In this document: positions 1 to 33,094 of the stretch, piece by piece
How the letters are laid out: every line of letters starts with the position of its first letter
Numbering within the stretch: the first letter of the stretch is position 1
Virus record (IMG/VR): IMGVR_UViG_3300029338_000016
Source of the DNA: a virus
Length of the DNA: 33,094 bases
Reading direction: 5' to 3' (one strand)
Notes under the pieces: model-generated
The model's database searches: none
What the model saw: the letters and a program-made list of their open reading frames with translations, nothing else
What the model was told of the DNA's origin: nothing
Translations under genes and position numbers: made by a program

Positions 1-123
1 ACGCTTCATCATCATTGCGCCACATTCAATCACGACGGCGCGGAAATACCATTCGATCAGAACGGTTTGTTCCTGCCGCGTGATAAGGAATGAAACGTAC
101 TGTGCGATGATGAAAGCCGCCGT
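1..123. repeat. Terminal overlap: identical to 32972-33094, so the contig closes into a circle of 32,971 bp
   Basis: Both ends were read base by base. The string acgcttcatcatcattgcgcc...gatgaaagccgccgt is present at both termini. Confidence 0.95.
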
Positions 124-225
124 TGTAATCGCGATCACAATAACGGCTTTCGTTGCGAAGCGTTCGTCAGCTTTGAAGAAGCGGCGCTTCGCCGTCCGCT
201 TTCCTCTCGAAGAATGAAGTTTCAC
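1..225 (-). CDS. 5' part of a 102-aa two-TM membrane protein (putative holin or holin partner). The gene crosses the contig junction and ends at 32888.
   Basis: GTG at 225 lies 5 nt after GGGGG. Translation: MKLHSSRGKRTAKRRFFKADERFATKAVIVIAITTAAFIIAQYVSFLITRQEQTVLIEWYFRAVVIECGAMMMKRIAEVIIGRIKKKEKIDITESEDTNNDY. It has two hydrophobic segments and charged ends. It lies between the endolysin and the LL-H holin. Confidence 0.6.
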   Translation of the reverse strand, partial: MKLHSSRGKRTAKRRFFKADERFATKAVIVIAITTAAFIIAQYVSFLITRQEQTVLIEWYFRAVVIECGAMMMKR

Positions 226-253
226 CGTGTCCCCCTTTCAAAATATCACATTC

Positions 254-289
254 AACGCACGGCGCGCGTTTTAACGCATACCGTGCGTT
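254..289 (-). other. 9-bp hairpin (aacgcacgg / ccgtgcgtt, 18-nt loop) between the endolysin stop and the next gene
   Basis: The inverted repeat was read directly. No clean U-tract follows, so terminator function is doubtful. Confidence 0.3.
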
Positions 290-298
290 GCCCGTGTG

Positions 299-1861
299 TT
301 AGATAAGCGTTAGATCATCGACGTTCACCGCCGCGACAACTGTTCCGCCGTAGGTAATCACGGCGCGCTTGCCGGAAAGCTCCTTGACGATGTGATCGCG
401 GGAATAGACGAAGGAAGCAAGGCTTCCGCCGGAATAGGTTTTCGCGCCCGCTTTCACGCGCACTTTACTTCCCGCCATGATCTTCTGCGCCGATGTCCCG
501 CCGGAAATGTCCTGCGCGTCCACCCAGCCGTACACGGTCGAACCGCCGCCGGACACTTTTACAAGGTGGTACTGGTGCTTTCCGCTCTTGTAAATCTGCG
601 TGATCTTCGCTTTGCCCGCTTTGCAAGGCTTCCCGCTCGAAGCGTTCGCGCTTGTGTAATGTTTCGTTCCGATGAACTCGACAATATCGCCGACGGCATA
701 CCCCGCCACGGCATTGTCTTTTTTGCCCTCCGCCGTGCCGCCGGAAGTGTCGGTCTGCGCGCCTGTATAGTCGATATAAGGTAACTTCCCGTGCTTCCTC
801 CATGTGCGCGCGTTGTAACCCGCCTTCTTGCCGATATTTGCAACGGCGGTAATCTGAACTTTGTTATCCCAGCGCGGCGTACATTCAACGCCCAGCCCGT
901 TTCCGATGTAAACGCCGATATGACCTTCACACCACAACGCTTCGCCGACTGCAACGTTTGAAAAGTCCGTCGAAACGCCCGCACATTTTGTAATCATCTG
1001 ATCCGCTCCGATGTCCGGAACGCCGTTCACGGCATAGGACGCGCCGCCGTAACTCTTCGCCGTGTCGCCGCGCCAGCCCCATAAAATGCCTTTTATAAGG
1101 CAAACGCAATCGAAGCCAAACGTATCCGCGCTTGCGGCGTTAATCATGCGCGTTCGCGCCGCCTGTTTGTTGTATGTATGATTGCTTGTATAGCGCTTTT
1201 TGTTCGCCGCCGACATAGGCGCGCCGAAGCAACCCATAACATAAAGCGTTTTATAATTCTTTGCAACGTCGATCAGCTTTTCGACGAATGTGGCGCTTGT
1301 CATTTTCCCCACTTTGTTTTCCTCCTTCTTTGTGTCTTTGCCCGCCACGGCGTACTTGTCAAAATACTTTTGCCCGTAGCTTGCGCGCCGTTTCTGTGCG
1401 GCTTCGCTCATATCCGCCGGGCGTTCAAATTTCAGAAGAACGCTATCGGAAGCGGCGCGGACGGTCGTTGCGGTTTTAAGCGTATTCAATACGGCTTTGT
1501 ATCCGCTCGAAAGCTCCTTGAAGCAGAAATCCAACTGCATTTCAAGATCGCCGATTGACCTTCCTTTTGAACGCGCGAAAGCAAGCAAGGCTTCCTTCCT
1601 GCTCCAATACGTCCATTGTGCAAGCCCGTATCCTGCGCGATCCCGCGCGAAGTTTTCATACGTCCCGTTGTCAACTGCCGCCGTGTAGCTTTCGTCCGTG
1701 TGTCCCAACTTCTTTTCGTAGCTGTTTTGAAGGTTCTTTGGATTAAGCGCACTTTCAGCGTAAAGATTACCCATCAAGCCCGCCGCCCCCGCTTCGGTTA
1801 ATCCCTGCGCGATACAATAATTCCATATTCGCGCTTCATTGTTGCTCCCTTTAAGTGCCAT
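299..1861 (-). CDS. Multidomain endolysin: N-terminal lysozyme/glucosaminidase-like domain, central NlpC/P60- or CHAP-like cysteine peptidase, two C-terminal SH3-like wall-binding repeats
   Basis: AAGLMGNLYAESALNP and GYGLAQWTYWSRK motifs at the N-terminus. FDCVCLIKG...GHIGVYIG looks like a Cys/His peptidase. The C-terminal part is repeated. RBS aaaggagg precedes the ATG at 1861. Confidence 0.85.
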   Translation of the reverse strand: MALKGSNNEARIWNYCIAQGLTEAGAAGLMGNLYAESALNPKNLQNSYEKKLGHTDESYTAAVDNGTYENFARDRAGYGLAQWTYWSRKEALLAFARSKGRSIGDLEMQLDFCFKELSSGYKAVLNTLKTATTVRAASDSVLLKFERPADMSEAAQKRRASYGQKYFDKYAVAGKDTKKEENKVGKMTSATFVEKLIDVAKNYKTLYVMGCFGAPMSAANKKRYTSNHTYNKQAARTRMINAASADTFGFDCVCLIKGILWGWRGDTAKSYGGASYAVNGVPDIGADQMITKCAGVSTDFSNVAVGEALWCEGHIGVYIGNGLGVECTPRWDNKVQITAVANIGKKAGYNARTWRKHGKLPYIDYTGAQTDTSGGTAEGKKDNAVAGYAVGDIVEFIGTKHYTSANASSGKPCKAGKAKITQIYKSGKHQYHLVKVSGGGSTVYGWVDAQDISGGTSAQKIMAGSKVRVKAGAKTYSGGSLASFVYSRDHIVKELSGKRAVITYGGTVVAAVNVDDLTLI

Positions 1862-1885
1862 TTAATACCTCCTTTGCAATAAAGA

Positions 1886-1917
1886 AGCGGCGGGGAAGCC
1901 CCCGCCGCTGGTGTTAC
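1886..1917 (-). terminator. GC-rich hairpin (agcggcgggg / ccccgccgct) followed on the minus strand by TCTTTATT, immediately upstream of the endolysin
   Basis: 10-bp perfect stem with a 4-nt loop. The U-tract is weak. Confidence 0.4.
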
Positions 1918-2213
1918 TCTGCTTGATCCATTCGTTTTTCGATGTGGTCAAGCCGCTTGTGTGCCTGTTTCGCCGACGCTTCAACGTCGGTCAAGCGCGT
2001 TACGAACTCCGTATTCGTCTTTCGCTGTTCCTTCTGCTCCGCCTTGATTTCGTCCGTGTTCGCCTTGATGTATCCGATCTCGGTTAAAACGGTCGCGTCG
2101 TGCTTCACATTGCTTTCCTTGTCCTTGTCCCTGTTACGAACAAAAGCGATATAGCCGAACACGATAGCGCATACGGTAGAAAAGACGGAAAGAACCGTTG
2201 TGAAAGTGTCCAT
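1914..2213 (-). CDS. Small membrane-anchored coiled-coil protein (N-terminal TM); lysis-cassette associated
   Basis: N-terminal hydrophobic segment TTVLSVFSTVCAIVFGYIAFV, then a charged helical region. Function is inferred from position only. Confidence 0.6.
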   Translation of the reverse strand: MDTFTTVLSVFSTVCAIVFGYIAFVRNRDKDKESNVKHDATVLTEIGYIKANTDEIKAEQKEQRKTNTEFVTRLTDVEASAKQAHKRLDHIEKRMDQAE

Positions 2214-2234
2214 CGTTGATCCTTCTTCCTGCCG

Positions 2235-2696
2235 TTATGTTATCTCTTCCCACTTCGTCGAATTGACGCGCGGGGAATAGACGGAAGATTTGAAGTGCTG
2301 GGCGACGCATACCCACTTCTTCCCGTTGTGCGTTACCTTTGTTCCCTCCGTGATTACTTCGCCGTCCGGAAGGTCAGCCCATGCGCCAATCTGCTCTTCG
2401 GTCGGTGTGCGCGTCCATTTGTCCGGATTTGAAGCAGGGGATTTTCCACGGCTGTAATGCGTTGCCGTGTAGCTCACGCCGTCAAGCGTTACCACGTCGC
2501 CCGTGATATAGCTTTTCTTCTCGTTCCACTCTTCGCCTTGCTCCGGAAGGGAAACAAGGTTATTGCGGATACTCGAAATAATGCTTTCTTCGGTTTCGGC
2601 GCGGGCGGCTTCAACCTCCGCCATGATCGAAGCGCGCAAGGCTTCAAGCTCTGCCGCGCCGATCTGCTTTTCGCTCTTCTTGTGTGTTACGCTCAT
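2235..2696 (-). CDS. Fibre-associated protein with two CBM5/12-like carbohydrate-binding repeats
   Basis: YITGDVVTLDGVSYTATHY...PDKW and GTKVTHNGKKWVCVAQHF...STKW repeats. An ATGA overlap joins it to the upstream gene. Confidence 0.6.
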   Translation of the reverse strand: MSVTHKKSEKQIGAAELEALRASIMAEVEAARAETEESIISSIRNNLVSLPEQGEEWNEKKSYITGDVVTLDGVSYTATHYSRGKSPASNPDKWTRTPTEEQIGAWADLPDGEVITEGTKVTHNGKKWVCVAQHFKSSVYSPRVNSTKWEEIT

Positions 2697-4432
2697 TCAA
2701 AATTCCCCCCGATCCCCGATACCCAGCAAGCGGTCAGCGCGTCGCCGCGCTGGACGGTTACGCGGATATTCATTCCGTACTGTGCCGCCGTGTTGATCTT
2801 ATTTGTGAAAACGTGTGCAACGCCTTGAACAACCGCGTTCGTGCAATCCTCCCAAACGGGGGAAGCGTCAAACGGATTGTTCGTCGCTTCAACCTTGAAC
2901 GTGCCGCCCGCCGGAATATCTCGCGTTACCTTGATATTCGCGCGTGTCGGCTGGCTGTTGGCTTCCAGCGGCGCTGAAAGCGTGATAACGAAGCCCGCAA
3001 TCGACTTCGTGAACGTCAGCGTCCGGACGGCGCTATTTCCTGCGCTGTCGGTCGCCGTAATTGTGATCGTGTGCTTTGCGTTCGTAAGCGCCGTGAAGGT
3101 ATTTCCGGAAACGGAAAGCGTCTGCGTCGCGCCCAGCGTGATCGCGTTCTTCGTCGCGATTGTCTTTCCGTCGATCTTTTCAACAACGTTCACCGTGTCG
3201 CCGTCCGGATCGGTTACGCTGTATTGATAGGTGAAATCGGCGCGCTTGATCCCAAGATCGGCATTACTGCCGGAAATCACGGGCGGCTGGTTATGGATTA
3301 CGGCAATATCTCCGCTTGTGGTGTATGCGGAATAATTGCCGTAGCTGTCCTTTGCGCGGACGCGGTATTTTAACGTGTTCCACGCGGTCGATACCGCTTC
3401 CGTGAACGTCCTGCTTGCGGACGCTTGAACCTGTGTCCACGCGCCGCTGTTGTATGAGCGCTCGAAACAATAGGTCAGCGCGTCGCCGTCCGGATCGGTC
3501 GCCGCCGCGCAAGAAATGTTGATGTTCTGCCCGCTGTAACACGTTGCTGGCGCGGTAATGCTGGGCGGCGCGGAAGGCGCGGAATTGTAGATTACCGTAT
3601 AATTTCCGTCGCTGTTCGGGCTGTCAGATACCAAGATAGAAGATTTAAGATTACAAAGCGGGCGAACGCCATTAGTGCCGTCGTACGCGCTGTAGTAGTT
3701 CAAAGAGCCGTCCGAACCGACGCTGCGGACGTTGCGGGCGTTCGACGAACTAGGCGTCCGAAGCCACCAATACCAGCCCTTTGACGTGCTGAAACTGCTG
3801 TTCGTGTATCCGTCGGCGTTGTTCACGCATTGCGCCGTAGGATAAGCAACGCGGGAAGCGTCGTTGCTGAATAGCGCAAGAAGCGATCCTTCCGCGATAT
3901 TGTTTTCATTCGCAAGCCCCACTTCGGTGGTGGACGCAAGAAACATTTTCGCCTTGAAGGTTTCGTAACTGCCGCCGTCGGTCGAAGATTTAACAACGGT
4001 CAGCGTTGTTTCCATAAGCTCCGCAACAAACTTCGGATCAAGCATTGCAAGGAAGCCCGCCCACGAAGTGTACGGATTATACGTTACGTGCGTGTTCTTC
4101 GTCGTCGGCGCTTGATCCGCGCTGTGCTTTGCGCTGTACCATGCGCCCGCCGTCGCGTTGCTATTCAGCCATTGCAGAAGGTTTGAATAGATATGTCGGT
4201 TATTGCCGTAATTCTTGCGGTCGTTGTTGCTGTTGCTCGGTTCTTTCGCGTCGGAAGCCATGTTCTGAATGATCTTTTCCGTAATCAGCGTTACGGAATT
4301 CGACGGGTAGCCGCTGTGGTTCTTGTCGGCGATCTTGAAAACGATCTTTGATCCGAAGCGCGATTGATACGCCGAAAGAACCGGAACTTCAATCTTCGCG
4401 CCCACCGACAAACTGCCTAATGTTTTTGACAT
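2693..4432 (-). CDS. DGR target protein 1: fibre or receptor-binding-like protein. The N-terminal C-type-lectin-like domain carries VR1 (aa 226-259), followed by about 320 aa of Ig/FN3-like repeats.
   Basis: GWYWWLRTP...GVRPLCNLKS resembles the ligand-binding fold typical of DGR targets. VR1 matches the TR. The C-terminal region contains TDPDGD-type repeat domains. Confidence 0.85.
   Translation of the reverse strand: MSKTLGSLSVGAKIEVPVLSAYQSRFGSKIVFKIADKNHSGYPSNSVTLITEKIIQNMASDAKEPSNSNNDRKNYGNNRHIYSNLLQWLNSNATAGAWYSAKHSADQAPTTKNTHVTYNPYTSWAGFLAMLDPKFVAELMETTLTVVKSSTDGGSYETFKAKMFLASTTEVGLANENNIAEGSLLALFSNDASRVAYPTAQCVNNADGYTNSSFSTSKGWYWWLRTPSSSNARNVRSVGSDGSLNYYSAYDGTNGVRPLCNLKSSILVSDSPNSDGNYTVIYNSAPSAPPSITAPATCYSGQNINISCAAATDPDGDALTYCFERSYNSGAWTQVQASASRTFTEAVSTAWNTLKYRVRAKDSYGNYSAYTTSGDIAVIHNQPPVISGSNADLGIKRADFTYQYSVTDPDGDTVNVVEKIDGKTIATKNAITLGATQTLSVSGNTFTALTNAKHTITITATDSAGNSAVRTLTFTKSIAGFVITLSAPLEANSQPTRANIKVTRDIPAGGTFKVEATNNPFDASPVWEDCTNAVVQGVAHVFTNKINTAAQYGMNIRVTVQRGDALTACWVSGIGGNFE
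3656..3757 (-). repeat. DGR variable region VR1 (102 nt)
   Basis: Aligns without gaps to TR 5643-5744 with 11 differences. Ten are at TR adenines on the coding strand and one is C->T. Confidence 0.9.
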
Positions 4433-5472
4433 TGTGCCGCCTCCTTTGATTTCATTAAGCTGTTGTAATACTGATCCGTCCGCCGGATCAAGTGATAGCT
4501 GTTTCCCTTTTCGGCGTGTCCTCTCCAGCTTTGATAGGATTGTTCAACGGTCTTTGCGTCGATCCGTCCCGCCGCGTGAAGGGCGGCTAATTTCTTCAAC
4601 TTCCGCTTCATATTGTTCTTGCTCCTGCGGCGCACCTTGCGGATCACCGCGCCGCTTTCGGTCAAGTATGTATGAAAGCCCAAGAAATCAACGCCGTGTT
4701 TCAAGGGAAAGATATTCGTTTTCGCATTCAGCGAAAGCCCGCGCGCCTGTACGAACGCTTCAATCTGCTTCCGGCACTCCTGCAAATATGCTTTGTCGTG
4801 ATGGATCAAAAAGAAGTCGTCCATATAGCGCCCGTAATATTTGATACCCAGCTTTTCCTTTACGAAGTGATCCAGCCCGTCAAGGTAGAGAAGGGCGAAA
4901 AGTTGTGAAGTTTGATTGCCGATCGGTATTCCGACGTTGCCTTCGGTGCTGTCGATGATAAGATCAATCAGCCACAAAACGTCCGGATCGGTTATCTTCT
5001 CGCGGATTAAGGTTTTCAAAACGTCGTGCCGGATCGAATAGAAATACTTTGAAATATCGCCTTTCAGTATCCAGCCGTCAATTCCGTTCTTCCTGTAAAA
5101 CCTCCGCATGAACTCTTGAAGCCTGTCTAACCCGTAATGCGTACCTTTCCCCACCTGCGACGCGTAGTTATCGCGAATGAACGATCGTGTCAAAATCGGT
5201 TCAAGCACGTTATCGCAAAGCGAATGTTGAACAACCTTGTCTTTGTAGCTGTTCGACATAACCACGCGGCGCTTCGGCTCGTATACCTCGAACGTGTTAT
5301 ACGGGGACATGGTATAGCGCTTCGTTCTGATCTGCGCGCTTAATAGGTTCAGCGCTTCAAGAAGATTAACTTCAAACTTTGCCGCCGCTCCTTTCCACCT
5401 CTTGCCTTGCCGCGCCTTTCGGTAGGCATTGTATAGGCTTTCAAAACTGTGTATCTTTTCAAAGTCTGTCAT
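4417..5472 (-). CDS. DGR reverse transcriptase
   Basis: IGNQTSQ motif (the I/LGxxxSQ hallmark of DGR RTs) and YMDD. Start chosen at MTDFEKIH (ATG at 5472, gagga RBS). The longer ORF to 5583 covers the TR-RT spacer. Confidence 0.92.
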   Translation of the reverse strand: MTDFEKIHSFESLYNAYRKARQGKRWKGAAAKFEVNLLEALNLLSAQIRTKRYTMSPYNTFEVYEPKRRVVMSNSYKDKVVQHSLCDNVLEPILTRSFIRDNYASQVGKGTHYGLDRLQEFMRRFYRKNGIDGWILKGDISKYFYSIRHDVLKTLIREKITDPDVLWLIDLIIDSTEGNVGIPIGNQTSQLFALLYLDGLDHFVKEKLGIKYYGRYMDDFFLIHHDKAYLQECRKQIEAFVQARGLSLNAKTNIFPLKHGVDFLGFHTYLTESGAVIRKVRRRSKNNMKRKLKKLAALHAAGRIDAKTVEQSYQSWRGHAEKGNSYHLIRRTDQYYNSLMKSKEAAQCQKH

Positions 5473-5642
5473 AATAAAAAATCCTCGCTGTTTATAACCT
5501 TTGCCAGCCGCCGGAAGGCGGTATGCTCCGGTATCGGCGATCCTGTATTCGTCCCCGCCGTGGATAGCGGCGACGGGATACACCTTCCTTTGATGGTGGT
5601 ATTCTGCTTTCGGCTGTGCCTACTCGTTCACATAGTCCACCG

Positions 5643-5744
5643 AAGCGGGCGAACGCCATTGTTGCCGTTGTACGCGTTGTTGTTGTTCAAAGAGCCGTCC
5701 GAATTGACGTTGCGGACGTTGTTGGCGTTCGACGAATTAGGCGT
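5643..5744 (-). repeat. DGR template repeat (TR)
   Basis: On the coding strand it reads TPNSSNANNVRNVNSDGSLNNNNAYNGNNGVRPL, with 13 AAY codons and 29 adenines. It is invariant relative to two VR copies that differ almost only at these A positions. Confidence 0.9.
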
Positions 5745-5768
5745 ATCAAGATGTACCCCGAACGTTTT

Positions 5769-6174
5769 TCAAGCTCTCGTTTTGTCCCGCTTCTTCCACG
5801 CGGTCGTCATGTACTTCACTTCAAGCGCAAGTTTTGACCAATATTCGCAACTGCTCATAGAAATAAAGCCCATTTCCTGCGAAAGCTCTATGAAAAAATA
5901 GAAGCTCCTTGCAATAGGTCAGCGCCTTTGCTTGTAGCTTCTGCCGTTGTCTGTATTCCTGCGCGTCCCGAAGGTCTAATTCGTTCGCTTCAAGGACGCA
6001 TTCGTAAATGTCCACCGCTTTATCCTGTATCCTGTTTACAAGCGTGAAGCGGTATTTCTTCGGGTAGCGCTCCGTCGAATTCGTGATCGTGAAGGTGTGC
6101 TTTACAAGGTCTTTCGCTTTCACAATCACGTTGAATTCCGTCGGTTCTTTCCGCTCCCGCTCCGGTCTTTGCAT
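5769..6174 (-). CDS. avd: Avd-like accessory variability determinant (four-helix-bundle family), interrupted by a +1 frame change at a T6 run (A6 on the plus strand, 5893-5898)
   Basis: Frame 0 (5821-6174) gives VIVKAKDLVKHTFTITNSTERYPKKYRFTLVNRI...CKELLFF and then an atypical tail. The +1 frame continues IELSQEMGFISMSSCEYWSKLALEVKYMTTAWKKRDKTRA to a stop at 5769, which resembles an Avd C-terminus. Confidence 0.7.
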
Positions 6175-6406
6175 AAATGCACCGTCCTTTCCGCATTCGC
6201 TCGATTATCGCGGTATCGTCGGCGCACCCGTCGAAATCGAAGCCCGCGTCGGTAACGGTCAGCGTTGCCGCGTTCCCTGTAACCGTTGTTCCTGTGATCT
6301 GCAATACCTCCGCACCGCAAGCCGCGCATGGCGGGGAAAGCTCCGCAAAGATGTTTCCGATCACGCACGATAATTCCGCCACCGTGCAAGCGTACCGCGT
6401 CAGCAT
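6020..6406 (-). CDS. Hypothetical protein. The ORF overlaps the avd start by about 150 nt in another frame, so its true extent is uncertain.
   Basis: ATG at 6406 with a gagga RBS. No stop occurs before 6020. No family was recognised. Confidence 0.35.
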   Translation of the reverse strand: MLTRYACTVAELSCVIGNIFAELSPPCAACGAEVLQITGTTVTGNAATLTVTDAGFDFDGCADDTAIIERMRKGRCIYAKTGAGAERTDGIQRDCESERPCKAHLHDHEFDGALPEEIPLHACKQDTG

Positions 6407-7290
6407 TCGATCCTCTGCAAGCTCTCGTTCCAAATGCCCGTAGACGTTACGCCGTCGAGATCATCGAAGAGGATCAAGAACGGATTTGTCGTAATGTCAT
6501 TGAAAAGCACCGCTTCCAGCATATCCACGCGCGCGTCAAGCGCGTTCGTGATGTTCAGAAGGTTTGTTGCCGCGTTATCGTCAAGGACGGTTTGCAAGCC
6601 GTTAAACCATGCGTTGAAATCCGCCGCCGCCTGTGTTTCAAAGTCCGCCATGTGTTGCTCGAACGCGTTGTATTGCGCGTCGCCCTGCAATTTCAGCGAA
6701 TTCATATACGAAACAAGTGTGTTGTACTCCGCCGCCGAAAGGGATTGATATTCAGCGAACCACGCTTGAAGCTGTGCGTTAAAAGCCGCCGTGTCGATCT
6801 GCTGAACGACTGCGGCAACAACGCCGCAAAGCGACGTGTTCAAGCGCTGATCCGTGATCTTGCTTTGCGTGATTGCTGTTACGCCCGCGCCCACGTAGAT
6901 GTCCGCCAGCGCAAGCTCGTAAATGTCCGCGTCCCTCTGCAATGCGGGCGCGGTAGGGGACGCGCTGAACGAAGAAGATTTTACCTTCACCGACATAACG
7001 CGGTTTGTTAAGTCCCAGCGGACGACAACGCGATCAACGCGGTTCAACTGTCCGTCCGCCGTGTCAAGCTCGACGGCAAGATCGCCCGTGTTGAAGTAGA
7101 AGTAACCGTTGATCCACGCTTTGCCCGTTTTAACGTTCAGCTTCATTCCGTCGTTTGCGACGACTTGAAGCCCCGTCGAAGGGACGGGGAAAACGCCGTT
7201 CCCGATGAACGAAGCAAAGTATTCCGCCCAATCCTCCGCCTTGTACGTGCGATCGTGCGAAACGCTGTTGAAGAAACTTGATTTTTCCAT
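6400..7290 (-). CDS. Tail fibre or baseplate-associated structural protein
   Basis: N-terminal FFNSVSHDRTYKAEDWAEYFASFIGNGVFP motif, as seen in Firmicutes siphophage fibre proteins. aggaggg RBS. Position after the tail-tip gene. Confidence 0.6.
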   Translation of the reverse strand: MEKSSFFNSVSHDRTYKAEDWAEYFASFIGNGVFPVPSTGLQVVANDGMKLNVKTGKAWINGYFYFNTGDLAVELDTADGQLNRVDRVVVRWDLTNRVMSVKVKSSSFSASPTAPALQRDADIYELALADIYVGAGVTAITQSKITDQRLNTSLCGVVAAVVQQIDTAAFNAQLQAWFAEYQSLSAAEYNTLVSYMNSLKLQGDAQYNAFEQHMADFETQAAADFNAWFNGLQTVLDDNAATNLLNITNALDARVDMLEAVLFNDITTNPFLILFDDLDGVTSTGIWNESLQRIEC

Positions 7291-7306
7291 GCTGTGAAGC
7301 CCTCCT

Positions 7307-8428
7307 TTATTTCGTAATCTGCCGAATTTGTGTCAGAAGCGCGGGCAAGCTCTCGCCGAAGGTAATATCTATTTCTTCGCCGCTGGTTTCGTAGGTTTCC
7401 GCAATCTCCGTTATGCGAACGTCAATGCGGACGTTCCAGCGCTTATTGATACACGTTACCCGATCGCCTAAATCGTAATCCGTGCCGTACTTCAAATTCG
7501 CGTTCGTGTTGATCTTCGATCCGAAAGCAAGCGTTTCCGCGTATTGCTCCAGCTCTTCAACGCCGCGCGCGGAAAGAAGCGCTAAATACTGCGCCGTTGT
7601 AAGCGTTACGGTCTGCCCGCTCTCGTTTTCGTATTCCTGCACGATGTCCGTTGCATTGATGAAAACTTCGTCGCGGGAAAGCCCCGCCGCGCTTCCTCCG
7701 ACTTCCGCAACCTTCCGCGCAACGCCTTCTTTTTCCTCTCCGCCGATGTAAGCCGTTGTTTTAAGGTTTTCAATACTGTTCGTGTATTCCTGTTCCACGA
7801 TGTTGTCAAATTCCTGTGAAAAGATACAAGGCGCGTTTCCTGCGGCATTTCCCGCCGTAAGGTCGCGCCCTTTGTAAACGGAAAAGGTGTGCTTTCCCGT
7901 CCGTGCGTTTGTTGTAACCCGAATACCCAGCTTCGCCGCCTTCGCCGCCGTTTCCGCCGCAAGCTGGGCGTTCACGTACTGTTCGGAAGTATAGTCGATC
8001 TGCCCGCTTCCGGTGTCTGCGTCGGTCGTGGATATGCTGAAATTCGGGATATTGCGCGCCGCTCCTGCGTTCGTGCAAGTCTGCTTCACAATGGCGTATA
8101 GAATGTTCTGTGTCGTGTCCTTCGTGATGATCTGCGTTGTCAAAATGCGCTTGCCGATCCACGAAAGCAGGAACTTTCCTTGAACCTCTATTTCCTCCAT
8201 GCCCTGTGAATTTTTCGTAATGTGAATATAGCGGATTTCCGCCGCTTCTTTCCCGCCGCGCTTGATGATGATATTTTCCTTCACCAGCAAGCGGGCGTGA
8301 TCCTCCGTGAAGGGAACAAGCAACTTGAATTCGCCGCAACTCCAATAACGCCGCGTCCATATCAAGGACGAAATCTTTTCGACGATCCCTTGAAGTGTCA
8401 TATCACGGCTATAAACGTATAATTCCAC
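7307..8428 (-). CDS. Siphovirus Gp37-like tail-tip protein (Tal position)
   Basis: GTG start giving (M)ELYVYSRDMTLQGIVEKISSLIWTRRYWSCGEFKL, the typical N-terminus of this family. GGGGGTG RBS. The ORF-track extension to 8551 overlaps Dit. Confidence 0.7.
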   Translation of the reverse strand: MELYVYSRDMTLQGIVEKISSLIWTRRYWSCGEFKLLVPFTEDHARLLVKENIIIKRGGKEAAEIRYIHITKNSQGMEEIEVQGKFLLSWIGKRILTTQIITKDTTQNILYAIVKQTCTNAGAARNIPNFSISTTDADTGSGQIDYTSEQYVNAQLAAETAAKAAKLGIRVTTNARTGKHTFSVYKGRDLTAGNAAGNAPCIFSQEFDNIVEQEYTNSIENLKTTAYIGGEEKEGVARKVAEVGGSAAGLSRDEVFINATDIVQEYENESGQTVTLTTAQYLALLSARGVEELEQYAETLAFGSKINTNANLKYGTDYDLGDRVTCINKRWNVRIDVRITEIAETYETSGEEIDITFGESLPALLTQIRQITK

Positions 8429-8432
8429 CGCG

Positions 8433-9320
8433 CTACACCCCCAAATACAAGTTATTGTGATAGATCGAAACTTCGAGATTTTCGGCGTTCGCGTCCGCTG
8501 AATAACGGAAGAGATTGTCGCCCACGGCGATCTGCAAATACGAACTATCAACGTCGAGATAGCGGAACGCGTCAGTAATTACGCCGCCACGGTTCAGCTT
8601 CACGGCTTTTTCACCGTAGCCCGTGGAAACGGTTAAAACGTCGCCCGCTACAAGCGAAATATTCAGCTTGATAAACTCCCGTGTATCGACGTTCAGCAAT
8701 ACGGGATTTGTAACCGCGCCGATCGCGCGGAACTCGATCCGGATACCGCTTTTCACGTCGCCGGAATTGTAGACGTTCACAATCAGCGACGGCTGGCGAT
8801 AGCCGATTTCCCACCCGTCGTAAAGCTCCAGCCCGTCCGGAACTGGAAATTCAAAGCCGCCGATCCACGTTGCTATGTCCTCGCGTGTTTCCGTTTCCTC
8901 TCTCCAAAAAGGATTAAGGCACGAAAGATTGACCGTGAATTGCTCGAAGATCGGCTTCCGTTTGAAGATCGGCGCGTCGTCGATTTTGCACCCGATCACC
9001 CGCCGGAAGTCGCCGAAAACATACGTCAACGTTGCTTCGTACTGCGGATTTAATATGCGGTTCAGTTTCCGGCGTAGGTTCTGCGCCGCTTGCTTGTCCC
9101 GCTCCTTGATGTAACCCACGATGTCAATATCGCGGCTTTCGATCCGATACCCCAAGTACGTGTCGCCGTCCTGCCCCATGCTGTTTGTACTATAAATAGC
9201 GTTCCGCACGTCGGAAAGTCCGGTAACGTCCTTGAAGTTTACGTGATACGAAGAAGCGGGGGAAAACTCTATGCTTTCCCCGCGCTCGTTCGTGTAAATC
9301 AATTTTTCTTGCGTCCTCAT
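8433..9320 (-). CDS. Distal tail protein (Dit, siphovirus tail component family)
   Basis: Lies immediately after the tape measure gene. N-terminus LIYTNERGESIEFS...YHVNFKDVTGL is typical of the family. Confidence 0.8.
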   Translation of the reverse strand: MRTQEKLIYTNERGESIEFSPASSYHVNFKDVTGLSDVRNAIYSTNSMGQDGDTYLGYRIESRDIDIVGYIKERDKQAAQNLRRKLNRILNPQYEATLTYVFGDFRRVIGCKIDDAPIFKRKPIFEQFTVNLSCLNPFWREETETREDIATWIGGFEFPVPDGLELYDGWEIGYRQPSLIVNVYNSGDVKSGIRIEFRAIGAVTNPVLLNVDTREFIKLNISLVAGDVLTVSTGYGEKAVKLNRGGVITDAFRYLDVDSSYLQIAVGDNLFRYSADANAENLEVSIYHNNLYLGV

Positions 9321-12300
9321 GCCATAACCTCCCGCGCGATCTGCCGGAACTGCCGCGCCGCCTGTCTTTGCTGTTCGGCGTAGCTCGTTTCGTTTGCATA
9401 GATGTTTTGCACGACTTCAACGGAAGGCGTACTGCCGCCGCGCTTGTCGCGCCCCTCTTCGGAACGGAATTCGGGAACGGCGTTCGATGTTTCACGGCGG
9501 ATCGTGCTTTCAACGTCGCGCATTTCGCGGGCGAAGCCCTCGCCCAAGCCCTGCGCCATGTAAGAGCCGATACGGGCAAAAACCTTCGACGGGGAATTGA
9601 TTTGCATTTCTGCTTCAACTGCCGCCACGATCTCTCTCATCATTGACCGCACTTTGCTTTCCAGCCAGCCGGACATATTTTGAAAGCCCCGCCAAATGCC
9701 GCGCACCATCTCTTCGCCCGCCGCCGTGAACTCCGATACGTAAGAGCGAAGGGCGGTAATAATGGGCTGAATGATTTGTGCAACCTTGCCCGTGATCTGC
9801 GGGATACCCGCGATCATGCCTTGCGCTATGCTCTTGTCGATGTTCGTTCCTTCGGTTACGAACTTTTGATGTTGCGCCGTGAATGCGGTAATAATGCTTT
9901 GTACGATCTGCGGGATTTTCTGCGTGATCTGCACGATCGCCGTTACCATTCCGGAAGCTATGTTCTTGTCGAAGTCCTGTCCGGCTTGATTGAAACGCTG
10001 TGCTTGCGCCGTCAATCCGGTAATAACCCGCTCGACGATCGCGTTCACCGCTCCGGACAATCCTTCAATGTTCGCAATAATACCGTTGTTCACGGCGTTT
10101 ACTGCTTCCGCCGCCGTCAGCGCGCCCGCGCCGCCCATTGCGGCGGTCATATCGCCTTCAACGCCGCCCATGTTGTCGGTGAAGCCTACGCCCACGCCGT
10201 CCGCCATATTGCCGCCGATTTCGGCGAATACCGTTGACGGGGAATGAATGCCGAAGAAGTCCTTGATACCCGAAACAAGGGACGAAGCCCAGCCGGATAC
10301 CTTTTCCCACAACCACGAAGCCGCGCCGCTGATACCTTCCCACAAGCCGTGAAGAAGGTTTGCGCCCGCGTTTATCATTTCGCCGCCCAGCGACGCGAAC
10401 GCTTGCACAATGCCGGAAACAATCTGCGGAACTGCCTTCGCAATTTCAACTATGATCGTCGGCAAATTCTGAATGAGCGCCACAAAAAGCTGAACGCCCG
10501 CCATAATGATTTGGTCGATATTCCCGATCAGCGCGTTTACAATACTGCTGATTATCTGCGGGATCGCTTGAACGATCGTCACGATGATTTCCGGCAACGC
10601 CTGTATGAGCGCGACAAGAAGATCAATTCCCGCTTGAATGATAAGCGGTATATTCTCCGTAAGTGCCGTTATAATCCCGTCTATGATCTGTGGGATCGCT
10701 TCTACGATTGCGGCTATAATTTCCGGAAGGGCGGTAACAAGCGCCGTCAGAAGGTCGATACCCGCTTGAATGATCTGCGGGATCGCCGATAGCAACCCGT
10801 CGATAAGGCTTGAAATTACTTGCGGAAGCGCGGCAACAATAACCGGTATCGCGTTTATAATTCCTTGCGCCAGCCCTGTTATAAGCTGTAATGCTGCGTC
10901 GATCAGCAACGGGATATTGTCGATCAGCGTTTGCACGATTTTCATTATAACGTCAACGGCGGTCGGAACAAGCGTCGGAAGGGCTTTTGCAATTCCCGTC
11001 GCAAGCTCCAAAATTAACTGCGCCGCCGCTTCAACAAGCAACGGCAAGTTTTCAATCAGCGTGTCAACAACCGTCATAACCGCCTCAACGATAACGGGGA
11101 TCAACTCCGGAATAAGCGATAGAAGCGTTGACAATATCGACTTGAATAGATCGACAACCGCCGTTAATATCGTCGGAAGCAGTTTGCCGACATTCTCCGC
11201 AACGCCGTTTAATAGCGTCGGAAGTGCCTTCACGATGTTTTGCACAACTGGCGTTATATTGTCGATTACGCATCCTAAATATTCCGCTACGTCGTCAACC
11301 AGCTTTTGAATATCCGCGTCCGCGTTGCCAAGCCCCGTAATAAGGTTTGACCATGCGGCGGAAAGCGAATTCATAGAGCCTTGAATTGTTTTCGTCGCTT
11401 CCTCCGCCGTTGTTCCTGTCACGCCCATTTGATCCTGTATTTCGTGAATAGCAAGGATCATTTGGTCGAAGGAAACATTATCAAGGCTTGTGATCTTCTC
11501 TTCAAGAATGCCGCTGTCATTGATAAGCCGGATCATTTCGGATTGCGTACCGCCGTAACCCAGCTTTAAGTTATCCAGCATTGTGTAATTCTGCTTCGCG
11601 AAGCCTTGATACGCGTTTTGAATGGCGGAAATGTCTGTCCCCATCTTGTTTGCGTTGTCCGACATATCCGTAATAGCAAGATCGGCAAGTTTCGCCGCCT
11701 TTTCAGTATCGCCGCCCAAGCCGGATACAAGCGCGGCGGAAAAGCTCGTTACGGTTTCCATGTAGTCGTTTGCCGAAAGTCCCGCCGTTCGGAAGGCGTT
11801 GTCAGCGTTTGAAAGCGTCGTTTCCTGCGCGGAAATAAGTTTGTCATATTCTGCGCGGGCTTCGTCAACGCTCTTCCCGACGCTTTTTGCGTATTCCTCC
11901 AGCGATTTTCCGCCCGCTCCGAATAGTGTTTCAACGCCGCCGACAAGCTGTTCATAATCTCCAAAGCTTTCAACAACCGCCGTTCCCAGCTTGTATGCAA
12001 CCGCGCCAGCGGCGGCGGCAATCGTAGCAAGCCCCACGGCGAATGCTTTTGCGCCTGTCGCAACTGCGCTTCCGACGCTCTCCCAGCTTATTTTTGATTT
12101 CTTCAAGCTGTCGTCGATCTTGTCAATTTGGTTCTTTGTGCTTTTCATTTCTGCGGTACATTCGTTCAAACTCCGCTTCAATTCAAGCGCTTCGTTGGAA
12201 TTCTCGCCGTATTCAACCGTTGCCGATCTGTACGCCTTTTCCAACGCTTCAACCTTTTTTTGCTGTTCTGCGAATACCTGTTTCAGAACTTCTTGTTTTG

Positions 12301-12805
12301 CTTTCAGCGCTTGCGCGCTATCTCCGTTGTTCTCATACTCCGCCGAAACAACCTTCATTTCGGAAGCAAGAAGCCCTAATTGTTTATCCACGTTCGCGGC
12401 TTCTGCGGCGAATTGCTCCGACGCTGGCGTGGTCTTGTTCAAACTCGCGGTTATTCCGTCAATCTCCGCTTGTGTTTTAACCATTTCCGCCTTCGTGTTG
12501 TTTAGGTTTGTTTGCATTTTCTGAAAAGCCGTGCTTGTCGGATCAACGCCCGCCGCGCGCATTTTCTCCAATGCCGCTTCCGCCGCCGCCGCTTTTTTCG
12601 CCTGTTCGTCAAGCGACTTTTGCAAAACCTCCTGCTTCTTTGTCAGCGCTTCCGTACTGTCCGCATTTCCGGCGAATTCCGCCGTAATCAGTTTCATTTC
12701 TGAACCGATTTCGCGTAGGGAAGAATTTATTGCTTTGCAAGCGTTTCTATACTCTCTTTCGCCAGTAAGGCCGATTGATGTTTCGATCTGCTCTTCTTTC
12801 GCCAT
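9317..12805 (-). CDS. Tape measure protein (1162 aa)
   Basis: Size, position after the G/GT chaperone, and N-terminal coiled coil. Internal tandem ~44-aa repeats (ALPEIIAAIVEAIPQIIDGIITAL...) at about 10400-11230. Confidence 0.92.
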   Translation of the reverse strand: MAKEEQIETSIGLTGEREYRNACKAINSSLREIGSEMKLITAEFAGNADSTEALTKKQEVLQKSLDEQAKKAAAAEAALEKMRAAGVDPTSTAFQKMQTNLNNTKAEMVKTQAEIDGITASLNKTTPASEQFAAEAANVDKQLGLLASEMKVVSAEYENNGDSAQALKAKQEVLKQVFAEQQKKVEALEKAYRSATVEYGENSNEALELKRSLNECTAEMKSTKNQIDKIDDSLKKSKISWESVGSAVATGAKAFAVGLATIAAAAGAVAYKLGTAVVESFGDYEQLVGGVETLFGAGGKSLEEYAKSVGKSVDEARAEYDKLISAQETTLSNADNAFRTAGLSANDYMETVTSFSAALVSGLGGDTEKAAKLADLAITDMSDNANKMGTDISAIQNAYQGFAKQNYTMLDNLKLGYGGTQSEMIRLINDSGILEEKITSLDNVSFDQMILAIHEIQDQMGVTGTTAEEATKTIQGSMNSLSAAWSNLITGLGNADADIQKLVDDVAEYLGCVIDNITPVVQNIVKALPTLLNGVAENVGKLLPTILTAVVDLFKSILSTLLSLIPELIPVIVEAVMTVVDTLIENLPLLVEAAAQLILELATGIAKALPTLVPTAVDVIMKIVQTLIDNIPLLIDAALQLITGLAQGIINAIPVIVAALPQVISSLIDGLLSAIPQIIQAGIDLLTALVTALPEIIAAIVEAIPQIIDGIITALTENIPLIIQAGIDLLVALIQALPEIIVTIVQAIPQIISSIVNALIGNIDQIIMAGVQLFVALIQNLPTIIVEIAKAVPQIVSGIVQAFASLGGEMINAGANLLHGLWEGISGAASWLWEKVSGWASSLVSGIKDFFGIHSPSTVFAEIGGNMADGVGVGFTDNMGGVEGDMTAAMGGAGALTAAEAVNAVNNGIIANIEGLSGAVNAIVERVITGLTAQAQRFNQAGQDFDKNIASGMVTAIVQITQKIPQIVQSIITAFTAQHQKFVTEGTNIDKSIAQGMIAGIPQITGKVAQIIQPIITALRSYVSEFTAAGEEMVRGIWRGFQNMSGWLESKVRSMMREIVAAVEAEMQINSPSKVFARIGSYMAQGLGEGFAREMRDVESTIRRETSNAVPEFRSEEGRDKRGGSTPSVEVVQNIYANETSYAEQQRQAARQFRQIAREVMA

Positions 12806-13015
12806 TTATATCCCCCCTAACACGTCGTCGATGTCAACTTCCTTCGGATCGGGCTTAAAACGATCCGGATTGAATTCACGATGGATTTTGAAAAGCGTCA
12901 AAATTTTATACGGTGTCATGCGCCATACTTCGGCTTCGCTCCACCGCAAAAGCGTTACGCCGATATAAAGAAGGCGGGCAAGGTCTATTATTCCTTGCCC
13001 GCCGTCGCGTTTTTT
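12806..13015 (-). CDS. gpT-like extension, reached by -1 frameshifting from the chaperone gene (G-T fusion product)
   Basis: The -1 frame after A_AAA_AAC is open to TAA at 12806. It reads KKRDGGQGIIDLARLLYIGVTLLRWSEAEVWRMTPYKILTLFKIHREFNPDRFKPDPKEVDIDDVLGGI and has no start codon of its own. Confidence 0.75.
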   Translation of the reverse strand, partial: KKRDGGQGIIDLARLLYIGVTLLRWSEAEVWRMTPYKILTLFKIHREFNPDRFKPDPKEVDIDDVLGGI

Positions 13016-13371
13016 CCGTCGTCCTCTTCGTCGTCCTCTTCGTCCCTTTCGGGCGGTTCGGTCGTTCCGGTATTGCCAAGTGTGAACGACTTAAAGATCG
13101 CCGTTTTCACTTCGGCAAAATTGCCCGTATGAATGAGCTTGCCCACCTGTTTTTCGGTAAGCGGTTCTTCGTCGTCCTCTGCACCCTCGTTCAAAAGCAC
13201 GGTCAAAAGCCAGCGAAGATTTTTAATGCTGTCCTTTCCGGAAAGCACGGTATCAAGGCGATCAAAGCCGCCGAATTTATCCTGCATTTCGTCGATCGCG
13301 TTCAAACTGAAAAGAAGGTGTCTTTCCTTGTCCAGTACGATCGGGAAGCGTCCGTCTTTAATTGCACTCAT
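12988..13371 (-). CDS. Tail assembly chaperone (gpG-like)
   Basis: Position between the major tail and tape measure genes. Acidic C-terminus. A slippery site lies near the 3' end. Confidence 0.8.
   Translation of the reverse strand: MSAIKDGRFPIVLDKERHLLFSLNAIDEMQDKFGGFDRLDTVLSGKDSIKNLRWLLTVLLNEGAEDDEEPLTEKQVGKLIHTGNFAEVKTAIFKSFTLGNTGTTEPPERDEEDDEEDDGKNATAGKE
13009..13015 (-). promoter_or_regulatory. Programmed -1 ribosomal frameshift heptamer A_AAA_AAC
   Basis: Frame-0 codons are GGA AAA AAC, which fits the X_XXY_YYZ pattern. This is the conserved G/GT arrangement of tailed phages. Confidence 0.75.
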
Positions 13372-13429
13372 AACAGAATAAGGCGGGAAGCCTTTTCAAG
13401 CTCCCCGCCGTTCCTCCTTTCAATTTCGA

Positions 13430-13990
13430 TCAGCCGCCCGCGTTATTCGGTTCGCGAACGGTAGTAAACCAAGCCGCCGCCACGCTGTTCGTAGGCTCTG
13501 CGACGTGTTCAGCCTTCCACAAGCCGTCGGAACGCTTGATGAACTGCCCGACGATCTCCGGCGTGGTAAATTCGATACTGTCGCCCTTCGTGGTATAGTT
13601 TTCGTCCGGAACGGCAAACTTGACTTTGTAAAGCCAAATGTACTTGTACGTTCCGCCCGCTTTCTTCGCGCGGAAGCCGATTGCGAAATACGGCGCTTCG
13701 TCTGTGTCTGCACCGTAGACAACCTTGTCCGCGTCCTGCTTCTGCCCAAGCAGGGCGGCAAAGTCAGCCGGAAGAAGATCGTTCACGTTCAGCGTAATTT
13801 CTCCGGAAACGAATTCTTTTACAACTTCGTCCGCGCCGTCGTCGGCATAAAGGATCGCTTCGGCTACTTCCACGGAAAGCTCCGCCGAAATCGCCTTCGC
13901 CATACGTACTGGCGTTCCATATTCCTCCGCGCCGTCCGTGCCGATCGTAATAGGCGCGCGATAGAGATCGCGCAATCCGATTGTTGCCAT
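13430..13990 (-). CDS. Major tail protein
   Basis: MATIGLRDLYRAPITIG... N-terminus is typical of phi13-type major tail proteins. ggaggt RBS. Position. Confidence 0.85.
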   Translation of the reverse strand: MATIGLRDLYRAPITIGTDGAEEYGTPVRMAKAISAELSVEVAEAILYADDGADEVVKEFVSGEITLNVNDLLPADFAALLGQKQDADKVVYGADTDEAPYFAIGFRAKKAGGTYKYIWLYKVKFAVPDENYTTKGDSIEFTTPEIVGQFIKRSDGLWKAEHVAEPTNSVAAAWFTTVREPNNAGG

Positions 13991-13993
13991 TTG

Positions 13994-14323
13994 TCATACC
14001 TCCATATACTTGATTTGCACGGTAATATGATAATACCCCGTGTCTTGCTCGAACGTTTCTGCGTCTATCGTCCAGCCGTAGAAATCCGCCGCTTTTAGCG
14101 CCGCTTTCATTTGCTGGAGAATTGCGAAATAGTCCGTCTTTGAATAAATGTGAATTTGATACGTGTATTCCTGCGCGTCCTCTTCATCATCTGAAAAGAA
14201 CGTGTCGCGTCCCACGACAAGCTGATAGACGATAAAGCAATCCGCCCTCCCGCCGTATTTCAGACGTTCGACGGGAACGCCCAGCTTGTCAAGCAACGCT
14301 TTCAAAATGCTGTCAACGTTCAT
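13994..14323 (-). CDS. Tail completion or terminator-type head-tail joining protein (called by position)
   Basis: 109 aa, between the gp10-like and major tail genes. gggaggg RBS. Confidence 0.55.
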   Translation of the reverse strand: MNVDSILKALLDKLGVPVERLKYGGRADCFIVYQLVVGRDTFFSDDEEDAQEYTYQIHIYSKTDYFAILQQMKAALKAADFYGWTIDAETFEQDTGYYHITVQIKYMEV

Positions 14324-14726
14324 TTTGCTTTCCCTCCCATACGCGGCGCATAGCTGATATTGCGTTGCCCGCCGCGCTTTCGTTCGCTGTCGTGAACCAC
14401 GGACGCGCGGGCATATTAGAACGCCCGTAATTCAGCACGAAGCCTTTTTCCGCGTTGCGTACACCGTGCCGATCTTTTCCCGTCGGCGCAATCTCGATGT
14501 ATTTTCCGCCGTTACGCTCCTTTACTGCCGATACCTTGATCGAAGCAGTTAGCGCGCCCGTGCTTCTGCCCGTGCTGTTTAGTTTTGACGTTTCCGCTTG
14601 AAACGCGCCTTTCATCACTTCGCCGCCAGCTTCTAACATTTCCGGAACTGCTGCCACCGCGATCGCTTCTTGCCGAAGCAAGGCTTCTTGTACGTCGTCA
14701 AGCCCCGTTATGGTGAATTTAGCCAT
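14313..14726 (-). CDS. HK97 gp10-family tail component
   Basis: MAKFTITGLDDV...NYGRSNMPARPWF motif. Start trimmed to the ATG at 14726. Confidence 0.8.
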   Translation of the reverse strand: MAKFTITGLDDVQEALLRQEAIAVAAVPEMLEAGGEVMKGAFQAETSKLNSTGRSTGALTASIKVSAVKERNGGKYIEIAPTGKDRHGVRNAEKGFVLNYGRSNMPARPWFTTANESAAGNAISAMRRVWEGKQNER

Positions 14727-15066
14727 CGCCGCCGCCCCCTTCCGCTTCCGGAAGATCAACCAGCGTCAATTCTGTAAATTCCCCGTTGCCGTGTAAATAC
14801 GTTCTGTGTACGCGGTATCGCTTCCCGCTCGAAACGGGATATTCCACGATCTGCTGTTCCTCATACTCGAAGGAATGAACGTCAAACTTCAACGTCGCTT
14901 TGTACCCTGCGTTCTGCGCTTCGTAAAACTCTGTGTGTCCTACGGATTTTTTGTCGGCGAAAACCGTTGTCGCAGTTTCTGTACGGGCGACGGGGAAGCC
15001 GTGTTCGTTCGTGCGCGGCGAAGGATCAGACAGCGCGATCAAGGTTATTTGTTCGCCCCATCTCAT
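14719..15066 (-). CDS. Head closure / head-tail adaptor protein
   Basis: MRWGEQITLI... with typical size and position. Start trimmed to the ATG at 15066. Confidence 0.75.
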   Translation of the reverse strand: MRWGEQITLIALSDPSPRTNEHGFPVARTETATTVFADKKSVGHTEFYEAQNAGYKATLKFDVHSFEYEEQQIVEYPVSSGKRYRVHRTYLHGNGEFTELTLVDLPEAEGGGGDG

Positions 15067-15365
15067 TCCGTCGCCACCTCGCCTTCGATATAATCCGCCG
15101 CCAGCGATAGCGCGCATTTCAAATAGTCGTATGCGTTGCGGTAGCGCTCCGCGTCGTCATTGAAGCCGAATTCCGCCTTTGCATAAAGCACAACCGCCCG
15201 ATCAAGAAGGGGATCGCCCAGCGTTTTACTGGACGATCCCGCTTCCGCCGGAATGTTGATACCGACAAGGCGAAGATCGGCAATCGCCGCGTTTATGAGA
15301 TCGGAAACTTCGCCGTCAAGCGCCGTCCCGCTCAACCGCAACGCCAGCTTTACCTTGTCAAGCAT
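15063..15365 (-). CDS. gp6-like head-tail connector protein
   Basis: MLDKVKLALRLSGTALDGEVSDLINAAIADL is typical of the family. Lies directly after the capsid gene. Confidence 0.8.
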   Translation of the reverse strand: MLDKVKLALRLSGTALDGEVSDLINAAIADLRLVGINIPAEAGSSSKTLGDPLLDRAVVLYAKAEFGFNDDAERYRNAYDYLKCALSLAADYIEGEVATE

Positions 15366-15382
15366 TTGTCAGCCCTCCCGCT

Positions 15383-16540
15383 TTAGGCGGTCGCCTTGAC
15401 CAGCTTCACGATGGCTTCGCCGATAGCGGGCGCGCAATCGAAGATCGCAATACCGCTATACTTGTAGCTGTTCGTGTCGATGTCGTATGCGCTCTTTACG
15501 CCGATATTTTCAGCAAGGTTCGCGCAAACCTTCTTGAAGTCGCCCAAGAAGGCTTCGTGATCCGCTACGTAATCAGACAGAAGAACGGGATAGCCGTACA
15601 CGAAGTACGCGTTGTTCTGAACGGTTACAATGTGGTTCTTGCTGTTGTCCTGCAACGGCATAAAGTCGGTGAACAAGGTTTTCTTGTTCATAACGAACTT
15701 GCCGTTGCGGTCGTAGCCGGAAGGCAGAAGCCCGATCAGCGTCTGGACGTTTGCGGCGGAAAGTGCGCCCGTCTTTGTAACGGTAACGCTGTTTGTCGCG
15801 TCCCAAGTGTTCGCCTTGTCAATGCCCTTCGGCTGGGAAGAACCCGTGCCGTTGATAAGCAAATCTTCGACTTTGCGGGCGATAGCTTCCGCCAGCATAT
15901 CGACGATCCAGCTTTCAAACGCGGAAATGCTCATAGTCATTACCGTATCGGAAATCTGAACCAGCTTGACGATTTCATAGCCGGAAAGGGAAACGGTGGT
16001 CAGCGTGTCAGCGGCGGCGGTAATGCTTGCGTTCTCGGTGTGGATCGCGGCGGCGTTGTTCGTGCCTTCGATCGCGAACTTTACAGCGCCCTTGACGTGC
16101 AGAAGTGTAACTTCGTTCAGCATGGGCGCAAGTTTCTTCACCTTGCTAATGATCTCGTTTGCGGTCTGTGTCGGGATAACCTCTGCGCCCGCTCCGCTGG
16201 CGTTGCTGAATGCGCGCTTCTCTGCGTCGTTCAGCGGAAGGCGGCGAAGGTTTTTCAGCCACGCGGAACGATATTCGGGCGTACCGAAGGGATCGTCGGG
16301 CGTGTTGTTCTCGCCGTTGTTCTGCTGGAAGGAACGGGAAACAATGCCCGCACCCTTCGCGATATTGTCAAGAATGCCGTTGCGCTTCTCTGCGGCGGCA
16401 ATCAGTCCAGCGCGCTCTTCGGTAAGCTGTGCGGTTTCCTGCTCCAGCGCGTTGATTTCCTCGGCGGTCATGCTCTCGCCACGGGCTTCAATGTCCTGCT
16501 TGATAGCCGCAAGACGGGCTTCAATCTCTTTAATTCTCAT
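15383..16540 (-). CDS. Major capsid protein, HK97 fold, with an N-terminal coiled-coil delta domain
   Basis: Size, position after the protease, and N-terminal MRIKEIEARLAAIKQDIEARG scaffold-like domain. Confidence 0.9.
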   Translation of the reverse strand: MRIKEIEARLAAIKQDIEARGESMTAEEINALEQETAQLTEERAGLIAAAEKRNGILDNIAKGAGIVSRSFQQNNGENNTPDDPFGTPEYRSAWLKNLRRLPLNDAEKRAFSNASGAGAEVIPTQTANEIISKVKKLAPMLNEVTLLHVKGAVKFAIEGTNNAAAIHTENASITAAADTLTTVSLSGYEIVKLVQISDTVMTMSISAFESWIVDMLAEAIARKVEDLLINGTGSSQPKGIDKANTWDATNSVTVTKTGALSAANVQTLIGLLPSGYDRNGKFVMNKKTLFTDFMPLQDNSKNHIVTVQNNAYFVYGYPVLLSDYVADHEAFLGDFKKVCANLAENIGVKSAYDIDTNSYKYSGIAIFDCAPAIGEAIVKLVKATA

Positions 16541-16544
16541 TGTG

Positions 16545-17165
16545 TTAAACCTCCATCATAAGTTTGATTTTTAGGATTTGTGCCTTCCGCGCTAACGTCT
16601 CCCGCTTCTCTGCTGCGATCACTCCGTCGAAGTAGGAACGCGCGGAAATATCGGTATCGGCGTTCGCCGGATAACTCACGGCGGAAACGTCGTAAACCTT
16701 CTTGATCTTCAAGATCGTTCTTGTGTGCGTGTCTTTGTTATATGCGTCCTCGGATACCGTGAACGCCCACGACATTTTGCAAATTAAGCCCGCGTCAATG
16801 CTTGCATATAGGCGCTTTGCTTCTTCCGTAAGGCTCAAATTTGCCGCAATAAACAAGCCGCTTTCCTGCGGCTCTAAAAGCAGGGAAGGCGGCTTGTTCT
16901 TTGCCATCTTGTTTCGGGCGAAAACCATACCCGAATGATCGAATTGCATAATAACGTCGGATAAGTCCGCGCCGACAAGCGCGTTCCGGTCGATCACCTC
17001 GCAATATTTGATCCCGCCGTATTCGTACATAACATACGGTTTATCAAACGTTGTCGCGAAGCCTTCAACGTAAAAATCGGTGTCAAACCTCTTTTCCGTC
17101 GTCCCCTGCGGGATCATCAACGGCTGGAACATTTGTCGGTACTCCCGTTCCTTCACCACCGGCAT
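16545..17165 (-). CDS. Prohead maturation protease (HK97 family)
   Basis: FYVEGFATTFDKPY...QFDHSG... motifs. The start is uncertain (17165 or 17135) and overlaps the portal 3' end. Confidence 0.8.
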   Translation of the reverse strand: MPVVKEREYRQMFQPLMIPQGTTEKRFDTDFYVEGFATTFDKPYVMYEYGGIKYCEVIDRNALVGADLSDVIMQFDHSGMVFARNKMAKNKPPSLLLEPQESGLFIAANLSLTEEAKRLYASIDAGLICKMSWAFTVSEDAYNKDTHTRTILKIKKVYDVSAVSYPANADTDISARSYFDGVIAAEKRETLARKAQILKIKLMMEV

Positions 17166-18318
17166 TTGGTGTAACCTCCTTTCCCAATTCTGAAACTTCC
17201 GTGTATTCCTTGCGGATATAATATTTCTCGCCGCCCTCAACGTGTGGTATGCTCCATACGTCCATAACTCCGTTGCGGTTCAGCAAGCCACGGTCAAATA
17301 ACTGTGTGCTGATATTCAGCTTCGTTTGATTACTTGCATATTGTAAGCGATTTGCGGTAAACGTGATCGCGTTCCCGAAGGACAATTCCCGCGCCGTGTA
17401 CGTCATATTCGACATAACAAGCGAAAGCTGGATTGCGAAAGGCTCGATCTTGCCTTCGTAATACGCGTTCCATTCGTCCTCTGTATATTTATTTTGCAGA
17501 ATGCCCGCATTCGTGCCGAAGTAGTTAAACACATTTTCGTTGATCTGCGCCATCTGCGCGGCGTTGACCGTGAACGGCTTGCTTTCAATCGGCTTCACGT
17601 CTGCAAACTTCGCGTCGTAGATCACCATTCCCGACTGATTTTCCGCTGTAAGGTTATCCGCCGTGAAGCGTTTTCGCTCCTTCGTGATGTCCTCCGGCTT
17701 CAACATATTTGCAACCTTCGCCAAGAAACGAATAGAAGCCGAATTTTTAACGCCGTTGATAATGCCTTGATTTTGTGTATGGATCAACTGCATTGTAGGA
17801 CGAAGCGCGGCGTTACTCTCGCCGAAGAAATCGTCGGTATATTGAAACTGCGTCATTACGCCGACGCGTTCAAACTCGATCGCGGCTTTCTGCCCGCTCC
17901 CGAACGTATAGCGCAAAAACGGCGCGCCGTTGTACTCGACAACTTCGCACCGTTGAGGAAGCAGGGGATAATACCCGATCAGCCCGCCAAATTCATCTTC
18001 GATCGGAACAATGAAACAAGTATTATTCACCGAAAGGATCGTCGCGATCCTGTAAATGAACTTCGATGTATCCATGAACGGATTAGGCTTGAACTGCAAC
18101 GTCCGTTCAAGGTTCTTTTGCGCCGTGCCGCTGATCTCCGGTTTCAGCTTTGAAGCGAAGGACGCGAACGAATGTATCGCCGCGCGCGTAAGCTCCATTT
18201 CGTAAATACTTTCCGGCGCGTTGCTGAAAACGGGCGTGTACCCGTTTAGCATTTTGAAATAGCCTTCCGCCTTCAAGTCGGCTTTCGGCTTCCGGAAGAT
18301 AGTTTCAAAAACTCCCAT
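17083..18318 (-). CDS. Portal protein (HK97 family)
   Basis: Size and position after TerL. Start trimmed to MGVFETIF (ATG at 18318), just after the TerL stop. Confidence 0.88.
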   Translation of the reverse strand: MGVFETIFRKPKADLKAEGYFKMLNGYTPVFSNAPESIYEMELTRAAIHSFASFASKLKPEISGTAQKNLERTLQFKPNPFMDTSKFIYRIATILSVNNTCFIVPIEDEFGGLIGYYPLLPQRCEVVEYNGAPFLRYTFGSGQKAAIEFERVGVMTQFQYTDDFFGESNAALRPTMQLIHTQNQGIINGVKNSASIRFLAKVANMLKPEDITKERKRFTADNLTAENQSGMVIYDAKFADVKPIESKPFTVNAAQMAQINENVFNYFGTNAGILQNKYTEDEWNAYYEGKIEPFAIQLSLVMSNMTYTARELSFGNAITFTANRLQYASNQTKLNISTQLFDRGLLNRNGVMDVWSIPHVEGGEKYYIRKEYTEVSELGKEVTPNAGGEGTGVPTNVPAVDDPAGDDGKEV

Positions 18319-18325
18319 GTTTTTA

Positions 18326-19978
18326 TCACCCCGCATTTTTGAGCATTTCGCCGATTTCGTTATAATATTTCTGCCGCACGGTCAGCGCGTCGATCACGGA
18401 AACGAAGCCGTCAATTCGCGCCCGCTGTTCGATCTTCACGGGACGGAACTTCCGCGTTTCCATGTTGTGCTTCAATGCGACGTTGAGGAAGTGCGCTTTC
18501 AACAAGTTATTTTCGGCAATCTTGAAATTGCCGTCCTTGATAACGCCTTCAAACTCACGGATCACGGGCGCAAGGTTTTCACCCTGCCATACGTCGTCCG
18601 TCTGCCAGCCCGCATTCTTCAATTCGTCGATCAGATATTGCGCGGAATAGCGGTCGTATCCGATCTTCAAGATATATATTCCGTACTGATCCCGAAGCAT
18701 AGAAAACCATTCGTAAACGTCGTGATAATCGACGTGGTTTTCGCCGGATAGCTTGACGATCCCTTGCTTTACGAATATGTCATACGGTACGCCGTCAATC
18801 GCTTGCGCCGTTTCAAGGCGGTTTGCGGGCATAAAGAATTGTGCGAAGGCATATAGAACGCCGTCCCGCTCAATCACGACGGAAGCGGCGGTCAAGTCCG
18901 TTGTTTGCGAAAGGTCTATGCCGCCCACGGCGTAACTGTCCTTGAAATCCTCCAGCTTCGCGTGAATTCCTGCGCCGTCAACAACGACGTAATCAAGCCA
19001 CGCGACGGAAGAATTCTGCTTGATATTGCAATACTTCGTAAGGAATTCAGCCCGCTTCGACATACTCATTTCGGCGACGGCGATTTCCTCTTTGAAGAAG
19101 TCCGGCGAAACGGAAACGCCCATATTCGGATTTGCTTTTTTAAGCTCTTCAAGGTCGTTCCATTTCTCCACGTCGTCGATCATGTAAAGCAGGGGAAGAA
19201 GGCGGCGTTCCTTGCTTCCTCCCTTCAAAAACGCTGTCGATCTCTTCATCAATTCGTCGAAGATACCGTCGTTTTCGTAACCCGCCGTTGAGATCGAAAG
19301 GATCATCGGCTGGCGGCGCGCGCCAAGCGCGGATTTCATAACTTCGTACTGCTTCAAGCCGCCGTCGCCGCGCCACGACGCGACTTCATCGTTCACGACT
19401 AAATGCGGATTGAAGCCGTCGGATTTCTTCGCGTTGAACGCAAGCGGCTTGATCGCGGTATTGCTTTCTTCGATGTAAATATCGGAACGGCGCTTCTTCG
19501 ATAGGTCGGAAAGCTCCGGTTCTTTTTTAATCATCTGATAGAAGTTATCGTAAACGATGTTTGCTTGTTCCAGCTTCGGCGCAAGGCAATATATTTTCGC
19601 GCCGTATTCGCCGTCAAGATACGCCATGTACGCAATGACGGCGGACGCAAAAAGCGTTTTGCCGTTCTTGCGCCCGATCACAATAAACACTTCACGAAAG
19701 ACGCGCGTTCCGTCCTCTTCGACGATCCCGAACATAACGGAAACGGCGGCTTTCTGCCACAACTCCAGCTTCAAAAGGTCTGTGCGCCCTTCACAATGAT
19801 GGCAAAAGTTTTCGATGAACCGAATTGCCTTGTTTGCCTTCTTCGCGTTGAAGGTGAAAAGCCCTTCTTGAAGCCCCTTCACGATGTATTCATACAGAAG
19901 GCGAACCCACTTGCCGACGGTTATATTTCCGGAAGAAATGCCGTCGTAATACTCGTAAATGTAATTTGAAAAGGGCAT
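18326..19978 (-). CDS. terL: Terminase large subunit
   Basis: Walker-A-like IGRKNGKT, then a nuclease half. Start trimmed to MPFSNYIYEYY (ATG at 19978), adjacent to the TerS stop. Confidence 0.92.
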   Translation of the reverse strand: MPFSNYIYEYYDGISSGNITVGKWVRLLYEYIVKGLQEGLFTFNAKKANKAIRFIENFCHHCEGRTDLLKLELWQKAAVSVMFGIVEEDGTRVFREVFIVIGRKNGKTLFASAVIAYMAYLDGEYGAKIYCLAPKLEQANIVYDNFYQMIKKEPELSDLSKKRRSDIYIEESNTAIKPLAFNAKKSDGFNPHLVVNDEVASWRGDGGLKQYEVMKSALGARRQPMILSISTAGYENDGIFDELMKRSTAFLKGGSKERRLLPLLYMIDDVEKWNDLEELKKANPNMGVSVSPDFFKEEIAVAEMSMSKRAEFLTKYCNIKQNSSVAWLDYVVVDGAGIHAKLEDFKDSYAVGGIDLSQTTDLTAASVVIERDGVLYAFAQFFMPANRLETAQAIDGVPYDIFVKQGIVKLSGENHVDYHDVYEWFSMLRDQYGIYILKIGYDRYSAQYLIDELKNAGWQTDDVWQGENLAPVIREFEGVIKDGNFKIAENNLLKAHFLNVALKHNMETRKFRPVKIEQRARIDGFVSVIDALTVRQKYYNEIGEMLKNAG

Positions 19979-19980
19979 TT

Positions 19981-20334
19981 TTATTCGTCCCGTAACGCCT
20001 GTAAACGGCTTTCCTTTTTCTTCTCCGGCGGTACAAGATCGCAAAGCTGTTTGATAATTGCGGCGTGATTTTTTGTCATGGCGATATGTGTTTTCACCGC
20101 GTCGCTTTGCTTCGTCCCGCTCTGATTTGCGCCGTTTTGGTATTCGACGGTGTAGCCCTCTTCGTTGATGATCTCTTGTAATTCTTCAAGGGATACCGCC
20201 ATGAACGCCGCGTTCTTGATAAGGCTTTCGACGGTCTGCAACTTGTTTTTATCCAAGTCTTTGAAAATGCGCTTCAAGCGGGAAAACTCCCGCTTGATCT
20301 TTTCTTCTTTCGTCAAGTCTTTCTTTGTCGCCAT
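19981..20334 (-). CDS. terS: Terminase small subunit (P27-like)
   Basis: MATKKDLTKEEKIKREF...NGANQSGTKQS...KNHAAIIKQL. GGGGGTG RBS lies 6 nt before the ATG at 20334. Confidence 0.8.
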   Translation of the reverse strand: MATKKDLTKEEKIKREFSRLKRIFKDLDKNKLQTVESLIKNAAFMAVSLEELQEIINEEGYTVEYQNGANQSGTKQSDAVKTHIAMTKNHAAIIKQLCDLVPPEKKKESRLQALRDE

Positions 20335-20412
20335 AAATATCACCCCCTTTTCCGGTCAACCCACACCCCCTTAAACGCGTACACCCGTTATGCGCGCGCC
20401 TGCGGAGTATTT

Positions 20413-20760
20413 TTAATCTCCCGCCCTCGGTGTCGAACCCTCCCTAATCTTTGAGCGAATAGGGGGGGATATGAGGTTTCCCGCTTCGTCGAATGCGTAC
20501 CGTTTTTTCTTGTCGTTCCGGTGGTGTTCTTTGTTGTGGCAATCTTGACAAAGCGCTTCGAGATTGTCCCACGAAAGCGCTATGTACGGATCGTTGATAT
20601 TCTGCTTCGTCAAGTATGTTTTGTGATGTGCGATCTTTGCGGTTACTGGATCGTCCGGCGTTGAACAACGTTCGCACAAGTAGCCCTTCGACTTCAAGAA
20701 GCTGTCACGGCATGAACGCCAAGCGTCCGAATTGTAAAACCTTTCCGCCCACGGCTTCAT
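20413..20760 (-). CDS. HNH endonuclease (packaging-associated, cos-type phage arrangement)
   Basis: CERC...HHK...CQDCHNKEHH motifs. ggagga RBS. Lies directly upstream of terS and terL. Confidence 0.88.
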   Translation of the reverse strand: MKPWAERFYNSDAWRSCRDSFLKSKGYLCERCSTPDDPVTAKIAHHKTYLTKQNINDPYIALSWDNLEALCQDCHNKEHHRNDKKKRYAFDEAGNLISPPIRSKIREGSTPRAGD

Positions 20761-20801
20761 GCGGTTATCCTCCTTCCTGTGGAAAAGTCTGTGCAAAAGA
20801 G

Positions 20802-20840
20802 TAAAAGAAAAAGCCCTTCGCGTATCACGCAAAAGGCTTT
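20802..20840 (-). terminator. Intrinsic terminator inside the late-operon leader
   Basis: Minus strand AAAGCCUUUUGCG-ugaua-CGCGAAGGGCUUU forms a 13-bp stem (including 2 G-U pairs), followed by UUCUUUUACUCUUUU. Confidence 0.7.
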
Positions 20841-20878
20841 ATCCCGCGCTATTCAATTCGCAATAATTCAGCGTAATT

Positions 20879-20907
20879 ATTATATCACGCGTAAGCGTCG
20901 CGGACAA
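20879..20907 (-). promoter_or_regulatory. Candidate late promoter: TTGTCC - 17 nt - TGaTATAAT (extended -10)
   Basis: Read on the minus strand between the late-regulator stop (20933) and the leader terminator. Confidence 0.55.
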
Positions 20908-20932
20908 GGTGCATTGTTTGGTCGCGTTTTGG

Positions 20933-21541
20933 TCATTTGTCAACGGCTTTCCGGTATGTCGCCGCTGATACCGCCGCCGGAATGCCGAATACGCATACCG
21001 CCATATCATTGACGATCTTGTTCCGCCAGCGGCGCGCCGTCTTTATCTCTTTGAGAATGCCCGCGTCGGAAAGCTCTTCCGTGATCTCTTCCCACGTCGC
21101 CGTTCCGCCCTCTCGCGGATTGCCGTTGATGTCCTCGCCGAAATAGTAAAGCCGGATCACAACGAATTCTTTATGCCCCTCGAAAAGAGAAATAGCGCGT
21201 GTCAAGCTGTCAAAGCCGGATTTCGTTTCTTTGAACTGCTTTTGTTTTTCCTCTCGCATTTCCTCGACGATCTCCGCTTCCGTCTTGCGCTGAATAAAGC
21301 CTTTTGCCTGTGGTGTCGTTGAAAACGTCTTTCGTCCCGCGTGATACTCAACTTCGCAATACGCTTCTTCATCGGCTACAAGCGCCGCCAGCTTCTTGTA
21401 GTTATACAACAATGTTTCCATTGCCTTGAAGTAATTTACGTACCCCGTGTTCTGTGTGTATGCTTCCGCCGCCCCTGCGCGTGCGGCTTCAAATACGGCT
21501 TCCCGCAACTCTTCGGAAAGCTCTGTTTGCTTTTTAGTCAT
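20933..21541 (-). CDS. Putative late-gene regulator (RinA/ArpU/sigma-region-4-like, or a Q-like antiterminator, by position)
   Basis: Last gene before the late operon. C-terminal VIRLYYFGE...TARRWRNKIVNDMAVCVFG resembles an HTH / sigma region 4. ATG at 21541 after GGAGGTG. Confidence 0.45.
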   Translation of the reverse strand: MTKKQTELSEELREAVFEAARAGAAEAYTQNTGYVNYFKAMETLLYNYKKLAALVADEEAYCEVEYHAGRKTFSTTPQAKGFIQRKTEAEIVEEMREEKQKQFKETKSGFDSLTRAISLFEGHKEFVVIRLYYFGEDINGNPREGGTATWEEITEELSDAGILKEIKTARRWRNKIVNDMAVCVFGIPAAVSAATYRKAVDK

Positions 21542-21926
21542 GTGTGCCACCTCCGGTTAGATATTCGATAATTGTTCCCGCCGCCTGTTCCCAGCCGTAG
21601 CAAAGCGCGGCTTTGTAGCCCTGCGCCGAAAGAGCGTCCAGCCACTCCGATTGATGATCGCTTGTCCTGCCGCCGCGTTGCCGTTTAAGCTCTATGTAAA
21701 GCCCGTGATATTGCCCGCGCGCGACTGGCAAGCATAGATCGGGAACGCCCGCTTTCACGCCCTCCGCCCGAAGCCGTCCCGCTTCCGCCTTGTGTCTGCT
21801 CCCGCCGTTCGGGACGTGATAAAGCAAATTCAATTCGGGATATTTCCCGCTTTGCATAGCCGCCCACGAAAACAGCGTCATTTGCTCTTGCGCTTCCGTC
21901 GGAACGGGAAGTTTATTCGCCCGCAT
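21534..21926 (-). CDS. VRR-NUC domain nuclease
   Basis: EAQEQMTLFSWA...HVPNGG...GVPDLCLP...GLYIELKR motif series (PD-(D/E)xK). Confidence 0.85.
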   Translation of the reverse strand: MRANKLPVPTEAQEQMTLFSWAAMQSGKYPELNLLYHVPNGGSRHKAEAGRLRAEGVKAGVPDLCLPVARGQYHGLYIELKRQRGGRTSDHQSEWLDALSAQGYKAALCYGWEQAAGTIIEYLTGGGTHD

Positions 21927-22413
21927 TTCGTGATCCCTCCGTTTTCTTTGCGTAGCCAAGCGCCTTTAATCCGCCGCCGCAATATTTGCAAGTGTTACCG
22001 TCTGCGCGTGTTGCCGGAAAGACGTTGAATTTTCCGCATACGAAGCATTGAAAAGCGATCTTGTCGGTTTTCTCTGTCGTGTATTCGTATTTGTTCGTTT
22101 CTTCTTGCGCCTTCTCCCAATCGGCGAAGAAGAAAAACGGCTTGTTCTGCGCCATTGCTTCGCCGAATTCGTATTTCGCGCCTTTGCTCTCTTTCCAGTC
22201 CGGAAGAAAACAGACTTCGGCGCACTCTGCAAGCATAGCGCCGGACATACGCATATAGGCTTCCCACGTGAAGCCCTCCGCCGGAAGAAGCGCCGGATTT
22301 ACGACGATGAAGCCGCCTTCCTCCAGCTTCTTTTGCGCGTTGTAAAACTTCGTGAAATAATACGGATCGCCCGTGATCTTTCCGGCAAGATATAGCGTCC
22401 TTTTTTCCTGCAT
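21913..22413 (-). CDS. DUF4406 / nucleoside 2-deoxyribosyltransferase-like domain fused to a C-terminal zinc ribbon
   Basis: LYLAGKITGDPYY...NPALLP...CAEVCFLPDWKESKGAKYEFGEA, followed by CFVCGK...CKYCGG. Confidence 0.7.
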   Translation of the reverse strand: MQEKRTLYLAGKITGDPYYFTKFYNAQKKLEEGGFIVVNPALLPAEGFTWEAYMRMSGAMLAECAEVCFLPDWKESKGAKYEFGEAMAQNKPFFFFADWEKAQEETNKYEYTTEKTDKIAFQCFVCGKFNVFPATRADGNTCKYCGGGLKALGYAKKTEGSRNAGE

Positions 22414-22427
22414 TGTGTTTCCTCCCT

Positions 22428-23123
22428 TCATTTCGTAAAAAGCGTTGCTTGCGCTTTCCGTTCTTCCTGCTCCAAGAGATCAAAAAGCCGGATTTGTGCT
22501 TGTTCCTGTTCCAGCCGTTCATTTGCCGCGCGGCAATAATCTTCGTCGATCTCAAAGCCGACGAAATCAAGACCGCCTTGACGATAGCAAGCGATCAAGG
22601 AACTTCCGCTTCCGGCGTGTGTGTCCAATATCTTCATACCTTTTCGGGCGAAGAGGGAAAGAACCCACGAATACAGCTTCACGGGCTTTTGTGTCGGGTG
22701 AATTGTCCCGTCGTTCAGCAATTCAACGCGATTGCAGACAAAAACGCGCGTCGGCGTGTCGAAGCTGGTATACGCTAATTCGCAATCGCTCATCGTCAAG
22801 CCGTGTTGCCCCTTGTCCCATACAAGCCAGCCTTTATGTCCTTGTTCAAGATACGGAACGAAGTAATTTCCGCCCCATATCACTTGTGCTTTTGAAACGC
22901 GTTCCAATTCGCGGAAGTATTCGGGCGGGGGAATAGCCTTGTCCCAGCTTTTCCGGATATGCTCTTTCCGGTTATGCTTCGGATTGCCGCATACGCGCTT
23001 CTTCTGTCCGTCTATGCCGATACCGTAAGGCGGATCAACGATCGCAAGATCGAAGAAGCCGTCCGGAAACTCTTTCATTCCCTGCATACAGTCCATGTTA
23101 TACAGCTTGTTCAATTCAAGCAT
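22428..23123 (-). CDS. DNA methyltransferase (N6_N4 type, DPPY motif, probably N6-adenine)
   Basis: IVDPPYGIG, HPTQKPVKLYSWVL and DTHAGSGSS motifs. Confidence 0.9.
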   Translation of the reverse strand: MLELNKLYNMDCMQGMKEFPDGFFDLAIVDPPYGIGIDGQKKRVCGNPKHNRKEHIRKSWDKAIPPPEYFRELERVSKAQVIWGGNYFVPYLEQGHKGWLVWDKGQHGLTMSDCELAYTSFDTPTRVFVCNRVELLNDGTIHPTQKPVKLYSWVLSLFARKGMKILDTHAGSGSSLIACYRQGGLDFVGFEIDEDYCRAANERLEQEQAQIRLFDLLEQEERKAQATLFTK

Positions 23124-23248
23124 ACGTTGTTCACCTTCTTTCTTTTTCTCCCCCCTCCGCCCCCCGCTGGGGGGAACGGGCTTAAAGGAATAAATCTATC
23201 GGCGATCCGGCGGGCTTCCTCGATCCGTGTTCTGAACCGATCCTTCAC

Positions 23249-23400
23249 GATTGATTTTATATCCCCGCCGCCTTCCCGCTTTTATCACTCCCGCGCTTTC
23301 ATTATCAAGGGCAAGCGGCTTCGCCGTGCTTCGCACCCTTGACAATGCGCGCGTTCGTGATCTCTGAAAAGCGGGCGACGGGGAATAAATAAAATCAATC
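23249..23400. repeat. Large imperfect palindrome (~50-bp arms plus a nested central hairpin) in a 354-bp non-coding gap downstream of rep; candidate replication origin or structured RNA
   Basis: gattgattttat (23249-23260) pairs with ataaaatcaatc (23389-23400). Further paired blocks are ccccg/cgggg, cccgctttt/aaaagcggg, atcac/gtgat and cgcgc/gcgcg. The centre has tcaaggg...cccttga. Confidence 0.6.
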
Positions 23401-23477
23401 TTCCGGAAGGAAAAGCGCTGGTCGTAAAACTTTACACATTTACAAGGCTTTTTATTGCGCCCCTTCGGGCGTTCCCG

Positions 23478-24218
23478 CTATTCACGTTTCTTCCGTCGTT
23501 TTGGCTTCTCCGGTTCGCGTACATATTTATAATATATGTAGCCCCACTTCGTCGCGCGGGCTTCCACCAGCTTGTAACCCTTCGGCGCGATCGGTGCTTT
23601 CTTTTCCGTATACGTCCGAAGTGCAAGCGTCGGCGCTTCCTTCTCCGGCTGGCGAAGATTGCGCGTCGCCTTCCAACGGTGTCCGCCCTGTTCCGGTGTC
23701 CAATGGTTGAAGAGGTAATCCGCAAGCCCCGTGTAATCCTGCCCGTAGTCAACGCCGTTATAATAATTGTGTTCGCGCAAGTGCCGGATATGGATTACTG
23801 ATCCGTCATTCCACTTGCCGCTGATCGTTTCTTCCGGTATGCCGTCTGAAATCATGTGAAAATGAATTCGGTTCGTAGACTTGCCGCGCCCCATGTAAAT
23901 AATGATCTTCGCGTCTGGACAAGCCCTTTGAAGCCGCCGGAAGTAATTGTCGCGTATTCTGCGCGCTTCGCTGAATGTATGAACTTCGCTGTCGTCGTCG
24001 AACGTCAGCGTACTATATAAGGAAAGCGGCGAAAAATTTTCATTAACCAGCCGCTGGTGTTTCCGTTTTGATATGCCGATCCGGTGTTGCGCGCGCTCTT
24101 CGTCGTCCTTGAAGCGCGGTCGCGGTTCAGCCTTCTTGATGTTTGTTCGATCGGATACGGTGTAAACCTCTTGTTCACATACAACGCCCGAAAAAATACG
24201 TCTTTTAACCCTCTGCAT
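23478..24218 (-). CDS. HUH-type rolling-circle replication initiator-like protein
   Basis: LYSTLTFDDD resembles motif 1 and RIHFHMISDG resembles the HUH motif 2. Tyr-rich C-terminal half and basic tail. ATG at 24218. Confidence 0.55.
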   Translation of the reverse strand: MQRVKRRIFSGVVCEQEVYTVSDRTNIKKAEPRPRFKDDEERAQHRIGISKRKHQRLVNENFSPLSLYSTLTFDDDSEVHTFSEARRIRDNYFRRLQRACPDAKIIIYMGRGKSTNRIHFHMISDGIPEETISGKWNDGSVIHIRHLREHNYYNGVDYGQDYTGLADYLFNHWTPEQGGHRWKATRNLRQPEKEAPTLALRTYTEKKAPIAPKGYKLVEARATKWGYIYYKYVREPEKPKRRKKRE

Positions 24219-24235
24219 AATCCCGCCGCCCTTCC

Positions 24236-24264
24236 TTGACAAAAGCGCCGTAAAATGCTATAAT
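24236..24264 (+). promoter_or_regulatory. Consensus sigma-70 promoter on the plus strand: TTGACA - 17 nt - TGcTATAAT
   Basis: -35 at 24236-24241, extended -10 TG at 24256-24257, -10 at 24259-24264. It lies in the 5' leader of the minus-strand rep gene and points away from it. Confidence 0.75.
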
Positions 24265-24269
24265 TTTTA

Positions 24270-24348
24270 ATATTGAATAGCTCCTTTTACAGCTATGTAA
24301 GAGGAAAAGAGAACGTCCGGAACGTCGCAACCGGACGTTCTCTTTTTT
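24270..24348 (+). ncRNA. Predicted ~80-nt small RNA whose 5' end is an anti-RBS seed (AAUAUUGAAUAGCUCCUUUU)
   Basis: Bounded by the consensus promoter and an intrinsic terminator. No ORF. The seed is the reverse complement of the initiation regions of four minus-strand genes. Confidence 0.55.
24309..24348. terminator. Bidirectional intrinsic terminator
   Basis: Perfect 12-bp stem gagaacgtccgg / ccggacgttctc with a 10-nt loop. TTTTTTGTTTT follows on the plus strand and TTTTCCTCTT on the minus strand, after the CDS ending at 24355. Confidence 0.8.
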
Positions 24349-24354
24349 GTTTTG

Positions 24355-24747
24355 TCAGCCGTTATTAAATCCTGCGCCCTGCTCGAAATCGGCGCACCGT
24401 TCTTCTTCGCAAGGCTTGAAGCGCATTCCGTCCGCGCACCCGACGCAAGGGAACGGGCGTACCCCGTCCGGAAGCGCGCCTTCGCGCAAGTGAACGCATT
24501 GTTCCAGCTTCGCGCATTGATCGCACCAGCACTTCCGGCAATCGCCGATCAGCGTTTTTTCAACCGGACGTTTCAAGCCCTCTTCGGCTTCCTGCGCGTC
24601 GTGTTCTTCCTGCATTTCCCGCGCCGCCTGTTCAATCGTGTAATCTTCAACGCCGTTCATAATACCCCGAAAGAATGGCGCGAACGCGTAGCCGATCCCA
24701 AGCCCCGCGCGCAAAAGCAATTCTTCGTCGATCTTAATATCTGCCAT
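24355..24747 (-). CDS. Cys-rich hypothetical protein
   Basis: 130-aa ORF with a GGAGGGG RBS and several CxxC-like pairs. No family was recognised. Confidence 0.6.
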   Translation of the reverse strand: MADIKIDEELLLRAGLGIGYAFAPFFRGIMNGVEDYTIEQAAREMQEEHDAQEAEEGLKRPVEKTLIGDCRKCWCDQCAKLEQCVHLREGALPDGVRPFPCVGCADGMRFKPCEEERCADFEQGAGFNNG

Positions 24748-24880
24748 TGTTCCCGCCGCCCCTCCGAAGCGCTCTGAAAAGCACGTTCAAAACGATGTAG
24801 ACGATCACAACGGAAGCGGCGACGCAAGCAACGCCGCAAAGCATATAAAAGGCGTTCACCATGAATTGATACATTGTCAT
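24734..24880 (-). CDS. Small (48 aa) single-TM protein
   Basis: MTMYQFMVNAFYMLCGVACVAASVVIVYIVLNVLFRALRRGGGNNGRY. An ATGA overlap joins it to the upstream gene, and its 3' end overlaps the next start. Confidence 0.5.
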   Translation of the reverse strand: MTMYQFMVNAFYMLCGVACVAASVVIVYIVLNVLFRALRRGGGNNGRY

Positions 24881-25515
24881 TCGTCAGCCCTCCCGAAAAC
24901 CTCTTCCGCGTCGATGTCCCACGCGGCGGCAATGTGCTTCATCATATCGACGGCTTCGGCGCGCTTCTTCTGTTCCTCTGCGTTCTCGCCGTTTAAGTAC
25001 GATACCAAGATTTCAGATTTGAGATTGCAAAGCGGGCGAACGCCATTGCCGCCGCCGAACGCAGGGCTGTAGTTCAAAGAGCCGTCCGAATAGACGTTAC
25101 GGACGAAAGAATTTATCGGGCTGTCCGGTGTAGCCGTCCACCACCAACGATCCGGAAGCGCCGGAGTGTTGCCGCGCAAAAGGCGGTATTCCTCGCAAGT
25201 GATAAGCCCGATCCGGACGCGATCGCCGCCGTAATTCTTCAAGCCGTCGTCGGCGGTCAAGTCGATGTTGAAATACTCGAACATTTCTTCCGGCGCGCCC
25301 GCCTTAATCAGACGGCGCAAGAATTCGCCGTTCAGATAGGCGCGAAGGGAAGAAGCGGCAAAGTCGTTCTTGTTCCCTTCATCGAAGGCGCGTTCCTCGA
25401 CGCAATCGGAAGTAATGCACTTCACCCAATCCGCGCCCGTCTGAATGACCGTCCAAGCGATCCCGCCCATTGTGAATTCCTGTTTCGGCTCGAAGCCGTG
25501 TTTGTTCTCTTTCAT
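24877..25515 (-). CDS. DGR target protein 2: small (212 aa) C-type-lectin-like protein carrying VR2 (aa 138-162); early-region, non-structural context
   Basis: RWWWTATP...VRNVYSDGSLNYSPAFGGGNGVRPLCNLKSEILVS is paralogous to the VR domain of target 1. Start at MKENKHGF (ATG at 25515) behind the shared RBS motif. The ORF-track extension to 25638 overlaps the MazG-like gene. Confidence 0.8.
   Translation of the reverse strand: MKENKHGFEPKQEFTMGGIAWTVIQTGADWVKCITSDCVEERAFDEGNKNDFAASSLRAYLNGEFLRRLIKAGAPEEMFEYFNIDLTADDGLKNYGGDRVRIGLITCEEYRLLRGNTPALPDRWWWTATPDSPINSFVRNVYSDGSLNYSPAFGGGNGVRPLCNLKSEILVSYLNGENAEEQKKRAEAVDMMKHIAAAWDIDAEEVFGRADE
25030..25104 (-). repeat. DGR variable region VR2 (75 nt, matches the 3' three-quarters of the TR)
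   Basis: Gap-free alignment to TR 5643-5717 with 12 differences, 10 at TR adenines and 2 C->T. Homology to the TR is lost upstream of GTCCGTAACGTC. Confidence 0.85.
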
Positions 25516-25534
25516 ATTGAATAGCTCCTTTCCT

Positions 25535-25867
25535 TTAACACTTCTTGCCGCCGTGCCGATACGGGCGGCTTTTGTTGTATTCGTGCTTCTGTGAGATCGC
25601 CGCGTCAATGTCGATCCCTGCGTATCCGCAATAATCAAGAACGCGAATAATCACGTCCGCAAGCTCCGTCGGGATACCTTCGGGCTTGCCGCTGTCGCTG
25701 AAATAGATTTCTGTTGCGCCGTGTCCGTTGCGGTATTCCTCCAGCGCTTCGGATACCTCCGAATGAATGAGCGCTAAAACCTCCGGAAATCCGCGTTCTT
25801 CGTCCCACCAGCCGTGGGCGACGGCGTTTTCGTGAATTTCCTTCGCAACCTCGTTAATACCTGTCAT
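25535..25867 (-). CDS. MazG-like nucleotide pyrophosphohydrolase
   Basis: EIHENAVAHGWWDE...LIHSEVSEALEE...ELADVIIRVLDY motifs. Confidence 0.8.
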   Translation of the reverse strand: MTGINEVAKEIHENAVAHGWWDEERGFPEVLALIHSEVSEALEEYRNGHGATEIYFSDSGKPEGIPTELADVIIRVLDYCGYAGIDIDAAISQKHEYNKSRPYRHGGKKC

Positions 25868-26198
25868 TGTCTTTTGCCCTCTCCTTCAATTCTTTTTCGG
25901 CGTTGTCGTCGGCTTCTGCCGTTCGGCAATCGCATTTTTCGCCGCTGTCAAGATGTGCGCCGCAAAGCGGGCATTCCTTGTATGGTGTCGCCATGTTGTT
26001 CTCCTTCTTGATAATCAGCCGCCGGAAGCCGTCGGCGCATAGCGTCAAGCCGTGTTCCTTCACGTACTCCCGCCGCCGTGCGGCTTCTGCCGCTTCCCAG
26101 CCGCAAGAAGCGCATTCCGAAGGCTTGCATTTCTGCGCCTTCTCCGGATCAATGCCCAGCAAGCACTTCAAGGGCGGCTTTTCCTGTCGGTTATTCAT
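25854..26198 (-). CDS. Cys-rich hypothetical protein
   Basis: 114-aa ORF in an operon context with overlapping stops and starts. CxxC pairs present. No family was recognised. Confidence 0.55.
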   Translation of the reverse strand: MNNRQEKPPLKCLLGIDPEKAQKCKPSECASCGWEAAEAARRREYVKEHGLTLCADGFRRLIIKKENNMATPYKECPLCGAHLDSGEKCDCRTAEADDNAEKELKERAKDNDRY

Positions 26199-26643
26199 TC
26201 TTCACCCGCTCCCCGTTATAGATAACTACCATTGACGGGAAGGGCGCGGGATCGGCGGCGTTTCCGTCGTCGTCCGTGAACCGTAGCCGCCCGCGCACGA
26301 AGCGGATTTCCGCTTTCCCGTAAATGTAATCGTGAAAATATGCCGTATCCGTCCGCGCTGGGATAAGTAAAACAATCGGATACCCCCCCCGCGCTTCCTC
26401 GAAAGCCTTTTGAACCCACTTGCCGATCTCGCGTCCGTAAGGCGGATTGCAGAATACCGCGCCGCCGCGATCCCAGCTTTGCGAAAGCCCGTCCGTTTCC
26501 GGCGTGTAATACAAAGAGCATTTCGCCGTCTTGTCGGTCGCCGCCGGATCAAGCACGAAGCCGAATTCGGCGTTCAGCTTGTCGAAGAAGTCTTGCGGCG
26601 TACACCAGCACATATTTTTAGAGGATAGAAGCGCCGCGTTCAT
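26191..26643 (-). CDS. Phage Dam-type N6-adenine DNA methyltransferase
   Basis: WCTPQDFFDKLNAEFGFVLDPAA...FCNPPYGREI...LLIPARTDTAYF...RGRLRF is typical of the phage Dam family. Confidence 0.88.
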   Translation of the reverse strand: MNAALLSSKNMCWCTPQDFFDKLNAEFGFVLDPAATDKTAKCSLYYTPETDGLSQSWDRGGAVFCNPPYGREIGKWVQKAFEEARGGYPIVLLIPARTDTAYFHDYIYGKAEIRFVRGRLRFTDDDGNAADPAPFPSMVVIYNGERVKNE

Positions 26644-27314
26644 TCGTCCGCCACCTCGCTTTCCTCGACAACCTCGCCCGTGTCCGGATCAACGTTCAAG
26701 GAACATTGTTCCGGTTCTGTGAATGTGAAGCGGTCGCGGGCTTCGCGTTCCCTGCGTTCCTTTTCGGAAAGGGAAAATTCGCATTCCCGCGTTAAGCCCT
26801 GCAAGCTCTCCACGAACTGCTGATTGATAACGTCATACGGCATAATCACCGCTTGAAGCAGGAAGCCCGCCTTCGCGACGATGTAGGGCGCTCCCTCCGC
26901 CGTGCGGCGTTCGTAAAGCTCCAGCACGTCCAGCACGTCAGCAACGGGCGAAAGATAGCGGCTTTCGATGAATACCAGCCCGCGCGTTGTGCGGATCGGC
27001 TTCAAGGTTCGTCCGGAATAGATGATCGAAATTCCTTCCCGCTCGACGTGTCTTTCCGTTTCGTCTGTGTCCTCGAAACTGATACCCGCCGGAACGCCCA
27101 GCGTTTTCACAAAGTAATTATCGCGGTCTTTCTCCGGAACGTCGAAGATCGTCAAAAGGCTTTCTTTGTCAAGCTGGGGAAGCCCGACAACCGGATAAAC
27201 CGCCGATCCGTCGCCGATGTACTGCGTTAATATGTCGCCGTCGTTGCTGTACCGCTCGAAGATCGCAATATTCTTGTTCTTCTTGCAGATAGCGGCGATA
27301 CTTTTAATCTTCAT
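26640..27314 (-). CDS. Hypothetical protein (224 aa, acidic C-terminus)
   Basis: ORF with a GGAGGG RBS. No family was recognised. Confidence 0.65.
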   Translation of the reverse strand: MKIKSIAAICKKNKNIAIFERYSNDGDILTQYIGDGSAVYPVVGLPQLDKESLLTIFDVPEKDRDNYFVKTLGVPAGISFEDTDETERHVEREGISIIYSGRTLKPIRTTRGLVFIESRYLSPVADVLDVLELYERRTAEGAPYIVAKAGFLLQAVIMPYDVINQQFVESLQGLTRECEFSLSEKERREREARDRFTFTEPEQCSLNVDPDTGEVVEESEVADE

Positions 27315-27567
27315 CTTCGCCGCCCTCCGTTTCCTCTGCGTCCGCGTCGTGCCGTTCTACAATAGCCGGAAAGTCAATGCGCGGCGCGCGGATCGCCAGC
27401 GCGATTTGGCAACCGCAAACCGGACAATCAACCGCCGAAAAGCGCGTCGGTGCTTTCGTCAGCATATCCGCCATAGAACGCGGTTCTTCCGCCGTGTAGA
27501 TGTTTTCCCGCTCCGGTGTGAAGCGATAGCCGCAAACGCGGCATTCTGTCTTTTTCTTGCTGAACAT
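27304..27567 (-). CDS. Small zinc-ribbon protein (87 aa)
   Basis: CRVCGY...CPVCGC. Start at MFSKKK (ATG at 27567) behind the shared RBS motif. Confidence 0.6.
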   Translation of the reverse strand: MFSKKKTECRVCGYRFTPERENIYTAEEPRSMADMLTKAPTRFSAVDCPVCGCQIALAIRAPRIDFPAIVERHDADAEETEGGEDED

Positions 27568-27592
27568 AATTGAATAGCTCCTTTCGTGTGAT

Positions 27593-27895
27593 TTAATATT
27601 TACCGTAGACGCGGACGGCGGTTTTCCCGCCATGCGCCGCCGCCGATACGATAGCCGAAGGCATAAAGGAAACGCGCAAGAAGTCCCGCGCGGCGCGCTT
27701 CGCAAGCCGCCATGTAATCAACTTCGCGTTCGGCTCTTCCGCCGCCGTGTCGTCGATCGGATATTCGCAAATAAGCACGGTGTTTCCGAACGGGCGGCGC
27801 GCCGGACGTTCCTTCATAAACTCTTTGTTTCCTTCCTTGCACTTGATAATTTCAAGCGCCTTCGGGAACTGCCAGCCGCTTTTGTTGTCCTTCAT
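27593..27895 (-). CDS. Hypothetical protein (100 aa)
   Basis: ORF with a GGGAGGG RBS. No family was recognised. Confidence 0.6.
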   Translation of the reverse strand: MKDNKSGWQFPKALEIIKCKEGNKEFMKERPARRPFGNTVLICEYPIDDTAAEEPNAKLITWRLAKRAARDFLRVSFMPSAIVSAAAHGGKTAVRVYGKY

Positions 27896-27909
27896 TGTGT
27901 GTCCCTCCC

Positions 27910-28926
27910 TTAATCTGTGTACGGGCTTTCAAGCGTCCAGCCGAAGCAATCCGTACTTTTCCATTTCATTGTGAAGTGATTGCGCCGCCCGTCGCCCGTG
28001 AAGAAGCAGTATTCCGCCGGAAGCACCCGCCCGACGTTTTCTTCGCCGTCCCGCTCCGCGCGGTATCGTGTCAGCACGTCCGCCGCAAGAAGGGCGAATT
28101 CCTCTTTCACGGGATATTCGGGATCGTAGCCGCTGAACTGATAGGGCGCTTCGATAACCTCCAGCACCGTGTCGGGGAAGCGCGGATCGTCAACGCGGTT
28201 CAGAACGCACCATACAACCGCCGCTTGCTCCGTCGTAGAAGGAACGATCCCCGCTTCGCCGTAGATCAGCTTTGCAAGGGCTTCAACCTCCGCCGTGTTC
28301 GGCACATATCCCGCCACCGTCCCGCTCGAAGGAAGAAGAACGGCGGTCGGCTGGTGTACCTCTTCAAGCGTTCCGGCGGTCGTATCCTTCGGCTTGTCCG
28401 CCGCACCGCTCCCGCTCCACGGCATAAGCGCCGCAAGAAGGGCGGCGACGGTCAGCAACGCAACCGTAAGGGCGACGCGACGGCGAAGCATTGCCCGCCG
28501 CCGTCGTTGTGCCACCTCCGCCGCCGGAAGGGAAAGCCACCATTCCGGATTGTTCCGGAACTGCTCATTCGCGCAAGCGTCGCAATTCTCCGCCGTGCAG
28601 GAAGAGCAATAACGCTTCTGAAAAGCCGCGTCCCACGGCGCTTCAATGCAAGGAAGGGAACGAAGGAAGCCCGCCAGCGTGGGCTTGTCCTTCGTGATAG
28701 CGTCAAATACCGAAGTGAACTGCCGAACGTTCAAAACTTCGTCGCCGATAATGCACCCGTTCGCGATCTGCTCTTTGATGAACTCAACGCACGGCATTTC
28801 CTCCGAAACGTGAAGATCATTGAACCGCGCTTCCGCTTCCTCGAAGCTGTCGAAGGTAACGGCGTTTGCGACGGACGCTTCGCCGTCGTATTCCCATAAA
28901 CGGATTTTGTATCGTGTTGTACTCAT
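27910..28926 (-). CDS. Membrane-anchored SleB-type cell-wall hydrolase: N-terminal unknown domain, one TM, C-terminal hydrolase
   Basis: LIYGEAGIVPSTTEQAAVVWCVLNRVDDPRFPDTVLEVIEAPYQFSGY resembles the SleB/Hydrolase_2 core. TM segment RRVALTVALLTVAALLAALMPW. Start at MSTTRYK (ATG at 28926) behind the shared RBS motif. Confidence 0.7.
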   Translation of the reverse strand: MSTTRYKIRLWEYDGEASVANAVTFDSFEEAEARFNDLHVSEEMPCVEFIKEQIANGCIIGDEVLNVRQFTSVFDAITKDKPTLAGFLRSLPCIEAPWDAAFQKRYCSSCTAENCDACANEQFRNNPEWWLSLPAAEVAQRRRRAMLRRRVALTVALLTVAALLAALMPWSGSGAADKPKDTTAGTLEEVHQPTAVLLPSSGTVAGYVPNTAEVEALAKLIYGEAGIVPSTTEQAAVVWCVLNRVDDPRFPDTVLEVIEAPYQFSGYDPEYPVKEEFALLAADVLTRYRAERDGEENVGRVLPAEYCFFTGDGRRNHFTMKWKSTDCFGWTLESPYTD

Positions 28927-28948
28927 TCCGAATAGCTCCTTTCCCGCG

Positions 28949-29179
28949 TTACTCTTCAATGCCGATATAAAGCACGTTTTCATCGGCGCGAAGCTCCGTG
29001 ATCTTGCAATATGCGTATTTGTTCATTTCGTCGTGTGCGAAGTGCTTATACAAGCCCCTGTAAATGTCCCGCTTCTGATAGCCGCATTCCCGAACGTAGA
29101 TATACACGTTCGTAAATCCGCTAATTACGTAGCCGATCGTTTGAAGTGCCACGTTGTTTGCGATCCTCTTCATCTTCAT
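28949..29179 (-). CDS. Small hypothetical protein (76 aa)
   Basis: Start at MKMKRIANN (ATG at 29179) behind the shared RBS motif. Confidence 0.55.
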   Translation of the reverse strand: MKMKRIANNVALQTIGYVISGFTNVYIYVRECGYQKRDIYRGLYKHFAHDEMNKYAYCKITELRADENVLYIGIEE

Positions 29180-29201
29180 ATTGAATAGCTCCTTTCGTAT
29201 T

Positions 29202-29453
29202 TCAGCAATTCGCGCCGCGTCGGTTTCCTCTGCGTCGGAAATTCTCTTGCACCGTCGCTTGTGCAAGATCGGCGCTGTACTTCGGGCGGGCGTAGCCGTC
29301 AAACTCTCCCGTATAGCCACGCTTCAACTCTTCGTAGATAGCGGCGGCGCTCCTTTTCAGACGGGCGGCAATGTCAACAACGCGTTCACCCTCTGCATAC
29401 ATTCTTTCGATCTCGCGGCGCTGTTCCAGCGTCAAATAACTGTATCCGTTCAA
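29202..29453 (-). CDS. Small HTH protein related to the N-terminal HTH of IS30-type transposases
   Basis: TTG start 8 nt after GGAGG. LTLEQRREIERMYAEGERVVDIAARLKRSAAAIYEELKRG parallels LTWTDRLKIEKGLKEGLKPCAIADRLHVHNTTIYRELKRG of the neighbouring transposase. Confidence 0.6.
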   Translation of the reverse strand: MNGYSYLTLEQRREIERMYAEGERVVDIAARLKRSAAAIYEELKRGYTGEFDGYARPKYSADLAQATVQENFRRRGNRRGANC

Positions 29454-29483
29454 TGTTTTAACCTCCTTCCGCCTGCCTTCGGA

Positions 29484-29527
29484 TAAAAAAATAATGCAGA
29501 AAAAAACGTAACGGTTTCTTCTGCATT
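29484..29527 (-). terminator. Intrinsic terminator after the IS30-type transposase gene
   Basis: Minus strand AAUGCAGAA - 17-nt loop - UUCUGCAUU, followed by AUUUUUUUAU. Confidence 0.6.
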
Positions 29528-29529
29528 TA

Positions 29530-29558
29530 ATGATACTCTCAACATACGCAAAAGTCAA
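29530..29558 (-). promoter_or_regulatory. Candidate promoter TTGACT - 17 nt - TATCAT for the HTH gene and downstream early genes
   Basis: Read on the minus strand. The predicted start site falls inside the 5' arm of the adjacent hairpin. Confidence 0.45.
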
Positions 29559-29599
29559 GAGTAAAAGCAGAAAAAACTAAAATATTTTTTCAGAAGGCT

Positions 29600-30637
29600 T
29601 CAAGCGGCTTCGGCGACGTATCTTTCAAAGAGCGATCCGGACGTTTCAAAGCCTAAAATCTCGCGCGGGTAATTGTTGATCCACGTTTCGACGCGCTGAA
29701 TATATGCGGCGGTTACTTTCCGGAAGTCTGTTCCTTTCGGCAAGAACCGCCGTATCATTTTGTTTATGTTCTCGTTCGTGCCGCGTTCGTATGCGCTGTA
29801 CGGGTGGCAATAGTAAACCTTCGTGCGCTTCCGGTCTTTGCCGTAGATGGATTTTTCAATTCCGGCGCAATCCATAAATTCCGATCCGTTGTCAAACGTA
29901 ATGCTTTTGAATATCTGTGAAAACTTCTTCCCGAAGCGGCGTTCTAATTTGTTCAGCGCCGCCACGACGCTGGCGGCGGTCTGATCCGGCATTTTGATAA
30001 TAATTTCGTTCCGCGTCAAGCGCTCCGAAAGAACGAACAAGGTTTCCTTCGTCCGCTTCTTCCCGCATACGCAATCGCCTTCCCAATGTCCGAAGGTCTG
30101 CCGATCGTTGATTTCCTGCGGGCGTTCTTCTATGCTTTCGCCTTGCGGCGCGCGGGCGGCTTTCTTCCGCTCCACCTTGTCATACTTCCGCTTTCGCTCT
30201 CCGTGTTCCGGCAAGCTCTCGCGGCTGATCCCGTAGAATATGCCTTTGTCGATGTAATTATAGATCGTCTTTTCGCTGATCTCCGTTTTGAAGGTCAGCC
30301 CCAGCCGCTTGATTTCTCCGACGACGGCGGCGGGGGAATAGCCTTCTTCGCCGATCTTCTTTTCGATGAAGGCGGATAATTCGTAATCGTTGCCGATCTT
30401 CAATTCGCCGCCTTTGGCTTTTAGGTTCTCTTCATAGCGCTGTTGCGCGATCTCCGGCGAATAGCGTTCTTCGGTCGTCAAGTCGGAATTCAAATGCGTG
30501 TAGCGTCCGCGCTTCAACTCCCTGTATATCGTTGTGTTGTGGACGTGCAGACGGTCGGCAATCGCGCACGGCTTTAAGCCCTCTTTCAATCCCTTTTCGA
30601 TCTTTAGGCGATCCGTCCATGTTAAGTGTTTGTGCAT
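29600..30637 (-). CDS. IS30-family DDE transposase
   Basis: N-terminal HTH, then GHWEGD...FDNGSEF...ERGTNENINKMIRRFLPKG (DDE triad context). ATG at 30637 after GGAGGA. Confidence 0.9.
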   Translation of the reverse strand: MHKHLTWTDRLKIEKGLKEGLKPCAIADRLHVHNTTIYRELKRGRYTHLNSDLTTEERYSPEIAQQRYEENLKAKGGELKIGNDYELSAFIEKKIGEEGYSPAAVVGEIKRLGLTFKTEISEKTIYNYIDKGIFYGISRESLPEHGERKRKYDKVERKKAARAPQGESIEERPQEINDRQTFGHWEGDCVCGKKRTKETLFVLSERLTRNEIIIKMPDQTAASVVAALNKLERRFGKKFSQIFKSITFDNGSEFMDCAGIEKSIYGKDRKRTKVYYCHPYSAYERGTNENINKMIRRFLPKGTDFRKVTAAYIQRVETWINNYPREILGFETSGSLFERYVAEAA

Positions 30638-30662
30638 TCTTTCTTCCTCCGGCTTCCGAATA

Positions 30663-30692
30663 TGACAAAAGGGCGGCATTTCTGCCGCCCTT
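30663..30692 (-). terminator. Intrinsic terminator after hicB
   Basis: 10-bp stem aagggcggca / tgccgccctt with a 4-nt loop, followed on the minus strand by TTGTCATATT. Confidence 0.65.
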
Positions 30693-30704
30693 CGCCCTCT
30701 CTGA

Positions 30705-31106
30705 TTATCTGCTTGTGATATGCAATTCGCTTTTAAGCGCCGCTTGCAGGACGGCGGAAAAATTCACGCCAGCCCGCTCCGCTTCAAAGTTAAGCCATGA
30801 AGGAATGGTGCAATTCTTCTTCACGACGCGCATATCGTTCTTTCTGCGGTACTCCGCGAAATCAACGTCAACCAGCGAAACGATCGCGCCGGACGGCGCT
30901 TCGGCTTGTGCGCTTGCAATGCTCGACGCTTCCGGCAATGCTTCGCCGTCGTCCTGCATATCAATTCCCATAAGCCCGATTGCGTCCCGCGCCATCTCGA
31001 TCGCGTCCGGAACGTCCTTGCCCTGCGTATTGATATTGAAATCGGGGACGAATACCACGACGAACTCTTTTCCCTGCGTCATAACGATGGGATATGCTTT
31101 TTTCAT
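30705..31106 (-). CDS. hicB: HicB-family antitoxin (N-terminal HicB fold plus C-terminal RHH-like DNA-binding tail)
   Basis: YPIVMTQGKEFVVVFVPDFNINTQGKDVPDAIEMARDAIGL. C-terminal IPSWLNFEAERAGVNFSAVLQAAL. Lies directly after hicA. Confidence 0.85.
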   Translation of the reverse strand: MKKAYPIVMTQGKEFVVVFVPDFNINTQGKDVPDAIEMARDAIGLMGIDMQDDGEALPEASSIASAQAEAPSGAIVSLVDVDFAEYRRKNDMRVVKKNCTIPSWLNFEAERAGVNFSAVLQAALKSELHITSR

Positions 31107-31158
31107 TCTGAATACCTCCTTGAAACTGTGCTATATATTATCGCCAAGGGCGGCGGGC

Positions 31159-31332
31159 TTATTTCAGCCCGCGCCGCTTGATGATTGCTTTTGCTAACTC
31201 TTCGTCGGTTTCCCTGTGCCTTACGACGCTTTCCCTTTGACCGTCCTTCACGTATATGTCGTGGTTCGCGCCGTGCCGCTTGAACTTCCAGCCGTTTCGT
31301 TCTAAAAGCTCGATAAGGTCTTTTGTTTTCAT
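31159..31332 (-). CDS. hicA: HicA-family mRNA-interferase toxin (57 aa; below the ORF-track length cutoff)
   Basis: Translated by hand: MKTKDLIELLERNGWKFKRHGANHDIYVKDGQRESVVRHRETDEELAKAIIKRRGLK. aaggagg RBS. Confidence 0.8.
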   Translation of the reverse strand: MKTKDLIELLERNGWKFKRHGANHDIYVKDGQRESVVRHRETDEELAKAIIKRRGLK

Positions 31333-31355
31333 TTGCTGTCCTCCTTACATTTACT

Positions 31356-31384
31356 ATTATACGCCTTCAATGCGTATATGTCAA
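31356..31384 (-). promoter_or_regulatory. Consensus promoter TTGACA - 17 nt - TATAAT for hicAB, with a palindromic operator-like sequence in the spacer
   Basis: On the minus strand the -35 is at 31384-31379 and the -10 at 31361-31356. The spacer contains TATACGC-attgaag-GCGTATA. Confidence 0.7.
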
Positions 31385-31433
31385 TAGGTTTTTAGAAAAA
31401 ATATACGTATTTTATGCGCCTATAAAAGATAAG

Positions 31434-31458
31434 CGGCGGCGGGATCACCCCGCCGCCG
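31434..31458 (-). terminator. Intrinsic terminator after the XRE gene
   Basis: 10-bp GC stem cggcggcggg / cccgccgccg with a 5-nt loop, followed on the minus strand by TTATCTTTTAT. Confidence 0.6.
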
Positions 31459-31704
31459 TTATTCGTCTATACCTAAAAGCCAATTTACCGAAACGCCCAG
31501 CACTTCCGAAAATACTTTCAATTCAAAGTCAGATACAAAGCGCGTTCCGATCTCTATTCGGCTTATGCTGTCCCGCTCCATGTTGATCCCTTTGATCTGT
31601 ATTCGTGCGGCTAAATCCTCTTGCCGTAAGCGCTGGACGACGCGCGCTTCGCGCAATCGGTCGCCGCATATATTTTTCTTTCCATCGTAATCGTATATCT
31701 TCAT
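31459..31704 (-). CDS. XRE-family HTH transcriptional regulator (Cro/CI-like)
   Basis: GDRLREARVVQRLRQEDLAARIQIKGINMERDSISRIEIG is a canonical HTH_3 pattern. Confidence 0.85.
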   Translation of the reverse strand: MKIYDYDGKKNICGDRLREARVVQRLRQEDLAARIQIKGINMERDSISRIEIGTRFVSDFELKVFSEVLGVSVNWLLGIDE

Positions 31705-31768
31705 ATTCGCCGCGATTCCTCTTCATTCTGATTATTTGCAAACGGTGTGTAAATATTCCGCTTTATTC

Positions 31769-31797
31769 TTGATTTTATCGCACAAGCCACGTATAAT
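31769..31797 (+). promoter_or_regulatory. Promoter TTGATT - 17 nt - TATAAT for the plus-strand HIRAN gene
   Basis: Read in the divergent intergenic region between the XRE and HIRAN genes. Confidence 0.6.
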
Positions 31798-31859
31798 TGT
31801 GTTAAAGGTCAGAATGCCGAATTTTGCCTTGAAAAATCAAATTTGAAGGGGGAATTAGA

Positions 31860-32447
31860 ATGAAGAAATCTTCTATTGCTCTATATGTTGCCGCCGCGCT
31901 TTTCCTTGTATGCTCCTTTACGTTCCTTCCCGATAAAATCGCCGAATTCGTTTCCGGCGTTGTTATCGCCGCCGCGCTTGCTTTCCTCGGTTATCGTCAG
32001 CAGAAGAAGCCCGCCGCCGCAAAAAAAGAAGAAATGCCCGTTCCTGCGCCCGCTCCCGTGGTTAAGCCCGAACCCGCCGCCAGCGCAAAGAATGAGAATG
32101 CCGCGCCGCCGGAAAGCCCATACGAATTTATAACAACGAAGATTGCTGGCGTTACCTTTAAGGACGGTCGTAAAAGCCGCCAAACGATATTGCGCCGCTT
32201 GTACTGGAAGGACGAACCTTTCGACGAGAACGCCGCCGAAGTTACCCTTGATCGCGGCGAATACGAAGGGAAGCCCGCTTTCGCCGTCTTGCTGAATGAC
32301 GAAAAAGCCGGATATGTCCCCGCCGAATACTCGCAATTTCTCGAAGATAACTTCGATCGTTGCGACGGCGTGACGCACATTTCCGCATATCACGGCGCAA
32401 GCGATATTTACGGCGCTGAAATTACAATCCGTTTTCGGAAAGTTTGA
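31860..32447 (+). CDS. Membrane-anchored HIRAN-domain protein (two N-terminal TM segments, Pro/Ala-rich linker, C-terminal HIRAN-like domain)
   Basis: SIALYVAAALFLVCSF and VSGVVIAAALAFLGY hydrophobic segments. KIAGVTFKDGRKSRQTIL...AVLLNDEKAGYVPAEYSQFLEDNFD matches the bacterial HIRAN pattern. GGGGGA RBS. Confidence 0.7.
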   Translation: MKKSSIALYVAAALFLVCSFTFLPDKIAEFVSGVVIAAALAFLGYRQQKKPAAAKKEEMPVPAPAPVVKPEPAASAKNENAAPPESPYEFITTKIAGVTFKDGRKSRQTILRRLYWKDEPFDENAAEVTLDRGEYEGKPAFAVLLNDEKAGYVPAEYSQFLEDNFDRCDGVTHISAYHGASDIYGAEITIRFRKV

Positions 32448-32460
32448 ACCAAACAAAAAA

Positions 32461-32499
32461 AATCCCCCGTGCAAGGCTCGAAAGCCCGCACGGGGGATT
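32461..32499. terminator. Strong bidirectional terminator between the convergent HIRAN gene and the holin / late operon
   Basis: 12-bp stem aatcccccgtgc / gcacgggggatt. An A8 run lies upstream, giving a U8 tract for the minus-strand transcript. GTTCTTTAT follows on the plus strand. Confidence 0.85.
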
Positions 32500-32553
32500 G
32501 TTCTTTATGCGGCGAAAGGCTGAAAGGGGAAGCGCGATCCGCCGCGTGGTCAA

Positions 32554-32898
32554 TTACTCTTTATTTCCGTTGATCTGCTCCGCCGGAATGCCGTTTACCA
32601 CAAAATAGTCCGGAAGATTAAAGACGGCGGCTTCGATCAGTTTGTCCAGCGTTTCCGCGTCGATCTTGAAGCCCTTGCTATTCAGAAATTCAACAACGTA
32701 TGCTTTCTTCTCTGCGCCCCTGCCGCTTCCGGTGTAAAGCTGTTCGGCGGCTTCGACGGCAACCGTTACCCACATTTTGATTTTCTCAAACTGTGCGGCG
32801 GTCGTCTTGCTTCTGATCCACGGGATCACGAAGGCGGTAATGATAGCCGCGATAAGAGCGATCACGGCGTTTGCAATGCTGGTAAGATCAATAGTCAT
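32554..32898 (-). CDS. Holin, LL-H family
   Basis: N-terminal TM IANAVIALIAAIITAFVIPWI, followed by VAVEAAEQLYTGSGRGAEKKAYVVEFLNSKGFKID...IEAAV, typical of LL-H holins. Confidence 0.8.
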   Translation of the reverse strand: MTIDLTSIANAVIALIAAIITAFVIPWIRSKTTAAQFEKIKMWVTVAVEAAEQLYTGSGRGAEKKAYVVEFLNSKGFKIDAETLDKLIEAAVFNLPDYFVVNGIPAEQINGNKE

Positions 32899-33094
32899 TG
32901 TTTGTATCCTCGCTTTCTGTTATGTCGATTTTTTCTTTTTTCTTGATCCTGCCGATAATTACTTCGGCAATACGCTTCATCATCATTGCGCCACATTCAA
33001 TCACGACGGCGCGGAAATACCATTCGATCAGAACGGTTTGTTCCTGCCGCGTGATAAGGAATGAAACGTACTGTGCGATGATGAAAGCCGCCGT
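32888..33094 (-). CDS. 3' part of the same junction-spanning two-TM protein (its 5' end runs off the window end)
   Basis: Same reading frame through the 123-bp overlap. The TGA stop at 32888-32890 overlaps the start of the next gene by 11 nt. Confidence 0.6.
   Translation of the reverse strand, partial: TAAFIIAQYVSFLITRQEQTVLIEWYFRAVVIECGAMMMKRIAEVIIGRIKKKEKIDITESEDTNNDY
32972..33094. repeat. Second copy of the 123-bp terminal overlap
   Basis: Identical to 1-123. Confidence 0.95.

Follow-up and report, generated by a model that had tools for sequence, protein, structure and literature searches.

On the minus strand of the window (the whole 33,094-nt stretch of IMG/VR virus record IMGVR_UViG_3300029338_000016) lie an Avd homology region, a TR, a spacer, a reverse transcriptase (RT) gene and a target gene that contains VR1; another target, which contains VR2, is found 19 kb from this main cassette (Table 1). 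The original prediction had read the locus as a complete diversity-generating retroelement (DGR) with the order avd-TR-RT-target. The order was confirmed, as were the position of the TR and its 13 AAY codons, the 170-nt spacer, the RT ORF with its IGNQTSQ and YMDD motifs, and the 579-aa target with VR1, whose ORF overlaps that of the RT by 16 nt. Completeness was not, because the avd frame is broken by an extra T.

Table 1. Features of the cassette and its targets, with positions in the window.
Feature	Position	Strand	Remarks
avd homology region, +1 frameshift inside	5769-6174	-	profile matches after removing one T
avd ORF as encoded, 117 aa, last 23 aa out of frame	5821-6174	-	
poly-T tract within avd, T6, frameshift site	5893-5898	-	T5 = functional allele
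TR, 102 nt, non-coding, 29 adenines, 13 AAY codons	5643-5744	-	
TR-RT spacer, 170 nt, conserved structured RNA	5473-5642	-	RNAalifold
DGR reverse transcriptase, 351 aa, IGNQTSQ and YMDD	4417-5472	-	ATG at 5472
target 1, 579-aa 'tentaclin', N-terminal DUF6273 and Ig-like domains	2693-4432	-	
VR1, target-1 residues 226-259	3656-3757	-	
VR1 3′ flank, candidate IMH	3614-3655	-	
target 2, 212-aa stand-alone DUF6273 protein, replication/early module	24877-25515	-	
VR2, 76 nt, target-2 residues 137-162	25030-25105	-	

Target 1 matches Pfam DUF6273 at residues 45-264 (E = 7e-34) and Big_13 at residues 402-475, and over its full length it matches PHROG 10993, 'Hoc-like head decoration' (E = 3.5e-187). 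VR1 residues 235-247 fall within a beta-hairpin of the AlphaFold2 model. Target 1 can therefore be assigned to the tentaclin family of Baykov et al. 2023, in which an N-terminal DUF6273/C-lec domain with a VR hairpin is followed by Ig-like domains, the last of them a conserved one at the C-terminus, and its residues 260-579 are nearly identical to those of nd12_tgt1. Target 2 matches Pfam DUF6273 (E = 8.6e-10) and PHROG 9958 (E = 5e-44). No significant sequence or Foldseek match was found between the target and Mtd.

Divergence of the VRs from the TR

The TR and VR1 form a 102-nt direct repeat that is 88% identical. Of its 12 mismatches, 11 fall on adenines of the TR and the remaining one is C>T (TR 5661/VR1 3674), a distribution unlikely to arise by chance (P = 8.7e-6 for at least 11 of 12). 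The original prediction had counted 11 differences with ten at adenines, although the nine codon changes it listed (N to S, R, S, G, Y, Y, S, D and T) were correct. The match of VR2 to the TR is limited to 76 nt (TR 5718-5643), and here too 12 positions differ, ten of them adenines and two C>T (P = 6.1e-5). When both VRs are taken together, 21/24 mismatches are at adenines (P = 1.4e-9). From the single TR, up to about 3e16 protein variants of VR1 could be generated, and about 6e11 of VR2.

The behaviour of the repeats was followed in a close set of 35 genomes, whose RTs are at least 98% identical, and in a distant set of 28 further genomes. The close genomes contained 34 different VR1s but only 7 TRs. 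VR1 varied at 28 of the 29 TR-adenine positions, and 482/496 TR/VR1 mismatches were at adenines (A>G 231, A>T 210, A>C 41). A bias towards adenine in population data had been named beforehand as a check on the prediction, and it is retained in these public relatives. The more distant genomes gave 372/382 mismatches at adenines, bringing the figure for both sets joined (63 genomes) to 854/878, or 97%. VR2 differed in 42/42 close genomes, with the variation concentrated at 20 TR-adenine positions (5711-5659). The TR and VR1 evolve in concert, as non-adenine variants of the TR were mirrored in VR1 of the same genome in 225/233 cases. Moreover, VR turnover in the wild is rapid: there are pairs of genomes one SNP apart in 6.3 kb, yet differing at around 15 VR1 positions. 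Information thus flows one way, from TR to VR, with the TR stable and the VRs hypervariable among close relatives.

The three C>T differences were previously suggested to reflect drift of the TR after the last homing events. A closer look at the relatives refutes this. At TR 5712, 5676 and 5661 the base of this genome matches the TRs of 35/35 close relatives, whilst the T is private to its VRs (1/35 for VR1, and 1/42 for each VR2 site). All three changes are synonymous and in the third codon position, and their density is about 100-fold that of private substitutions in the flanks. Being private to the VRs, synonymous and this dense, they point to rare non-adenine errors of retrohoming itself.

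Spacer RNA and the 3′ ends of the VRs

The consensus fold of the spacer (RNAalifold) keeps 32 of its 37 pairs in all 34 distinct sequences, and compensatory changes are seen at 5640/5596, 5619/5613, 5573/5552, 5567/5558 and 5532/5497. The single-sequence fold gave z = -2.2. No Rfam family was matched in a search of positions 5300-6300, which span avd, the TR, the spacer and the start of the RT. By analogy with established DGRs, this covarying RNA would be the part of the DGR RNA that binds RT-Avd and primes its own copying.

A GC-rich element, GGCGTTCGCCCGCTT, is common to the TR, VR1 and VR2 and precedes the VR1 3′ flank; the shared GC-rich end is 15 nt long, after which the flanks begin. The 3′ flanks of VR1 and VR2 are identical to each other at 27/42 positions, a likeness in which a homing signal is inseparable from protein constraint, the flanks also encoding a conserved LCNLKS.ILVS. 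In comparison, the TR 3′ flank shares only 12/42 and 6/42 positions with those of VR1 and VR2, respectively. No hairpin or cruciform was detected 3′ of the VRs, where the DNA folds (z = +1.1 and +0.6) were no stabler than shuffled sequence. Such a structure is a feature of BPP-1 and is not universal.

The poly-T tract in avd

An avd gene had been proposed at 5769-6174. Homology to Avd next to the TR is present, but an intact gene is not, as the span is 406 nt, no multiple of three, and is broken at the T6 tract. From the ATG at 6174 the ORF runs into a stop at 5821 after 117 aa, and the C-terminal 40 Avd residues are encoded in the +1 frame, ending at 5769. Once a T is deleted, the product is 134 aa and matches NF033474 (DivGenRetAVD) across positions 3-104 of 104, with E = 5.8e-11, albeit below the curated cutoff. 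The frame-corrected protein also matches Pfam bAvd and PHROG 3206, 'Avd protein of DGR' (E = 6e-29). The frameshift removes the fourth helix of Avd in this genome.

The cassette was clearly active in the recent past. Judging from the avd sequence it is probably now disabled here, provided that the extra T is not an artefact of assembly and that slippage does not bypass it. Non-adenine TR/VR1 mismatches are not enriched in T6 genomes, and a long-standing freeze is therefore not demonstrated.

An error of sequencing or assembly in the homopolymer, leaving the true cassette fully intact, is possible, if unlikely. It would fit with the T5 tract and intact 134-aa Avd found in about 70 IMG/VR relatives and seven genome-collection relatives (two cultured isolates among them), and with the T5 tract of phage nd12. 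It would also fit with the VR patterns of T6 genomes, which resemble those of active cassettes, and with the small distance (0.02-0.06%) that separates some T6 genomes from T5 genomes. The commoner T4 allele is itself suspect, since 4/10 T4 contigs carry a second -1 homopolymer contraction. However, the exact 117-aa T6 product recurs on 23 contigs from ENA, JGI, NCBI and Logan, assembled with MEGAHIT (k127, k141) and SPAdes, and a Logan contig of SRR5056834 is identical to this genome over 5.4 kb. Furthermore, nine T6 contigs, compared over 4.5-6.3 kb, contain no other single-base indel relative to their closest T5 relative; the exceptions are one other contig with an in-frame 3-nt codon indel beside VR1, and L227, which has an offsetting pair. 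Overcalling of T5 as T6 is, in addition, not typical of short-read consensus assemblies.

A second alternative accepts the extra T as real and holds that the retroelement is throttled rather than lost, the tract acting as a reversible on/off switch or allowing a +1 slip on UUU-UUU-C. Read from the sequence, a tRNA-Phe that shifted its pairing by +1 from UUU to UUC would yield the exact 134-aa protein. T6 was gained on around six distinct haplotypes, and a neighbour-joining tree built from 55 flanking sequences implies at least 16 changes in the state of the T-run, although such counts are confounded by recombination. The VR1s of T6 genomes are also diverse and vary only at adenines. Against this, deeper relatives lack the tract and have TTC TTC, TTT CTT or other codons in its place, so nothing suggests that a slippery run is being maintained by selection. 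Nor is there an evident stimulatory element (a rare or stop codon in the A site, for example), and runs of five or six T are short if strand or transcriptional slippage is to be efficient. Minority alleles are also scarce, with 0 among about 70 IMG/VR genomes. We therefore regard a switch or slip as improbable, and it is equally doubtful that the tract is a slippery or repeatedly mutating site at which, in natural phage populations, T5 acts as 'on' and T4 or T6 as 'off' or leaky, with a +1 slip recreating wild-type Avd. Were it so, lineages could freeze a successful receptor-binding variant and resume diversification later.

Relationship to known retroelements

The best solved structure for the RT is Bordetella phage bRT (PDB 8ub7, E = 2.3e-43, residues 5-336), and the RT matches PHROG 1423 (E = 1e-134). 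The best group II intron RT structure reached only E = 6e-17, 26 orders of magnitude worse than bRT. Within NCBIfam the top match is a group II intron model (TIGR04416, 117 bits vs a cutoff of 300), as this library holds no DGR RT model; the retron St85 model scored 39.5 bits against a cutoff of 235, and scores for group II, retron and Drt models were far below all cutoffs. Affinity to group II intron or retron RTs, raised with the original prediction as a result that would count against it, was thus not seen. That the TR/VR likeness arose by ordinary duplication or gene conversion of paralogous segments, the RT being a group II intron or retron enzyme of no relation to them, has a negligible probability and is already refuted by the adenine specificity: the NCBIfam match that speaks for it is far under its cutoff with bRT clearly nearer, positions 5300-6300 hold no Rfam RNA family, 97% of the mismatches are at adenines, and flow is concerted at non-adenine sites. 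Adenine-directed mutagenic retrohoming is instead backed by the RT affinity, the Avd profile matches and the behaviour of the TR and VRs in populations. With the RT nearest to bRT, Avd profiles matched and TR/VR differences restricted to adenines, the region is almost certainly the DGR of an nd12-like temperate siphovirus of human-gut Oscillospiraceae, with two targets and now a +1 T frameshift in avd.

From the established biology of the DGR of Bordetella phage BPP-1, the steps of such an element may be outlined as follows. An RT-Avd complex would bind a transcript running from the end of avd through the TR and the structured spacer, and would begin self-primed cDNA synthesis at the TR 3′ end. 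Template adenines would be misread by the RT, and the cDNA would replace a homologous VR, guided by the shared GC-rich 3′ element and the VR-specific flank, the putative IMH. A single TR would in this way rewrite two genes, the tentaclin directly downstream of the RT (VR1) and the DUF6273 protein (VR2), altering residues that may bind ligands.

The cassette shares with BPP-1 (mtd-avd-TR-brt) the avd-TR-RT core, which falls under architecture B1 in the scheme of Wu et al. 2018 (PMC5758913). Homology extends along the entire RT, IGxxTSQ motif included, and to Avd. Both TRs are rich in AAY codons, a GC-rich element ends the TR and VR in each before the flanks diverge, and a structured spacer separates the TR from the RT gene. 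Unlike in BPP-1, the target is downstream of the RT and has its VR in the N-terminal domain instead of at the C-terminus, a second and non-adjacent target is present, the target combines DUF6273 and Ig domains in place of an Mtd trimer, and folding of the VR 3′ flanks gave no hairpin. Faecalibacterium prophage DGRs (FP_Mushu, FP_Brigit, FP_Toutatis) have the 'Hoc-like' target family in common (PHROG 10993, DUF6273), and the DUF6273 gene of FP_Toutatis gives weak nucleotide matches to this genome. However, the backbones of these prophages differ (4% query coverage at 75% identity).

A far closer relative is the nd12 'tentaclin' DGR (GenBank OR777946; Baykov et al. 2023, Int J Mol Sci 24:17324, PMC10743442). 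Its TR is identical, its RT 99% identical and its two targets the same; as judged by these sequences, the cassette is already known, having been published for nd12 in 2023, and is nothing new in kind as a DGR. The cassette region is 95.7% identical in nucleotides with the same avd-TR-RT-target1 order, nd12 too has a second DUF6273 target at another place in its genome, and its target 1 is likewise a tentaclin of 579 aa, with 91% identity along the whole length. Mutable adenines, 28 and 20 in number as here, and occasional changes at other bases were described as well (PMC10743442). Differences are also apparent: the avd of nd12 is T5 and intact where that of this genome is T6 and frameshifted, nd12_tgt2 has an N-terminal helical extension of around 80 aa that is absent from target 2 here, and target-1 residues 55-165, outside the VR, have noticeably diverged. 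No prophage was found in the nd12 study (PMC10743442), whereas copies around 96% identical are located here in contigs of cultured Oscillospiraceae. What is new is therefore the cultured Oscillospiraceae hosts and the poly-T polymorphism of avd.

Covering VR1 in about 75 genomes and VR2 in 42, these data provide a much larger natural-population test of TR-to-VR flow for this element, and they identify the non-adenine C>T changes as VR-specific events rather than drift of the TR. Users who take this genome as a 'complete' DGR should be aware of the avd frameshift, a lesion that recurs in the wild. Moreover, the phage is shown to reside as a prophage in Oscillospiraceae that can be cultured, such as Hominicoprocola fusiformis CLA-AA-H269, which makes the element experimentally accessible.

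Organisation of the cassette and its reverse transcriptase

The original prediction of a diversity-generating retroelement (DGR) was correct, save that this copy is not complete, its avd being frameshifted; the listed elements were all recovered on the minus strand at or close to the predicted coordinates. The element itself is already published: the corresponding region of the gut phage nd12 (OR777946) is 95.7% identical, with an identical template repeat (TR), a reverse transcriptase (RT) 99% identical and a 579-aa target 91% identical. A two-target DGR of exactly this type was described by Baykov et al. 2023, who named the first target 'tentaclin' and reported 28 and 20 mutable adenines together with occasional non-adenine changes (PMC10743442). 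Among the DGR architectures surveyed by Wu et al. 2018, the avd-TR-RT core corresponds to B1, which belongs to the commonest family (B); that survey also describes non-adjacent second targets within one prophage (PMC5758913). Bases 1-123 of the window are repeated exactly at its other end, which shows that the phage genome, ~32,971 bp long, was assembled as a circle. Coordinates are collected in the table.

Features of the phage genome, and contigs of cultured isolates carrying prophage copies
Feature	Position or contig	Strand	Description
avd reading frame	6174-5821	(-)	117 aa, from ATG 6174
Poly-T run in avd	5893-5898		T6
TR	5744-5643	(-)	non-coding
RT	5472-4417	(-)	from ATG 5472
Target 1	4432-2693	(-)	579-aa tentaclin
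VR1	3757-3656	(-)	variable repeat in target 1
153-aa protein	2235-2696	(-)	two CBM5/12 carbohydrate-binding modules; immediately downstream of target 1, overlaps its stop codon
Tail module	7307-13990	(-)	major tail protein (PHROG 88), tail terminator, 1162-aa tape measure, Dit, Sipho_Gp37-like
Target 2	25515-24877	(-)	212-aa DUF6273 protein, from ATG 25515
VR2	25105-25030	(-)	variable repeat in target 2
110-aa ORF	25535-25867		directly precedes target 2
IS30-like DDE transposase	29600-30679	(-)	HTH_38 + rve; PHROG 4646, E 7e-136
Terminal direct repeat	1-123 = 32972-33094		123 nt
Hominicoprocola fusiformis CLA-AA-H269	JAJEPY010000006.1 (L165)		68 kb contig
Oscillospiraceae strain CM18GR_63	JAWQDX010000003.1 (L162)		332 kb contig

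TR and VR1 form a 102-nt direct repeat of 88% identity, VR1 lying within the 579-aa ORF; the TR holds 29 adenines and, as claimed, 13 AAY codons. VR2 is a third, shorter copy in a small ORF 19 kb away. The mismatches between TR and VR1 number 12, not the 11 first counted, and comprise 11 TR adenines and one C>T (TR 5661 / VR1 3674). Over the 76 positions that it shares with VR2, the TR also shows 12 mismatches, of which 10 are at adenines and two are C>T. The chance of such an adenine bias is 8.7e-6 for VR1, 6.1e-5 for VR2 and 1.4e-9 for both jointly, and in theory VR1 could give rise to ~3e16 different proteins and VR2 to ~6e11. All three repeats share the end GGCGTTCGCCCGCTT. In the next 42 nt VR1 and VR2 are identical at 27 positions, versus 12/42 and 6/42 when each is compared with the TR. 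The VR 3′ flanks thus resemble an IMH as against the IMH* of the TR, though the same stretches code for conserved amino acids. When the 3′ flanks of VR1 and VR2 were folded as DNA, neither gave a hairpin better than shuffled controls.

The RT start codon is preceded by a GAGGA Shine-Dalgarno sequence, and both the 16-nt overlap of the RT with the target and the 170-nt spacer are as predicted. Its best solved relative is the RT of the prototype Bordetella phage BPP-1 (bRT, 8ub7; E 2.3e-43), aligned over nearly the full length and including IPIGNQTSQLF versus IPIGSLTSQLF. The best match to a group II intron RT reached 6e-17, and the NCBIfam group II, retron, Drt and Abi models all scored far under their cutoffs. 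Given this affinity and these scores, a group II intron or retron enzyme, with which the RT might have clustered, can be dismissed.

Conservation of the spacer is high. In the consensus structure that RNAalifold derives from 34 distinct sequences, 32 of 37 pairs are kept in 34/34, with compensatory changes at 5640/5596, 5619/5613, 5573/5552, 5567/5558 and 5532/5497; the single-sequence fold has z = -2.2. Helices with covariation are 5641-5637/5599-5595, 5574-5567/5558-5551 and 5532-5530/5499-5497. A search of 5300-6300 against Rfam at permissive E-values returned no family match. To judge from the TR-Sp RNA of BPP-1, the spacer RNA is probably a scaffold for RT-Avd binding and self-priming.

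Population evidence for mutagenic retrohoming

An RT-based scan of IMG/VR yielded 80 related loci, among which 35 genomes with both repeats complete and an RT at least 98% identical formed the close set for VR1. The population comparison called for by the original prediction shows 7 TR variants against 34 different VR1s in these genomes. Mismatches between each genome's own TR and VR1 fell at TR adenines in 482 of 496 cases (A>G 231, A>T 210, A>C 41), and 28 of the 29 adenine positions varied in VR1. The same was true of 28 more distant genomes (372/382). VR2 was different in every one of 42 close genomes, its variation being concentrated at 20 adenine positions (5711-5659). Moreover, where a TR carried a non-adenine variant, the same base was mirrored in that genome's own VR1 in 225 of 233 cases. 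Information is passed between TR and VR along the whole repeat, with the adenines alone scrambled. Nothing short of an experiment would argue more strongly for ongoing mutagenic retrohoming than such concerted evolution of TR and VR.

The three C>T differences had been tentatively ascribed to drift of the TR after the last homing events. This explanation fails, as the window's TR has the base of every close relative's TR at 5661, 5712 and 5676. Instead the T is private to the window, in 1/35 genomes for VR1 and 1/42 at each VR2 site. All three changes are synonymous and at third positions (ACC>ACT, CGC>CGT, CCC>CCT). Private substitutions in the window's lineage occupy 1 of 4310 flanking columns versus 3 of 129 non-adenine VR positions (Poisson P = 4e-6). 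Being both private and enriched over the flanks, the C>T differences are VR-specific changes. Rare non-adenine errors during retrohoming, whether RT misincorporation or deamination of a template C, would best explain them. In two of the three, the C>T directly follows an A>C change on the 3′ side (AAC>ACT at 3674-3675 and AAC>CCT at 25063-25065, minus strand). A>C is the least frequent substitution at adenines, and its proximity to the C>T hints at a coupled dinucleotide error in cDNA synthesis.

Poly-T alleles of avd

The avd gene was predicted to span 5769-6174, but 406 nt cannot be a single ORF. The frame closes after 117 codons, and the rest of the Avd homology (…IELSQEMGFIS…AWKKRDKTRA) continues in the +1 frame. 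Taking one T out of the T6 run gives a 134-aa protein that matches DGR Avd models from end to end of the models. This T5 allele, with an intact 134-aa avd, is found in ~70 IMG/VR relatives, in 7 relatives from genome collections (including two cultured isolates) and in nd12; an intact Avd is also present on a 3.98-Mb contig.

T6 is not confined to the window: exactly the same 117-aa product is encoded by 23 contigs in ENA, JGI, NCBI and Logan, which come from various assemblers. A Logan contig of SRR5056834 is identical to the window across 5.4 kb. None of nine T6 contigs examined had any other single-base indel relative to its nearest T5 relative. One T6 contig has an in-frame 3-nt codon indel adjoining VR1 (L226), and another an offsetting indel pair (L227). 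T6 contigs lie on about six haplotypes; some of these differ from T5 genomes by only 0.02-0.06% but from one another by more than 1%. In one T6/T5 pair, 6.3 kb contain a single SNP and the T indel, but ~15 VR1 positions differ. The likeliest reading of T6 in the window is a genuine allele of recent origin that has lost function; that it is an artefact of the homopolymer is unlikely, if still to be reckoned with.

A shorter run, T4 (94-aa product), occurs on 454 listed contigs. However, 4 of 10 T4 contigs inspected carry another -1 homopolymer contraction: A6->A5 in the target (L234, L238), T6->T5 before the RT start (L239) and A5->A4 at the target start (L231). Part of the T4 signal is thus probably under-calling, which may inflate the count, and T4 was downgraded as strong evidence of a natural switch. 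One of these contigs (L231; Logan ERR4087480_2048, locus 3690-3760) keeps TR and VR but has lost its RT gene through a clean deletion bounded by the microhomologies TTATGA and TAATGA; together with T4 and the A5->A4 contraction, this is a genuinely decayed or decaying cassette.

Re-pairing of tRNA-Phe in the +1 direction (UUU to UUC) on T6 avd would restore the exact wild-type protein, though nothing suggests that this is efficient. As a test for 'frozen' VRs, counts of non-adenine TR/VR1 mismatches gave no clear enrichment in T4 or T6 genomes (T6 1/5, T4 5/9, T5 10/40 genomes with such mismatches, the outliers being caused by indels). A literature search for avd frameshifts in DGRs found nothing relevant. 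Avd genes of more distant relatives do not keep the T tract, and this points to a mutational hot spot and not to an evolved switch.

Targets, genome context and hosts

Target 1 has a DUF6273 domain (E 7e-34) followed by Ig-like domains, and over its entire length it aligns with PHROG 10993 'Hoc-like head decoration'. An AlphaFold2 model of residues 1-290 (3562-4432; pLDDT 80, pTM 0.84) places VR1 residues 235-247 in a beta-hairpin. The sole match in a PDB sequence search with these residues was the DUF6273 domain of an IgA peptidase (9qa6). Foldseek of the model against the PDB likewise found only this N-terminal domain of the Thomasclavelia ramosa enzyme (E 6e-13), and PMC12402451 does not establish a function for the domain. 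C-type lectins, Mtd, TvpA and FGE were not matched significantly by Foldseek, so a C-type lectin assignment was not reproduced by this method. Compared with nd12, residues 55-165 of target 1 (3940-4270(-)), outside the VR, are markedly different whereas residues 260-579 are almost identical, a sequence pattern that suggests mosaic recombination inside the gene. Target 2 is a stand-alone DUF6273 protein; that of nd12 has an extra N-terminal segment of ~80 aa missing in the window (25516-25638; L081, a related locus, 1245-1481). The preceding 110-aa ORF had no Pfam match. Dam methylase and replication-initiator genes neighbour target 2.

The cassette adjoins the end of a siphovirus-type tail module, which also holds a 296-aa structural protein. 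No sheath gene was found among the window ORFs scanned, whereas nd12 was called a small myovirus from a tail-sheath annotation (PMC10743442). The CBM5/12 protein, a putative holin and an endolysin are encoded downstream; the first of these may be a further protein that binds the host surface. The IS30-like transposase is conserved in all relatives and occupies the same place in nd12, the window and prophage copies; instead of an inserted IS, this may be the integrase of the phage itself.

Prophage copies ~96% identical lie inside large contigs of two cultured Oscillospiraceae. Both have an intact T5 avd and TR/VR1 differences at adenines only. No such prophage was known according to the nd12 paper (PMC10743442). 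More distant copies occur in Neglectibacter and others. Taken together, these data add to the published account of nd12 the poly-T polymorphism of avd, the origin of the C>T differences, a covarying spacer structure and cultured hosts.

Follow-up and report, generated by a model that had tools for sequence, protein, structure and literature searches.

Plasmid pMV158 encodes RNAII, a small antisense RNA that is directed against the initiation region of repB, its single target, and that carries a 17-nt single-stranded 5' tail (PMC4485353). Phage RNAs that work at a ribosome-binding site include sar of P22 and c4 of P1 and P7, which pair around the ribosome-binding site of ant and stop translation; the heteroimmunity of P1 and P7 rests on differences in c4 complementarity (PMC12197685). 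Known phage sRNAs that block a ribosome-binding site in this way (sar, c4) act on one neighbouring gene, and plasmid countertranscripts act on rep alone. Several early messages are repressed by T4 RegA, a protein that recognises loosely similar initiation sites. Finally, cluster K mycobacteriophages carry 11-19 copies of a start-associated sequence (SAS) with the consensus GGGATAGGAGCCC, whose function is unknown and for which an RNA or a protein partner was left open (PMC3203893).

The locus described here lies in a stretch of viral DNA of 33,094 nucleotides (IMG/VR record IMGVR_UViG_3300029338_000016), referred to below as the window. From just upstream of a minus-strand rep gene, this prophage very probably makes an RNA of ~80 nt, as the following features suggest.

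23478-24218, minus strand: rep, encoding an HUH rolling-circle initiator
24236-24241, plus strand: -35 element (TTGACA) of the promoter for the sRNA, which points away from rep and lies 17 nt from its start codon
24256-24264, plus strand: extended -10 element TGcTATAAT, after a 17-nt spacer
24270-24353, plus strand: predicted sRNA of ~80 nt, with its start placed at 24270-24272 and its 3' end within the T-run 24343-24353
24270-24288, plus strand: 5' tail and seed of the sRNA, AUAUUGAAUAGCUCCUUUU, the complement of SD-spacer-AU(G); UUGAAUAGCUCCUUUU is invariant
24282-24305, plus strand: hairpin 1 of the sRNA, with arms UCCUUUUACA / UGUAAGAGGA, containing the anti-SD portion of the seed
24306-24353, plus strand: intrinsic terminator, with a 15-bp stem (24306-24320 / 24331-24345), a 10-nt loop and TTTTTTGTTTT
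24247-24293, minus strand: inverted repeat GCCGTAAAA (24247-24255) / TTTTACAGC (24285-24293), enclosing the -10 element and the seed

An earlier note on this DNA had taken the neighbouring minus-strand gene to be an HUH rep, and this is borne out by a match to phrog_3584 (8.8e-40) and by conserved motifs: Y.TLT, GRGK.T.RIH.H and DYT.LA.YLF.H, which correspond to motifs I (uTLT), II (HUH) and III (Tyr), are kept in that order in 24 relatives. Pfam REP_ORF2-G2P also matches Rep, below its cut-off, and comparison by sequence with solved structures and with NCBIfam gave no match. The consensus promoter, TTGACA-17-TGcTATAAT on the plus strand, lies exactly where it had been reported. It is one of the two perfect (12/12) sigma-70 promoters on either strand of the 33-kb window, the other being at 31384 on the minus strand, and 0.007 such promoters are expected per window in first-order Markov simulations of the window. 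The usual spacing downstream of a -10 element sets the presumed 5' end of the RNA. The ~42 nt between the promoter and the terminator hairpin are, as had been claimed, free of ORFs, since there is just ATG-TAA between the -10 element and the hairpin. The hairpin itself, previously described as a perfect 12-bp stem, is present and proves to be longer, with 13 perfect pairs (AGAGAACGTCCGG / CCGGACGTTCTCT) or 15 when the flanking A-U pairs are included, and its T-rich tail extends to 24353. The whole RNA is predicted to fold, at -37 kcal/mol (z = -8.2), into a 12-nt free 5' tail, hairpin 1 and the 15-bp terminator. In this predicted fold some of the seed, CUCCUUUU, is paired within hairpin 1, which counts against the reading favoured below.

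The proposed likeness to the countertranscripts of pT181 and pMV158 holds for position and architecture and fails for homology. As in a ctRNA, the unit is antisense to the rep leader, has its own outward promoter and an intrinsic terminator, and falls within 50-150 nt. As with pMV158 RNAII (PMC4485353), a small antisense RNA is encoded ahead of the initiator gene in a replicon of the HUH type and combines a 5' tail (17 nt in RNAII, ~12 nt here), a hairpin that doubles as terminator and a U-run; the initiation-blocking sequence would likewise be in the tail, with no kissing loop, blocking being what is proposed here. Unlike RNAII, the sRNA leaves the rep SD and AUG uncovered, because its promoter lies between it and the rep initiation region, and its tail matches four initiation regions that belong to unlinked genes. 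It also differs in its extra hairpin, in its replicon, which is a 33-kb tailed prophage, and in having no sequence or structure homology to RNAII. With the sRNA, no Rfam family reached its gathering threshold. The best model on the plus strand was ctRNA_pGA1 (RF00236; 24285-24352), at 22.3 bits against a gathering threshold of 45 (E = 0.03 in a 401-nt search); the sRNA is not a member of this family, since the score is sub-threshold and the match falls mainly on the terminator hairpin.

Among relatives of this phage, which are Oscillospiraceae prophages with the same HUH Rep (48-100% identity), ~17 lineages again have the antisense promoter-terminator unit. Across these lineages the spacer sequence changes, whereas its 17-nt length, the hexamers and the TG are retained: the -35 element remains TTGAC[AT] or TTGnnn, and the -10 element varies only within TAnnnT (TATAAT, TATACT, TACAAT, TAATAT, TATTAT, TATATT, TAGTAT, TACTAT). 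Every lineage has a hairpin of 12-22 bp, located 57-95 nt past the inferred start, and at least six unrelated stem sequences are used. The T-run follows mainly on the sRNA strand: where the scoring was clean, 6-9 of 10 tail positions are T, versus 0-4 for the rep strand. These tail counts are valid for lineages other than A-L038, C, E, F, N and O, in which the hairpin finder absorbed A/U tracts into the stems. Within the E-H group, the terminator has four compensatory stem pairs, together with G-U pairs possible on no strand but that of the sRNA. In hairpin 1 the variants of one pair, A-U, G-U (L008) and G-C (L038), keep pairing on the sRNA strand. The plan of tail, hairpin and terminator is predicted in most of 17 folded representatives, with a free tail in most lineages. 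A usable RNA consensus is confined to the E-H subgroup; a joint MAFFT alignment of 19 representative sRNAs set unrelated terminators out of register, and RNAalifold predicted no pairs from it. In lineage A the 16-nt seed core has no variable site among 23 distinct sequences (51 loci), and 5 of the ~8 positions between the -10 element and the seed core vary. Judged by sequence, the promoter and the terminator behave as selected elements. That these matches are unused, that no stable RNA accumulates and that the repeats described next are functionless is scarcely credible: consensus scans alone are not evidence of function, but the chance expectation is as low as that given above for the promoter and 0.00 for the repeats, and the unit is conserved in ~17 lineages with compensatory change.

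The seed is complementary to the initiation regions of four unlinked early genes, each of which carries a short sequence, referred to here as a tag, a few nt 5' of its start codon.

25513-25532, minus strand: tagged initiation region GAAAGGAGCTATTCAATATG of a 212-aa DUF6273 gene (24877-25515); 18 contiguous nt, -27.4 kcal/mol
27565-27585, minus strand: tagged initiation region GAAAGGAGCTATTCAATtATG of an 87-aa CxxC gene (27304-27567); 16 nt, -24.5 kcal/mol
28924-28943, minus strand: tagged initiation region GGAAAGGAGCTATTCggaATG of a 338-aa gene (27910-28926); 13 contiguous nt, -24.0 kcal/mol
29177-29196, minus strand: tagged initiation region GAAAGGAGCTATTCAATATG of a 76-aa gene (28949-29179); 18 nt, -27.1 kcal/mol

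The run lengths of 18, 18, 16 and 13 nt for the starts at 25515, 29179, 27567 and 28926 are exactly those that the earlier note had given. At 28926, the start of the 338-aa gene, whose product has a C-terminal cell-wall hydrolase domain (Pfam Hydrolase_2), the duplex of 13 contiguous nt can be extended through two G-U pairs. A search with the seed 20-mer, allowing up to 3 mismatches, found 4 sites, with 0.00 expected. Scoring of the sRNA against initiation regions, which had been suggested as a check, placed the four targets at the top of 132 candidate starts, at -24.0 to -27.4 kcal/mol, with a clear gap to the next best (-16.5 kcal/mol; median -9.2).

The repeated start-associated sequence of this phage is GAAAGGAGCTATTCAAT. 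Like the cluster K SAS, the tag is an asymmetric, SD-overlapping repeat near start codons that occurs in a single orientation on non-structural genes of different families. Unlike the SAS, with its own consensus and 11-19 copies, it was detected in 1-4 genes per locus, and a candidate partner RNA is encoded in the same genome, whereas no cognate antisense RNA is reported for the SAS. The tag is an analogue of the cluster K sequences and not a member of their family.

Two unrelated tag families exist among the relatives, a GCTATTCAA-type and a GATTGCTATACC-type, each found only alongside an sRNA with a complementary 5' tail. Thus in lineages A, B, C, P and Q the tag GGAGCTATTCAAT-ATG is paired with the tail AUUGAAUAGC, and in lineages E-H the tag GGAGATTGCTATACC-ATG is paired with the tail GGUAUAGCAAUC; matches across the families are 6-10 nt, equal to background. 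These values are exact-run counts, which replaced a duplex-energy matrix across lineages that was uninformative for GC-rich seeds because such seeds bind many GC-rich pseudo-starts. In both families complementarity starts at the inferred +1, and every cognate duplex stops at the start codon, with 13-19 pairs and an energy of -16 to -31 kcal/mol. Target orthologues retain the tag at 57-70% protein identity.

The covariation of seed and target that the earlier note had looked to in related phages is seen in the two families and in linked changes within them. In lineage F three elements change jointly, the tail GGUAUAAGUAAUC, the tag GATTACTTATACC and, in hairpin 1, the partner base; in lineage E the tag CCATACC goes with a tail G, and in G and H the tag CTATACC goes with a tail A; in lineage B the tag GGGGC is matched by the tail GCCC. 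L172 and L059, both of the GCTATTCAA family, are partial exceptions, since the L172 tag has 18 contiguous nt to the lineage-A seed versus 9 to its own, and the L059 tag 15 versus 11, although interrupted duplexes of 13-19 pairs with their own sRNA persist. Fine-scale covariation within this family is imperfect. The unit nevertheless appears to have the attributes of a trans-acting sRNA: an ORF-free transcription unit, a conserved and accessible seed, and complementarity maintained in evolution.

All copies of the tag are in the same sense, and therefore covariation alone cannot separate pairing with an antisense RNA from a common factor acting on the sense motif or from homogenisation by recombination. 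Such a factor could be a protein of phage or host origin that represses translation on mRNA in the manner of RegA or that regulates by binding DNA, with the sense motif as its operator and the antisense promoter as a secondary feature. Copies that share one orientation and covary as a set, the one in the rep leader included, would suit a protein, and the cluster K sequences were left open as "RNA or protein" sites (PMC3203893). However, a protein leaves the conserved promoter, the sRNA-strand terminator and the fold of tail, hairpin and terminator unexplained; the edge of the motif coincides with the inferred transcription start; and both A-to-G changes in the 28926 tag are compatible with G-U pairing. 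Since, in addition, no candidate RNA-binding protein was found among the neighbouring genes, a protein operator is considered quite improbable. The sRNA proposed here would share the logic of T4 RegA, in that one phage product shuts off several early messages as a set; unlike RegA, a protein with loose sites, the proposed effector is an RNA and the tags are near-identical sequences of 13-20 nt.

A natural control is provided by L042, a relative whose Rep is 79% identical and which is without the sRNA unit: here two target orthologues have ordinary initiation regions. One of these, the DUF6273 gene, is tagged in lineages B and C, and the other, the 87-aa CxxC gene, is tagged in L046. No repeated tag is found in the other lineages that are without the unit. 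When 2.9 million viral contigs were scanned starting from the motif, the sRNA locus was present wherever a stretch extended far enough, except in one 7.9-kb contig, which has none of the genes from DUF6273 to rep and no structural genes, and in three unrelated single matches. The earlier note had envisaged that relatives might keep the motif and lack the promoter-terminator pair; relatives without the pair proved to be without the motif as well, the 7.9-kb contig, which is without rep, being the single exception.

The converse arrangement does occur. In about eight lineages that have the unit (D and I-O), no tagged gene was found within the 6-7 kb of flank examined. Trans targeting is thus not universal, and this could argue for a purely cis role, in which the RNA is real but acts on rep as a countertranscript or through convergent-promoter interference, the tag being a portable initiation cassette spread by recombination and the copy in the rep leader a relic. 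Such a role would also accommodate the presence of the tag at mosaic junctions (in L038 an unchanged upstream context precedes a different downstream gene), the imperfect covariation within a family, and a conserved leader hairpin whose loop displays the seed complement, an arrangement shared with cis antisense systems. It fits less well with the rep-proximal copy of the motif, which has no conserved start codon or frame: in close relatives the start reads ATT, ACT or GTT, and a 1-nt indel shifts the frame. Moreover, tag identity runs from the inferred +1 into the anti-SD, coinciding with the transcribed tail; each of the two unrelated tag families fits its own sRNA; three elements covary in lineage F; and L042 lost the unit and the tags but kept the genes. 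A role confined to cis is therefore considered unlikely. The same loss of start codon and frame led to rejection of the idea that this fifth motif copy begins a small upstream ORF for a rep leader peptide; an ATG mini-ORF of 3-4 codons is present at this copy in L032 and L059 only.

No minus-strand promoter is predicted between the terminator and the rep ATG, and thus rep is presumably transcribed through the sRNA region. If the rep leader is read through from the early operon, it would contain the full complement of the sRNA. Countertranscripts of the pT181 type can induce an attenuator shortly before rep; here a leader hairpin with CUUUUGU behind it is present in lineages A, D, I and J and absent in E-H and M-O. 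The arms of the inverted repeat that encloses the -10 element and the seed vary in sequence among lineages with their complementarity kept, and the score of the repeat was reached by 0-5 of 300 shuffles in 14 of the 25 loci examined (12 of 300 for the window itself). One arm lies upstream of the sRNA start, and so pairing of the repeat is confined to DNA or to the rep-sense leader RNA. With that arm outside the sRNA, the region has at least one further function, which is counted against the favoured reading. As a guide to the folding strand, the G-U asymmetry of this promoter-spanning repeat is mixed, with C-A mismatches in the window, L039, L115, L120 and L121 and T-G in L008, L038 and L054.

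The conserved hairpin and AT-rich loop upstream of rep could be a double-strand origin nicked by the HUH Rep, the promoter hexamers and the likeness to the tag being by-products. Covarying arms that flank the -10 element and the seed, one of them outside the sRNA, and a position adjoining rep are what such an origin would show, and the loop core ..AATAGC.. is reminiscent of the nick region of f1 gpII, taken here to be CTTTAATAGTGG. However, a 22-nt block, GCCTTGTAAATGTGTAAAGTTT, lies ~30 nt 3' of rep (23427-23448 in the window) once per locus in 93 of 124 loci, including lineages without the upstream unit (L042, L048-50, L055-57, L065-69, L102). From its distribution, this block is the better origin candidate, and the upstream hairpin was downgraded after it was found. 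An upstream origin is very unlikely also in that the -10 element varies in a promoter-like manner (TAnnnT), unlike a fixed nick sequence, that a strand-specific terminator 45-60 nt away is not needed, and that additional nicking sites in the SD-ATG interval of four genes would be senseless. A genome terminus at the motif, suggested by the linear record of Phage nd12, which starts ACATAGCTGTAAAAGGAGC, was also rejected: the ends overlap by 8 nt, resembling an arbitrary cut of a circular assembly. Phage nd12 is the closest GenBank genome; its record has hypothetical proteins only in this region and no RNA annotated, and a literature search on this phage gave no result.

The reading favoured here is that the locus is likely to encode a countertranscript-like sRNA, antisense to the rep leader, which also blocks initiation on tagged early mRNAs. 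Host RNA polymerase would initiate at the extended -10 promoter, 17 nt ahead of the rep ATG, transcribe away from rep and terminate intrinsically. In cis, the sRNA would be antisense to the leader of the rep message, which would read in from the early operon if rep is, as presumed, co-transcribed with upstream genes; the complement of the tail would sit in the loop of the conserved leader hairpin, the usual geometry of a countertranscript. In trans, the lineage-specific tag between the SD and the start codon of several early genes, four in this phage, would be bound by the tail together with the 5' arm of hairpin 1. The resulting duplex of 13-19 bp, spanning the SD to position -1, should keep the 30S subunit from binding and may also attract RNase III; repression by pairing, rather than activation, is the presumed direction of the regulation. 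Timed or lysogen-specific silencing of the tagged genes, together with control of rep, is the probable outcome. Because ~8 lineages have the unit with no tagged genes found, the antisense effect on the rep leader probably came first and the regulon was added later.

As with c4 of P1 and P7, the seeds are lineage-specific, and two family members with different seeds, L083 and L111, reside within one host genome. Unlike sar and c4, which control one adjacent gene or operon, the system described here has its tag repeated on several dispersed genes, places the sRNA within the leader of a replication gene, and belongs to phages whose hosts are Gram-positive anaerobes. A wider and more tentative proposal, possible but doubtful at present, is that of an RNA "address system," in which a tag of 12-18 nt in the SD-AUG spacer of chosen early genes is read by the countertranscript-like sRNA encoded at rep, and seed and tag serve as a determinant of immunity or incompatibility. 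If a prophage expresses the sRNA, then tagged genes and rep would be silenced in the resident phage and also in any incoming phage that shares its tag. As immunity or incompatibility determinants, seed and tag would be expected to diversify, as between the GCTATTCAA and GATTGCTATACC types and the two types in one host genome, and there would be a first concrete mechanism for start-associated repeats like those of the cluster K mycobacteriophages.

One small RNA appears to define a regulon by means of a tag within the initiation regions of several unlinked genes, coupling control of replication to early-gene shut-off, and tag and RNA have evolved together, with their sequence completely replaced at least twice. 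A cognate antisense RNA becomes a testable hypothesis for repeated "start-associated" motifs in other phages. If confirmed, the sRNA and its tags would be a compact, programmable RNA switch from the phages of abundant but experimentally neglected gut Firmicutes.

A promoter pointing away from rep, the minus-strand gene (23478-24218) for an HUH rolling-circle initiator, lies on the plus strand together with a terminator. The two delimit a predicted RNA of ~80 nt (the sRNA).

Promoter and terminator of the predicted sRNA
24236-24241, plus strand: -35 element TTGACA, read from the sequence
24256-24264, plus strand: extended -10 element TGcTATAAT, after a 17-nt spacer
24306-24320 and 24331-24345, plus strand: terminator hairpin with a 10-nt loop; 13 perfect pairs, 15 with flanking A-U pairs

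The -35, spacer and extended -10 are located as the earlier note claimed, and, as it also stated, the ~42 nt between the -10 and the hairpin contain no ORF, save an ATG-TAA. The hairpin is present as well, but its length, put at 12 bp, had been slightly understated; it is followed by the T-run tail TTTTTTGTTTT. On both strands of the 33-kb window, a perfect TTGACA-N16-18-TATAAT occurs only at 24236 and at 31384 (minus strand), and simulated sequences give an expectation of 0.007 sites per window. The rep gene, 17 nt behind the sRNA -35, is a replication initiator (phrog_3584 at 8.8e-40), and the three HUH-family motifs of its product are kept in 24 relatives.

The minus-strand sequence AAAAGGAGCTATTCAATATT (24288-24269), opposite the 5' end of the sRNA, is repeated at four gene starts, where it forms a tag between the Shine-Dalgarno (SD) sequence and the ATG.

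Tagged gene starts
25515, minus strand: tag GAAAGGAGCTATTCAATATG, 18 nt of contiguous identity
29179, minus strand: tag GAAAGGAGCTATTCAATATG, 18 nt of contiguous identity
27567, minus strand: tag GAAAGGAGCTATTCAATATG with one additional T, 16 nt of contiguous identity
28926, minus strand: tag GGAAAGGAGCTATTCggaATG, 13 nt of contiguous identity

The complementary runs first reported for these starts are exact, and the chance expectation for seed-like matches is 0.00. The genes encode a 212-aa DUF6273 protein, an 87-aa CxxC protein, a 76-aa protein and a 338-aa protein with a cell-wall hydrolase domain, the hydrolase that had been named among the targets. The 31384 site (31356-31384, the sole other perfect σ70 promoter of the genome, with features at 31434-31458 and 31459-31704) is placed after a small XRE-type gene and that gene's terminator, and is probably the early promoter driving the tagged genes and rep. 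An IS30-family transposase gene (29600-30679, minus strand), shared by Phage nd12, sits within the early operon, between this promoter and the tagged genes.

The tagged gene at 24877-25515 had also been proposed as a second target of the diversity-generating retroelement (DGR), which spans 2693-5744 and comprises a reverse transcriptase (4417-5583), a DUF6273 target gene (2693-4432) and a 102-nt repeat pair (5643-5744 and 3656-3757, 88% identical). A third, weaker copy of the repeat (68%) is indeed present in the gene, at 25030-25131, but across the repeat and 25-nt flanks its differences from the template are not limited to A positions. A second live target is therefore possible, though unproven.

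Because its first and last 123 nt are identical (1-123 and 32972-33094), through either circular assembly overlap or a terminal repeat, the window is taken as a complete genome of 32,971 bp. Phage nd12 in GenBank is 97-98% identical, and its annotation of the sRNA region reads "hypothetical protein" throughout, with no RNA gene. Near-identical prophages are found in Oscillibacter valericigenes, Hominicoprocola fusiformis and other Oscillospiraceae.

Comparison with related phages, a check named in the earlier note, reveals that the promoter-terminator unit is conserved and that seed and tags change together. Among 122 loci encoding Rep relatives, ~17 lineages (lettered A to Q; the window belongs to A), in which Rep identity falls as low as 48%, have a promoter upstream of rep that is directed away from the gene, with a -35 and a TG-extended -10 separated by exactly 17 nt. 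The -35 is TTGAC[AT] or TTGnnn, the -10 stays within TAnnnT (TATAAT, TATACT, TACAAT, TAATAT, TATTAT, TATATT, TAGTAT, TACTAT), and the spacer sequences vary freely. An intrinsic terminator, with at least six unrelated stem sequences, follows 57-95 nt downstream of the inferred start, and in the cleanly scored lineages only the sRNA strand has its T-run, with T at 6-9 of 10 positions (0-4 for the rep strand). According to RNAalifold, the E-H subgroup has four terminator pairs and two hairpin 1 pairs with compensatory changes, as well as G-U pairs possible on the sRNA strand alone. In most of 17 representatives, the predicted fold begins with ~7-17 nt of unpaired 5' tail and continues with a short hairpin and then the terminator. 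No variation is seen in the -35, -10 or 16-nt core, UUGAAUAGCUCCUUUU, of the 51 lineage-A loci, which comprise 23 distinct sequences; 5 of the ~8 positions between -10 and core are variable, the pattern expected if transcription were to start at the core edge.

The tags fall into two unrelated families. One, GG(A/G)GCTATTCAA..ATG, marks one to four genes in the examined flanks of lineages A, B, C, P and Q, whose predicted sRNA has the 5' start ..UUGAAUAGC..; the other, GGAGATTGCTATACC-ATG and its variants, belongs to lineages E, F, G and H and accompanies a predicted start of GGUAUAGCAAUC. When each sRNA was scored against each tag across lineages, the longest perfect complementarity was mostly 11-18 nt within a family (exceptions, the loci L172 and L059) and 6-10 nt in cross-family or unit-less combinations, save one 12-nt anti-SD match. 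Tail and tag also change in step within families: lineage F differs from G/H in its tail GGUAUAAGUAAUC, its tag GATTACTTATACC and the hairpin 1 partner base; tags with CCATACC accompany a tail G in lineage E, and CTATACC a tail A in G/H; and in lineage B, GGGGC tags are paired with a GCCC tail. In both families, one end of the complementary stretch coincides with a transcription start placed 7 nt past the -10; on the mRNA, the other end is the base preceding the AUG or falls within the AUG. Every cognate duplex covers the SD, at -16 to -31 kcal/mol over 13-19 pairs. Tagged genes of different lineages are orthologues: A, B and C share the DUF6273 gene (~70% identity), A and B the CxxC gene, and E, G and H a ~550-aa protein (56-82% between full-length orthologues; a shorter relative in L058, of lineage G, aligns only partially).

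Motif kept and pair absent, the combination that the earlier note had held against its proposal, is not what the unit-less relatives present. Locus L042, a natural control whose Rep is 79% identical, lacks the unit and has DUF6273 and CxxC orthologues with ordinary initiation regions; no repeated tag was found in the other unit-less lineages examined. A tag-first search of the viral collection, independent of Rep, returned 95 stretches, and those reaching far enough contain the sRNA locus, except for a 7.9-kb contig and three single matches in unrelated contigs, about the chance number for a 17-mer. The contig (L150, IMGVR_UViG_3300030032_000341) keeps three tagged genes, with the equivalent of window position 25535 joined to that of 851; since the DUF6273 gene, rep and all structural genes are missing along with the sRNA, it is read as a defective deletion derivative or a misassembly.

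Covariation alone is also compatible with a common protein partner of the sense motif, or with homogenisation of the tag copies by recombination, since all copies share one sense. Homogenisation gains from the location of tags at mosaic junctions: in L038 (473-491 and 2080-2096; compare 29179 and 27567 in the window), which lacks the 76-aa and 87-aa genes, the upstream context is as in the window and the tag directly abuts the ATG of the following gene. However, the copy next to rep lacks both a start codon and a stable reading frame, and its position coincides exactly with the 5' end of a conserved unit transcribed from the opposite strand. These two features make the sRNA the favoured reading. 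Eight lineages (D and I-O) have the unit and no tagged gene within 6-7 kb of flank. The tags of L172 and L059 are better matched to the seed of lineage A than to their own sRNA, with which interrupted duplexes remain. L172 (IMGVR_UViG_2576861335_000001) is a divergent relative with three A-type tags and the unit at ~8100-8350 in tag orientation (-35 TTGCCT, -10 TGcTACTAT, tail ACUGAAUAGCACUUUC); an additional gene and a highly divergent HUH Rep follow downstream, and directly behind the sRNA promoter there is a block resembling CTTGTAAT.

The rep leader contains an inverted repeat that encloses the -10 and the seed.

Inverted repeat of the rep leader
24247-24255 and 24285-24293: arms GCCGTAAAA and TTTTACAGC

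The arms form a perfect 9 bp in locus L019 and vary between lineages yet stay complementary, up to 17 nt in L078; at 14 of 25 loci the arm score was reached in 0-5 of 300 shuffles (12 of 300 for the window itself). Pairing of the arms is possible only in rep-sense RNA or DNA, because the sRNA starts downstream of one of them. It is probably a rep-leader hairpin with the sRNA-tail complement in its loop, the classic target geometry of countertranscripts. With the CUUUUGU that follows it in lineages A, D, I and J, it might be an attenuator. In the window no minus-strand promoter is predicted between the terminator and rep, which makes it probable that transcription of rep enters from the early operon and crosses this region. 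That the hairpin upstream of rep is instead the replication origin is improbable: a block, GCCTTGTAAATGTGTAAAGTTT, found ~30 nt past the stop codon of rep (minus strand, 23427-23448), occurs a single time and in that place in 93 of 124 loci, some of them from lineages that lack the unit. This block, which resembles the CTTGATA nick core of pC194 and phiX174 replicons, could be the Rep nick site or double-strand origin.

Taken together, the comparative evidence makes the earlier note's reading, an sRNA with a regulon, fairly likely. Host polymerase would produce the ~80-nt RNA. In cis, it would pair with the rep leader, and the strong convergent promoter may hinder incoming polymerase. In trans, the free tail would nucleate on the tag, and pairing would then open hairpin 1 and extend into the SD, so that ribosome-binding sites on the tagged early genes would be occluded; a duplex that spans the SD and reaches position -1 would by default be expected to repress. 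In T4, a single repressor likewise serves many initiation regions, but that repressor, RegA, is a protein. Start-associated sequences of cluster K mycobacteriophages, for which a phage-encoded RNA or protein partner has been considered, share the anatomy of the tags (PMC3203893). P22 sar and P1/P7 c4 are likewise phage RNAs that block a ribosome-binding site, but each controls one gene or operon (PMC12197685). The closest architecture is that of pMV158 RNAII, a 5' tail plus terminator hairpin whose tail blocks initiation; unlike the sRNA, with its tag on four gene starts, RNAII covers the initiation region of a single target, repB (PMC4485353). No Rfam family matches the sRNA, the best being ctRNA_pGA1 at half its threshold.

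The sRNA would act either in the lysogen, in an immunity-like manner, or as an early shut-off in lytic growth. Oscillospiraceae bacterium CM18GR_63 (JAWQDX01) carries two Rep-family prophages, L083 and L111, with different predicted tails, of lineages A and D; two seeds in one host hint at an incompatibility or immunity role. Judged from sequence, the predicted sRNA would work like a countertranscript that has acquired a trans regulon, outside any described family, and is filed as such.

Follow-up and report, generated by a model that had tools for sequence, protein, structure and literature searches.

Phage DGRs are usually read as receptor-switching devices. A hypervariable target fixed in the replication module of phages that are very prevalent in the human gut is a misfit with this picture, and the question raised by the present locus is what such a target is for. 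The window analyzed here, a 33,094-nt stretch of viral DNA (IMG/VR record IMGVR_UViG_3300029338_000016), contains such a gene, named target 2 (24877 to 25515, minus strand), far from its template. The novelty that the earlier note implied for this second target does not stand, since a 2023 paper had already reported it for the near-identical phage nd12 (Baykov et al., Int J Mol Sci 24:17324, PMC10743442; GenBank OR777946). nd12-like phages have the same template repeat (TR; 102 nt, identical) and a genome 94.6% identical to the window over 86% of the query, and the orthologous protein, nd12_tgt2, is 94.8% identical to that of target 2. With its existence published, the function of target 2 is now the point of interest. 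The analysis described below adds a corrected ORF, a recurrent position in the early module, an IMH-like flank common to the two variable regions (VR1 and VR2), a link to a candidate small RNA (sRNA), and cultured hosts.

A second variable region remote from its template

A repeat search of the window showed a three-copy family consisting of VR1 (3656 to 3757), the TR (5643 to 5744, minus strand), and VR2 (25030 to 25131). The TR is adenine-rich with AAC/AAT codons, and it is adjoined in the same genome by a DGR-type reverse transcriptase (RT) and Avd. The RT (4417 to 5472, minus strand; 351 amino acids counted from M38 of the ORF) matches RVT_1 (E, 6e-15) and phrog_1423 (E, 1.6e-134), and IGNQTSQ, a DGR-type I/LGxxxSQ motif, is visible in its translation. 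The Avd accessory protein (5821 to 6174, minus strand) matches phrog_3206, “Avd protein of DGR” (E, 1.4e-15). VR1 lies within the target 1 gene (2693 to 4432, minus strand; DUF6273 E, 7e-34; phrog_10993 E, 3.5e-187) and differs from the TR at 12 of 102 nt, 11 of them TR adenines. Target 1 had been labeled a fiber; it is instead a tentaclin/Hoc-like protein, in which Ig-like domains (Big_13 match) come after a DUF6273 domain at the N terminus (PMC10743442). The distances from the TR to VR2 given earlier, about 19.3 kb on the map and 13.6 kb around the circle, agree with the values obtained here. The former is 19,387 bp, and since the window ends in a 123-nt terminal repeat with a spacing of 32,971, the latter is 13,584 bp.

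The earlier note had also described a gapless alignment of VR2 to the TR with 12 differences, 10 at adenines, and seven resulting amino acid changes, all of which were reproduced. On the coding (minus) strand, window positions 25104 to 25030 pair with TR positions 5717 to 5643, and the TR adenines that differ are 5705, 5684, 5680, 5678, 5677, 5671, 5669, 5668, 5663, and 5662. According to the translations, the residue changes are N>Y, N>Y, N>S, N>P, Y>F, N>G, and N>G. The two remaining mismatches, both C-to-T (TR 5712 and 5676), change no amino acid and are peculiar to this window, T being found at those columns in 1 of 41 orthologues. The description of VR2 as the 3′ 75 nt of the TR was right in that its span is shorter than the 102-nt TR, but the span itself needed correction. 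TR-A columns farther 5′ (window positions 25110, 25109, and 25106) also vary, at low frequency, and VR2 therefore extends to about 25111 (25030 to 25111, minus strand), or ∼82 nt rather than 75. Because homology to the TR is confined to its 3′ 76 to 82 nt, the tract for VR2 is shorter and takes in 20 to 24 of the TR's 28 adenines.

Whether VR2 is a live target was judged by comparison between genomes, using assemblies rather than within-sample reads. Several trends were apparent. First, 41 near-identical orthologues found in other metagenomes were hypervariable at all 20 TR-A columns but at only 1 of the 55 remaining columns (Fisher P = 2.6e-17), and all four bases occurred at the variable TR-A columns. 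Second, VR2 was distinct in every one of the 41, and identity was 98.9% outside the variable region versus 83% inside. Third, the 102-nt TR was 100% identical in nd12 and two other contigs (L003 and L004), and in these three genomes both variable regions differed at A positions only while the TR was invariant. Fourth, VR2 was still variable in orthologues of 67 to 78% identity, where it was flanked by conserved anchors, and the A-restricted pattern was also present in bacterial isolates. Cultured lysogens were identified as Hominicoprocola fusiformis CLA-AA-H269, Oscillibacter valericigenes An907, and the Oscillospiraceae isolate CM18GR_63. Finally, gut proteins with 96% identity are widespread; grouped at 90% identity, they form clusters of as many as 10,131 and 23,439 distinct members.

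As far as genome comparison can tell, VR2 is thus very probably a real and currently active second target of a single DGR, diversified in trans from one TR by one RT, as the earlier note had proposed. That VR2 is instead a fossil or paralogous copy of VR1, resembling the TR through common DUF6273 ancestry without present homing, is scarcely credible: the flanks of VR1 and VR2 are alike beyond the TR, as expected of two related C termini, and published read mapping of the cultured relatives Lelie/Toutatis detected no activity in culture, with no variation peak at the variable regions in the Lelie reads (PMC11792537), but each near-identical genome has its own VR2 within an otherwise conserved gene, the pattern is kept in diverged orthologues and isolates, and this explanation was rejected as one that survives only with an A-specific artifact across dozens of independent assemblies.

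Flanks of the variable regions and a proposed route of homing

The GC-rich 3′ end of VR2, GGCGTTCGCCCGCTT (25030 to 25044), is common to the TR, VR1, and VR2. It was identical in all aligned orthologues, down to 67% identity, apart from two (L081 and L083) with a single change (CCCGATT). On the 3′ side, the following ∼30 nt, TGCAATCTCAAATCTGAAATCTTGGTATCG (25000 to 25029, minus strand), are nearly identical in the VR1 flank (3626 to 3655) and are missing from the TR. The same arrangement was found in nd12-like phages, nd4, and Toutatis, in which the VR1 and VR2 flanks are near-identical over ∼30 nt within a genome but unlike between lineages. A good example is Toutatis, where a compensated frameshift distinguishes the VR1 flank from the VR2 flank and alters the amino acids, which means that constraint on the flank acts at the DNA level. 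Constraint at the protein level contributes as well, since the last beta-strand of the DUF6273 domain is encoded within the flank. The shared ∼30 nt may be an IMH-type element that marks the recipient sequence. No stable hairpin or cruciform was found downstream of VR1 or VR2, and DNA folds of 86 nt across the VR ends were weaker than those of shuffled controls (z = +1.3 and +1.6); therefore, a target-recognition structure of the type known from Bordetella phage BPP-1 is not evident. Such downstream hairpins or cruciforms are not universal among DGRs.

In the proposed route, the Avd-TR-RT cassette (6174 to 4417, minus strand), which is situated in the late region beside target 1, would produce an adenine-mutagenized cDNA of the 102-nt TR. 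This cDNA would then replace the homologous stretch in two genes in trans, at VR1 in the adjacent tentaclin and at VR2, 13.6 or 19.4 kb away. The recipients may be recognized by the 15 GC-rich nucleotides common with the TR followed by the ∼30 nt common to VR1 and VR2 only, and VR2 would receive the shorter tract.

A small, probably lectin-like product and its possible roles

Translation confirmed a 212-amino-acid ORF for target 2. Its translation-initiation motif, GAAAGGAGCTATTCAATATG (25513 to 25532, minus strand), consists of an SD and an ATG, and longer gene calls conserve it as a “KELFNM” read-through. Conservation of the SD-ATG within the longer calls marks the true start. Gene calls of 289 to 297 amino acids were therefore rejected as the real protein; the additional residues come from an upstream ORF, either DUF3310 or a MazG with a frameshift, whose reading frame runs on across the conserved SD-ATG.

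The product contains a stand-alone DUF6273 domain, probably lectin-like (about residues 13 to 166), and a long C-terminal helix (residues 167 to 198). It matches Pfam DUF6273 (PF19789) with 39.2 bits against a cutoff of 23.5, a match that spans profile positions 129 to 172 only, and phrog_9958 over its full length (E, 5e-44). An AF2 model built from a diverse 84-sequence alignment showed a single globular domain plus the C-terminal helix (pLDDT, 93.3); a model from a shallow alignment, whose 51 sequences fell into three tight clusters, was set aside (pLDDT, 45.6). VR2 encodes residues 136 to 162, which in the AF2 secondary structure make up a beta-hairpin (137 to 141/147 to 151) and the loop after it. 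Foldseek with this model retrieved PDB 9qa6 and phage DUF6273 proteins, whereas a PDB sequence search with the single protein gave no match. Domain searches and the AF2 model showed no Ig, beta-prism, or other attachment module, and the translation showed no signal peptide or lipobox at the N terminus. Lacking an Ig-like domain, target 2 does not fit the definition of a tentaclin, whereas target 1 does (DUF6273 plus Big_13, phrog_10993). Pfam, PHROG, AF2, and Foldseek thus agree with the earlier description of a small lectin-like product without recognizable virion-attachment domains. As modeled, target 2 is a 212-amino-acid soluble protein with one DUF6273 domain bearing a predicted hypervariable beta-hairpin, plus a C-terminal helix.

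The gene had been placed among methyltransferase, MazG, and replication genes, and these neighbors were identified as MazG (25535 to 25867), a Dam methyltransferase (26191 to 26643), a replication initiator (23478 to 24242), and a second methyltransferase (22428 to 23123). The order MazG-tgt2-p130-RepInit-MTase-NDT-TerL was kept in ∼80 loci and was also found in bacterial isolates. The small target of nd4 adjoins an RNase_T exonuclease, SSB, and DnaC, and gp24 of Toutatis lies between methyltransferases and a replication initiator, 37 kb from its own TR. More distant homologues adjoin YqaJ-RecT, or RNase_T and a methyltransferase; another is preceded by an HNH gene and a replication initiator (REP_ORF2-G2P) and lies immediately upstream of the small terminase. 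A position of small targets in early, replication, or recombination modules therefore recurs across several unrelated phage lineages. p130 accompanies target 2 among nd12-like phages, but it was rejected as a conserved partner of small targets, since it resembles none of the genes after Toutatis gp24 and belongs to no Pfam or PHROG family. PADLOC defense models matched neither target 2 nor its neighbors.

A further link to the early genes is the initiation motif, which is common to target 2, the replication initiator, and other early genes. GAAAGGAGCTATTCAATATG occurs in five copies on the minus strand compared to 0 expected by chance. The 5′ end of a candidate antisense sRNA (24271 to 24350, plus strand) is complementary to this motif in target 2 and four other early genes; a motif search thereby bore out the complementarity that had been suggested from the sequence. 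The candidate has a promoter (24236 to 24264) with 12/12 consensus matches and an extended −10, a terminator, and a stable fold (−37 kcal/mol, z = −8.2), and it is conserved in relatives with compensatory stem changes. Rfam at gathering thresholds assigned no family anywhere in the window. The candidate sRNA is a possible regulator and does not belong to the DGR.

What, then, might target 2 do? The reading that we prefer, tentatively, is that it may be an early-made, nonvirion, adaptable binder whose ligand changes between hosts. This is because the gene is a fixed member of a replication/nucleotide-metabolism module and has an initiation motif common with early genes. All genes lie on one strand, however, and gene position therefore does not prove timing. 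In small phages, moreover, genes for virion accessories can lie outside the structural block. The earlier suggestion of a nonstructural, intracellular or early protein with a different use is thus favored by its context, the recurrent early-module synteny, but it is opposed by the nd12 paper, which proposes an Mtd-like receptor-binding role and, in its available text, does not discuss the replication-module position (PMC10743442).

According to that proposal, which we consider possible but distinctly doubtful, target 2 would be a virion receptor-binding protein attached to the tail via terminal helices and encoded away from the structural genes (PMC10743442). The lectin-like domain with a surface hypervariable hairpin shaped as in target 1 (PMC10743442; AF2) is consistent with this, as is the use of one TR, and hence one mutational repertoire, for both targets. 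Substitutions favor aromatic residues and Ser, as at receptor-binding sites, and some Foldseek BFVD matches are named “Receptor Binding Protein” or “tail-collar fiber,” these being multidomain proteins with DUF6273 alone in common. However, target 2 has no beta-prism, beta-sandwich, or other trimerization or attachment domain, and its product is just 212 amino acids once the spurious upstream read-through is removed. Mtd was retrieved neither by Foldseek nor by the PDB sequence search. The proposal also loses one support, because the “DUF3310 N-terminal helix” of nd12_tgt2, a possible attachment motif, belongs to a separate upstream ORF, in place of which the window has MazG with a stop codon. 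Finally, instead of an N-terminal beta-prism/beta-sandwich and a gene in the tail module, there is a single domain plus a helix, encoded between MazG and the replication initiator, and many lineages keep the gene at a fixed place in their replication module.

It is rather improbable that target 2 is a soluble factor, freed at lysis or made by the lysogen, that binds glycans or proteins belonging to the human host or to other bacteria. There is a precedent in the Mushuvirus Hoc-like DGR target, which was found in the bacterial secretome and for which a released-factor role was proposed (bioRxiv 10.64898/2026.05.08.723808). nd12-like phages are prophages of cultured Oscillospiraceae and extremely prevalent in human gut data, and a DUF6273 domain stands at the head of a Thomasclavelia ramosa IgA peptidase that is secreted and anchored to the cell wall (PMC12402451). 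Against this, target 2 carries no N-terminal signal peptide or lipobox, and its gene is in the lytic early operon, away from the lysogeny genes.

The preferred reading of an early, nonvirion binder could be taken further. Small stand-alone DUF6273 proteins might be widespread early cytoplasmic DGR-diversified binders that track a variable intracellular host factor or defense component and are coregulated with replication genes by the sRNA; this broader idea is unlikely as a whole. If true, small DUF6273 targets would be phage-side adaptive binders of temperate Oscillospiraceae phages, with an antisense sRNA pairing with the shared initiation motif. The cultured lysogens are systems in which timing, localization, virion content, and homing are directly measurable.

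Comparison with known systems

The closest known system is that of nd12. As in the window, VR2 of nd12_tgt2 spans less than VR1 does, contains 20 mutable adenines, and makes up a beta-hairpin of a DUF6273/C-lec domain. The two differ in gene model: that of nd12 has ∼294 to 297 amino acids, read through from the upstream DUF3310 ORF, whereas in the window the upstream MazG stops and 212 amino acids follow from the conserved SD and ATG.

Pairs of large and small DUF6273 targets were also described in the Faecalibacterium phages Lelie/Toutatis and in CP11 (PMC11792537, Microbiol Spectr 2024). Like the window, these have one DGR, with Avd-TR-RT beside a large Hoc-like DUF6273 target, and a small stand-alone DUF6273 target, which is 31 to 33% identical to the window protein. 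Toutatis is a different, larger phage (54 kb), but its gp24 (215 amino acids) is also a remote hypervariable target. This was confirmed here against its own TR, from which the gp24 variable region differs by 13 A mismatches and 1 other, and it is hypervariable in the population.

The BPP-1 DGR (Mtd, TR, Brt, Avd, and IMH) resembles that of the window in its adenine-specific mutagenic retrohoming from an invariant TR, in a VR located in the 3′ part of a domain that in the window is probably lectin-like too, and in a GC-rich 3′ end followed by VR-specific sequence. However, BPP-1 has a cruciform downstream of the VR, whereas none was found in the window, and it has a single adjacent target, a tail-fiber tip protein containing a trimeric beta-prism and beta-sandwich.

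Among solved structures, target 2 has a significant match only to ThomasA, the T. ramosa IgA peptidase (PDB 9qa6, PMC12402451), with a sequence profile E of 1.5e-7 and a Foldseek E of 4.4e-7 (TMq, 0.60). Unlike target 2, its DUF6273 is the N-terminal domain of a 1,200-amino-acid secreted bacterial protease and is not a DGR target.

Finally, Quimbyvirus (Benler et al. 2021, Microbiome 9:78, PMC8008677) differs in being a Bacteroides phage with an unrelated target family, an opposite-strand target, and a frameshifted RT. Nevertheless, like the window, it pairs a target in the structural module with a second one far off; in Quimbyvirus the latter, a C-type lectin, lies among methyltransferases and a nuclease and was read by its authors as nonstructural.

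Variation of the second variable repeat among related phages

The window, a phage genome of ~33 kb, begins and ends with the same 123 nt (terminal repeat, 1-123 = 32972-33094; unit, 32,971 bp), and the - strand carries nearly all of its genes. Its diversity-generating retroelement (DGR) is complete, with a reverse transcriptase (RT; 4417-5472; RVT_1 and phrog_1423 matches, IGNQTSQ motif), Avd (5821-6174; phrog_3206), the template repeat (TR) between them, and target 1 (2693-4432), a tentaclin gene whose product combines an N-terminal DUF6273 domain with Ig-like domains (phrog_10993, "Hoc-like"). The repeat finder returned a single three-copy family, at 3656-3757 (VR1), 5643-5744 (TR), and 25030-25131. 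On the coding strand, 25104..25030 aligned without gaps to TR 5717..5643, and the 12 mismatches comprised 10 TR adenines and two C>T changes, both silent and each found solely in the window among 41 orthologues. The alignment, the seven amino acid changes, and the 212-aa translation of 24877-25515 described in the earlier note were all reproduced, as were the distances from the TR to target 2 (19,387 bp along the map, 13,584 bp in the other direction around the circle). Its VR2 span stood as a 75-nt core but not as a tract with a sharp 5′ edge, since low-frequency variation at TR-A columns 25110, 25109, and 25106 extends the tract to ~25111.

Comparison between genomes stood in for read pile-ups. 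Scanning IMG/VR located orthologues of the 212-aa protein at 80 loci, and VR2 statistics were computed for 41 sequences, the window gene and 40 orthologues with at least 93% nucleotide identity to it. First, pairwise identity was 98.9% outside VR2 compared to 83% inside. Second, all 20 TR-adenine columns were hypervariable (3-4 alleles, entropy 1.2-2.1 bits) compared to 1 of 55 non-adenine columns (Fisher p = 2.6e-17), and no two of the 41 VR2 sequences were the same. Such adenine-restricted hypervariability among near-identical genes rules out a fossil VR2 and supports the DGR target proposed earlier. Third, the 102-nt TR was 100% identical in phage nd12 and two more contigs, where VR1 and VR2 depart from it at A only. 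Fourth, orthologues at 67-78% identity share the same design, with variable codons flanked by the almost invariant anchors CGTCCGC (a 3-nt deletion in two loci) and GGCGTTCGCCCGCTT (a single change in two). Finally, two 90%-identity protein clusters of target 2 hold 10,131 and 23,439 distinct members. Judged from these sequence comparisons, VR2 is an active DGR target.

Other irregularities were seen at VR2. A T>G change at 25045 (gene position 471; TR T5658) recurs in 10 of the 41 orthologues, always alongside a G in the TR-A column just before it (AAT > xGG), and is not explained by adenine mutagenesis. One orthologue (L041, 10411-10564) carries a tandem partial duplication adding 26 aa (...GVRPLCNL followed by NVYSDGSL...GVRPLCNLKS), with separate adenine substitutions in each copy; this is either an aberrant homing/recombination product or an assembly artefact. 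In three contigs (L016, L027, and L042) a distance of 2.5-6 kb, instead of ~19 kb, separates target 2 from the tentaclin or RT downstream of it, probably through assembly jumps between VR2, VR1, and TR repeats.

The GC-rich GGCGTTCGCCCGCTT is the 3′ end common to TR, VR1, and VR2. Over the next ~30 nt VR1 and VR2 are nearly identical, whereas the TR is unrelated. The VR1 and VR2 flanks of phages nd4 and Toutatis are likewise alike within each genome, their sequence being lineage specific. In Toutatis a compensated 1-nt shift leaves similar DNA encoding different residues, which points to a DNA-level constraint on the flank. The ~30-nt flank may be an IMH-type mark of the DGR recipient; no stable hairpin was found downstream of either VR.

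The target-2 gene, its product, and its setting

Many database copies of target 2, the nd12 annotation among them, run to 289-297 aa, and public models of the orthologue span 289-329 aa (P0002, P0010, P0001; nd12 31285-32178). The 289-297-aa model was rejected: its extra N terminus is an upstream ORF (DUF3310 or frameshifted MazG) running through the conserved SD-ATG region, and the read-through stretch AAGGAGCTATTCAATATG, translated KELFNM, is conserved. The "DUF3310 N-terminal helix" of nd12_tgt2, the nd12 target-2 protein, is probably a separate protein. In the window the MazG stop codon precedes the target-2 ATG by 19 nt, which gives a product of 212 aa.

Pfam DUF6273 matched the C-terminal part of this protein above threshold, and phrog_9958 (function unknown) spans its full length. 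An exhaustive representative search yielded 1,015 cluster representatives with E <= 1e-3, and lengths of 180-300 aa prevailed among the 150 listed; 84 diverse relatives from this search formed the AF2 input alignment. The structure prediction, suggested in the earlier note, yielded a single globular alpha/beta domain with a long C-terminal helix at aa 167-198 (pLDDT 93.3, pTM 0.82), and VR2 (aa 136-162) forms a hairpin (137-141/147-151) plus loop. The sole significant Foldseek match in the PDB, also retrieved by sequence profile, was 9qa6 (E 4.4e-7, TMq 0.60), the similarly folded N-terminal DUF6273 domain of Thomasclavelia ramosa IgA peptidase (PMC12402451); canonical C-type lectins gave only nonsignificant E-values. 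Of 21 significant matches in BFVD, the informatively named ones were mostly gut-phage DUF6273 proteins.

In order of transcription, the genes are holin, HicB-like gene, IS30-type transposase, a 357-aa cell-wall-hydrolase-like protein, a 224-aa protein, Dam methyltransferase, a 114-aa protein, MazG, target 2, p130, replication initiator (RepInit), second methyltransferase, nucleoside deoxyribosyltransferase, resolvase-like gene, regulator, HNH, TerS, TerL, head and tail genes, Avd-TR-RT, tentaclin, and endolysin. This agrees with the methyltransferase, MazG, and replication setting noted earlier, and the MazG-target 2-p130-RepInit-methyltransferase block is kept in nearly all 80 loci. The 130-aa p130 (24355-24747, - strand), a constant companion of target 2 in nd12-like phages, matched no family in Pfam, PHROG, or PADLOC. 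Distant phages with RepInit 58-70% identical have neither gene; the pair thus behaves as a unit and may be a two-gene cassette. The IS30-type DDE transposase (29600-30679, - strand; phrog_4646, E 7e-136), which adjoins a HicB-like antitoxin gene (30705-31106, - strand) and holds the same place in relatives, may be the phage integrase.

The early-module position of small DUF6273 genes recurs across unrelated phages. The nd4 small target, ~9 kb beyond the DGR, adjoins an RNase_T exonuclease and precedes SSB and DnaC. Toutatis gp24, 37 kb from its TR, has methyltransferases on one side and a replication initiator on the other; its mismatches to that TR fall at A in 13 cases and elsewhere in 1, and population sequences show it to be hypervariable. 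Distant homologues (35-54% identical) lie by YqaJ-RecT, by RNase_T and a methyltransferase, or after REP_ORF2-G2P and HNH. Toutatis gp80 (29049-29201, 50 aa, between Avd and RT), a CDS labeled "DUF6273 domain-containing protein" in RefSeq, is actually the template repeat.

A shared initiation motif and a candidate antisense RNA

A 20-nt SD-plus-start motif, GAAAGGAGCTATTCAATATG, occurs five times in the early region, all on the - strand (24269-24288, 25513-25532, 27566-27585, 28924-28943, and 29177-29196), where chance predicts 0 copies. One copy initiates target 2 and another lies in the RepInit leader. Facing the latter on the + strand, between p130 and RepInit, are a candidate antisense sRNA of ~80 nt and its promoter (24236-24350), a perfect sigma-70-type TTGACA-17-TG-TATAAT (12/12 consensus, extended -10). 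The predicted RNA has two hairpins and a strong terminator with a 15-bp stem (-37 kcal/mol, z = -8.2); relatives retain it and show compensatory changes in its stems. It matched no Rfam family. This candidate corresponds to the sRNA predicted earlier. Its 5′ end is complementary to the 20-nt motif and, over 18 contiguous nt, to the target-2 initiation region. The upstream neighbor of target 2 is MazG (56% or 98% identical) in some relatives and DUF3310 in others, so the motif copies may also be recombination junctions.

Possible roles and comparison with known systems

An early, intracellular function for target 2 is plausible, though slightly short of an even chance. The early-module position is in keeping with it, and neither an Ig nor an Mtd-like attachment domain was found in the 212 aa, as the earlier claim of no virion-type domains had it. 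A virion receptor-binding protein is a less probable reading; the nd12 paper showed a C-lec hairpin in its AF2 model and proposed an Mtd-like role for nd12_tgt2 (PMC10743442). A released factor is improbable, no signal peptide having been found in target 2.

The second DGR target is already known. Phage nd12 (OR777946), which has the same TR and, across 86% of the query, shares 94.6% identity with the window, was described with two targets, the shorter VR2 having 20 mutable adenines and A>N variation across 13 related genomes (Baykov et al. 2023, PMC10743442). Lelie and CP11 carry "large and small" DUF6273 target pairs (PMC11792537), and Quimbyvirus has a second, presumably non-structural target among methyltransferases (Benler et al. 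2021, PMC8008677). Given the nd12 and Quimbyvirus papers, neither the observation nor the notion that a phage DGR target can be non-structural is new to the literature. No nd12-like prophages were reported in 2023 (PMC10743442); we found such prophages, fully syntenic and with target 2 92-94% identical, in three cultured Oscillospiraceae isolates, Hominicoprocola fusiformis CLA-AA-H269, Oscillibacter valericigenes An907, and Oscillospiraceae bacterium CM18GR_63 (within a 332-kb contig), and a 74% relative in Neglectibacter caecimuris. Added here are a correction of the ORF, the recurrence of the early-module position, the IMH-like flank common to both VRs, the link to an sRNA, population evidence on a much larger scale, and the cultured Oscillospiraceae lysogens.
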